DNA of 44,664 bases from Candidatus Velthaea sp. (GTDB lineage: Bacteria > Vulcanimicrobiota > Vulcanimicrobiia > Vulcanimicrobiales > Vulcanimicrobiaceae), in contig JBEKHC010000036.1 in assembly GCA_050012475.1 (NCBI GenBank), positions 1 to 44,664 on the forward strand. The letters run 5' to 3'. This document shows positions 1-44,664 of this stretch, piece by piece (position 1 is the first letter of the stretch; each line of letters begins with the position of its first letter). The translations under genes were made by a program, and so were the position numbers. The notes under the pieces are model-generated. The model ran no database searches, was not told the DNA's origin, and worked only from the letters and a program-made list of their open reading frames with translations.

Positions 1-1
1 G

Positions 2-1816
2 CTAGATGCTGGCGCTTTGCAAGCGTCGCAGCTCTTCGCGCAACCCAGCGATCTCGCGCCGCATCGCGACCGCTTGGAGGTGAGCTCGCAGCGCGCCGCA
101 ACGGCGCACGAACTGCGTCAGAACCTCCGCTTCGTCGCGAGTAAACGCCGAGCCGTCGCTATGGCCGTCGAAAAAGACCAACGCGTCGACGTACGCGTTG
201 GGTGCCAGCGTCAGAATCAATTCCGCCTGATCGTCTCCCGCTCGCTCGTCGAGGTGTCCGCGTAAAACTCCGATCGACGCGGTTTCGCGCACGTCGTCGC
301 GGAGCTTTCGAATCAACGCGTCGTCGGCGCTGAATTGTTGGGCGGCTTCGGGGTTCCAGTTATGCTGCGATGTCAGGCGAAACGTCCCATCCTCATCGAG
401 GCGGAATAACGCTGCACCGGCCAAATCGAACGCCGCACACGGACGGTCGACGATTGCCGCTTCGATCGTTTCACTCGAGGTCGTGACCGCGAGTTCCTCG
501 ACGGCCGCATCGAGCTCGCGCTTACCGTGATACAGCCGCACGAACAGGAACCGATCGATGAGCGCATTGACCGCGGCTTTGACCCGCTCGACGAGCGGCG
601 CGATTACCACGAGCGCAATCGCGAGGATCAGCGTCGACAAAACGTGGTTCTCCTCGAGCACTCGATGCGTCGAGAGCACGGCCGCCTCGAAGACCATCGC
701 GATGGCGACGGCAATGACGCCCAGCGTCAGACCGCGGTTGACGATGACGTTGAGCGGCAGGACACGACGCCGCATGACGGCGTAGCCGATGCTCAGCGGG
801 ATGAGCGCATTCACGAGATACCCGGCGTCGAGTGTCGCTTCGGACGGCGTCCAGTGGATGCGGTCGAACAAGGGCTGCCACAAACTCGTGACCTCGGTGC
901 TTTCGGCGAGCAGATAGAAAAGCAGCCCCGGGATGCAGCCGTAAATGACGGTTCGCAGCTTCAGCCGCTCTGCCGGCGTTAGGATGCGCAGTTTCGAGAT
1001 GAGCGCGACGACGATGAGCGGATAGGTCGCGAGTTTGATCCACAGGGCAGCGATCCAAATCGCATGGTGCGGATGCCCGAATTCCGCTCCGGCACCGGCA
1101 ATCGTCAGTAGCGTCAGCACCACGACGAAAAGTGGCAGTGCGCGTTGGACCGGGGCGCGCCAGCCCTCGGTGCGGTCGGTCGGAAAGCGCAGCGAGAACG
1201 TGATGAATCCGGCCAGACCCGTTGCCTGCAACAGAGCAGAAAGAACGTCTTGCGGCAACCACAGCGATTGCGGCAGCAGCGAGTAGAAGACATAGTTCTC
1301 GCCCGGATTGAACCAAAGCGCGTAAAAGAAGAGGCCGAGAACGTCCCGTCGTTCGGGAAAATTCCAGGCCAAGAACGCAGCAATCGCAACGAAAGCGATG
1401 CCCAAGAGTTCGGCGATGAAGAGCAGGAGGCGTTCGGAGAACGGCGGCTCGCGTTGGACGGGGTCGAGGTCCACCGAGCGCAGCGCGCCGTCCGGTGCGA
1501 TGAGGTTCAGCGTGATTCGGTGCCCGGGCAGAAGATAGGCGTGCCCTCCGAGGCCGCCGTACAAGTCGAAAAGCGTTGCGCTGGGCGTATGCGAGAAATC
1601 GATCCGGTCACCGGGCGCAACGCCGGTCGCGGCATGCACGCCGGCCGCAGCCGCCGGACCGCCTGGATCGACCGTCACGATCCGCCCCGCAAAGTCGACG
1701 GTCAATCCGATCGCGGCAAGCGGATCGAACGGCCGCCGCAGATCGGGTGCGATCGTCACGAGGGCCCACGCCGTGAGGAGGGCGACGATCGTTCGCACCA
1801 GCCGCGCGCGCTTCAT
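2..1816 (-). CDS. Multi-pass membrane protein with N-terminal PDZ-like and C-terminal GAF-like domain
   Basis: 604-aa ORF. VDPGGPAAAAGV...PGDRI is a PDZ-like motif; many hydrophobic helices follow; the C-terminus has a GAF-like segment (AALFRLDEDGTF...DGSAFTRDEAEVL). No kinase or cyclase output domain seen. Confidence 0.65.
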   Translation of the reverse strand: MKRARLVRTIVALLTAWALVTIAPDLRRPFDPLAAIGLTVDFAGRIVTVDPGGPAAAAGVHAATGVAPGDRIDFSHTPSATLFDLYGGLGGHAYLLPGHRITLNLIAPDGALRSVDLDPVQREPPFSERLLLFIAELLGIAFVAIAAFLAWNFPERRDVLGLFFYALWFNPGENYVFYSLLPQSLWLPQDVLSALLQATGLAGFITFSLRFPTDRTEGWRAPVQRALPLFVVVLTLLTIAGAGAEFGHPHHAIWIAALWIKLATYPLIVVALISKLRILTPAERLKLRTVIYGCIPGLLFYLLAESTEVTSLWQPLFDRIHWTPSEATLDAGYLVNALIPLSIGYAVMRRRVLPLNVIVNRGLTLGVIAVAIAMVFEAAVLSTHRVLEENHVLSTLILAIALVVIAPLVERVKAAVNALIDRFLFVRLYHGKRELDAAVEELAVTTSSETIEAAIVDRPCAAFDLAGAALFRLDEDGTFRLTSQHNWNPEAAQQFSADDALIRKLRDDVRETASIGVLRGHLDERAGDDQAELILTLAPNAYVDALVFFDGHSDGSAFTRDEAEVLTQFVRRCGALRAHLQAVAMRREIAGLREELRRLQSASI

Positions 1817-1822
1817 GTCACA

Positions 1823-3442
1823 CTAGTAACCCAGCGCTAACGAATCGGCGCGCGGGTCGCCGCCGCCGGCGAGCGTGCCCCGTTCGCTGTCGATCGCGAT
1901 GGCATGCGCGTGTCCCATCTCGTTGCAGTACGGACCGATCTCGTGCACGAGGTGACCGCAGTCGCGCAAGGCCGCGACGATCGCCGGGTCCATGCGCGAT
2001 TCGACGATGACCGAGTCGGCGGCGCCGATGTCGGTTCGATTCGCGATCAGGTGGCGACCAAAAATCCAGCGCGGCGTGTCGAGGGCTTGCTGGACGTTGA
2101 GCCCGCGGTCGTAGATCTGGTGCAGCAGCTGGACTTGAATCTGCGGTTGACCGTCGCCGCCCATCGTACCGAAAACCAGCTCGGGCCGGCCGTCGCGCAG
2201 CACCATCGGCGGCGAGAGCGTGTGCAGCGGGCGTTTTCCGCCCGCATACACGTTGGGATGACCGGGGACGACCGAGAAATACGAACCGCGGTTGTGCAAC
2301 ACCACGCCGGTGCCTTCGGCGACGATCCCGCTGCCGAAGTTCATGAACAAGCTTTCGATGAGCGACACCGCGCCGCCGTGCTCGTCGACGACGCACAGGA
2401 AAATCGTGTCGCCCCGATCCGGCACGCTCGCCGTCGGCCGCGCGCGCCGCGGATCGAGCGTCGCGCGCAGCGCGGCAAGCTGGGCGGCGGCCAGCTTGGC
2501 GCCGATCCGGCTGTCGTGAAACGCCGGATCGGCGAAATTCGCGTTGCGTTCGCCGATCGCACACTTCATCGCTTCGATGGCGAGATGGTTCCAGCTCGGC
2601 TCGTCGAGCGCGCCGTCGGCCTCGAGCATACCCATTGCCATGAGCATGGTCGAACCTTGTGAATTGGGTGGGTGCGCCAAGAGCTCGCGGCCTTTCCAGG
2701 CGATCCGCAGCGGCTGGGTGGGCTCGGTGCGATGTGTCGCCAAGTCGTCGAGCGACATCCGGTTGCCGCGCGCGTTGAGCGTGCGCACGATGCGTTCCGC
2801 CGTGCGGCCGGTGTAGAACGCGTCGGCGCCGCCGGCCCGAATCATCGCCAGCGTAGCGGCGAGGTCGGGATTGCGGACGACGTCGCCGGCCCGCGGAATA
2901 CCCTGGCCTAGGAAGACGCGTTCGGCTTCGCGATCGGCTTCCAGCACCTCGGTGTTGGCGGCGAAGTAGCCGGCGACGACGTCGGTGACGACGTAACCGT
3001 CGCGCGCGAACGTTTCGGCGGGTGCCAGCAACTCATGGAGTCCGCGGGTACCATGCGCGCGTGCGACATCTTCCCACGAGCGCACCGCGCCGGGAACCGT
3101 GACCGTAAGCGCGCCGCGCTGCGGGAGCACCGGTCCGTCCGGGCCGCGCAAGCGATCCAACGACGCGGCTTTGGGCGTTCGCCCGGTGCCGTTGTAACTG
3201 ACGGCCGCGCCGCGCCCGGGATCGTAGATGAGCCAGAACGCATCGCCGCCGATCCCGCAACTCGCCGGGTAGACGACGGTCAACACGGCGTTGGCGGCGA
3301 TGGCCGCGTCGACGGCGTTGCCGCCGCGCCGCAGCACGTCGATCCCGGCCAGCGTTGCCTGCGGATGCGGTGTCGCGACCATCCCGCGCGTGCTCCGTGC
3401 GACCGCGCGCGAGGGGTGGCGTGCCGAACCGTTGACGCTCAT
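1823..3442 (-). CDS. ggt: Gamma-glutamyltransferase family protein
   Basis: GGNAVDAAIA, TVPGAVRSW, GDT autoproteolysis site, FGSG, KRPLHTLSP, GTMGGDGQPQ, GGGDPRAD. Start moved to MSVNG at 3442. Confidence 0.92.
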   Translation of the reverse strand: MSVNGSARHPSRAVARSTRGMVATPHPQATLAGIDVLRRGGNAVDAAIAANAVLTVVYPASCGIGGDAFWLIYDPGRGAAVSYNGTGRTPKAASLDRLRGPDGPVLPQRGALTVTVPGAVRSWEDVARAHGTRGLHELLAPAETFARDGYVVTDVVAGYFAANTEVLEADREAERVFLGQGIPRAGDVVRNPDLAATLAMIRAGGADAFYTGRTAERIVRTLNARGNRMSLDDLATHRTEPTQPLRIAWKGRELLAHPPNSQGSTMLMAMGMLEADGALDEPSWNHLAIEAMKCAIGERNANFADPAFHDSRIGAKLAAAQLAALRATLDPRRARPTASVPDRGDTIFLCVVDEHGGAVSLIESLFMNFGSGIVAEGTGVVLHNRGSYFSVVPGHPNVYAGGKRPLHTLSPPMVLRDGRPELVFGTMGGDGQPQIQVQLLHQIYDRGLNVQQALDTPRWIFGRHLIANRTDIGAADSVIVESRMDPAIVAALRDCGHLVHEIGPYCNEMGHAHAIAIDSERGTLAGGGDPRADSLALGY

Positions 3443-3456
3443 GGAAGCGGACCTCG

Positions 3457-5064
3457 TCACATCCGAAAGATGCCGGTTTGCGTGGGCCGCGCCGGCTGGT
3501 ACCGCGCGGCCCGCAGCCCGATCTCGAGCACCCGGCGCGTGTCGAGCGGATCGATGATCCCGTCGTCCCACAGCCGCGCCGTGCTGTAATACGGATTGCC
3601 TTCGGCTTCGTATTTATCCAAGATCGGCGTTTTGAAGGCCGCTTGCGCGGCGTCGGAAAGCGGTTGGCCTTTGTCGCGGTCGGCCTCCATCCGGACGGCG
3701 AGCAGCACGGAAGCGGCTTGCGCTCCGCCCATGACCGAGATGCGCGCGTTGGGCCACATCCAGAGCTGGCGCGGACCGAACGCGCGGCCGCACATGCCGT
3801 AATTTCCGGCGCCGAAGCTGCCGCCGATGATGACGGTGAACTTGGGCACTTGCGCGCACGCGACGGCGGTCACGAGCTTCGCGCCGTCTTTGGCGATCCC
3901 GCCGTTTTCGTAGCTGCGCCCGACCATGAACCCGGTGATGTTCTGCAGGAACAGCAGCGGCGTATTGCGCTGCGTGCACAGTTCGATGAAGTGCGTGCCT
4001 TTGAGCGCGCTTTCGGAAAACAGGATCCCGTTGTTGGCCAGGATGCCGACCGGATGGCCCTCGATGTGGGCGAAGCCGCACACGAGCGTCGTGCCGTAGC
4101 GCGCCTTGAACTCATGAAATTCCGAACCGTCGACGATGCGCGCGATGACTTCGCGCACGTCGTACGCTTGGCGCGCGTCGCTGGGAACGATGCCGTACAA
4201 CTCGTCGGGCGGCAGCACGGGCGGTCGCGGCTTGCTCATCGGCCACGGATCGAAAGGCCGGCGATTGGTATTCGCCACGATCGCGCGCACGATGCCCAAT
4301 GCGTGTTCGTCGTCAACGGCGAAATGATCGGCGACGCCCGAAACCCGGGTGTGGACGTCGGCGCCGCCGAGTTCTTCGGCCGTGACGATCTCACCCGTCG
4401 CGGCCTGGACCAGCGGCGGGCCGCCCAGGAAGATCGTGCCGGTTTCGTTGACGATCACGGTCTCGTCCGACATCGCCGGCACGTAGGCGCCGCCCGCCGT
4501 GCACGAGCCCATCACCGCGGCAATCTGCGGGATTCCCTGCGCCGACATCGTCGCTTGGTTGTAGAAGATCCGGCCGAAATGCTCGCGGTCGGGAAAGACC
4601 TCGTTCTGCAGCGGCAAGAACGCGCCGCCCGAGTCGACGAGATAGACGCAGACGAGTCCGTTCTGCTCGGCGATCTCTTGCGCGCGCAGATGTTTTTTCA
4701 CCGTTGCCGGGTAGTACGTCCCGCCCTTGACGGTGGCGTCGTTCGCGACGATCGCGCAGTCGATGCCGGCGATCGTGCCGATCCCGGTGACGATGCCGGC
4801 GCCCGGCGCGGCGTCGCCGTACATGCCGTTGGCCGCCAGCGCCGAGAACTCGAGGAACGCGCTGGCCGGGTCGATCAGGCGGTCGATGCGATCCCGCGCC
4901 GTGAGCTTGCCGCGCTTGCGGTGGCGTTCGACGGCGTCGCGGCCGCCGCCGGCGCGCGTGCGCGCGAGTTGGACGCGCAAATCGTCGACGAGCGCCGCCA
5001 TCGCGGCGAAATTTCGCGCGAAATCGCCAGCGCGTTCGTCGATGCGGCTTTCGAGGACACTCAT
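3457..5064 (-). CDS. Methylcrotonoyl-CoA carboxylase, carboxyltransferase (beta) subunit
   Basis: [59 protein letters not shown] are characteristic of MCC-beta/LiuB. Confidence 0.93.
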
Positions 5065-5204
5065 GTGCGAGCGGCTTTACGCATGGAGCGGCCGTAAACC
5101 GCTTTGGGGCGCGGGCCGCTGTGCAAAAGGCAGGTTAAATAGTGCCCGGCCCTTGCGCTCGCCGGAGGTTCGCTGCCGCGCGGCGGGAGATATAGTCCCA
5201 TAGC

Positions 5205-5789
5205 ATGGACGAGGCGCGCCCGCATCACATTTGCGGAATCGAGGAGCTGCACGCCGCGCCGCTCGACACGGCGCGCCGCGTGATTTCGATTTTAGACCCG
5301 AATGCCGCGCTGCCCCGTGAACTGGCGAATCTGCGCGCCGACCTGCTGGTGCTGCGTTTCGACGATGTGATCGTGGCCGGCGGCGACTATCGCGCTCCCG
5401 AACGCGACGACATCGAGCGGCTCCTGGCGTTCGATCGCGGGCACCTCGACGGCGACACGCTGGTCCTCCATTGTACGGCCGGCATCTCGCGCTCGACCGC
5501 GGCCTTCGCGATCCTGGCCGCGCAGCGACAGCCGGGAGCCGAGGCCGACGCGTTCGCGCAACTGCGCGCCATCCGGGCGCGGGCGTGGCCGAATTCCCTG
5601 ATGATCGCGCTGGCCGACGACATTCTCGACTTGCGCGGCCGGCTCGTGAGCGAGCTGCGCGAGCACTACAAAATGCAGCTCCGGCGGTATCCCGAGGTCG
5701 GACGCATGATGATCGGCCTGGGCCGCGAGCGCGAGATCCCGTTCGACCGCTTGATTCCCAACCCGCCCCGGCACGGCGAAACGAGCTAA
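5205..5789 (+). CDS. Protein-tyrosine-phosphatase-like protein (CX5R P-loop)
   Basis: HCTAGISRS active-site motif, ISILDP, LRFDD, WPN. Confidence 0.85.
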   Translation: MDEARPHHICGIEELHAAPLDTARRVISILDPNAALPRELANLRADLLVLRFDDVIVAGGDYRAPERDDIERLLAFDRGHLDGDTLVLHCTAGISRSTAAFAILAAQRQPGAEADAFAQLRAIRARAWPNSLMIALADDILDLRGRLVSELREHYKMQLRRYPEVGRMMIGLGREREIPFDRLIPNPPRHGETS

Positions 5790-5811
5790 GGGCGAAGGAT
5801 CGTCGCGCCCC

Positions 5812-6345
5812 TCAGCCTTGGAGGGCTTCCTCCAGCGCGGCACTCAAGGCTTCGACGCTCGGTTCGTCCTCGAACGGTTGGCCGTTGATGAAGAATGCCG
5901 GCGTGCCCTCGACCCCGCTCGATTCGGCGCGCTCGATGGCCGCGTCGAGTTCGGGAAGGTAGCGCCGTTCCGCGAGATCGTGCTCGAAGCGGTCGAGATC
6001 GGGGACACCCGCGGCCTGCGCGTAGGCGCCCAGCTTGTCTTCGCCCAGCGCGCGCGAATGGGCGAAGAGCTGGTCGTACATCTCCCAAAATCGGCCTTGC
6101 GCGCCGGCGGCCTCGGCGGCCTCGGCCGCGGCCTCGGCATGCGGGTGAATTTGACGCAGCGGAAATTGGCGGAAGACGAAGCGCAGGCGGCCGGCAAATC
6201 GGCGTTCGATCTCGGCCACCGCGGCGTGGGCTGCGCTGCAATACGGACATTGGAAGTCGCCGTATTCGATGAGCGTCAGGGGAGCATCGGCGGGTCCTCG
6301 CGTGTGATCGCGGGAGTCGACCGGAGAAAGTTCGATCTGGTCCAT
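5812..6345 (-). CDS. DsbA-family thioredoxin-fold protein
   Basis: EYGDFQCPYC, FPL..IHPHA, cis-Pro loop GTPAFFING. Start at MDQIE (6345) or 6363. Confidence 0.9.
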   Translation of the reverse strand: MDQIELSPVDSRDHTRGPADAPLTLIEYGDFQCPYCSAAHAAVAEIERRFAGRLRFVFRQFPLRQIHPHAEAAAEAAEAAGAQGRFWEMYDQLFAHSRALGEDKLGAYAQAAGVPDLDRFEHDLAERRYLPELDAAIERAESSGVEGTPAFFINGQPFEDEPSVEALSAALEEALQG

Positions 6346-6457
6346 GACGCAGACGTGTTCCACGAAAGCGCCGCTCCAAACGCCGCGATTGCGTCCAGCG
6401 TCGATTCGAGCAGGCGGGAGTCGCGCATCTACATGCGAAGCGCCGCTATCCTAACCC

Positions 6458-6826
6458 ATGAAGAATCTGTCCGACGCCGCCGGACTTCCCCCGCGCGGAA
6501 CGCCGAAGAACTATCTCGCTGCTTGGCTCTTGGTGATGCTCAAGCGTTCGCATCTGCACGGTTATGAGATCATGAAGGAGCTGCGTGACGAATTCGGCAT
6601 CGCGTGCGACCCGGGAACGCTGTATCGGACGCTGCGCCAACTCGAGGGTAACGCGCTGATCCGATCGCACTGGGACGCGCACGATCAGGGCCCCGCGCGC
6701 CGGGTTTACGAGTTGACCGACCGCGGCAGCGAGGCGCTCGTTCGCTGGAACGATACGCTGCACGGCTACCGGGCCAACCTCGACGCGTTCTTTCGTGTCT
6801 ACGGTGCGGAGCAGCCGGGCCGATGA
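6458..6826 (+). CDS. PadR-family transcriptional regulator
   Basis: HGYEI, PGTLYRTLRQLE, GPARRVYELT. Confidence 0.9.
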   Translation: MKNLSDAAGLPPRGTPKNYLAAWLLVMLKRSHLHGYEIMKELRDEFGIACDPGTLYRTLRQLEGNALIRSHWDAHDQGPARRVYELTDRGSEALVRWNDTLHGYRANLDAFFRVYGAEQPGR

Positions 6827-7599
6827 TCAGCATCCGCTTTTTGGGAACCGGCGGCGCGCGCTTCGTGGTCGCTCGCCAAATTCGCGCCTCGGGCGGAATT
6901 TGGCTGCGCTTCGGCGAGACCCAGATCCATGTCGACCCTGGGCCGGGTGCGCTCGTGCGCGCGCTTTCGGCGGTCCCGCCGTGCGAACCGCCCCAGCTCG
7001 ACGCGATCGTGCTTTCGCACAAGCACCTCGATCATTCCGGCGACGTCAACGTGATGATCGAAGCGATGTGTCAGGGCGGTTGGAAGCGGCGCGGCGCGTT
7101 GCTTGCGCCGGCCGACGCGCTCGATTTCGAACCGGTCGTGCTGCCGTACGTCCGCACCTTCGTCCCGCGCGAAGTGCGGTTGGTCGAACGCAGCGAACCG
7201 ATTGCGATCAACGACGTCGAGGTTCGAACGTCGATCCGGCATCATCACTCGGACGTCGAAACCTACGGCCTCCATTTTCGCTATGCCGGAAAGACGGTGT
7301 CGTATTTGCCGTGCACGCGGTTCTTTCCCGAACTCATCGCCGACTACCGCGCGCACGAGCCGGACGTGCTGATCCTCAACGTGCTGCGATTCCGCGACAC
7401 GATGGACGTCGATCATCTGACCTTCGACGATGCGCGCGCGCTCATCGGCGGCATTCGGCCGAAAACCGCGATCCTGACCCACTTCGGGACGAAGATGCTC
7501 GAACAGGATCCGCACAAGCTCGCGCGCGGACTCGAAGATGAGTTCGGCTTGCGCGCACACGCCGCATACGACGGCTGGACATTCGACGCCCTTGTCTGA
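6823..7599 (+). CDS. MBL-fold metallo-hydrolase
   Basis: FLGTGG, DPGPG, HKHLDH motif, LTHFG, AYDG. ATGA overlap with the padR-like gene. Confidence 0.9.
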   Translation: MISIRFLGTGGARFVVARQIRASGGIWLRFGETQIHVDPGPGALVRALSAVPPCEPPQLDAIVLSHKHLDHSGDVNVMIEAMCQGGWKRRGALLAPADALDFEPVVLPYVRTFVPREVRLVERSEPIAINDVEVRTSIRHHHSDVETYGLHFRYAGKTVSYLPCTRFFPELIADYRAHEPDVLILNVLRFRDTMDVDHLTFDDARALIGGIRPKTAILTHFGTKMLEQDPHKLARGLEDEFGLRAHAAYDGWTFDALV

Positions 7600-8029
7600 A
7601 GCCGCACCGGTCGAGATCGAGATTGCCAAACCCGGCACCGCCGATGCATTTTGGCGCACCCACGACCGGGATTGGCGGTCTGAACTGTGGGATTTCCGCG
7701 TCGTTTGGCACGCGCAGACCTACGACATCGTCGCGCGCGACGGTACGCTGGCAATCGCCGGCCTGCGCTTGCGCATCGCTGCGTCGCTGGCTCACATCGA
7801 CGCACTCTACGTGTTGCCCGCCTACCGCAAGCGCGGCTTGGGCCGGCTGCTGCTTGCGCGCGGGGAAGAACTCGCGAAGTATCACAACTGTCACAAGGTC
7901 ACCATCGAAGTGTTCGCCGAGCACGCCGCGCAAGCGTTTCTCGAGCGCTGCGGCTACAAGACCGAAGCGGTCCTCGCGCAGCACACGTTCAAGCTCGACA
8001 CGGCCGTTCTGCGCAAATTTCTATTGTAG
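7592..8029 (+). CDS. GNAT N-acetyltransferase
   Basis: LYVLPAYRKRGLGRLLL acetyl-CoA motif. Probable TTG start at 7592 overlapping the upstream stop. Confidence 0.85.
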   Translation: MSEAAPVEIEIAKPGTADAFWRTHDRDWRSELWDFRVVWHAQTYDIVARDGTLAIAGLRLRIAASLAHIDALYVLPAYRKRGLGRLLLARGEELAKYHNCHKVTIEVFAEHAAQAFLERCGYKTEAVLAQHTFKLDTAVLRKFLL

Positions 8030-9211
8030 GCGCGCGCGCCGCGGCTGACCACGCCAGAAACCCGGCGGGCGCGCCTGCGGCCGCCGGTTCGGTTGTTGCC
8101 CGGCAAACAGCGGCGGCCGGCGCGGCAACCCGCGGCCGGCGAGCAGCAGGTCCGTCATCGGACGCCAGCCGGCGCCGAGTTGCGCCGGACGCTGCTCGGT
8201 CAGACTGCCGCCGAAGAGCAAGATGTCGCCGTGGTTGCTCGACGCGCTCACCAGCGGTCCACCCTCGCCGGCGATCTGGACGGTGTCGGTCTCGTCGCGG
8301 CCGATCAGCGGCGCCGCCGGCGCCGCCGGCAAATCGGTGAACACGTGGCCGTCGAGGGTGCGCACCCCGAGTTGCGCACCGCCGTTGACGCCGAGCGCAA
8401 TCGACCCGCGATCCGATTCGAAGCGCGCCAGTCCGGGCTCGAAGCTCCCGTTGTCGAAGACGATGTTGCCGGTGAGGGTCGTCGCCTCGATCTGCTTCAC
8501 CCGGCAGGCGTCGAAGACTTGGTCGGCGCGGTTGCTGCGAATGCGCAGCCGGTCAAAGCTCGAGTCCAGCGCGTAGAAACTCCCGTTGAGCGGCTGCACG
8601 AACGCGTCACCGCTCACGCGGTTGAAGGTCATGCGCCCGCGCCGGTCCGCGGCGATGGTGGTTCCGTGGTAGTCGTTGAGCGTCACGGCGCCGCGATCCG
8701 AGCGCACGTTGACCAAGCCGGTTGATTCCGGGATCATCAGCGTCAGCGCCGGCGGCGGGGGTCCGCCGGGTACGAACGGCCGCAGCGCCTCCACGACGCG
8801 CACGACATCGTGCATCCCCGGCGCCAGCTTGGGCACCGGGAAGTCTTCGGGCAGCAGGGTCGTGATAACCGTGCCTTCGCGGCCGTGCACCTCGGCCACG
8901 CTGACGGTCGGAATGAGAAAGCTCGGACGTGTCGGCTGGGTGCTGCGCGAGGCGTTGAACCCCGCTCCGTCGGGCCAGTCGATTTGCACGGTATTGCGGT
9001 TCCAGGTGCGGATCGTGATCGGCGCGGCGTGTCCGATCACTTGAACGACGGCTTGCCCGGTGACGTCGAACGAGGTGGTCGTCGCACCGGCACGCTGAGC
9101 GCAGCCGAAGATCGCGCTGGAGAATAGCACTCCGGCGGCGATCCACCGGCCGGCGCCGGAGCGGAAGGGGCCCACGCTTCCCATCGTACCCGGCGCGCCC
9201 CCGGCGGTCAT
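8021..9211 (-). CDS. Secreted DUF4097-like beta-strand-repeat protein
   Basis: Signal-like N-terminus; repeated 'SDRGAV/TLTGNI/SDRGSI/TLDGHV' units; TAATG coupling to the kinase stop. Confidence 0.6.
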   Translation of the reverse strand: MTAGGAPGTMGSVGPFRSGAGRWIAAGVLFSSAIFGCAQRAGATTTSFDVTGQAVVQVIGHAAPITIRTWNRNTVQIDWPDGAGFNASRSTQPTRPSFLIPTVSVAEVHGREGTVITTLLPEDFPVPKLAPGMHDVVRVVEALRPFVPGGPPPPALTLMIPESTGLVNVRSDRGAVTLNDYHGTTIAADRRGRMTFNRVSGDAFVQPLNGSFYALDSSFDRLRIRSNRADQVFDACRVKQIEATTLTGNIVFDNGSFEPGLARFESDRGSIALGVNGGAQLGVRTLDGHVFTDLPAAPAAPLIGRDETDTVQIAGEGGPLVSASSNHGDILLFGGSLTEQRPAQLGAGWRPMTDLLLAGRGLPRRPPLFAGQQPNRRPQARPPGFWRGQPRRARLQ

Positions 9212-10629
9212 TAGGTTTCGATTGAAGTTGTCCGGGTTGCCGGGAGTACCACGCGAAAGACCGAGCCGCCGCCGGGCCGTGGGGTGGCCGAGACCGATCC
9301 GCCGTGAATCCGCGCGATGCTGCGCACGATCGCGAGGCCCAGCCCAGTTCCTTCGATGACCCGCGAATGCGAGGCGTCCGAGCGGAAGAAGCGGTCGAAG
9401 AGCCGCTCGGCTGCGACGGGGTCGATGCCGATTCCGGTATCCGCGATTTCGACGATTGCGTTGGGCGGCGCGGCGGTGAGGGTGACGTCGATCCGGCCGG
9501 ATTCGGTGAATTTGATCGCGTTGTCGACCAAATTGCTGAACAGTTGCCGGAGCAGCGATTCGTCGCCCACCACGATCGGCGCGGCGGCCGGAAGGTGCGC
9601 TTCGATCGTCAGCGCTTTGCGCTCGGCGCGAGAGCGAGCGTGCGTGACCACGTCGGTGAGGAGCCGATCGAGCGCCAGCGGTTCTTTGGGGATTTGATCG
9701 CCCGAATCGGCTTTGGCCAGGGTCAGCATCCCGCTCACCATGCCCGCCAGCTGCTCGGATTCGGTGACGATCGCATCGAGCGACTCGCTGCGCACCGCGG
9801 GGTCGTCATTGCCCCAGCGTTTGAGCAGTTGGGCGTTGGCGTTGATTACCGTCAGCGGCGTACGTAGTTCGTGCGACGCGTCGGCGATGAACTGCCGCTC
9901 GCGAGCAAAGGCCTCTTCCAGGCGGGCGAGCATCGCGTTGAACGCCGCTGCCAGTTTGCCGACTTCATCGGTGCGGGTCGAGGGGATGCGTCGGTCGAGC
10001 TGGTCCGAACCGATCTCGGCCATCGCCGCGGTCAGCCGTTTGATCGGATCGATCGCCGTCCCGGCGATGAAGAACGATGCCGCGCCGACGAGCAGCGCGC
10101 CGCCGATCGCCGACCAGATCAAAATCGTCCGGGCTTGGCGCAGCACGTAGTGAACGTTGTCGAGCGGTTCAGCGACCTGGGCGATCGCGACGGGTTGACC
10201 GTCGCTGCGCAACAGGCGGTCGAGAACCAGCAATTCGTCGCCGGCGGGGGTGCGAACGACCTCGAAGCGGGCGTCGCCGCCGCGAAAATCGACCGGCGCC
10301 GCAAGCTGCAGGGCGCCCATGTTGGTGCTCTTGGCCTCGGGGTAGCCGCGCAGCGAATCGATTTGGACGTAGGTGAATGGACCTGCCCAGTGGTCGAGAT
10401 TGGCCCGATCGGTGAGCGCGATCGACGGCTGGACCGGCTCGAACACATCGATCGAGCGCGTCGCATCGACGGTCTGCACGATCTGGTCGCTGGTCGCCGC
10501 GATGCGCAGTTTGGCTTGATCGAACAAAATCTGACGGAAAGCGAAATTGAGCGCGACGGCAGCCAGGATGATCACAGTGACGATCAGCGCGCCGTAAGAA
10601 ACGGCAATGCGCGTCCGCAGCGAGTTCAC
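9211..10629 (-). CDS. HAMP-domain sensor histidine kinase
   Basis: 2 TM, HAMP, H-box ASHELRTPLT, N-box NLVDNAIKF, G1 DTGIGI, G2 GTGLGLAI. GTG start at 10629 chosen because the upstream ORF extension runs through a repeat. Confidence 0.95.
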   Translation of the reverse strand: MNSLRTRIAVSYGALIVTVIILAAVALNFAFRQILFDQAKLRIAATSDQIVQTVDATRSIDVFEPVQPSIALTDRANLDHWAGPFTYVQIDSLRGYPEAKSTNMGALQLAAPVDFRGGDARFEVVRTPAGDELLVLDRLLRSDGQPVAIAQVAEPLDNVHYVLRQARTILIWSAIGGALLVGAASFFIAGTAIDPIKRLTAAMAEIGSDQLDRRIPSTRTDEVGKLAAAFNAMLARLEEAFARERQFIADASHELRTPLTVINANAQLLKRWGNDDPAVRSESLDAIVTESEQLAGMVSGMLTLAKADSGDQIPKEPLALDRLLTDVVTHARSRAERKALTIEAHLPAAAPIVVGDESLLRQLFSNLVDNAIKFTESGRIDVTLTAAPPNAIVEIADTGIGIDPVAAERLFDRFFRSDASHSRVIEGTGLGLAIVRSIARIHGGSVSATPRPGGGSVFRVVLPATRTTSIET

Positions 10630-10640
10630 GCCCGCGCGTC

Positions 10641-10765
10641 CCGCCGAACCCCACGCGACTTCCACGCAGCGCAAACGCCACGCGCGGCTTGCGCGCAGCG
10701 CAAACGCCACACGCGGCTCGGCGCGCAGCGCCGAACGCCACGGGTTCGACGAAGTCGAACCCTGC
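10641..10765 (-). repeat. Intergenic hairpin plus tandem palindromic repeat element, copy A
   Basis: On the - strand: GCAGGGTTCGAC-TTC-GTCGAACCC, then 3-4 units of ~27-31 nt (GTGGCG-TTCGGCGC-TGC-GCGCCGAG-CCGC). Homologous to 15941-16078. Confidence 0.85.
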
Positions 10766-10779
10766 CGCTGCTGTTGTTG

Positions 10780-11454
10780 TTAATCGCGCAGCGCGTAGCC
10801 GACGCCGCGGACGGTTTGGATCAGCTTCTCCTCGAAGCCGTCGTCGATCTTGCCGCGCAGATAGCGGATGTAGACGTCGATGAGATTCGAGTCGCCGAGA
10901 AAATCGCTGCCCCACACGCCGTTGAACAGCTCGTCGCGGGTGTGCACCTTGTTGCGGTGCAGCAGCAAATACTCGAGCAGCCCGTATTCCTTGGCGGTCA
11001 GCGCGATCATCGTTCCGCCGCGCCGGACTTCGTGCCGGTCGCGATCCATGGTGAGATCTTTGGCTGCGAGCACGTTGCTTGCCGGGTTTTTGTCGCGCAG
11101 CCGGGCGCGCACCCGAGCCAGCAATTCCTCGATCGAAAACGGTTTGGCCAGATAATCATCCGCCCCGGCGTCCAGGCCCGCGACCCGGTCGGGGATGCGG
11201 TCCTTGGCCGTGAGCATGATGATCGGAACCTTGCTTTTGGCGCGCAAACGGCTGGCCACTTCCATCCCGTCGAGTTTGGGCAGCATCAAATCAAGGATCA
11301 CCAGATCCGGTTCTTTGAGCGCGCGTTCCAAGCCCGACAAGCCGTCGCGGGCCGTTTCGACATCGTAGCCTTCGTGCTTGAGTTCGAGTTCGAGGACGCG
11401 CGAGATCTGCGCGTCGTCCTCGACCACGAGTACCTTGAATTTGCGATCTTGAAT
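10780..11454 (-). CDS. OmpR/PhoB-family response regulator (probable ATT start)
   Basis: KVLVVEDD, LDLMLP, MLTAK, GADDYLAKPF, IQTVRGVGY. GGAGG lies 8 nt before an in-frame ATT at 11454. Confidence 0.93.
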   Translation of the reverse strand: MQDRKFKVLVVEDDAQISRVLELELKHEGYDVETARDGLSGLERALKEPDLVILDLMLPKLDGMEVASRLRAKSKVPIIMLTAKDRIPDRVAGLDAGADDYLAKPFSIEELLARVRARLRDKNPASNVLAAKDLTMDRDRHEVRRGGTMIALTAKEYGLLEYLLLHRNKVHTRDELFNGVWGSDFLGDSNLIDVYIRYLRGKIDDGFEEKLIQTVRGVGYALRD

Positions 11455-11497
11455 TGGCTGCGCCTCCGGCTAGTCGCGCGTTGCGTCGCGTGGGCTG

Positions 11498-11857
11498 CTA
11501 ACGATTCGTTGTTTGGGGCCGTGACGCCGGCAGCGAGAATTGCGAGATCCAGACCACGCACGAAACGCCGAGCACGGTCCACATCAGGGCGCTCACGGAA
11601 ACGAGCGCAGCGAGTGCGTCGACCGCGCTGCCGACCGCGCGGCTGATCGTTCCGCCAAGGTCGGGGCTCGCCGTGCCGACCAGGAAGGCCAGCCACACCA
11701 TCAACGCCGCGAGCGTGCCGATCAGCCAGATTTCCCAAGCCCGAAACGTCAGCGGCGGACGCGCGATCGTCGCCGCCAGAATCCGCGGGCGCAAGTCGAC
11801 CGGCGGCTCTTCCAGCGGAAGAGCGAACAGTGCTCGCTCGAGCTCGTCGTCGGTCAT
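11498..11857 (-). CDS. Small membrane protein, putative anti-sigma factor
   Basis: Directly downstream of the ECF sigma gene; 'LPLEEPPVDLRPRILA' followed by two TM helices. Confidence 0.6.
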   Translation of the reverse strand: MTDDELERALFALPLEEPPVDLRPRILAATIARPPLTFRAWEIWLIGTLAALMVWLAFLVGTASPDLGGTISRAVGSAVDALAALVSVSALMWTVLGVSCVVWISQFSLPASRPQTTNR

Positions 11858-11888
11858 GATACCCTCTTTTCGGCTCGCAGCCGTGCAG

Positions 11889-12500
11889 TCATTTGCCCCT
11901 CGCGCGGATCTCGTCGGCGCCCTCGTCGAGCGTCTTGCGTAACTGTTCCTTGGCCCGGAAAAGGTGCGTTTTTACCGTTCCCAGCGGCAGGTCGAGGACT
12001 TGGGCGATCTCCTCATACTGTTTGTTTTGCAGATGGAACAGCGTGATGACGGTGCGGTATTTCTCGGGCAGCGCGTCGATGGCGGCGCGCAGCCGGCGCG
12101 CTTCGTCGGCCCTTTCCGCCTGCTCCGGCGGGCCGGCGGCGGGATCGGCCCGGTCTGGCAGCTCGTCGCCGGAAAAGCGTTTGCGCCGCGCGAGCCGGTC
12201 GCAGCAGACCCGGTAGGCGATGGTGAAAATCCAGGTCGAGAATTTCGCTCCGCGCCGAAAGGTGCGCAGCGCGCGGAACGCTTTGAAGAACGCTTCTTGC
12301 GTTGCGTCTTTGGCTTCTTCGCCATCGCGCAGCGTGCGCACGGCGAGATGATAGACCGCGCGCTCGTAGCGTTCCACCAGAATCCCGAACGCTTCGCTCC
12401 GGCCGGCGGCCGCCTCCGCAATGAGGTCGTCCTCGGCCGCGAGCGTCTCCGCGGCCGCTATCGGCGCCGCCCGCGGTTCGACCAGCAGCGCGAGTCCCAC
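11889..12500 (-). CDS. ECF sigma-70 factor (SigW/RpoE-like)
   Basis: Region 2 DATQEAFFKA...FSTWIFTIA; region 4 YEEIAQVLDLPLGTVKTHLFRA. Start uncertain (GTG 12500). Confidence 0.93.
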   Translation of the reverse strand: MGLALLVEPRAAPIAAAETLAAEDDLIAEAAAGRSEAFGILVERYERAVYHLAVRTLRDGEEAKDATQEAFFKAFRALRTFRRGAKFSTWIFTIAYRVCCDRLARRKRFSGDELPDRADPAAGPPEQAERADEARRLRAAIDALPEKYRTVITLFHLQNKQYEEIAQVLDLPLGTVKTHLFRAKEQLRKTLDEGADEIRARGK

Positions 12501-12722
12501 GATGCCGCATGTACGCCGGCGCGGGCCACAAGTTTCGCGGAAGCGTCCGAAACATCGATGCGGCGGGGTCGTACATGGTGCAGTTCCATCGCCACCTTGA
12601 GGATACGCATCATGCTGACCAAGCCGCAACCCTTCGACCAGCCATTTTCCGACCGCCGCCTGACGTCAGCCGCACCGCGCCCGGCTGCGACGTTCCCCGG
12701 CTGGGGACCGAAGATTTAGCCG

Positions 12723-13646
12723 GTGGACAGCCGTCGCTTGGCGATCGTCGCCGGACTGGGCGTCGTGGAGTTATGGGTCGTCGGTTTGATGATCTGCTCG
12801 GTTGCGGGCGGGCACATGGCCAATTTTTCACGGCTGTCGGCCCACCGCACCGCGCCCGATGCCGGTCTTCGCGCGGCAAAGACGCTCGAGACCGGCCCGG
12901 CCCCGCACGTGGTCATCGATGACAAGAACGCGACGCTGACCGTCACCGTGCAACCCGGGACAATCGTGTCGGTCAGCGAGAAGACCGACGTGCAAGGCTG
13001 GGTCAGCGGGAAGCGCCGCCCGCTCGTCGTCGAGCGGACCGCCGACGGGGTCCGGATCGCGCGGGGCGACGGGCCGCTGGAAGTCTTCATGGGCCTCGTC
13101 GAGCGGCGGCTGGACGTCATCGTTCCGCCCGCCGCGCGTGTGGATGTGCGTAACGCCGGATCGACCGCGCTCTCGGGCTTGCGCGCCGACGCCGTGCTGC
13201 ACAGTGATGCGGGATCGATCGTCGTGAACGATCAGCGCGGTACGCTCGACGTGCGCACCGACGACGGCCGGATCGAATTGCACGGCGTCGTCGCGCCGTC
13301 GGTCGAGCTGGCCTCGGATAGCGGCCGGATCGTCCTGGACGGGGTACAGGCCGATCGCGTCGCGGTGAGCACGGACGACGGCCGAATCGACGTTTGGCGC
13401 TCGCTCCTCCATGCCGGAAAGATGCAAACCGCGAACGGACACATCGGTCTGGAACTCGACCCGCGCAGCGACGTTACCGTCAGCGCGCGCACGTCGTCGG
13501 GCAAAGTCACCGCCGACGCGCCGTTGCTCCTCGCCGGCGGCGATGGCGGCCACTCGTCTTCGAGCATTCGCGTCGGTAACGGCAGCGGGCGCCTAGAGGT
13601 CGGGAGCGATGACGGGTCAATCAGGGTTTCAGCCGGGGGAGTGTGA
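12723..13646 (+). CDS. DUF4097 family beta-strand-repeat membrane protein
   Basis: N-terminal TM and repeated 'TDDGRI/SDSGRI/TSSGKV/SDDGSI' units. Confidence 0.8.
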   Translation: MDSRRLAIVAGLGVVELWVVGLMICSVAGGHMANFSRLSAHRTAPDAGLRAAKTLETGPAPHVVIDDKNATLTVTVQPGTIVSVSEKTDVQGWVSGKRRPLVVERTADGVRIARGDGPLEVFMGLVERRLDVIVPPAARVDVRNAGSTALSGLRADAVLHSDAGSIVVNDQRGTLDVRTDDGRIELHGVVAPSVELASDSGRIVLDGVQADRVAVSTDDGRIDVWRSLLHAGKMQTANGHIGLELDPRSDVTVSARTSSGKVTADAPLLLAGGDGGHSSSSIRVGNGSGRLEVGSDDGSIRVSAGGV

Positions 13647-13652
13647 CACGCA

Positions 13653-14252
13653 ATGAGCGACAACGCCGTCGCCGCGCTGGCGGTTTTCTGTATCTTCGGA
13701 CTGCCGATCGGCGCGTTCATCGTGTTGCGGGTGCTCGCCCACCGGGAACGGATCGAGATGATTCGCCGGGGCATGATTCCGCCGACCCGCTTTGCGAGCC
13801 GAGACTGGCGCAGCATCGACCCTGGGCCGGGTGCCCCGCCGCCCGCGCCGGGGCCAGCCTGGAGGCCGGATCCCGGCTACCTGGACGGGGCCGACCGCAG
13901 TCTGCGCAAGGGCATCACGTTGGCGCTCATCGGCCTGGCGATTCTGATCGGCTTGTCGTTCATCGGCTACGACACCGGCGGGCCGCTCAACACGCCCCAG
14001 CTGCATCCCGGGCCCTGGCTGCTCGGGGGCTTGATTCCGATGTTCGTCGGAATCGCGCAGATCATCGTTGCGCTGCTTTCCGGTGCGCGGCTAGGCGTGC
14101 CGGGAACGCGTTCGATGCCGCCGCCGTATCCCGATGCGCCACGGACGCCGCCACCGTCCCCGCCCGGAGGCTCCGCCTACGGACCCGAGCCGCGCACGCA
14201 TTCCGGTTACGAGGAGCTCAAACGTCCGTCAAACCCGCCGGACGTGCGCTAA
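13653..14252 (+). CDS. Membrane protein (DUF6249-like), Pro-rich
   Basis: TM-HRERIEMIRRGM, 'SLRKGITLALIGLAI', 'GLIPMFVGIAQI'. Divergent from the ECF sigma gene. Confidence 0.65.
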   Translation: MSDNAVAALAVFCIFGLPIGAFIVLRVLAHRERIEMIRRGMIPPTRFASRDWRSIDPGPGAPPPAPGPAWRPDPGYLDGADRSLRKGITLALIGLAILIGLSFIGYDTGGPLNTPQLHPGPWLLGGLIPMFVGIAQIIVALLSGARLGVPGTRSMPPPYPDAPRTPPPSPPGGSAYGPEPRTHSGYEELKRPSNPPDVR

Positions 14253-14268
14253 ACCCCTCGATTTGGGC

Positions 14269-14308
14269 GAAAGAAAAGACGCGGGCCGCCGGAGCGATCC
14301 GCGTCTTT
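14269..14308. terminator. Intrinsic terminator between convergent genes (U-tract strongest on - strand)
   Basis: AAAGAAAAGACGCGG-GCCGC-CGGA-GCGAT-CCGCGTCTTT hairpin. Confidence 0.75.
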
Positions 14309-14332
14309 GCTACAAGGAACGGTTGCTTCTCG

Positions 14333-14473
14333 CTACCGACAGCTCACGATCGCCATGGCCCAGCCGGCGGACGTTCGAGTGCGGACGAGATATCCGTGTT
14401 CCGTGCGGTCATAGACATGATAGCCCGCTCGTAGCGCGTCAGCTAATGTCCGAAAGACCATGACTCCGGCCAT
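14333..14473 (-). CDS. Unannotated 46-aa small protein MAGVMVFRTLADALRAGYHVYDRTEHGYLVRTRTSAGWAMAIVSCR
   Basis: AAGGAG SD 7 nt before ATG, TAG stop, terminator ~25 nt downstream. Below the ORF-track length cutoff. Confidence 0.8.
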   Translation of the reverse strand: MAGVMVFRTLADALRAGYHVYDRTEHGYLVRTRTSAGWAMAIVSCR

Positions 14474-14655
14474 CTCGATTCTCCTTTCCGTGATCTGCTT
14501 ACGGTACACCGTACAACGCGTCGGTGCGTGAGATGGTTCACTTTCCCGTGATTTCTCTATCGGTTGGATGCCGTTAATAGTGAAGATTCAACCGAATCTA
14601 ACCGATTTTTTACCAACGCGATGAATTGCAGCCCGCTCGTCTAACCTGAACGGAC

Positions 14656-15375
14656 ATGGCAGCCCGGCTCGTGGTGGCAATCGATGTTCCTCAATTCGAG
14701 CGCGCAAGGGAACTCGTTCACCTGTTGTCGCCGCTGGATCTCATGTTCAAGATCGGTTATGAGGCGTTTTACGGATATGCTGATGCCATAAGTCCCGTGC
14801 TCACCGAGACCGGTGCCCAGTACATGCTCGATGTCAAATTGCACGACATCCCGCGCACCGTGCATGCCGCGGTTCGCGCGCTGGTTCGGCCCGGGGTTCG
14901 GCTGCTCACCGTGCACGCGCTCGGCGGCCGCGCAATGTTAGAAGCTGCCGTCCATGCCGCGCAGGAACGCGCGGCGGAATTACGCATCGCCGCGCCCGAA
15001 ATCTTAGCGATTACGATCTTGACCAGCATCGCGCCGGGCGACCTCAAAGAACTCGGTTTACCCGGCGGCCCGGGCGAAAACGCGTTGCGGCTGGCCGCGC
15101 TGGCGCGCGACGCCCGCTGCTCGGGTGTCGTCTGCAGCGTCCACGAAGTCGCCGAACTCAAGGCGTTCTTCGGTCCCGGCTTCATGTGTTTGACGCCCGG
15201 CATCCGACCTGCGGGAACGTCGCACGGCGATCAAATGCGCGTTGCGACGCCGCGCCAGGCGCAAACCGCGGGTGCGGACTTCATCGTGGTCGGCCGTCCG
15301 ATCGTCGCCGACGCCGATCCGCACAATGCTGCGCGCTTCATTCTCGACGACTTAGCGGCCGGCGCGCAAGCATGA
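14656..15375 (+). CDS. pyrF: Orotidine-5'-phosphate decarboxylase
   Basis: DVKLHDIPRT, TVHALGG, TPGIRP, GDQMRVATP, VVGRPI. Confidence 0.96.
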   Translation: MAARLVVAIDVPQFERARELVHLLSPLDLMFKIGYEAFYGYADAISPVLTETGAQYMLDVKLHDIPRTVHAAVRALVRPGVRLLTVHALGGRAMLEAAVHAAQERAAELRIAAPEILAITILTSIAPGDLKELGLPGGPGENALRLAALARDARCSGVVCSVHEVAELKAFFGPGFMCLTPGIRPAGTSHGDQMRVATPRQAQTAGADFIVVGRPIVADADPHNAARFILDDLAAGAQA

Positions 15376-15941
15376 CCGGCGACGCATTGCTCGACGCGCT
15401 GAGCCGGCGCGGGGCGATTCTCGACGGCCACTTCCGGCTCTCGTCGGGGCGGCATTCGCAGCGCTTCGTGCAAAAATTTCGCATTCTCGAAGACCCCGTG
15501 CTCGTCGCCAACGTCGCCGCAGATATCGTCGCCGGCGTGCGCTCATTTGCGCCGACGGTCGTGGTGAGTGCCGCCGTCGGCGGAATCGTGCTAGGCTACG
15601 AGTGCGCGCGCCAACTCGGAACCTTCGCGCTTTTCGTCGAGAAAGAACACGGCGTTCCGACGCTGCGGCGCGGGTTCGAGCTCGCCGCCGACGACCGGGT
15701 GCTCGTCGTCGAAGATGTCGTGACGACGGGCCTCTCGGTGCGCGAGATCTTCGACGTCGTGCGCGACAACGGCGCCCACATTGTCGCTGCAGGCGTGATC
15801 GTCCGGCGCTCGCTCGTGGACTTCGGCGTTCCCACCGTTGCGCTGCTCGATTTGCCGATTGAGTCGTTTGCGGCCGAAGATTGTCCGCAGTGCGCTGCCG
15901 GCATCCCGCTCGCCGAACCGGGTTCGCGCTTTTTGGGATAG
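15372..15941 (+). CDS. pyrE: Orotate phosphoribosyltransferase
   Basis: GHFRLSSGRHS, PRPP motif VVEDVVTTGLS; ATGA overlap with pyrF. Confidence 0.95.
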   Translation: MTGDALLDALSRRGAILDGHFRLSSGRHSQRFVQKFRILEDPVLVANVAADIVAGVRSFAPTVVVSAAVGGIVLGYECARQLGTFALFVEKEHGVPTLRRGFELAADDRVLVVEDVVTTGLSVREIFDVVRDNGAHIVAAGVIVRRSLVDFGVPTVALLDLPIESFAAEDCPQCAAGIPLAEPGSRFLG

Positions 15942-16078
15942 CAGGGTTAGGGCGAACTCTTCGAGTTCGCCTTAACCCGTGGCGTTCGGCGCTGCGCGCC
16001 GAGTCGCGCGTTGCGTTTGCGGCTGCGCCGCGAGCCGCAGTGGCGTTGGGCGCCGCGCGCCGAGCCGCGGGTGGCTCG
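15941..16078 (+). repeat. Intergenic hairpin plus tandem palindromic repeat element, copy B
   Basis: GCAGGGTTAGGGCGAACTC-TTC-GAGTTCGCCTTAACCC, then three 30-31 nt GTGGCG...TGC...GAGCCGC units. Confidence 0.85.
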
Positions 16079-16151
16079 CTTCCGGTCGAAGCTGAGGCCT
16101 TTCCGTCCGCCACAAGTGGAGTGCATTACTCTGGGCGAAGCGCTCGCTGAC

Positions 16152-17273
16152 ATGCGCTACGAAAATCTGTTGCGGCCGGCGGTCCGGTTTATCAAGCCGT
16201 ATACTGCCGGGACGACCGTGAACCAAGCAAAGGCGCGCTTCGGGCTCGAGCACGTCGTCAAACTGAGTTCGAACGAGAACCCCTTGGGCGCCTCACCGCG
16301 CGCTCTGGCGGCTCTTTCGAGCGTTCCCAACGCAAACATCTACGTCGACGACGACCATCCCGAACTGCGGACGCGCCTCGGCGAACGTCACGGTTTGGGC
16401 AAAGATCACGTCATCGTCGGACACGGCAGCAACGACGTGTTGCTGACGCTGTTCGCAACGTTCGTCGCGCCCGGCGACGAGGTCGTGCTCGCCGATCCCA
16501 CCTTCTCGCTGTTTGCGAAAAATGCGCTGCTGTTCGATGCCGTGCCGGTCCGCGTTCCGCTGCGCGAGGGCGTGCACGATCTCCACGCGATGCAGCAAGC
16601 GGTCACGCCGAAAACGAAATTGGTCATCGTTTGCGATCCCAACAATCCGACGGGCACCCGCGTCGAAGGCGAAGCATTCGCTCGCTTTGCTGCCGAGCTG
16701 CCGCCGCAGATCGTGCTCGTCATCGATCAGGCGTACCGCGAATATATGCCGGCTGGAAGCGTCGACGGCGTCGATATCCTGCGCGTTCGCCCGACGACGG
16801 TCGTGACCCGCACGCTGTCCAAGCTTTACGGTCTGGCAGCAGTCCGATTCGGTTACGGCTTGTCCGAGCCGGCGCTCATCGCTTACATGCAGCGCGTGCG
16901 CACGCCGTTCAACGTTTCGGGTCCGGCCGCGCGAGCGGCGCTGGCGGCGCTCGACGACGCGGAGTTCGTCGCGCGAACGCTCGAGACCAACATCGCCGGC
17001 AAGGCTTTTCTCGAACGCGAGTTCACGCGTTTGGGCTTGCGCTATTTTCCCACGGCGGCCAATTTTTTCGCCGTGAGCGTCCCCGTCAGTGCGACCGCGG
17101 CCTATGACGCGCTGCTCGAGCGCGGCATCGTCGTGCGTTCGGGCGACGGTCTGGGTTTGCCCGAACATTTGCGGATCACGATCGGAACCCAAAGCGAGAA
17201 CGAAGCGCTGATCGCCGCGCTCGACCCGCTGGTTGCCGGCTGGACGGCAGCGCCGGCGCGCCGGCTGGCATGA
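16152..17273 (+). CDS. hisC: Histidinol-phosphate aminotransferase
   Basis: KLSSNENPLG, GHGSN, PNNPTG, DQAY, PLP-Lys motif RTLSKLYGLA, LRITIG. Confidence 0.92.
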   Translation: MRYENLLRPAVRFIKPYTAGTTVNQAKARFGLEHVVKLSSNENPLGASPRALAALSSVPNANIYVDDDHPELRTRLGERHGLGKDHVIVGHGSNDVLLTLFATFVAPGDEVVLADPTFSLFAKNALLFDAVPVRVPLREGVHDLHAMQQAVTPKTKLVIVCDPNNPTGTRVEGEAFARFAAELPPQIVLVIDQAYREYMPAGSVDGVDILRVRPTTVVTRTLSKLYGLAAVRFGYGLSEPALIAYMQRVRTPFNVSGPAARAALAALDDAEFVARTLETNIAGKAFLEREFTRLGLRYFPTAANFFAVSVPVSATAAYDALLERGIVVRSGDGLGLPEHLRITIGTQSENEALIAALDPLVAGWTAAPARRLA

Positions 17274-17740
17274 CGCCCGCGATCTCGATCCGGATGGGCG
17301 ACGAACGGGATCGGAACTTCGTGCTCGATTTGGGCCGGCGCGTGTGCGGCACGAGCCTGTCGGCCGTTCGCCCGGCGCCGCTCCCGCTCGTCGAATTAGC
17401 CTTCGATCGGCTCTTCGCGTACATTTTCTTGCACCCGCACGACTTGCTTATCGCGACCGCGGGCTCGCGCCGCTGCGGATTTCTGGTGTTGTTGCGCAAT
17501 CTGCCCGACGAAGTCACCACGACCGAGCAAGCCTTCGTCGCGTACATGGCGGTCGAGCCCGACGACCGGCGGCGCGGCGCCGGTGCTGCGCTTCTGCGCG
17601 GAGCCGAAGACATCGCGCGCGCGGACGGCTTGGGTTACCTGTCGCTCATGGTGACCGAAGACAACGTGGCGGCGCGCCGGCTCTACGGAAGTTTGGGATT
17701 GCAGACCGAGCGCCGTATGATGACCAAGGCCTTGGTGTGA
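17270..17740 (+). CDS. GNAT N-acetyltransferase
   Basis: MAVEPDDRRRGAGAALL, NVAARRLYGSLG. Confidence 0.88.
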   Translation: MTPAISIRMGDERDRNFVLDLGRRVCGTSLSAVRPAPLPLVELAFDRLFAYIFLHPHDLLIATAGSRRCGFLVLLRNLPDEVTTTEQAFVAYMAVEPDDRRRGAGAALLRGAEDIARADGLGYLSLMVTEDNVAARRLYGSLGLQTERRMMTKALV

Positions 17741-18930
17741 AGGCGCGGCTCGTCCGGCGCACGCTCATTGCGCTCGCGGCGGTGGTGCTCATCGCCGTGC
17801 TGGGTGTGTTCTTTGCGCACATTCCGCGCACAGTCACCGTGTTTCTCATCGCCGCGTTCATCGCGTTCGGGGCGACGCCGCTGGTGCGGCGGCTCGAATC
17901 CCGCATGCCGCGCGCGGCGGCGATCGGCATCGTGTACCTGGCGCTGCTCGGCGCGCTGGTCGTCATCGCGCTCGTCGTCATCCCCGTGACGTATGCCCAG
18001 ATGGCCTCGCTGCTCTTTCACGCGCCGGACTACGTCAACGCTTCGCAAGAACTCGTTGCGCGCGCGGTTCGCGCGCTGCAAGCGCGGTTCGGCAACCGCA
18101 TCATTCTGCCCAGCGTCGCCGATCTGCAAGCGGAGGTCGGCGGCCGCGTCGCCGGCGTCCTGAGCACCGCGCTCGATTCGGTCGGCGCGTTCGTCGTCGG
18201 CACCGTAAACGTCCTGTTCATCGGTGTTTCCGCGTTGATCCTGTCGATTTTTTTCGTGTCGCGCAGCCCGCTCTTCGGGCATAGTTTGCTCGAATTCGTG
18301 CCGCCCGGCAAGCGCGAAGAGACCAAAAGGCTGTTCGATGAAATTGCGTCGATCTTCGGACACTTCATCGCGGGTCAGGCCTTCTTGTGCGCGATCGTCG
18401 GCGTCATTGTCTGGGTCGCCCTGCTGCCGCTGCATTTCAGTTTTTCGCTGCTCGTGGCGGTCATTTGCGGCTTGGGTTACGCGGTTCCGTTCGTCGGAAT
18501 GATCGTCGCGCAGGTCTTGGCTGCGGTTCTGGCGATCCCGCAGGGCGGCGCAATGGTGGCCTCGGTGACGGTGGAAATCTTCGTGATCTCGCGCGTGGCC
18601 GACAATTTGCTGGTTCCCAAGGTCATGTCGCAAAGCGTCGGCGTGTCGCCGATCGGCGTGATGTTCGCCGTCTTCGCGGGCGGCGAGCTTTTCGGTGTCC
18701 CGGGCTTGCTGCTCGGCATTCCCGCCGCGGCGATGGTCAAAGTCCTGTTCAAGTTTTTCGTCCAGCCGTACATCTTGCGCATGCAGCTGAGCGACACCGG
18801 GGCCGCCGACGTGCCCGGACTAGTGGCGGATGGTGACGCGAAGGAAGTCGACGTAGAGATTGTGGTTGCGGACGCGTCCGAACGCGCGCCTGATGCGCAG
18901 CCGTCAGTCGTCGTCGGCATCCGATCTTAA
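17737..18930 (+). CDS. AI-2E (PerM) family transporter
   Basis: Multi-TM; VPFVG, DNLLVPKVMSQSVGVSP, GGELFGVPGLLLGIP. GTG start overlaps the GNAT stop. Confidence 0.92.
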   Translation: MKARLVRRTLIALAAVVLIAVLGVFFAHIPRTVTVFLIAAFIAFGATPLVRRLESRMPRAAAIGIVYLALLGALVVIALVVIPVTYAQMASLLFHAPDYVNASQELVARAVRALQARFGNRIILPSVADLQAEVGGRVAGVLSTALDSVGAFVVGTVNVLFIGVSALILSIFFVSRSPLFGHSLLEFVPPGKREETKRLFDEIASIFGHFIAGQAFLCAIVGVIVWVALLPLHFSFSLLVAVICGLGYAVPFVGMIVAQVLAAVLAIPQGGAMVASVTVEIFVISRVADNLLVPKVMSQSVGVSPIGVMFAVFAGGELFGVPGLLLGIPAAAMVKVLFKFFVQPYILRMQLSDTGAADVPGLVADGDAKEVDVEIVVADASERAPDAQPSVVVGIRS

Positions 18931-18935
18931 AAACT

Positions 18936-20159
18936 TTAGGGAACGATGCGGCCGATGCAACCCGCGTATCCCGGCGGGGCGGCACCGGGTTCGGTGAACC
19001 ACAGATTGCGATCGGCTCCAACTGCAATGCTTTTTGGCTGCGCTCCCGCAGCGATATCGCCGGAGAATTCCGTCACTGCGCCGTCAGTCGTGATCCGGCC
19101 GATGCGGCCAAACCGGGTGCTTCCATTCTCAGTGAACCAAAGATTGTCATCCGGGCCAGTGGTGATGCCGTCGAGCGGGCCAGTGGTGATGCCGGAAAAT
19201 GCGGTGACCGCTCCCGTGATGGTGATCCGCCCGATCGTGTTCGTGCTGATGCCGTTTTCAGTAAACCAAAGGTTCCCGTCCGGGCCAGCTGCGATGGCAC
19301 TGGGACCTCCGGGGTAAACACCCGTCGGAATGCCGGTAGAGAACTCGGTCAGCGCTCCCGCGGTAGTGATCCGGCCGATGCTATTGGTACCTGTTTCGGT
19401 AAACCACAGGTTGCCGTCCGGGCCGGCGGCGATTCCATACGGCCCAACAGGCAAGGTGAACAAGTTGGAAAATTCGGTCACCGCGCCTGCAGTCGTGATC
19501 CGACCGATTGCGCCGAGGCCTCCGTTCGTTCGCGTTCCCAACTCGGTGAACCAGAGGTTGCCATCAGGACCCGACGCGATGAACTCCGGCATGCCGCTAA
19601 TGCCGGCAGAGAATTCGGTCACTACGCCCGCGGTCGTGATCCGGCCGATCCGGTGAACTCCTTGTTCGGTGAACCAAAGGTTGCCGTCCGGCCCAGCCGT
19701 GATTCCAACGGATAGAGCACCTGGAGAGATGCCGGCGGAGAATTCCGTTACGATGCCCGCGGTCGTGATTCGGCCGATTCGATTACCCGATATTTCGGTG
19801 AACCAGAGGTTTCCGTCAGGGCCAGCCGCGATGCCGGAGGGCCCACCCGGCAGGGTGATGCCGGTGCAGAATTGGATCATGCTGCCAGGTGAGGCTATTG
19901 GCGTTGGCTGGGTCACGGGCGCTGGACTTGAAGTCGCCGTTGGCATGGTGCTTGGATGTGGCGTGGGCGTAGCGCCGTTGTGCGGCGTCGGCGTAGCGAT
20001 CGGTGTGGTGCTCGGGCGTGGGGTAGGGACGCGCGTTGGCGTCGCACTGGGGACGGCTTCCGGGGTGCCCGGAAGGTTCGACCCACCGCTTTTGCCTGGG
20101 CCGCAGGCGGCAAGAGTAGTGACCAAGGCGACCAAAATTGAGACAGCAATGATGCGCAT
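18936..20159 (-). CDS. Lipoprotein with PT-rich linker and 7-bladed Vgb/streptogramin-lyase-like beta-propeller
   Basis: Lipobox LAAC; seven 'GPDGNLWFTE...IGRIT' repeats. Confidence 0.85.
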   Translation of the reverse strand: MRIIAVSILVALVTTLAACGPGKSGGSNLPGTPEAVPSATPTRVPTPRPSTTPIATPTPHNGATPTPHPSTMPTATSSPAPVTQPTPIASPGSMIQFCTGITLPGGPSGIAAGPDGNLWFTEISGNRIGRITTAGIVTEFSAGISPGALSVGITAGPDGNLWFTEQGVHRIGRITTAGVVTEFSAGISGMPEFIASGPDGNLWFTELGTRTNGGLGAIGRITTAGAVTEFSNLFTLPVGPYGIAAGPDGNLWFTETGTNSIGRITTAGALTEFSTGIPTGVYPGGPSAIAAGPDGNLWFTENGISTNTIGRITITGAVTAFSGITTGPLDGITTGPDDNLWFTENGSTRFGRIGRITTDGAVTEFSGDIAAGAQPKSIAVGADRNLWFTEPGAAPPGYAGCIGRIVP

Positions 20160-20455
20160 GTGCCGCTCCGTAAAAAAGTCCGTCAACGAGGGTTGGTGCC
20201 GGCGAGCGCAAAGCGAGAGGGCGTTCTTCGCTAAGGAGAGCTCCCCTAATCCGTGAAAGCTTTCGGCGGATGGTTTTTTTGTCGGCGCAACGGCCTACTA
20301 CACGGTAAATTCTTCTACATCGTTATTTTATCGCAGCCGGAGTTGTGCCCTCGAATGTCAAGCCGTTCGTTCAAACCGCGCGCGTTGAATTGAGCGGATT
20401 AAAGACGTCCCGCGCACTCGCAATTTTAGAGCTGCCGCCTGAACCCTTCTTTGGC

Positions 20456-22201
20456 TCAAAACGCGTCACGTGAGTAGTTCAAATGTTCACCGGCTTGCTG
20501 CGACTTGCGATCTTCGGCGGCGCGCTCCATCCGTTCGGGCGCGCTTACGCCGCACAAGGTGAGCGTCTGCGCGAGCACGGTTTGCGCCGCGATCGCCAGC
20601 GCGAGTCGAGCCGCGGCGAGGCCGCGATCCGCGCCGACGACCGGCAACACCGGCGACTTGTCGTAGAACGCGTGGAAGTCGGCCGCGATGTCGCGTGCGT
20701 ATTTGGGCAGCCGATGGGTGGCCCGGGCGCGCGCGGCACCGTCGACTACGCTGCCGAATTCGGCGAGCCGGCGCATGAGCGCCACTTCGGTTTCGCCGTC
20801 GAGCCGCTCGAGCGGTGCGCCCGGACCAGCCTCGGCGACCAGCGACGCATCGCGCTCGCGAGCACGCCGGATCAGTGACGCGATGCGCGCATGACCGTAC
20901 TGCACGTAGAACACGGGATTCTCGTTGGACTGCTCTTTCGCCAATTCCAAATCGAACGTCAGCGGCTGATCCGTCGAGAGCATAATGAAGAAGAAGCGGG
21001 CGGCGTCGACGCCGACGTCGTCGAGAATCTCTTCGAGCGTCACGATGTTGCCGGCCCGCTTGGACATCGAGATGATCTCGTCGCCGCGCTTGAGGGTAAT
21101 CTGTTGCGCCAAGATGACTTCGATTGCGCCGCTGCGCCCGTAGGCATCGGCGAGCGCGTTGAGCCGGGCGATGTAGCCGTGATGGTCGGGTCCGAGAATG
21201 TCGATCACGCGATCGGCGCGCTCCAGCTTGTCGTAGTGGTAGGCCACGTCGGCGGCATAATACGTGGGCCGGCCGTCGGCGCGGACGACGACGCGGTCTT
21301 CGTCATCGCCGCTCGCGGTCGTCCGCGCCCATAGGGCGCCGTCCTTTTCATAGGTCACGCCGAGTTCGGCCAGCCGCTCGATGCCCCGTTCGATCGTTCC
21401 GGCGTCGTGCAGGCTCTTCTCGCTCTGCCAGTGGTCGAACGCCGCGCCGAAACGCGCGGCGACGGCTTGCTGCTGGCGCACGTTCGCATCACGGGCAAAA
21501 ACGGAAAAATACGGCAGCCAATCGCTCTCGGGTGCGTCCAGCCAACGTTCGCCGTCCTGCGCCCGCAGGGTTCGGGCAATCGTCTCGAGGTAGGCGCCCG
21601 GATAGCCGTCGTCCGGAAACGGAAACGCCGGATCCCACAGTTGGCGATAGCGCGCGTACAGTGAACGTCCGAGGGTGTCGAGCTGTGCCCCGGCGTCATT
21701 GATGATCCACTCGGTGTACACGTCGTACCCGGCGAAGCGCAGCGTCTTGGCCAGCGTGTCGCCGACCGAAAGCGTCCGTCCTTGGACCACGACGAGCGGA
21801 CCGGTGGGATTCGCGCTGCCGAATTCGAGCGAGATGCGTTCGTTGCGGGCCGGCCCGCGACCGTAATGGGCTCCGGTTTGCAGAATCTCGCGCACCGTCC
21901 GCTGCCAGAACTCCGGCACAAGCCGCAGATTGATGAAGCCGGCTGTGGGCGTCGATTCGGCGATCGTTGCGCGCACGCGCGGATCGACGAGTGCGCGCTG
22001 CGCGATCGCCCCGGCGATGACCGCGGGCGCCAGACGCGCGGTTTTCGCCAGCCCGAAGGCGACGTTGGTGGCGATGTCGCCGAATTCCGGACGGCGCGGC
22101 GCCTCGAAGGTGACTGCCGGCGGCGTCGGGAGCCCGTAGAGTTCGCCGGCCGCGCGCGAAAAGTGCCCGGCGAGTTCCGCGAGTGACAGCAAATCAATCA
22201 A
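20456..22201 (-). CDS. argS: Arginine--tRNA ligase
   Basis: FGDIATN, SANPTGP, GPDHHGY, SMSKRAG, NPVFYVQYGHARI, GVSAPERM. The HIGH motif is degenerate (VVVQ). Confidence 0.95.
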   Translation of the reverse strand: MIDLLSLAELAGHFSRAAGELYGLPTPPAVTFEAPRRPEFGDIATNVAFGLAKTARLAPAVIAGAIAQRALVDPRVRATIAESTPTAGFINLRLVPEFWQRTVREILQTGAHYGRGPARNERISLEFGSANPTGPLVVVQGRTLSVGDTLAKTLRFAGYDVYTEWIINDAGAQLDTLGRSLYARYRQLWDPAFPFPDDGYPGAYLETIARTLRAQDGERWLDAPESDWLPYFSVFARDANVRQQQAVAARFGAAFDHWQSEKSLHDAGTIERGIERLAELGVTYEKDGALWARTTASGDDEDRVVVRADGRPTYYAADVAYHYDKLERADRVIDILGPDHHGYIARLNALADAYGRSGAIEVILAQQITLKRGDEIISMSKRAGNIVTLEEILDDVGVDAARFFFIMLSTDQPLTFDLELAKEQSNENPVFYVQYGHARIASLIRRARERDASLVAEAGPGAPLERLDGETEVALMRRLAEFGSVVDGAARARATHRLPKYARDIAADFHAFYDKSPVLPVVGADRGLAAARLALAIAAQTVLAQTLTLCGVSAPERMERAAEDRKSQQAGEHLNYSRDAF

Positions 22202-22659
22202 TGGTGGTACGGCTCATTGCGGGCGATCTTCGTCGCGCGGTACAGTTGCTCCAGCACGAGGATCCGGGCCCACTCGTGCAGCAGCGTCAGCCGCGACAGC
22301 GACCAGCACAGATTGGCGCGCGCCACGAGCTCGGGCGCAGCACCATACGTCCCCGCGATCACGAACGTCAGCCGTGAAACGCCGTTCACGGTCAGCCCCT
22401 CCACCCGTTCGGCCAGCTCGACGCTGCTCAGTTCGGTCCCGGCGCGCTCGAGCAGCCAGACCTGATCGCCCGGCGCGATACCCCGCAGGATCGCGGACGC
22501 CTCCAGCGCCATGACGACCGCCGGGCGTTCGCCGTCGGCCGCGCGCACTTCGAGCTCTTCGATGCGGTGATAGGGCGCGAGCCGGCGGCGGAAATCCTTC
22601 GCCGCGGCGGCCAGATACGGCTCGCGCAGCCGGCCGACGGCGACGATGCGGATATGCAC
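22198..22659 (-). CDS. rlmH: 23S rRNA (pseudouridine1915-N3)-methyltransferase
   Basis: IVAVGRL, LSSVELA, SLSRLTLLH, LEQLYRA..I....PYH. Confidence 0.95.
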   Translation of the reverse strand: MHIRIVAVGRLREPYLAAAAKDFRRRLAPYHRIEELEVRAADGERPAVVMALEASAILRGIAPGDQVWLLERAGTELSSVELAERVEGLTVNGVSRLTFVIAGTYGAAPELVARANLCWSLSRLTLLHEWARILVLEQLYRATKIARNEPYHH

Positions 22660-22717
22660 CCTGTCCGCTTCGCGAGTCGTCGCCGAAGTCGTGTCCTGCC
22701 GGCGAAACGCGGCAGGC

Positions 22718-23590
22718 TCAAGGCGGCAGCCGCAGCAGCGCATCGCTGCTTTCGATGACGATGCCCGCGCTCAGCAGCTCGCCGACGCACGCGAGTACGG
22801 CGCCCGGCGCTGCGGCGTCGGCCAGCAGCGCATCGATGCCGGCCGGTTCACGGGCCAGCCGCCCGACGATCCGGCGGCCCAGTTCGGTTCCGGCGTCGGG
22901 CGGTTCGGACGTGGGCTCGGCCCGACCCGGGGACATGTTGAGTTCGGCGAGGACGTCGCGCGCATCGCGCACCAGGGTCGCGCCGTCGCGGATGAGAGCG
23001 AGACAGCCGGCAACCTTGGGCCGGTCGACGTCGCCGGGGAAGGCCATGACGGGAATTGCGCGGTCGGCCGCCCACGACGCCGTGTTGAGTGCGCCGCTGC
23101 GCCCGGCGGCCTCGACCACCACGAGTGCATCTGCCAGAGCCGCCACGATCCCGTTGCGGGCAAGAAACTGAAATGGCCGGGCCGGGACGTCGGGCGCATA
23201 GGGCGACACGACCGCCCCGCCGCCGGCGACGATGCGGGCGGCGAGTTCACGATTCCGAGCCGGAAAGAAGTGGTCGTGGCCGCCGCCAAGCACGCCGATC
23301 GTCGGCGCTCCGGCCGCAAGGCTTCCTTCGTGCGCCGCCCCGTCAATGCCGAGCGCTAGTCCCGAGATCACACAGATCCCCGCGCGGCCGAGCTCGGCGG
23401 CCAGCCGGTGGGCGAGTCGCCGGCCGTTTTCGCTGGGGGCGCGGGTGCCCACGATCGCGACCGTGGGCGCGGCTAAAGCGTCGATGGCGCCGGCCACGTA
23501 CAAGCCTTCAAACCGGGCGTTCGTCAGCCGTTGGGCGCAGAGCGCGTCGAGTTCAGAGCGAGGGACGAAGCGGCGGCTTGTACCTGTCAC
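22718..23590 (-). CDS. dprA: DNA-processing protein DprA
   Basis: VAIVGTR, ISGLALGIDGAAH, RNGIVAAL, VVEAAGRSGALNTA, LIRDGA. Confidence 0.95.
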   Translation of the reverse strand: MTGTSRRFVPRSELDALCAQRLTNARFEGLYVAGAIDALAAPTVAIVGTRAPSENGRRLAHRLAAELGRAGICVISGLALGIDGAAHEGSLAAGAPTIGVLGGGHDHFFPARNRELAARIVAGGGAVVSPYAPDVPARPFQFLARNGIVAALADALVVVEAAGRSGALNTASWAADRAIPVMAFPGDVDRPKVAGCLALIRDGATLVRDARDVLAELNMSPGRAEPTSEPPDAGTELGRRIVGRLAREPAGIDALLADAAAPGAVLACVGELLSAGIVIESSDALLRLPP

Positions 23591-23625
23591 GCCCGCCGAT
23601 CACGCACGGCTCCCTCGTGACAAGC

Positions 23626-23652
23626 ACAGGAAAGGCGCTCCCGCGTGGGAAT
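23626..23652 (+). promoter_or_regulatory. Possible SigH(Spo0H)-type promoter of the DUF5679 gene
   Basis: AGGA-N17-GAAT (ACAGGAAAG...TGGGAAT), followed by a GC hairpin with a UUCG loop and an SD. Confidence 0.35.
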
Positions 23653-23722
23653 ACGGGGTGGCGATTGCGGCCGCCCGCCTTCGGGCGCACTACCCAAGCG
23701 GTCCAAAGGGAGAACGAGACGA

Positions 23723-23875
23723 ATGGCAGCCCCTCAAGCATACTGTGTCAAGTGCAAGACAAAGCGCGAGATGAAAGACGCAACGCAAATCACGATGAAA
23801 AACGGCCGTCCGGCGACCGAGGGTAAGTGCCCCGAATGCGGCACAAAAATGTTCAAGATCGGTGCATCGTCATAG
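23723..23875 (+). CDS. DUF5679 small zinc-ribbon protein (50 aa)
   Basis: AYCVKCKTKREM...MKNGRPATEGKCPECGTKMFKIG; SD AAGGGAG. Confidence 0.85.
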   Translation: MAAPQAYCVKCKTKREMKDATQITMKNGRPATEGKCPECGTKMFKIGASS

Positions 23876-23897
23876 CAGACTGCATCGCCGACTGGTA

Positions 23898-23932
23898 AAG
23901 AGCTCGCCGGCAGCGGCGGGCTTCTTGTTTTT
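23898..23932 (+). terminator. Intrinsic terminator after the DUF5679 gene
   Basis: AAGAGCTCGCCG-GCAG-CGGCGGGCTTCTT followed by GTTTTT. Confidence 0.7.
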
Positions 23933-23959
23933 GGCCTAGTGTCCTATACTGGTCTCGTG

Positions 23960-23975
23960 CCACTATATGTTGTGG
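23960..23975. promoter_or_regulatory. NrdR box upstream of nrdR
   Basis: CCACTATATGTTGTGG fits acaCwAtATaTwGtg and lies just downstream of a TATACT -10 element (23945-23950). Confidence 0.75.
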
Positions 23976-23994
23976 ATTGCAGCGGGGCCGGTTC

Positions 23995-24441
23995 GTGATC
24001 TGTCCGACGTGCCGGAAGAGCGAGACACGAGTCGTCGATAGCCGGGATGACGAGAGCGTCGTTCGCCGCCGGCGCGAGTGTCTCGCCTGCAAACATCGAT
24101 TCACCACCTACGAGCGCATCGAGGCGCCGCGGCTGTTCGTGGTCAAGAAGGACGGCCGGCGCGAGCAGTATGCGCGCGACAAAATCCTGACTGGCCTTCG
24201 CCGCGCGTGCGAAAAGCGTCCGGTATCCGATGCGCAGCTGGAGGACCTCGTCGCGGGGCTGGAGCGCGAACTGTTCGCGCGCGGCGAAAACGAAGTCCCA
24301 GCCTCGCTCGTCGGCGAGAAGCTCATGGAAGCGCTCAAGGCGATCGATCCGGTCGCCTACATTCGTTTTGCCAGCGTCTATCGCTCGTTCCGCGACGTCG
24401 AGAGTTTTCAAGCCGAATTGGCCGAGCTGCTCGCAAAGTAG
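23995..24441 (+). CDS. nrdR: Transcriptional repressor NrdR
   Basis: CPTC..RVVDSR..RRRRECLAC..RFTTYE, ATP-cone VVKKDGRRE, VAYIRFASVY. Confidence 0.97.
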   Translation: MICPTCRKSETRVVDSRDDESVVRRRRECLACKHRFTTYERIEAPRLFVVKKDGRREQYARDKILTGLRRACEKRPVSDAQLEDLVAGLERELFARGENEVPASLVGEKLMEALKAIDPVAYIRFASVYRSFRDVESFQAELAELLAK

Positions 24442-24500
24442 GCCGAAGGGGGCTCGCCCCGTCGGCCCGGGCGGATTCGAGCGGCGGTTGGGCGCCGTCG

Positions 24501-24560
24501 GTAAACCTTTACACGGGGTGCGTTGATTTCGGCCGCGCTTTCGGGCATAACGCATGTGAC
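24501..24560 (+). promoter_or_regulatory. Duplicated promoter, copy 1 (AAACCTTTACA box, TTGATT-17-CATAAC)
   Basis: Same elements and spacing as 24993-25052. Confidence 0.65.
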
Positions 24561-24875
24561 ATGTCACCTCGCACGAGTCAGGTTGCTGTTGAGTTAGCGG
24601 TTGATATGTATCGGCGTTGGCTTGGCCTGCCGGCGCGCCAACTGATGTTGCAGTCGAGCGAAACGCCTGCGACCTATCGCTGGATTTGGCCGTGCGGGTG
24701 CCGTTTCGATTTCATCGACGACCAGCGTGCGATCGTGCACGAATTACTACCGTGCGCGGGCCACGTGGGCATTGCGCGCCACGTCTATCGTCAGGAACGG
24801 TGCGCGCGAGTTCTTTCGCAGTTGCGGGAATTCCATCGGCCGCCGGCCGGCTCGCCCTTGGATCTCGCCCGTTGA
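24561..24875 (+). CDS. Hypothetical 104-aa protein with WxWxCGC...CxxH motif (paralog 1)
   Basis: MSPRTSQVAVELA...RWIWPCGCRFD...PCAGH aligns with 25091-25312. Confidence 0.7.
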   Translation: MSPRTSQVAVELAVDMYRRWLGLPARQLMLQSSETPATYRWIWPCGCRFDFIDDQRAIVHELLPCAGHVGIARHVYRQERCARVLSQLREFHRPPAGSPLDLAR

Positions 24876-24992
24876 ATGAAACGCCGTCAACACTGGTGCG
24901 GAGCTCGTTGGACGAAAGGATGGTTGGTCACGAGAAGTGACGCGAAGAAATAGCGAACGCAAGTTACTATTCTCAATTTTGATGGGTTCCCG

Positions 24993-25052
24993 CAAACCTT
25001 TACATGCAGTGCGTTGATTCGACCGAGACGGCCGCGCATAAATTAGTCTGAC
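24993..25052 (+). promoter_or_regulatory. Duplicated promoter, copy 2 (AAACCTTTACA box, TTGATT-17-CATAAA)
   Basis: Matches copy 1. Confidence 0.65.
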
Positions 25053-25090
25053 ATGCCACTGTACCCCAAGCTGTTCGACGCGTCGCTCGA

Positions 25091-25312
25091 ATGAAACGCC
25101 TAACGAACCACATTGCATTGGCGATCGCTTCCGAAAAATTTGGCCGGACACTTGGGCCGCCGGCGCGCCACTTCGTGTTGCAATGCAGCGGCGAACCGTC
25201 GGTTTTCCGCTGGCTGTGGATGTGCGGCTGCAGTTTCGACGTGGTCGACGATGCCGAAACGTCCGTTCACTGGCAGCATTGTGCGAATCACACGTCCGTC
25301 AACGGCGCCTGA
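25091..25312 (+). CDS. Hypothetical 73-aa protein with WxWxCGC...CxxH motif (paralog 2)
   Basis: MKRLTNHIALAIA...RWLWMCGCSFD...HCANH. Confidence 0.7.
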   Translation: MKRLTNHIALAIASEKFGRTLGPPARHFVLQCSGEPSVFRWLWMCGCSFDVVDDAETSVHWQHCANHTSVNGA

Positions 25313-25530
25313 CTTTGGGACGGTTCGGAGCGGTTCACCCGTTTCGGTCGAAGCGCTCGAGATCGACCGCTCTTTCGTTCGCGGCGGTCGCGACGAGATC
25401 GCGAAGACTGAAGTGTCAATGCGGTATTTGCGCCGGGCCGACACCGCGGTCTCGCGGTGATCGCCGAGGGCATCGACACCCAGGAAGGTCGGTTGCGCGC
25501 GCTCCGATGCACCTACGCGCAGGGCTGCCA
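25311..25530 (+). pseudogene. EAL (c-di-GMP phosphodiesterase) domain remnant
   Basis: DFGT..., LEIDRSFV, then after a frameshift LAVIAEGIDTQE...LRCTYAQG. Confidence 0.75.
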
Positions 25531-25752
25531 TAATGCCGCGCCGCTTGCGCGCACGCCGCGGGCGCGCCTCCTGGTGAAAGCGCAAGTCGCACGGCCGTCG
25601 AGCGTGACCCGACGGCTCGGAGTTTAAAATCCGCGATTTGGTCAGCTGCACATCTTCCGGCTGCGACATGTTGAGGGCTTGACCGCAGCTACTCCGATTG
25701 TCAACCACGCGTTATGGGGCACACCTACGGAGGAGTTGAGTCACGCGAAGGT

Positions 25753-26505
25753 ATGAATTCCAGTACCATGGCGGAGAAAGCCAGATTCCACGACTTTGGG
25801 ACCCCTGGCGCCGATCGACGTCAATATTTGCGTCTTCCGCTAACATTTCCGATGTGGTGGCTGTCCGGCGAGATTGGCGGCGTCGAGGGGATCGCCATTG
25901 AAATATCAGCTGGCGGAATTCAATTCCTCATGAAGCGAAAGCTTCCAAAACGCGAATGCTCGATTGCGTTCCAAATCAACGATCGAAAGATGTGGGCAAA
26001 GGTCGGCATCGTTCGGTCGATGCAGGAGCTGCATGACAATCAGTACTGGAATTGTTATGGGGCGATTTTCGAGGAGCTGCTCGAGAGTGATTTTGACTTT
26101 ATCGTTGTCTTGAGCTATGCCGGAACAAAACCGCATTCCGAAGCCGGACGGGACAGTTCGCCTGAGGCGCCGCCGGGAGAAGAGCCGCCGGCCGAGTCGG
26201 TGGTATCGATAAGCAGGCTGCGATCGAGCGCGGGGCTGTTGCCCGACGCAGTTCGCGAACAGATCGTGCAGATGCTCGTCGTCATGGATCGCTTGGAAGA
26301 GGTCGACAATATATACTTTGCACCGATTGCGATACACTATATAGGATTACATCCATCGGAAGAAGCCGATGTTCTTTACCACCGATTCGCCGTTCGTTCA
26401 AGAAAAGATACGGCCGATGGTCGAGTGGTTTATAACACGCAGTTTCTGATCAGTGACGACGCCCTAGACATTCGCCTCTACGAAGAGTTTCCCATCGATC
26501 CCTGA
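25753..26505 (+). CDS. PilZ-domain protein with uncharacterised C-terminal domain
   Basis: DRRQYLRLP (RxxxR) and EISAGG (D/NxSxxG-like). AT-richer codon usage than the core genes. Start uncertain (25714/25753/25768). Confidence 0.75.
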   Translation: MNSSTMAEKARFHDFGTPGADRRQYLRLPLTFPMWWLSGEIGGVEGIAIEISAGGIQFLMKRKLPKRECSIAFQINDRKMWAKVGIVRSMQELHDNQYWNCYGAIFEELLESDFDFIVVLSYAGTKPHSEAGRDSSPEAPPGEEPPAESVVSISRLRSSAGLLPDAVREQIVQMLVVMDRLEEVDNIYFAPIAIHYIGLHPSEEADVLYHRFAVRSRKDTADGRVVYNTQFLISDDALDIRLYEEFPIDP

Positions 26506-26589
26506 CGACAATCGTATCGAGAATAGCGGCGGGTGCTGCACTCGTGCCGAAGCTCGATATCTTCCGCGCCTCGCTGTTTACGAGCAGAG

Positions 26590-26890
26590 GTTGACGACGC
26601 TGTGGCTCGGGCTGTCGGATCGGGCACCATAAGCGGCGCAGTCGTCAGGATGTCATTGACCAGCACGTCGAGTTCGAGCCCACCGTAGGATATGTGTAAA
26701 GCTTTGCCAGCGACACCTTCGATGTGATGGACACGTGCCCAGCCGCAACGGCGCGCCCTCGACCTTCTTGGCTCGCGGGCTAAACGCGGACGGAACCTTT
26801 GCACGGCTCGCGCGAACGTCCGAGTTTGACGGCGACGAACGACGAAGTGTTTCGCGCTTCCTGAGCTCTTTGACTGCTGCAACCGGCATG
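26590..26890 (-). pseudogene. Possible highly decayed short-chain dehydrogenase remnant
   Basis: Fragments 'YGGLELDVLVND' and 'SVVNLCS' in different frames resemble SDR motifs. Confidence 0.25.
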
Positions 26891-26963
26891 GCAGACCGAT
26901 AATTAAAACAGGCGTCTTCATTTCGCCCCGGTCTCCCTCACGTCGTCGCTACAACGAGGTTTC

Positions 26964-28754
26964 ATGATCCATCCAGCGCCGGGCTCACGTCCTGCAGGCG
27001 ACACGTCACCTGCGATCGGCCCGATTGAGATTGCCCCGAGAATCTGGTGGGTCGGCTGCTCTGTGCCGGGGGATCGCTTTCAGTGTCACAGCTACCTGAT
27101 CGAACATGGCGATCAGTCGGTTCTGCTCGATCCCGGTTCCGTTTTGACGTGGCCGCAGGTCCGCCGCCAAGTGGACGCGATCGTCGGCCTGCACAACGTC
27201 AGATATTTCGTTTGCCATCATCCTGATCCCGACATCGCCGCCTCGTTGCCTGCCATCGATGCTCAAGTTACCCGGTCCGACGCGGTCGTTGTGACCCAGT
27301 GGCGCGCCGAAGAATTGCTCAAACACTACGGACTGAGCCTGTCGTTCTGGCGTGTCGAGGAACATGAATGGCGTCTCGACCTTGGCGGTCGTCGTTTGCG
27401 CTTCGTGTCCACACCCTACTGTCATTTCCCGGGCGCCTTTGTCACCCTGGACGAGGCGACCGGCACGCTCTTCTCCTCGGATCTGTTCGGAGGTTTCTGC
27501 GAGCCCTGGTCGCTCTATGCGCAAGATGAACAGTACTTTGAACAAATGCGGCCGTTCCACGAACACTACATGCCCAGCCGTGAAATTTTGGGATATACGT
27601 TGGCGCGACTGGAGCAGTTGCCCATCGATCTGATTGCTCCCCAACATGGGTCGATCATACCGAAGCGGTTGACGCGGTTCATGATCGAACGGCTCAAAGA
27701 ACTCGAGTGCGGTATCTACCTCATTACCGATGAAACCACGGACATTCGGCGACTCAGCAAACTCAATCGTGCGCTTCACGACGTGACCGAGACGTTGATG
27801 ATGAAGCATGATTTTGCCGACCTTGGCTGCGAACTCCTCGAAATAGTTCGACGCTATCTGCCCGCGCGGAGTTTGGAGTGCTTCGCGGCAGTCGACCGGG
27901 GCGAGGTGCTCGCACTGGTTTCCGAACATCGCTATCATGGGATGCGAATCCCGATGCCGCCCGCGCTTGCACCAATCTTTGGAACAACGCAAACGCGATG
28001 GACAGCAACCACTGGAGCGAGCTTTGCCTATGGCACTTGGCCGCTTGGACAACCCGACGGCGAGCCAACCCTGATCGTGCCGCTGTTTTCCCCGATGAAT
28101 CGCACGGCTGAGGGTGTCGCTATCGTTCGGCTTGAGCGATCATTACAGCACCGCGCCGAGGTGGATGCACTTTGCGCCCAGTTCAGTGCGCCTTTGCAGG
28201 TCGCGGTCGATCGTCAGCGCGTTCTTTGCTTGACCGACCTCGCGCGCGAGAACTCATATCAGCAAGCTATTCGTGACCCGTTGACGGGTTTGTTCACCCG
28301 CCTGTACATGGCGCAGGAACTCCCTCGGCTGTGTGCACTTCAGGATCGTGGCGCGGGCGGAGCGGTCGGGTTGATCATGCTCGACATCGATTGGTTTAAA
28401 ACGATTAACGACCGCTTCGGTCATATGGCCGGTGACGCGGTTCTCGTTGCCGTGGCAAAAGTGTTCTTGCAGTGTCGCGCGAGTGACGTGCCGGTTCGGT
28501 TCGGCGGCGACGAGTTCGCGATTTTCACGGTGGGCGCAGATAACCGCACCTACGCCGAGCGCCTTCGCGCACAGGTCGCCCAGTTGACGATTTCCGGTTC
28601 CGGCTTCGCGGGCGCAAGCGTGACAGTGAGTTGCGGCGTCGCCTCGCGCGCGCGCAATGAGCCCATCGACGCCCTCATCACCCGAGCTGACCGGGCCCTG
28701 TACCGCGCAAAACAAAACGGCCGAAATCGCGGCTGCTGCGACGTTGAGGAATGA
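26964..28754 (+). CDS. Diguanylate cyclase with N-terminal MBL-fold ODP-like (di-iron) sensor
   Basis: HHPDPD, HFPG, SSDLFG, PQHG metal ligands; DPLTGL, DIDWFKTIND, I-site RASD, RFGGDEF, ADRALYRAK. Confidence 0.9.
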   Translation: MIHPAPGSRPAGDTSPAIGPIEIAPRIWWVGCSVPGDRFQCHSYLIEHGDQSVLLDPGSVLTWPQVRRQVDAIVGLHNVRYFVCHHPDPDIAASLPAIDAQVTRSDAVVVTQWRAEELLKHYGLSLSFWRVEEHEWRLDLGGRRLRFVSTPYCHFPGAFVTLDEATGTLFSSDLFGGFCEPWSLYAQDEQYFEQMRPFHEHYMPSREILGYTLARLEQLPIDLIAPQHGSIIPKRLTRFMIERLKELECGIYLITDETTDIRRLSKLNRALHDVTETLMMKHDFADLGCELLEIVRRYLPARSLECFAAVDRGEVLALVSEHRYHGMRIPMPPALAPIFGTTQTRWTATTGASFAYGTWPLGQPDGEPTLIVPLFSPMNRTAEGVAIVRLERSLQHRAEVDALCAQFSAPLQVAVDRQRVLCLTDLARENSYQQAIRDPLTGLFTRLYMAQELPRLCALQDRGAGGAVGLIMLDIDWFKTINDRFGHMAGDAVLVAVAKVFLQCRASDVPVRFGGDEFAIFTVGADNRTYAERLRAQVAQLTISGSGFAGASVTVSCGVASRARNEPIDALITRADRALYRAKQNGRNRGCCDVEE

Positions 28755-29235
28755 AAAAAAGCTTGGCGCGTCACGAGGCCCGGCAAGCCTCGCCGGTTCG
28801 TCAACTCGATGATCGTTCCGAACCTGCCGCAAGAGTGGCCGCGAATGATCTGGCGCAAATCGCCCCGGCGGACGGACATGCGGCGTCGTAGCAGTCGCCA
28901 CCGCCCTCGGCCCTTGTTTGAGCTTCTCGCCCTGATTCACTCCTAGCGAGGAATATAGCGGCGAAGTCCAGGGCAAAACCGGAGTATCGCACGTGTGGTG
29001 TCTCAGAAGTTCGCATACATCCCGCTCGTCTTTTCGGCCGGCTCATCGTCGTTCTTCGGTAACCGTATCTACGGCTTCGCCGGTGCACCGAGCGAAGCCG
29101 AGGGCACCCATCTCATCACTCCTCGATCCGAACGAAAATCCTTCGCGATCTTTTGCATGGAGCTTCTAAGACACGACACCTAGGTTGCTGCCATGTCTGA
29201 CGCAGAATATGCGGCGAGCGACGCTCGGAAAAGGG

Positions 29236-29529
29236 ATGAAGGCATTCGTGAATGGCTTGTTAAGCGTTGAAGTAAGAATTCTCGACGAGCGCGTTCGCGA
29301 ATGGGGTTTACCGAAATACCACAGTGAGATGGCCGCAGGCATCGATTTATTCGCTTGCCTTGAGCATCATGTGAATATCGAGCCCCAAGCCCCCGCGCTC
29401 TTGGTGCCGCCCGGCATTGCGGTGCATATCGGCGATGCAGGGTATGCGGGACTCGTTGTCCCCAGATCTGGCCTCGGCCATCGAAGTGGCCTGGTGCTTG
29501 GTAACCTCGTAGGCGTGATCGATGCAGAC
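29236..29529 (+). pseudogene. dut: Displaced 5' half of dUTPase gene (motifs 1-3)
   Basis: AAGIDL, PRSGLG, GVIDAD, then abrupt loss of homology at 29530; the ORF runs on to a stop at 29592. Confidence 0.9.
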
Positions 29530-29590
29530 ATTTATGATACTTACATTTGGGTGAAACCCGGGCCCACTGAACTAACGCAGCAAACCATAT

Positions 29591-29798
29591 AGTTGAGGTC
29601 ACTGCCCGTCTATGACGCGAGCAGAGATTGCGCTTCCTCGCCCACCACAGCCCCTGAAGCAGGAAACCTAATAACGACCGGCATTTGCGCGAGCAACGCA
29701 TGCGGACGCGCCTGAGGGTGCAAGCCACAGTTGAGCTCACTGACCGTCTACCACGCGGCCAGAGATTCCGCTTCCTCGCCCACCACAACCCCTGAAGC
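29591..29798. repeat. Two imperfect 70-bp direct repeats (29591-29660, 29729-29798)
   Basis: AGTTGAG(G/C)TCACTG(C/A)CCGTCTA...CAGAGATT(G/C)CGCTTCCTCGCCCACCACA(G/A)CCCCTGAAGC; period 138 bp. Confidence 0.9.
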
Positions 29799-30245
29799 GG
29801 CGAATATGAATGGACTCTCTCGAACATATGAAGCCTGCTCCACTATGTTCACCGCTGCTGTCGCGACATCGGCTCCCAAAATAGGGTCACCGCGATGGAT
29901 CCCGTCTAGGGCGACGGTCATGCGAAAAGGCGGCAAATGGGTGATGATGCACGGCAGATGTTCCAGCCGGTGCGGTGCGTCAAACTGGATCGCAGTCGAT
30001 AACCTGCGCGTCTAAAGATGGCAAATTGCTGAAGCATTGGGACGTGCTGCAAGACGAAGCGACAAAGGCCGAATCGAAAAGCGGGCTTTCGATGTTCGAT
30101 GTTCGGCGATACCGGCCCGCATAATCGTCTATGCCGGCGCGCTATCGACGAGCGACGTGGCGAAGTCCGCGACTGTCTTGTACTTCACGAGGGCGTGTGG
30201 GCGTTATACCGACATCAGCCGTCTCGTCCGCTTTGTTTCGCCGTG

Positions 30246-30424
30246 TACATTGCCCCACTCCGTGCCGCCGGCCCAGCTCCACAAAGGTCGCGCCGGCATC
30301 GTGTTCCTTGAGGATCGAGACGATTTGCGTCTCCCTGAATCGAGACTCCGCATTTGGTTTCCTTTCGGCCCTTTGGCCTGGGAACCCACGGTTTCAGGCG
30401 ACCCGGATCTCGGGGGCTACGTCA
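30246..30424 (-). mobile_element. IS3-family (IS407-group) remnant: left end plus frameshifted orfA start
   Basis: End TGACGTAGCCCCCGAGATCC; MR/SRFRETQIVSILKEHDAGATFVELGRRHGV. Confidence 0.8.
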
Positions 30425-30687
30425 CTGATCCCAGGAGCCGAAGTGCGCCGAGTCTGAAGCGCAGGCTGTCGTCGTGCCTTTATCGCCCGATGTGCCCTCA
30501 GTTCTGCTAGTGCGACGTGGCCTGCTGTTACTTCCCGGACGTATTCATCGGCAACTCTCGCTCGACCGAACCGTTGCGCTGAGAATATTTGTGGACATTA
30601 CCACGAAGAAGTCGAGCCCGGGAAGAACGCGGAGAGAAGCAACGGGGAACGACGTGGTGGGTCAGTAAATGGGCGAGAATGATGCTC

Positions 30688-30790
30688 ATTGGAGCTGGAT
30701 TGACCGAACGCCATCGGCAAGCCGCTCATGCCTTCATGGCCAATAATGCCGACTTCAGCCGTCTCGCCGGCGGGCATCTCGAGCACCCTG
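30688..30790 (-). pseudogene. Crp/Fnr-family regulator fragment
   Basis: GETAEVGIIGHEGMSGLPMAFG is a cNMP-domain segment lacking the rest of the gene. Confidence 0.65.
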
Positions 30791-30797
30791 TCGCGCG

Positions 30798-31424
30798 TTA
30801 GCGCGGCACTCGCGCGCGCCCCGGCGCGGTCCGCTTTAGGTCGCCGCCGACCGCTCGCCAGATGAGCGTGGCCGTGCGCTCGGCCCAGTTGTGCGGCGGC
30901 TTTGCCCCGGTCAGCGCGCGCGCATACCATGAACCGGTTCCCAGCGTGACCGCCACCTCCAGGTCGGCATCATCGTCGATGAGCGCGAAAGCCCGCGCCC
31001 GCTCTAAGATTGCACTGATACGGGCGCGGCGTGGAGCGACGACCCGCGCGCGATAGTCGGCCAGCAGATCGGCCGCGGTGCTGTCTTGCAGCATCGTGCC
31101 AACCAGCGACATGCGCCCCGGACGCGAGACGCCCCGCGCAAAGTCGGCAAGCTCGTTGATCAGATCGGTCAGCGGGCTCTTCGTCGGCGCGGCGGGGCGA
31201 TGATCGATTGCGGGCGGCAGAGCGGCCGCTGCCAAGCTAGCCTTGTCTGGCCAGCGCCGATACAACGCTTGCCGAGTGGTACCCGCCTCGGCGGCAACGG
31301 CGGCCAACGACATCGCTTCGTAACCCAGCGTCGAGAGATGGTGATTCGCCACCGTGAGCACCCGGGCATCGATATCGGGATCGCGCATACGGCCTTGCCG
31401 GCGACTTGACATCTCTCGACTCAT
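30798..31424 (-). CDS. TetR/AcrR-family regulator
   Basis: GYEAMSLAAVAAEAGTTRQALYRRWPDK HTH. Confidence 0.93.
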   Translation of the reverse strand: MSREMSSRRQGRMRDPDIDARVLTVANHHLSTLGYEAMSLAAVAAEAGTTRQALYRRWPDKASLAAAALPPAIDHRPAAPTKSPLTDLINELADFARGVSRPGRMSLVGTMLQDSTAADLLADYRARVVAPRRARISAILERARAFALIDDDADLEVAVTLGTGSWYARALTGAKPPHNWAERTATLIWRAVGGDLKRTAPGRARVPR

Positions 31425-31430
31425 GAGAAT

Positions 31431-31456
31431 ACATTACAGTACCGTATTGTAAATGT
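31431..31456. promoter_or_regulatory. Palindromic operator, probably bound by the TetR protein
   Basis: TTACAGTAC-C-GTATTGTAA inverted repeat in an AT-rich patch between divergent genes. Confidence 0.65.
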
Positions 31457-31594
31457 CGAGCAGAAAGCAGGCGGAGGGATGACTTCCAACCCGGTGCAAA
31501 TCGTCGCAGAACCAAACGAACCCCAGCTACGAACCGTGCGCCCGACCCAGTGCGCCGTTTTAGCGGGTCTGCGCGAAGTGGCGGCCGCCGGAAC

Positions 31595-32365
31595 GTGAGT
31601 CTGCGCGATCCGAACTCCGTAAGCTCGGCGCATCCGAAACGCGTCGCCATCGTTACTTCCAACCCGGCTGTTTCCAGCACCACAGGTTGGCCGGTGGGTT
31701 TTTGGTGGAGCGAATTAACCCACCCCTATTTCCTGCTTACCGAGGCGGGATACGAGGTCGAGATTTTCAGTCCGAACGGGGGCCGGTGCGAAGCTGACGC
31801 GATGTCGGATCCGCGCGACGCTTCCCGCTACTCCGAATCGGATATCATCAGCCTCGGCTTTCTCTCGACTCCGAAGCTGGCTTCGCTTGTGGAGGCAACG
31901 CGCCGGGTTGATGAGATCGAGCTTTCCCGCTTCGATGCCATTCTCGTAGCCGGCGGCCAAGCGCCAATGTTCACATTCAAGAAGGCTATTTCATTGCAAC
32001 GTAAGTTTGTCGAGTTCTACGAGGCGGGGAAGCTTACTTGCGCGCTTTGTCATGGCGTGGCGATCCTTCGTTACGCTCAAGGTTCAGACGGATCTTTCCT
32101 TGCAAGAGGCAAGACGATCACAGGTTTCGCCAATATCGAAGAAGATTTCGCGGACAATGCCGTTTGGAATATGAACTTACTGGCGAGAGATAAGCACATC
32201 ATGCCGTGGCGGATCGAAGACGAACTGAAAAAGATCGGTGCGAATTACGTGAACGCTGGGCTTTGGCGCGGATGCGCGATCCGCGACGGCAATTTAATCA
32301 CCGGGCAGCAGAATTTTTCTGGGCTCGAGACGGCTAGTTTGCTCATCGAAACCCTTGGGCGATAA
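31595..32365 (+). CDS. DJ-1/PfpI (type 1 glutamine amidotransferase-like, Hsp31-type) protein
   Basis: GFWWSELTHPY, AGGQAPM, nucleophile ALCHG, DGNLITGQQ. GTG start at 31595. Confidence 0.9.
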   Translation: MSLRDPNSVSSAHPKRVAIVTSNPAVSSTTGWPVGFWWSELTHPYFLLTEAGYEVEIFSPNGGRCEADAMSDPRDASRYSESDIISLGFLSTPKLASLVEATRRVDEIELSRFDAILVAGGQAPMFTFKKAISLQRKFVEFYEAGKLTCALCHGVAILRYAQGSDGSFLARGKTITGFANIEEDFADNAVWNMNLLARDKHIMPWRIEDELKKIGANYVNAGLWRGCAIRDGNLITGQQNFSGLETASLLIETLGR

Positions 32366-32410
32366 CTAATCCGTCTTTTCCTTGGCTTCTTTTTTACGTT
32401 GAAGGAGTTT

Positions 32411-32749
32411 ATGCGAGTCATTGCTTACGACCGGTTTCGCGAAGGCGTTACGCTCGAGACCATTGGGCCGTATCTCAACGAAGAGGTTGCGAATGTGTGG
32501 CGCTTGTGGAAAGCCGATATCGTTCGAGAGAACTATGCTCGTGCTGATGAACCCGGCGTCGTGATCGTCTTTGAAGTCGACGATGTTGCAACCGCGAAGA
32601 AGTACACTGATGACTTTCCACTGAGTAAACGCGGGCTCATCGAATGGAACTTTATCGCGCTGGAAGCGCCGCTGCCGGTCGAAACGCTTTTTCGTCGCGA
32701 TGTCGACGTTTCGGAGCCGTACGACCGGACGAGGCCTGCGACGCGATAG
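32411..32749 (+). CDS. Small dimeric alpha/beta-barrel (muconolactone-isomerase-like) protein
   Basis: EEVANVWRLWKADIVRENYARAD..GVVIVFE...FPLSKRGLI; SD AAGGAG. Confidence 0.6.
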   Translation: MRVIAYDRFREGVTLETIGPYLNEEVANVWRLWKADIVRENYARADEPGVVIVFEVDDVATAKKYTDDFPLSKRGLIEWNFIALEAPLPVETLFRRDVDVSEPYDRTRPATR

Positions 32750-32764
32750 GGTGCGAGGCCGGCG

Positions 32765-33400
32765 ATGAAGCAAGGCTACGGACTGCTTATTCCTGAGGCG
32801 CTCGCTGATCTCTGCGATCCCGCTCGCACCGCGATAATCATCTACGACATGCAGCGTGGGATCGTACCGCAAGTTTCGACAGGGCCTCAGCTCGTCGACG
32901 GTTGTCGCGCGCTGCTTACTCGCGCTCGCCCGGCGGGCTTTCGCATCTTTTATACGCGGCACATCTCCTTGCCTAATCGAGCAGCCGGCGTGGCTCAGCT
33001 TCGGCGCGCGATGATTTGGCAACGCGTTGACGAGGCGGTTGGTACCCAACCGGCGTTCTTGCCGGACTCGGCGTCGGCACAGATCGTAGCGGAACTATGC
33101 CCGCAGCAAGGTGACGTGATTATCGATAAAATCACGATGTCTGCCTTTGAAGGGACGTACTTAAACATCGCCTTGCGCGACCTCGGCATCTCGGCTATTG
33201 CTATCGCTGGCATCGCCTTGGAAGTGGGCATCGAACCGACGATTCGGCACGCTCTGGACCTTAATTACGTTCCCATCCTGTTTCTGGACCTCTGCGGTTC
33301 CCGCTCCGACGACCTTCGTGAGCGTTCGATTTCGACCTTACAGCAGACGAGCGAAGTCTTGATGCCCTCCAGTGCAGACTGGCTTAGCTTGTTCCCATAG
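32765..33400 (+). CDS. Isochorismatase/cysteine-hydrolase family protein
   Basis: IIYDMQ, DKITMSAFEGT, GIALEVGIEPT. Confidence 0.88.
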   Translation: MKQGYGLLIPEALADLCDPARTAIIIYDMQRGIVPQVSTGPQLVDGCRALLTRARPAGFRIFYTRHISLPNRAAGVAQLRRAMIWQRVDEAVGTQPAFLPDSASAQIVAELCPQQGDVIIDKITMSAFEGTYLNIALRDLGISAIAIAGIALEVGIEPTIRHALDLNYVPILFLDLCGSRSDDLRERSISTLQQTSEVLMPSSADWLSLFP

Positions 33401-33442
33401 AACGGAACACAGTCGTGAGCCCCGTTTACGCACGCGAAAACC

Positions 33443-35470
33443 TTGCGGCAGGCGCATAGCGCGGATCCGTATTCAGCAGCAGCCGCTGATGATGGAAGAC
33501 TCGAGCTGACCGTGCGCCACGCTGCGGACCTGGGATACGCCCCAATCCTTGTTATCGATGCATACGGCTCGGTTAAGAAAGTGGCTGGAGCAAGCTCCCT
33601 GGCAAGCCTTGTCGCGTTTGGCGATTCACTGCAGACCGATACCAAGCCATCTTTCCGCTTCTACGCCGTCAAGGTGCGGCACCTCAGAAAGGATAGCGCC
33701 TTGGAACATGCTACGGAACTGGAGGGGCTGCTGAAGGCAGCACGTTCGCTGCAGGCCAAGGCCGCAGCGGAGACGTCTCACCCGGAAAACCTGGTGGATC
33801 GCCTCGAAGCGTCGGTAACGCGGCCGCTTGCGAAGCTGCTCGGCGTGGCCGACGTGCCGGCGGTTTCCGAGCTGCCGGCGGCGCAAGGTCGCACCCTCGA
33901 CATGGCTTTATGGGATCTCACGCGATGTGCGACGGAGCTTTGCGTGCGCGACTGCCCGGCGGAACTTATGGAGGCTACGGCCGGACTTCAAGCGTTGGCC
34001 TGCCGAGCGCACTCGGGCGATGAAAGTCCTCGCGGCATCGAGCTGCGCGCGCTTCTCGCGCATCAGCCGCCCGCCATTCGAATCGAGTCGAAAGGTCCGC
34101 TACTGGTCACAAACGTCGAGAATATCTACGACTGGCTCGGCCTACCGCTCCCGGCCCATCCGCTCACTGCCCTTTGCCGATGCGGCGCTTCGGCGATGAA
34201 ACCATACTGCGATGGAAGCCATGCGCGTAACTTCGACGACGCAAAAGACCCTGCTCGCGTCGCGGATCGCCGCGACACGTATGTCGGTCAGCAAGTGATG
34301 ATTCTCGATAACCGCGGGACGTGCCAGCACTCGGGCTTCTGTACCGACCGGCTCTCAACGGTATTCCGGCTGCACCAAGAGCCGTTCGTCGCTCCGAGCG
34401 GCGGGCGCATGGACGAAATCATCCGAGTGGTGCGCGACTGCCCCTCAGGCGCACTCAGTTACGCGATCGACGGCATCGAGTCGCGCGGCGACGTCGATTA
34501 CCACGGAAAGCGCGCATCGAGTATCGAGGTTTCTAAGGACGGCCCGTATCGCGTGACCGGCGCGATCGCCCTGTTCGACGCGGACGGCGATCCCGTCGTG
34601 CGCAACGCCGGCGCCTCGACCGAGCACTACACACTCTGCCGCTGCGGTCACGCGCAGAACAAACCATTCTGCACGGGCATGCATTGGGCCATCGAGTTTC
34701 GCGATCCGGTCCCGGCCACGGATCGTGCGCCGACGATCTTCGAGTGGGCGGGCGGCCTCCCCGCGCTCACACGAATGACGCGTCTCTTCTACGAAAAGTT
34801 CGTTCCCGCCGACGATCTGCTGGCTCCGGTCTTCGCGAACATGTCGGCCGACCACCCGCAACGCGTTGCTAAATGGCTCGCCGAGGTGTTCTGTGGTCCG
34901 AATTGCTACAGCGAAGACTTCGGCGGTTATGCTCGCATGATTTCAGAGCACCTCGGAAGGTGCCTGACGGAAGAGATGCGCGCGCGCTGGGTCGCGCTCT
35001 TGCAGCAATCGGCGCGCGAGGCGGGTCTCCCAAACGACGCCGAGTTTCGCTCCGCGTTTGCGTCGTATCTTGAATGGGGCTCGCGCTTGGCCGTTGAAAA
35101 CTCACATGTCGAGTCCCGCCCGCCGCTGCACATGCCCATGCCGCGATGGGATTGGACCACAAGTGCCGGACCGCCGGGAAGCCGCATCTCAGCACTCGCG
35201 CCCGCCAACGATCCAGCAGACGTTGCGCCCGTTCTGCCGGGTTCCAACGAAACGGTCGAGTTTGGGAAACACATTAAAGGACTCTTCCGCGATCGTGATC
35301 GTAGGTCGATGAAGTTCGCCTTCGACCTCGGATCATATGCCGATGTGAGTGCGCACGCTGATGGGATTCTCGAGCGCGTGCGAAACGGCACGATGCCGTG
35401 TGACGGCGCGTGGCCTCAAGAACGCGTCGAGGTTTTTGCGCGATGGATTGCGGGCGGAAAGCTCGCTTGA
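33443..35470 (+). CDS. CDGSH 2Fe-2S / ferredoxin / CDGSH / group II truncated haemoglobin fusion (possibly 5'-truncated)
   Basis: LCRCGASAMKPYCDGSH; CQHSGFC...CPSGAL; LCRCGHAQNKPFCTGMH; TIFEWAGG...HPQRVAKWLAEVF...MISEH; C-terminal MPCDGAW domain. True start unclear. Confidence 0.8.
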   Translation: MRQAHSADPYSAAAADDGRLELTVRHAADLGYAPILVIDAYGSVKKVAGASSLASLVAFGDSLQTDTKPSFRFYAVKVRHLRKDSALEHATELEGLLKAARSLQAKAAAETSHPENLVDRLEASVTRPLAKLLGVADVPAVSELPAAQGRTLDMALWDLTRCATELCVRDCPAELMEATAGLQALACRAHSGDESPRGIELRALLAHQPPAIRIESKGPLLVTNVENIYDWLGLPLPAHPLTALCRCGASAMKPYCDGSHARNFDDAKDPARVADRRDTYVGQQVMILDNRGTCQHSGFCTDRLSTVFRLHQEPFVAPSGGRMDEIIRVVRDCPSGALSYAIDGIESRGDVDYHGKRASSIEVSKDGPYRVTGAIALFDADGDPVVRNAGASTEHYTLCRCGHAQNKPFCTGMHWAIEFRDPVPATDRAPTIFEWAGGLPALTRMTRLFYEKFVPADDLLAPVFANMSADHPQRVAKWLAEVFCGPNCYSEDFGGYARMISEHLGRCLTEEMRARWVALLQQSAREAGLPNDAEFRSAFASYLEWGSRLAVENSHVESRPPLHMPMPRWDWTTSAGPPGSRISALAPANDPADVAPVLPGSNETVEFGKHIKGLFRDRDRRSMKFAFDLGSYADVSAHADGILERVRNGTMPCDGAWPQERVEVFARWIAGGKLA

Positions 35471-35789
35471 AATAGAGATGTTCGTTCGGTTGCCAAATCG
35501 AGACCTCCGGCCGTCGGCGAACATCGACGCTGTCTTCGCATTCAGCGTGCTGGACAACCTTGTCGGCGATTAACGGTGCACGAAACTCTTGTCAACGACG
35601 GCGACGTTGCGCGCCCTAAGATGAGTGGGCGCCAGCCGCGGCGGCGCGCCGTCGTTCGGACGGGGCGACGTACCCGCAACGTTCGAGCGACGCGCTTGTG
35701 ATCTGCTCGGTGCCGCGCTCGATCGCGTCGAGCGCGGCCCGGCACAGCAGCGCTGGGATCTACCCGATGATCCCCTGCGACAGACTCAG

Positions 35790-35885
35790 GATCCCGAGCT
35801 GCAGCGGTATTCCACGATCCCTTACCGCAACACGACGCACCCGGCGATCAGCATCTGGGAACTGCGCGGCGGCATCAAATACGCG
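35790..35885 (+). mobile_element. TniA/TnsB (Mu-type) transposase C-terminal fragment
   Basis: DPELQRYSTIPYRNTTHPAISIWELR resembles the IPYR..xHPxIxxWE segment of Tn5053/Tn7-like transposases. Confidence 0.65.
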
Positions 35886-36191
35886 AATCGACGAGCCTGC
35901 CCGGTTTAGCGCCGCCACCTCATCACCGTGGAGCATGGGTTTCGATCGCCTTGACGACAGCTGCGGAACTTTCGTCCATAAGATAGTGCCCGCAGATAGT
36001 GCCCGCCTGGCAGCATGACTATCGTCACCCGGGACCAACCGTGCGCGCGCAAGTCTGCAGCCAGGGGCTTCAGGGCGGGGCCGATACCCTTCTCGCCACC
36101 GACAACTGCAATGGGTATGCGGACGGCATCACGATGAGCGCGATCGAAGGCGGCGTCGGCAGGAATCGCGCGGTAGCCGCCAAGACTTCAT

Positions 36192-36557
36192 ATGAGAATT
36201 GCTGGAAAAGTCGATAAAAATACGCTTAAGCAGCCATATCATGCAGAACTCATGAAAGCCGTCGATGCCTTCATAAGTAGTAACTCAATCTCAGTATCTG
36301 AGCCGGGCGCAAAAAGCATGACGGAAACGCATGATCTGGGCCACTATGCGCAACTCCTTTTGGCTGCGCAGATTACGCGAGATGCAGCAGAGGCGGAAAC
36401 GGAAAAGATGAGGGCTCGCGTTGATGCCCTGGAAGAAGAGGTGCGTACCCTTAGGACAGAGTTCTCCGCTTCTCGGCCCCCGGGTGCTGACGTTCTGCCT
36501 ATAAGAAAGACGTTGTCGGAAGAATTGGACGCTGCGCGTAGACGATGTAAAAGCTGA
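36192..36557 (+). CDS. Small coiled-coil protein, possibly a TnpC/GinD-like integrase accessory (may be 5'-truncated)
   Basis: HTH-like 'AGKVDKNTLKQPYHAEL', coiled coil, 'DVLPIR' tail; AT-rich; adjacent to the island end. Confidence 0.45.
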   Translation: MRIAGKVDKNTLKQPYHAELMKAVDAFISSNSISVSEPGAKSMTETHDLGHYAQLLLAAQITRDAAEAETEKMRARVDALEEEVRTLRTEFSASRPPGADVLPIRKTLSEELDAARRRCKS

Positions 36558-36699
36558 AAGGTTATAAGTTAGGGGAGGTAGGAAGGCTCCGAGGAGTTCA
36601 GCTCGGCTAAGAGTTGCAACGTTGAGCCCAGTTCCGCGGGAACCGAGGCGACACAAGAGATTTCGCAATGAAAAACGCGTTGAGGGGCTGAGAAAAGTC

Positions 36700-37203
36700 G
36701 TGCATGAACTGCCGAACGTGGAAGTGAGGATTCTCGACGAGCGCGTTCGCGAGTGGGGATTACCAAGATATCACAGCGAGATGGCTGCAGGTGTCGACTT
36801 GTTCGCCTGCGTTGAGGAGTGCATTGATCTCGAGGCTCAAGCTCCGGCGCTTTTGGTACCCTCCGGCATTTCGGTTCATATCGGCGACCCGGGCTTTGTG
36901 GGACTTGTTCTCCCGAGGTCAGGCCTAGGCCACCGAAGCGGGCTAGTGCTTGGTAACCTCGTAGGCGTGATCGATGCAGACTATAACGGCCCGCTCCTGG
37001 TAAGCGTCTGGAATCGCAGCGCCCTGGGATCGCTGCCGGTGCGGATCGAGCCGGGGGATCGGATCGCTCAACTCCTCTTCGTGCCGGTCGCTCGTCCAAT
37101 GTTGGCCTTCGTCGAAACCTTCTCGAAGGATTCGGAGCGCGGCGACGGAGGCTTCGGGTCGACCGGGTCGTCCGTAACGCCCGGCAAAACGCCAAGAGTT
37201 TGA
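36700..37203 (+). CDS. dut: dUTP diphosphatase (intact, chimeric across the right repeat)
   Basis: All five motifs: AAGVDL, PRSG, GVIDADYNG, GDRIAQL, RGDGGFGSTG. Start uncertain (GTG 36700). Confidence 0.95.
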   Translation: MHELPNVEVRILDERVREWGLPRYHSEMAAGVDLFACVEECIDLEAQAPALLVPSGISVHIGDPGFVGLVLPRSGLGHRSGLVLGNLVGVIDADYNGPLLVSVWNRSALGSLPVRIEPGDRIAQLLFVPVARPMLAFVETFSKDSERGDGGFGSTGSSVTPGKTPRV

Positions 37204-37286
37204 CTGAAAGCGCCATCGGCCTCGGCTCTCTCACGTTCACCCGAAATTGTAACCGTGCGAAGCAGGCTTGTCGCCTTGGGTGCTGC

Positions 37287-37463
37287 CCGCCGGACGCGCC
37301 GGCGCTCATCGTCAACCTGGGCGACCGCATCGTGCAATTGCCGTTCATCCCGGTGCCACGGCCGGTTTTCCAACTCGTCGACGAGTTCGCCAGAGCGATC
37401 GGTCGCGGCGGCGGCGGCTTCGGTTCGACGGGACACGGCATGCCCGCCGGGAACTCTTCGTGA
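37287..37463 (+). pseudogene. dut: Degenerate 3' fragment of another dUTPase (motifs 4-5)
   Basis: PALIVNLGDRIVQLPFIPVPRP...RGGGGFGSTG; GC-rich, host-like codons. Confidence 0.85.
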
Positions 37464-37533
37464 CGATGGATGTGGCAGCACGTGCGGCGCTTGCTCCCTG
37501 GAGCTTCGCGCGGGAATCGACCGCCGGCGAACG

Positions 37534-38514
37534 ATGAACGTCTACGTCGTGGGCGCGGGCGCCGTCGGTACGTATCTGGGTGAAGAACTGCGCCGTATCG
37601 GCAACGCCGTGATCTATGCGCCGCGGGACGGAGAAGTCGATGAACCCGTCGACATCGATCTCGCGATCGTTGCGGTGCGTTCGTTTCATACCGATGCGGC
37701 GATTGCGACGCTGCGGCGCGCGCTTCGCAATCCGGATTCGACCGCCGTCATGACGCCCCAAAACGGCGTGGGCAACGAGGAAAAATTGGCAGCCGCGTTC
37801 GGTGCCGAGAACGTGATCTCGGCGGCGCTGACCGTGCCGGTGGGTCGCGACAAAAGCGGTCAAGGCCAGGCGGCCGGCGGCGGAGGGATCGTATTCGCAC
37901 CGGTCGGCAAGACCAACGCCCACAATTGGCTGTTGGCCGCGTTCGGCGCGACCGGCATTCCGGTTTCGGCGGCCGTCGACTATCGCTCGCTCAAATGGTC
38001 GAAGCTCGCGCTCAACGTGGTTGCGAACGCATCGTGCGCGATTCTCAACGTTCTGCCCGAGCGTTTGGTCCATCTCGACGACGTCTTTTCGCTCGAAATT
38101 CGCGCGATCCGGGAAGTTCGCGCCGTGATGAAAGCACTGGGGATCGCACCGATCGATTTACCGCGATATCCGGTGCGCGCACTGCAGAGCGTCGCGAGTC
38201 TGCCTGCTCCCGTTGCGCGCTACGTGCTGGCCAACCGCATCGCTGGCGCGCGCGGCCGCAAGCCGCCGTCACTCCTGCTCGATTTGCGCGCTGCGAAGAA
38301 TCGCACGGAAGTCGACGTCCTCAACGGCGCGGTCGCCGCTGCGGCGCGCACGTCGGGGGTGAGTGCGCCGGTCAATATGGTGTTTGCGCGCGTCGTGAGC
38401 GATATTGCGAGCATGCCGCAGCTGTGGGCGAAATACCGCGAACGGCCCGAAGCCCTCGAAGCCGAAGTCCAGGCGGAGGTCGCCCGCGGCGGCCGCTCCT
38501 TCGCTTCCGTTTAG
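37534..38514 (+). CDS. panE: Ketopantoate reductase family protein
   Basis: VVGAGAVG, TPQNGVG, KWSKLALN, PSLLLDL...TEVDVLNG. Confidence 0.85.
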   Translation: MNVYVVGAGAVGTYLGEELRRIGNAVIYAPRDGEVDEPVDIDLAIVAVRSFHTDAAIATLRRALRNPDSTAVMTPQNGVGNEEKLAAAFGAENVISAALTVPVGRDKSGQGQAAGGGGIVFAPVGKTNAHNWLLAAFGATGIPVSAAVDYRSLKWSKLALNVVANASCAILNVLPERLVHLDDVFSLEIRAIREVRAVMKALGIAPIDLPRYPVRALQSVASLPAPVARYVLANRIAGARGRKPPSLLLDLRAAKNRTEVDVLNGAVAAAARTSGVSAPVNMVFARVVSDIASMPQLWAKYRERPEALEAEVQAEVARGGRSFASV

Positions 38515-38541
38515 CGATCCGAGCGCGCAGCGCACGGCGGT

Positions 38542-39048
38542 ATGACGGTTCCCAAGAGCGTCGCATTGCTGGCCGGCTGCGCGTTGGCACGGCCGGCCGC
38601 CGGCGGCTGCGCGTGGTGCGGAGCGGCCCTGCCGGTACGCCGCCGCACTTGGTGCAGCCAGCGCTGTGCGACGACGTTCTGGACCAATCACTGGTGGACG
38701 CTCGCACGCCGCGCCGCGAAACGGCGCGACAAGTATCGTTGCCGAACCTGCGGTGCGGCGGCGCCGAAGCGGCCGGCGCGTACGGCGTTTGCGAGCCTTG
38801 CGGGGTATCGCGCGGCGATGCGGGCTTGGCGCAGCGCGAAGAAGACCCAGCGCATGGAAGTCAACCATCGAGTTCCCTGCCGCGGGAAGCACGGCGCGCT
38901 CTCGTGCGATCATCATTTGGAGAATCTCGAAACGCTGTGCGTCGCCTGTCATCGCGCGCTGACGACCGCCGATCGGTTGTCGGCGGATGGCCGGCCGCCG
39001 TCGCCGCAGGCTGCGATCGGCGGCGCGGCGGGGATAACCGGAGCATGA
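38542..39048 (+). CDS. HNH endonuclease with zinc-finger motifs
   Basis: CAWC...WCSQRC, RDKYRCRTC, VNHRVP...NLETLCVACH. Confidence 0.85.
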   Translation: MTVPKSVALLAGCALARPAAGGCAWCGAALPVRRRTWCSQRCATTFWTNHWWTLARRAAKRRDKYRCRTCGAAAPKRPARTAFASLAGYRAAMRAWRSAKKTQRMEVNHRVPCRGKHGALSCDHHLENLETLCVACHRALTTADRLSADGRPPSPQAAIGGAAGITGA

Positions 39049-39126
39049 CACACCAGCGGGCAACGTTTTGTCTCCGGCGGTATCGGATGCGCCGGCCTGG
39101 ATCGTTGCCGAAGCGAACACAATTGC

Positions 39127-39720
39127 GTCGAATGGAATCTCATCGAGCGAACCGGCGAACGCGATCTAGTTCCGCTGGCGCGCGCGTTCGATATGCCGGT
39201 CCCGGCGTGGTCGCCGTTAGCGGGCGGGGTGTTGACCGGCAAATACCGCGGAAACGAACAGGATGCGAGTGACGCCGCTGCAGAGCGCCGACGATAATTC
39301 GGCGCGTTCGGTGCCCGTGCGAAGTGCAACGGCGCAGCGATCAGCACGAACGGCGGACCTTGACACGTGGTGTGTGCCAGGCGTGTGGCTTTGAGCGGTG
39401 ATAGGGTTTGATGAGTGAAGCGCATCGAGCGAGTTCGACTGTATCCGTAAGAACCGGGCGCTGCCCCCGCACAAGTTGCGCTCGCGTGGCTGCCGGCGCA
39501 GGGGCGGGATGTCTTTCCAATTTTAGGCGCAAGGAAGATCGAGCACTTCGAGGACAACCTCGCGGCGCTCGATTTGACGCAGGGCGAACGCCAACAACAA
39601 CGCCGGAACCAGACGAGCGCAGTGCGTGCGGGCTTCCCGCACGAGTTTCTTGCACGTGCCCGGACAATAAACTCCCGGGGAAATTCTTTGGCGTGCCCGT
39701 GGAGTGAATGGACTCACCGC
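39127..39720 (+). pseudogene. Aldo/keto reductase pseudogene (3' portion)
   Basis: VEWNLIERTGERDLVPLA..WSPLAGGVLTGKY, stop and frameshifts, AQVALAWL..PILGARKIEHFEDNL, GFPHEFL. Confidence 0.85.
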
Positions 39721-39931
39721 CCACGACGTCTGATCTCGCTCAGCGGAAATCAAGCGAAAGATCGATGGCGACGCATCGCTGTGTGGCGGTCGCTTGCTGA
39801 CGCACGCGACCACGCGCAGCAGCGACGGGCGGGACAAAAGCACCCAAGGAACTGATACGCTCTTCTGAAAGCTGACTGCTGCGGCGTTTCGTGCGTCGCC
39901 GCTTCACGTGTTTGCTGCTAGGAGGCTCCCA

Positions 39932-40483
39932 ATGCGTTTTCGCCTCGCGTTGCTGGTCGTCGTCTGCACGATCTTTGCCCCGTTCGCGGCCGCGTCGGCC
40001 GACGACGCACCGGCGTACTCGATGCCCGTGCGGCCCGATTTTTCAGCGATGAATTTTTTGTTCGGCACGTGGTCGTGCACGACAAAAAGCGCGCGACGGC
40101 CAACGCCCGTCGCATCAACCGACACCTACGAACTGGATCCGACCGGGTATTACGTCAAATACGAATCCAAGAGCGATCCGGTCCCGTGGGCCAACTTTCC
40201 GCAAAGTATCCATCAGATGATCACGTACGATTCGGAACTCAAGCAGTGGGCTGCCGTACTGACCAGCGATACCGGAGACTACGGGCTGTTCATGTCAGCC
40301 GGGTGGAAGGACGGCAAGATGATCTGGCATCCGGTCAACAATACGCCGTATCTGGACATTGCAAGCACCTCGGATTTTACGCTCACGAAAGTCAGCGATA
40401 CGCACACGACGAACGCATCGTCGTTCACGACCAAGTCCGGTGCAACGGTCGCTGTCAGCGGAAGCTGTACCAAGTCGCCGTAG
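39932..40483 (+). CDS. Secreted hypothetical protein (lipocalin/DUF1579-like beta-barrel)
   Basis: GGAGG SD, signal peptide ending ASA-DD, 'FLFGTWSC', terminal 'GSCTK'. Confidence 0.7.
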   Translation: MRFRLALLVVVCTIFAPFAAASADDAPAYSMPVRPDFSAMNFLFGTWSCTTKSARRPTPVASTDTYELDPTGYYVKYESKSDPVPWANFPQSIHQMITYDSELKQWAAVLTSDTGDYGLFMSAGWKDGKMIWHPVNNTPYLDIASTSDFTLTKVSDTHTTNASSFTTKSGATVAVSGSCTKSP

Positions 40484-40498
40484 CGCCGCCGGCGCGCG

Positions 40499-40975
40499 TT
40501 AGCGCGTGAACTTTGCGATGAGCGGCGCGTGCTGTGGATATTGCGCGATCAGCACCGCGCGTGTCGCGAGGTAAAAGTCCGCATACTCGAATCCCGGGGC
40601 AACGTCGCAGCCGACGAGCGCATACCCCGCCGGCTGCTCGACATGAGAAGCGAAGTGCGCGCCGGCCGGTACCGCCGTTTGCCACGGGCCTTCGCCGCGC
40701 AGGATGCGCCGCTCGTGACGGCCGGCTGCATCGATGATGTCTACATTGAGCGGATCGCCGCGATAGAAGTGCCAGATCTCATCGGACGTCAGCCGGTGAA
40801 AGGCCGAGAAATTGTCGGCGGTCAGCAGGAACAGGATCGTGGTGAGCGAGCTGCGGGTCGTGCCGCGCGCCGTGGTGACCCGATCGGCGCTGCGAAACGT
40901 CTCACGAAAAAAGCCCCCTTCGGGGTGCGGCGCCAAACGCAGCTCCGCGATGAGCCGTTCGGCTTCGGCGTTCAT
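40499..40975 (-). CDS. Cupin domain protein (DUF985)
   Basis: LAPHPEGGFFRET, SAFHRL.SDEIWHFY, CDVAPGFEY. Confidence 0.92.
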   Translation of the reverse strand: MNAEAERLIAELRLAPHPEGGFFRETFRSADRVTTARGTTRSSLTTILFLLTADNFSAFHRLTSDEIWHFYRGDPLNVDIIDAAGRHERRILRGEGPWQTAVPAGAHFASHVEQPAGYALVGCDVAPGFEYADFYLATRAVLIAQYPQHAPLIAKFTR

Positions 40976-41020
40976 GAAAGCCGGCCGGCGGCGCGCACGC
41001 CGCCGCTCACACCAGACCCG

Positions 41021-42808
41021 TCAGCGGACGTGATCGTTGGTTACCGGTACTTGCGCCAGCTCGTGCATCATGTACGAGAAGTCGTTGAAGGTCAGCGCCT
41101 GTTCGGAATCGCTGAGCGCTTCGGCCGGATTCGGATGGACTTCAACGAGCAGTCCGTGTGCGCCGACGGCCTTGGCCGCGCAGCACAACGGGACGATCCA
41201 GCGTCGCACGCCCACGCCGTGTGACGGGTCGACCATGATCGGCAGATGCGTGCGCTCGCGCAGGACCGGGATGGCTGATAGGTCGAGCGTATTGCGCGTC
41301 GCGGTCTCGAACGTGCGGATCCCGCGTTCGCACAACACGACGTTGGGGTTGCCTTCGGACAGGATGTATTCCGCCGCCGAGAGCAGGTCGTCGATGCTCG
41401 CGGCCATGCCGCGTTTGAGCAAGACCGGCCGATCGGTTCGGCCGACGGCTTTGAGCAGATCGAAGTTTTGCATGTTGCGCGCGCCGATCTGCAGCATGTC
41501 GACGGCGGCGGCCATCCGCTCGACTTGATCGATCGTCATGACCTCGCTGACGATCGGAACGCCGACCGCACGACCGGCTTCGGCCAGCAGGTCCATGCCC
41601 TCCCAGCCCAGGCCTTGGAACGAGTACGGCGACGTCCGGGGTTTGAAGACGCCGCCGCGCAGCATGACGGCGCCGGCTGACCGGACGGCTTCGGCGGTGG
41701 CCAGAATCTGTTCGCGCGTCTCGACGCTGCACGGACCCCCGACGACCACGAAGTGGCCGTCACCGATGGTGACGGGGCCCACGTGGACGCGGGCGGTCCT
41801 GGCGGGGTCGCGGCGGGTGACCTTCCAGCTGTTCTTGGCCGGCGCCGGCGTCTTGGGTGGCGCTTCGTCGACCGTGACCGTCGTGGTCACACGCTCGCGC
41901 GGCGGCGCCGTGGCGGCGTCGTAGCTGCCGATCACGTGCAGGGTGGCGGTGACGCCGCGCAGGGACTGCAAGGCGTTCGCGAAGCGTTCCTCGCGAATGT
42001 CGCCGTCGACGTCGGCGTAGAAGGCGAACTGATGCTCGGCGCCCAGCCGCGACTTGGAATCGAGCTTGGACACGTTGAGGCCGTTGTCGCCGAAGATCGT
42101 CAGGCAGCGGCCCAGCGCGCCGGGTTGATCGGGGACGGCGAAGACCAGCGAGGTCTTGCGCACCGTGTAGTCCGTCGCCGGCTCGAAGTCGGCGGCGACG
42201 CCGCGTGCGTTGGGCGCGCGGAACAACAGGAAGCGGCTGTAGTTCTCCGGATGGTCGGAGATCGTGTTCGCCAGCTCGACGAGCCCGTAGCGCCGGCCGG
42301 CGTCGCTGGAGGCGATCGCGGCGCGGGTCGGATCCTTGGCGGCGGCCACGTCGCGTGCCGCGATCCCCGTATCGGGGACCGGGACCGCCCGGACGTCGCG
42401 CAGCGTGGCCAAGAAGCGGCCGCATTCGGCCAGCACGACCGGATGCGAATCGATCATCCGCACCCCGGCGAGCGTGGCGCCAGGCACGCCCAAAAGGCGG
42501 TGCTCCATATGCCAGGTGATCTCGGCGAGCGGGTCGAGTTCGTACTCGGCCAGGACGTCGTAGCCCTCGCGGATCGTGCCGGCAATCGCGTTGTCGACCG
42601 GCAGCAGGCCGATGTCGGCCCGGCCTGAGAGTACGGCGTGCACGACGCCACGGTACGTTTGGCAGCCGAGCGGCGTGAACGAGACGCCGCGCCTCCCGGC
42701 GTAGGCATCGAGGACAAGGTGCGAATACGAACCCTCGATCCCCTCGAAGGCAGCGGTCAGCGTGAGTGTGGGGGTGGGGATGGCCTCGGCGTCGGTTTGG
42801 TTACTCAT
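41021..42808 (-). CDS. aroF: Fused prephenate dehydratase-ACT / DAHP synthase (type I-beta)
   Basis: N-terminus: GSYS, LPVDNAIAG, SHP, NYSRF, ACT KTSLVF...NVSKLDSK. C-terminus: GPCSVE, FKPRTSPYSFQG, QIGARNMQNF, LKRG, CERGIRTFE, DPSH, EVHPNP. Confidence 0.93.
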   Translation of the reverse strand: MSNQTDAEAIPTPTLTLTAAFEGIEGSYSHLVLDAYAGRRGVSFTPLGCQTYRGVVHAVLSGRADIGLLPVDNAIAGTIREGYDVLAEYELDPLAEITWHMEHRLLGVPGATLAGVRMIDSHPVVLAECGRFLATLRDVRAVPVPDTGIAARDVAAAKDPTRAAIASSDAGRRYGLVELANTISDHPENYSRFLLFRAPNARGVAADFEPATDYTVRKTSLVFAVPDQPGALGRCLTIFGDNGLNVSKLDSKSRLGAEHQFAFYADVDGDIREERFANALQSLRGVTATLHVIGSYDAATAPPRERVTTTVTVDEAPPKTPAPAKNSWKVTRRDPARTARVHVGPVTIGDGHFVVVGGPCSVETREQILATAEAVRSAGAVMLRGGVFKPRTSPYSFQGLGWEGMDLLAEAGRAVGVPIVSEVMTIDQVERMAAAVDMLQIGARNMQNFDLLKAVGRTDRPVLLKRGMAASIDDLLSAAEYILSEGNPNVVLCERGIRTFETATRNTLDLSAIPVLRERTHLPIMVDPSHGVGVRRWIVPLCCAAKAVGAHGLLVEVHPNPAEALSDSEQALTFNDFSYMMHELAQVPVTNDHVR

Positions 42809-42823
42809 AGCCTCGTTCACTAC

Positions 42824-42863
42824 AAAAAAAGAGCCCCGCGCGCTTGCGGCGAGCGGGGCTCTT
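42824..42863 (-). terminator. Attenuator terminator upstream of PDT-DAHPS
   Basis: AAGAGCCCCGC-TCGCCGCAAGCGC-GCGGGGCTC-TTTTTTT on the - strand, just before the start codon. Confidence 0.88.
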
Positions 42864-42892
42864 GGTGGTCGTCCATGGTTTGCGAGGGACTC

Positions 42893-42979
42893 TTACCGCG
42901 ATAGCCTACCGCACCGGCGCGCTGTGGTGTCGGCGAAAAAAAAGAACGGAAATCGCTGCGTCAGAGCCTGTTTGACCAT
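42893..42979 (-). CDS. Phe-rich attenuator leader peptide MVKQALTQRFPFFFFADTTARRCGRLSR (pheL-like)
   Basis: 5 Phe codons within 6 positions, upstream of a terminator and a Phe-biosynthesis gene. Confidence 0.85.
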   Translation of the reverse strand: MVKQALTQRFPFFFFADTTARRCGRLSR

Positions 42980-43143
42980 GCCCTAAGCATGTACCACGTT
43001 CAGGAGCCACTCGTCAACAGCGCCGAAGTTCCGCAAGGGGCGGCTATCTACCCCCAGCGTCGCCGGCGTCGCGCGTGCCGGGCCGAAACGGGTGGAGCCC
43101 GCCGCATCTCGGATCCGCCGAAGTCGCAGCGTGTCGAGCGCCG

Positions 43144-43285
43144 GGGCGCCCATCGACCGAAGCCGAGGTTACCCATCCTGGCGAAGCTGAGGGCGCCCAT
43201 CCGAACGAAGACCGAGGGCGCCCATCCGAGCGAAGACCGAGGGCGCCCATCCTGTAGGCGTTGGTCCGACAGGTCGGACCAGCGC
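43144..43285 (-). repeat. Hairpin plus five 23-25-bp tandem repeats downstream of mgsA
   Basis: GCGTTGGTCCGAC-AG-GTCGGACCAGCGC hairpin; units GGGCGCCCATC(C)..CGAAG(A)CYGA. A dispersed copy lies at 29088-29112. Confidence 0.85.
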
Positions 43286-43734
43286 TAGTTGGCCGCTCGG
43301 CGCTCCGCGATGTAGGACTGGCTGAAGAACAGCGGCGAGGAGATCAGGAAGTCGGCCGAGCTGCGGTTGCATGCGATCGGGACGTTGTGGAGGACGGCCA
43401 GGCGCAGCAGCGACTTCACGTCGACGTCGTGCGGCTGCGATGAGAGCGGGTCCCAGAAGAAGATGACCGCGTCGAGCTTGCCTTCGGAGATCATGGCGCC
43501 GACTTGGGCATCGCCGCCGCGCGGCCCCGAGAGCAGACGTTCGACCGGTAGATCGACGAGGTCGGACACGCGTTTCCCCGTCGTCGCCGTTCCGAAGAGC
43601 GCGCAGCGCGAGAGCGTGCCGCGATTGAATGTCGCCCATTGCGCGATCTCGTCTTTGCACGCGTCGTGCGCGATCAAGACGATGCGCGGGCGAACCTCGT
43701 CGCGGGTTTTGATTGGTGTGACGTTACTGGTCAT
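43285..43734 (-). CDS. mgsA: Methylglyoxal synthase
   Basis: LIAHD..K, TATTG, SGPRGGDAQ, FFWDPL..QPHDVD, ACNRSSAD. Confidence 0.96.
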   Translation of the reverse strand: MTSNVTPIKTRDEVRPRIVLIAHDACKDEIAQWATFNRGTLSRCALFGTATTGKRVSDLVDLPVERLLSGPRGGDAQVGAMISEGKLDAVIFFWDPLSSQPHDVDVKSLLRLAVLHNVPIACNRSSADFLISSPLFFSQSYIAERRAAN

Positions 43735-44195
43735 ATGCCAATCTTACGGCCATGACCGGCGCGGTGTTCCGATGATTGTCGAAACTTAATCTCTTTTGAC
43801 GCCAATGTTTCAGTGCCGTCGGCGGTAGTATCCACGCAGATGCGCGGCGCATTGCCGGAGATTTTCTCGCGCTACTTTCGTGGGAACACCCGCGTCTGCG
43901 ATGCATCGTTATCGAAAAACTCTGTAATAACCGGCGTTTGCGCGCCGCTCGCCACCATCGCCAGGCTGAGATTTGCGGTCAATGTAGCCGCCATTCTCAT
44001 CGGTGACGGAAACCAAGTAGCGCGCAACGAGGTATTTAAATTTTCTTGCGCGGATCACTACCGCGAGCAGTTCGAACTTGCAAGATCGAAATGACGCCTT
44101 GCCGCACCGGGAGTAACGGGCAATCTTCGGGTCGCCTCGGCTACCAAGCGTCCGCTGATTTCAGCGCGGCACGGCAACGGCCGGATATTGCGCGG

Positions 44196-44483
44196 TTGAA
44201 ACTCGTCCCCGGCGGCCGGGTAGACGCACGCGTGAGGATGCTTGGTCTCGCGCTGGCATGGCGCAAAACCGCGACACGAGCCTTCGGGGCGCTCATTGAC
44301 GGGCGGGTGCCGCTTCATTTGAAGCTGTTCGCCGTGGCGGCGAGCGTCTTCGTTTTGTCGCCGCTGAATCTGTTGGGCGATATCCCGCTGTTGGGGACCA
44401 TCGACGATGCCGGGTTGCTCACGCTGGTGATGCTCTGGTTCACGCGCGCGAGCACGCCGTATCAAAATACGATCGACATCTGA
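44196..44483 (+). CDS. YkvA/DUF1232 family membrane protein
   Basis: DGRVPLHLK...SPLNLLGDIPLLGTIDD. Start uncertain (44196 TTG or 44238 ATG). Confidence 0.8.
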   Translation: MKLVPGGRVDARVRMLGLALAWRKTATRAFGALIDGRVPLHLKLFAVAASVFVLSPLNLLGDIPLLGTIDDAGLLTLVMLWFTRASTPYQNTIDI

Positions 44484-44490
44484 GGGCCGG

Positions 44491-44664
44491 TCAATCGATC
44501 GGCCGGAGTCCGAGGCGATTGGGACCGACCTGCCAAGCATCGGCGAGCACCATGCGCAAAAGGCCGTCGATACCCGGCTTCGCCTTGCGCCGGTCGGTGC
44601 GCCGGCGTTCGTGGTGCACGGCCGCCATGATGCGCCGGCGCGGTCCGAAGCGGCGCTGCGGGTT
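44491..44664 (-). CDS. 3' end of a hypothetical Arg-rich protein (truncated by the window edge)
   Basis: Open frame NPQRRFGPRRR...ERRRTDRRK...RPID* ending at TGA 44491, convergent on ykvA. Confidence 0.5.
   Translation of the reverse strand, partial: NPQRRFGPRRRIMAAVHHERRRTDRRKAKPGIDGLLRMVLADAWQVGPNRLGLRPID

Follow-up and report, generated by a model that had tools for sequence, protein, structure and literature searches.

The region between nrdR and panE in the genome of Candidatus Velthaea sp. is a 13-kb insertion hotspot from which the recombinases have gone. Judging from the sequence, elements of a four-gene tyrosine-recombinase kind (SE-, GInt- or Tn554-like) that target dut, the dUTPase gene, probably inserted here at least twice in succession and left their remains. 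Three pieces of dut lie in the window (the whole stretch of 44,664 nucleotides analysed here); the third of them, two element ends and the relic of a core gene were missed by the original prediction, which was made from the sequence without database searches.

A dut 5′ half that stops at V-I-D-A-D (29529) and a later complete dut were both found where first placed. Piece A (29248–29529, plus strand) is the 5′ half of the previous resident dut, is of a foreign clade and has the second Asp of motif 3 as its last residue; it has no visible decay in the window, and in sister strains it is frameshifted and partly deleted (two of four runs). Gene B (36700–37203, plus strand), offset from piece A by 7,452 bp, is the sole complete dUTPase gene found in the genome and is likewise of the foreign clade. 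It is predicted to encode a trimeric dUTPase, with full-length matches above curated cut-offs (NCBIfam PRK00601, 150.6 bits, cut-off 103; TIGR00576, 119.3, cut-off 102.55). Piece A groups in a tree with B and with L122 (support 99), a locus at which an intact close relative of B occupies this site and piece A is absent; plasmids yielded no close relative of B (best, 57.7%). Rare codons atypical of the host do occur in both 5′ halves, as noted originally (8 of 91 in A and 9 of 91 in B, versus 3 of 327 in panE). The suggestion that B has its own promoter was not borne out, as a consensus scan of 36400–37560 gave no plus-strand match.

The last 12 codons of piece A are identical to the corresponding codons of B (29494–29529 and 36946–36981, plus strand; 36 bp, the final 6 bp being predicted as the att spacer). 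The synonymous differences in 8 of the 11 codons just before this block and the 23-bp identical patch near the 5′ end of both copies are also present as described. Outside the block, 29 of 60 same-residue codons are identical between A and B, and a run of at least 12 identical codons arose by chance in 0.6% of 200,000 shuffles anywhere in the alignment and in 0.05% at the terminus (permutation P = 0.006 and 0.0005). General conservation among dut genes does not account for the block, in line with the initial view: L122, the closest uninterrupted relative, has a different codon at 5 of the 12 positions, and the block is matched at 24–31 of its 36 bases by 12 further genes of the foreign clade.

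Site-specific integration into dut at motif 3, as proposed from the window, is supported by relatives with the same break codon and matching end motifs. An uninterrupted site exists, with G001 and 28 of 28 native-type loci reading nrdR–dut–panE. So do dut-adjacent recombinases: a Novosphingobium relative (G041) with an intact four-gene tyrosine-recombinase core splits dut at the same codon. In both G041 and G042, the two ends of which sit on separate contigs, the host dut 5′ half is broken at the same codon as piece A, and the same left-end motif comes next. At L055, L056, L134 and L126, a complete foreign dut is followed by the arm motif and then by a host 3′ half that begins at Tyr. The elements of L055 and L134 are 99.5% identical over 10.7 kb, and this identity ends at the junction (500 of 500 positions before it, 121 of 180 after). 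In the relatives, core genes lie beside attL and the complete dut beside attR. The four core genes of G041, consecutive from attL, encode proteins of 431, 718, 681 and 204 amino acids, of which the first matches the Pfam phage integrase family PF00589 (E = 1.9e-7) and the third matches it slightly below the cut-off (E = 8.5e-6; 26.1 bits, cut-off 27.1). The inverted ends are imperfect (8 of 11 bases match when inverted in G041 and G042), and the hexamer before attR differs from that before attL and encodes x-Asp in three of three distinct ends. No transfer genes were seen among the G041 open reading frames scanned.

Both ends of such an element can be recognized in the window. The left end (attL, 29530–29555, plus strand) has an 11-bp core that agrees with the Novosphingobium left end at 9 of 11 bases, and it also has the TGGGTGAA arm motif; the Novosphingobium core and arm pattern has one match in the 5.36-Mb genome, at 29530. 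A decayed right end (attR relic, 37235–37267, plus strand), which contains an insertion, matches the Novosphingobium right arm at 16 of 20 bases (motif, 37235–37254); matches of this quality occur four times in 10.7 million positions, one of them at 37235. Piece C (37286–37440, plus strand) derives from the 3′ end of an older resident dut and has decayed; it is related to the G003 gene, with which it groups (bootstrap 85; 73% DNA identity). Its first codons are missing, and 24.8 of 39 residues match intact relatives, versus 33.3 of 39 among the intact relatives themselves. Of the core genes, the window keeps a single relic, that of the fourth (36192–36557, plus strand), N-terminally truncated and encoding a Srap/GinD/TnpC-like accessory protein with a coiled coil. 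It is identical at 13 of 23 residues to the G041 protein, whose only genome match at E < 0.05 is this relic, and a full-length relative aligns to it at 37% over 89 amino acids; both fall near DUF6262 clusters, which is a lead only. This relic lies upstream of B. The element origin that had been proposed for the 5′ part of B is supported, the gene being element-derived at least in that part.

The original prediction took the 36 bp as the attL/attR core of an island that, as at dusA and prfC, supplies a replacement 5′ half. In this dusA/prfC-type reading, attP would carry the dut 5′ half, the 36 bp would be the attL/attR identity block and the gene would be restored directly. The terminal identity indeed exceeds chance, the 5′ part of B comes after an element core gene, and sections of two papers describe long identity blocks with replacement sequence at icd, tRNA and dusA sites (PMC10111431, PMC4482086). 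However, the two junctions in G041 and G042 have only 2–3 bp in common, which rules out the 36 bp as the att core, and the relatives with matching end motifs (G041, G042, L134 and L126) carry a complete dut, with the host gene in two pieces. All four right ends seen in relatives have a non-coding arm and a complete dut, with attR outside dut; the arm matches the junction within B, which has no right-end motif, at only 12 of 32 bases, whereas the right-end relic is present 3′ of the B stop codon. An intact integrase was not found at the island end, and the excision joint 29529–36982 occurs in no contig of four runs, contigs being unable to show its absence. We consider this reading unlikely.

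A single insertion, in which A and C would be the halves of one split gene, B would be wholly the element's and the 36 bp would reflect gene conversion or chance, reproduces the exact Novosphingobium layout of one left end, complete dut, right end and 3′ half. Yet A and C belong to different subclades and differ in third-position GC (0.58 versus 0.79), and decay is evident in C and the right end but not in A and the left end; L122, moreover, has a similar right-side relic without piece A. We regard a single insertion as very unlikely; the differences in subclade and decay instead support the serial integration suggested at the outset. It is extremely improbable that site-specific recombination played no part and dut fragments were simply duplicated or horizontally transferred, or that the arrangement is a mis-assembly of strains. 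The assembly does comprise 204 contigs with 5.3% contamination, no integrase was found in the window (as first reported) and no single contig of four runs spans the whole stretch, but the same break codon and motif recur in an intact-core element from another phylum, and near-identical contigs in four runs of four studies cover the island. Contigs from other runs carry the island and bridge the srap-like relic to B, and B to C and panE.

The model of at least two insertions would work as follows. The element would insert in motif 3 of the dUTPase gene, following its second Asp codon, probably through the core recombinases, splitting the resident gene, and the complete dut carried at its far end would rescue the host. 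An older insertion would have installed dut gene 1 and left the right-end relic and piece C; a recent one would have split gene 1, producing piece A and a fresh attL. The subsequent loss of intA, tfp, intB and the start of srap would have made the element immobile. The 36 bp would most simply be the product of later recombination; if the newcomer's dut underwent one crossover with an intact gene 1 copy, this single step would yield a hybrid B and remove the newer right end. Within the two-insertion model, we lean slightly towards B as such a crossover hybrid; it is possible that B is instead wholly the newcomer's, with a deletion between two right ends and a gene-conversion patch. Gene B and L122 are equally distant in both halves (0.79 and 0.79–0.80) and have common upstream sequence, which a whole-gene B fits better than a hybrid. 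Cargo and fragments would finally decay, leaving a foreign dut at the native position.

Foreign DNA begins at 24442 and not at 29530, next to the left host gene nrdR (23977–24441, plus strand; an open reading frame normally immediately 5′ of dut). This older foreign block (24442–29235) has a GC content of 0.588, versus 0.657 leftward, is missing from G001 and includes an ODP/GGDEF gene (26964–28754). A search between nrdR and piece A found neither an older attL nor an older dut 5′ half. Just 5′ of piece A lies a non-coding repeat of about 190 bp (28993–29180) with 13 copies in the genome, and two 70-bp direct repeats that are 89% alike (29591–29798, plus strand) are found in the genome only at this site. 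Cargo identified by Pfam comprises a TetR-family regulator (30798–31424, minus strand), a DJ-1/PfpI protein, a small YCII-like protein (weak match) and an isochorismatase-family protein (31550–33400, plus strand), and a CDGSH/4Fe-4S/globin fusion frame (33443–35470, plus strand). The right host gene is panE-like (37531–38514, plus strand). Apart from the srap-like piece, neither single proteins nor profiles revealed recombinase relics in 24400–37600. A serine recombinase was also considered and rejected: none was found in the genome (PF07508), and the relatives have tyrosine recombinases.

Searches of the host phylum found no intact element (no match to the G041 integrase in 401 genomes), and 246 family genomes gave five distant profile matches, none with dut within 1.5 kb. 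The left-end pattern gave mostly chance matches and no new dut junction in two 401-genome samples; among the 47 loci checked (30 from the first scan and all 17 from the second), dut was present at one, G041 itself. Given these results, the mechanism is supported by only a few relatives, some of them nearly identical to one another. Viral contigs contained no match to the left-end pattern and only short weak matches to the integrase and accessory protein. Seventeen of the 18 loci checked (of 29 matches) with distant intA relatives have no dut within 1.5 kb, and a Microvirga plasmid carries a four-gene relative with no dut listed within 6 kb; dut targeting is thus confined to a subclade. A literature search found no paper that describes a dut-targeting, dut-carrying element. 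A 2020 abstract by Mageeney is said to list dut among genes disrupted by integrative elements, and its regulated-gene-integrity candidates reportedly involve gene inactivation. That elements integrate into dut may already have been published.

SXT/R391 integrates at prfC, likewise with a tyrosine recombinase and a target in a conserved coding gene whose function is kept through a newly supplied 5′ end. The dusA islands, as described in sections of Farrugia 2015 (PMC4482086), resemble the dut elements in their tyrosine recombinase, in a target in a conserved coding gene, in the retention of function and in the old 5′ end at the border, but they supply a new 5′ end at att with a repeat of about 21 bp, whereas the dut relatives supply a whole gene and have only 2–3 bp in common between their two junctions. 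According to PMC10653934, Pseudomonas putida KT2440 harbours an island that disrupts tmk, a gene of nucleotide metabolism, and itself supplies the activity; there, a single strain has an unrelated phage-type kinase as the replacement, whereas here the replacement is a true dut and recurs across phyla. The likeness to SE and GInt elements lies in the four core genes from attL (an ordinary tyrosine recombinase, a long recombinase-fold protein, a large recombinase and a small coiled-coil protein), the short imperfect inverted ends, the 6-bp footprint at attR, the fixed target site and, in G041, the lack of visible transfer genes. The SE footprint rule predicts the attR hexamer pattern that we observed (PMC9345347, PMC10214605). 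SE elements were reported from Gammaproteobacteria and GInts also from Betaproteobacteria, Tfp and Srap not being found there in Alphaproteobacteria, and dut is unmentioned in the main texts of both papers and in seven supplements of PMC10214605. Unlike SE and GInt elements as reported, those described here target dut and carry a whole replacement, and the likeness is one of architecture. Plasmid searches with G041 proteins matched two and one records, none a named SE, and the Atlas neighbours are DUF6262/VPA1267 clusters.

The same foreign dut clade occupies the native dut position in Eremiobacterota, Alphaproteobacteria and Betaproteobacteria, which suggests element-driven replacement in place; repeated visits by elements may be why unrelated bacteria have the same foreign dUTPase there. 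With modest confidence, we propose an undescribed SE/GInt-like clade active in Alphaproteobacteria and Eremiobacterota that brings its own dut and uses motif 3 of dUTPase as its target, each newcomer attacking its predecessor's dut in a ratchet. Stages of this process can be aligned, from the intact core of G041, through the fresh scar and three gene pieces of the window and the foreign dut with leftover cargo of L122, L042 and several sphingomonads, to the seamless dut replacement of L045 and L125. If this is true, the host, its own gene broken and possibly no empty site left, would depend on the carried copy; by breaking and replacing the gene, it is suggested, an element can lock itself in with no need of a toxin. 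As read from sequence, the recombinase seems able to use a conserved protein motif as its target in distant hosts, and four-gene recombinase elements would extend past Gammaproteobacteria and Betaproteobacteria. Trees of dut may, as a warning, depart from species trees. Homologous recombination explains poorly how a core gene is replaced by a distant foreign copy at the same position; the ratchet, if true, would account for the presence of an entire dUTPase clade at the native dut site of unrelated bacteria, and it would provide a concrete mechanism for the in-place replacement of a housekeeping gene across phyla.

The assembly behind the window (5.36 Mb in 204 contigs, with the 44,664-bp window as one entire contig) represents a genome whose nearest named relatives are labelled Eremiobacteraeota or Vulcanimicrobiota. 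Across this genome, which is 93.8% complete, dut matches were confined to three copies in the window: a 5′ half (A; 29248–29529) ending at the second Asp of dUTPase motif 3, a complete gene (B; 36700–37203) and a decayed 3′ end (C; 37286–37440) immediately 5′ of panE. A and B are 79.5% identical across 91 codons, and the terminal 36 bases of A recur in B without a mismatch; the original prediction had described the first two copies and this identity, and its coordinates and sequences agreed on re-checking. When we permuted which same-residue codons are identical between A and B (200,000 trials), a run of at least 12 identical codons arose in 0.6% of shuffles, and at the end in 0.05%. Twelve other genes of B's clade match the block at only 24–31 of 36 bases, so the identity exceeds general conservation among dut genes.

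In G001, a genome of the same genus, a native-type dut (around 41% identity to B) lies directly between nrdR and panE, and both neighbours lie beside dut in all 28 native-type loci listed (25/25 excluding those from three genomes marked unpublished: G011, G022 and G024). The window has 13 kb of DNA between nrdR and panE, with a lower GC content (0.59–0.60 versus 0.65–0.66). L122, a metagenome contig with around 79% identity to the window in the flanking genes, has nrdR followed by 1.9 kb of cargo, then an intact gene closely related to B, a decayed relic and finally panE; piece A is absent between its nrdR and panE. The window also contains two small related frames (24560–25312) with C-x-C motifs and alike upstream sequence (repeat D13), the second without a Pfam match; a non-coding, MITE-like repeat of about 190 bp (28993–29180; 13 genome copies); and, on the minus strand (18936–20186), a predicted secreted protein with around seven repeats of 43–46 residues, presumably beta-propeller-like.

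Among 80 genome and 80 metagenome loci, four (L055, L056, L134 and L126) have a complete foreign dut followed, 100–400 bp on, by a host-type 3′ half whose first residue is the Tyr of motif 3. In the Novosphingobium genomes G041 and G042 (loci L055 and L056), the host dut 5′ half follows coaBC on a separate contig and terminates at the second Asp, the same break as in A. Nine of the 11 bases 3′ of the break are identical between Novosphingobium and A, and the arm motif TGGGTGAA, 18–21 bases beyond the break, is common to the Novosphingobium left end and A's junction; a pattern of the Novosphingobium 11-mer (≤2 mismatches) plus the arm motif, which was picked after both sequences were seen, has a single match in the window's genome, at 29530. 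L134 and L055 share 99.5% identity over 10.7 kb, stopping at the junction, so one element lies in two different host dut genes. The G041 core comprises four genes 3′ of attL (the left element end), encoding 431, 718, 681 and 204 aa; letter-for-letter records of the last two proteins occur in several Alphaproteobacteria (36 and 50 contigs). Cargo on the two contigs includes chromate genes, efflux genes and an OLD-nuclease/UvrD pair. L055 (1754–9116) encodes an OLD-TOPRIM ATPase with a UvrD helicase, presumably Gabija-like, and a DUF6932/HTH-IrrE/Beta-protein cluster just 5′ of the element dut.

SEs are described, in sections of PMC9345347 and PMC10214605, as leaving no empty site behind, and in SE/GInt elements the 6 bp beside the donor's attL ends up at the new attR (right end). 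Compared with these descriptions, the Novosphingobium element is alike in gene order, in its short imperfect inverted ends (8/11 match) and in its differing junction 6-mers, the 6 bp at its two junctions being non-matching. All three distinct attR hexamers encode x-Asp, like dut at that place, which would fit their having been captured from the dut of a previous host. A Microvirga plasmid carries a four-gene relative of this recombinase module (L318, 2162–8084) next to a Kiwa-like defence gene, with no dut listed; this places the module class in Alphaproteobacteria at other sites.

At 37235, past B's stop codon and before C, the window matches the Novosphingobium right-arm 20-mer in 16 of 20 bases (4 matches this good in 10.7 million positions), and an ORF upstream of B (36192–36557) is homologous to the fourth core gene but truncated. 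From left to right, the window thus retains an element's left end, its cargo, the last part of the core, a complete dut gene, the right end and, beyond it, a 3′ half. Sequence searches of the window found no recombinase gene or relic, a scan did not locate the promoter for B that the layout requires, and B's own junction bears no resemblance to the right end (12/32 bases). Two 70-bp direct repeats (29591–29660 and 29729–29798), found nowhere else in the genome, lie just inside the left end. The cargo includes a single long frame (33443–35470) with CDGSH iron–sulfur, 4Fe–4S and bacterial globin domains, within a redox/stress-like cluster with DJ-1 and isochorismatase genes. Short segments at 30044–30257 and 35605–35870, 83–88% alike to other contigs (C13; C30 and C4), are probably relics of other mobile sequences. 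We are fairly confident that the window holds the remains of successive insertions by a dut-targeting four-gene element of the tyrosine-recombinase type. The mechanism proposed here is transferred from Novosphingobium through motif and accessory-gene homology; genome searches found no intact element in the host's phylum.

In the trees, bootstrap support is 99 for a grouping of A with B and L122 and 85 for one of C with G003 (the C tree spans 135 bases and its remaining nodes are poorly supported). C is decayed (24.8/39 residues versus 33.3/39 among six intact relatives), whereas A in the window is not, its 82% identity to L122 equalling that of B. Because A and C fall in different groupings, C but not A is decayed and L122 has a right-side relic similar to the window's, two insertions of different age are the best reading of these sequences, in agreement with the serial integration originally predicted, with C older-looking. 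The newer right end could have been lost in a single crossover that joined the newcomer's dut to an intact resident copy, which would explain its absence together with the 36 bp; however, B is equidistant from L122 in both halves, and B and L122 have their upstream sequence in common. Both features suit B as the newcomer's entire gene, with a patch introduced by gene conversion. Under either origin the 36 bp is not the att core of the element family, and the proposal that it forms the attL/attR core is not borne out.

Parts of the window occur in 20 sequencing runs of 15 studies, and half or more of it in nine runs, the best-matching of which may be the window's own source sample. In four runs compared in detail, the island is covered by contigs nearly identical to it, and 35805–36742 and 37193–37884 are each bridged by single contigs; none spans the entire stretch. 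Two runs carry both a 2-base insertion in A at 29273 and a deletion of 1,147 bp that starts within A (29402 to 30550), with 30 bases on its short side; A is thus decaying in sister strains.

Integration at prfC is a known case, and Mageeney 2020 reportedly lists dut as a disrupted gene. The literature searched describes no element that both targets and carries dut; Mageeney 2020 (text or supplements) may already cover the clade. The seven supplements of PMC10214605 searched do not mention dut. Comparison literature, in part, comprised PMC4482086, PMC10111431, PMC8138268, PMC11476347, PMC13626063, PMC10653934, PMC7426155 and bioRxiv 2024.06.12.598671.

The best relatives of B are spread through Eremiobacterota, Alphaproteobacteria and Betaproteobacteria. 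In a protein tree of 65 dUTPases, 38 form one clade (support 100/100) placed among gammaproteobacterial genes and distant from the host phylum's native dut genes; the proteins were selected as top matches (G011 and G022 among them), so the tree informs on clade coherence and not on frequency. Foreign-type dut occurs in 12 of the 251 genomes of G041's family. Excluding G041, it lies directly before a ThiF gene in seven of 11 and before DUF4136 in one, with coaBC 0.8–6.5 kb upstream in five; none of the 11 has a dut fragment or matching recombinase in the 6–20 kb examined in each. Many foreign-clade dut genes occupy the native dut position: after coaBC (L049, L053 and L054; one gene further on in L047 and L058), before panE (L042, L045, L122–L125 and G003) or directly after nrdR (L045 and L125). 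In the window, the host would depend on B.
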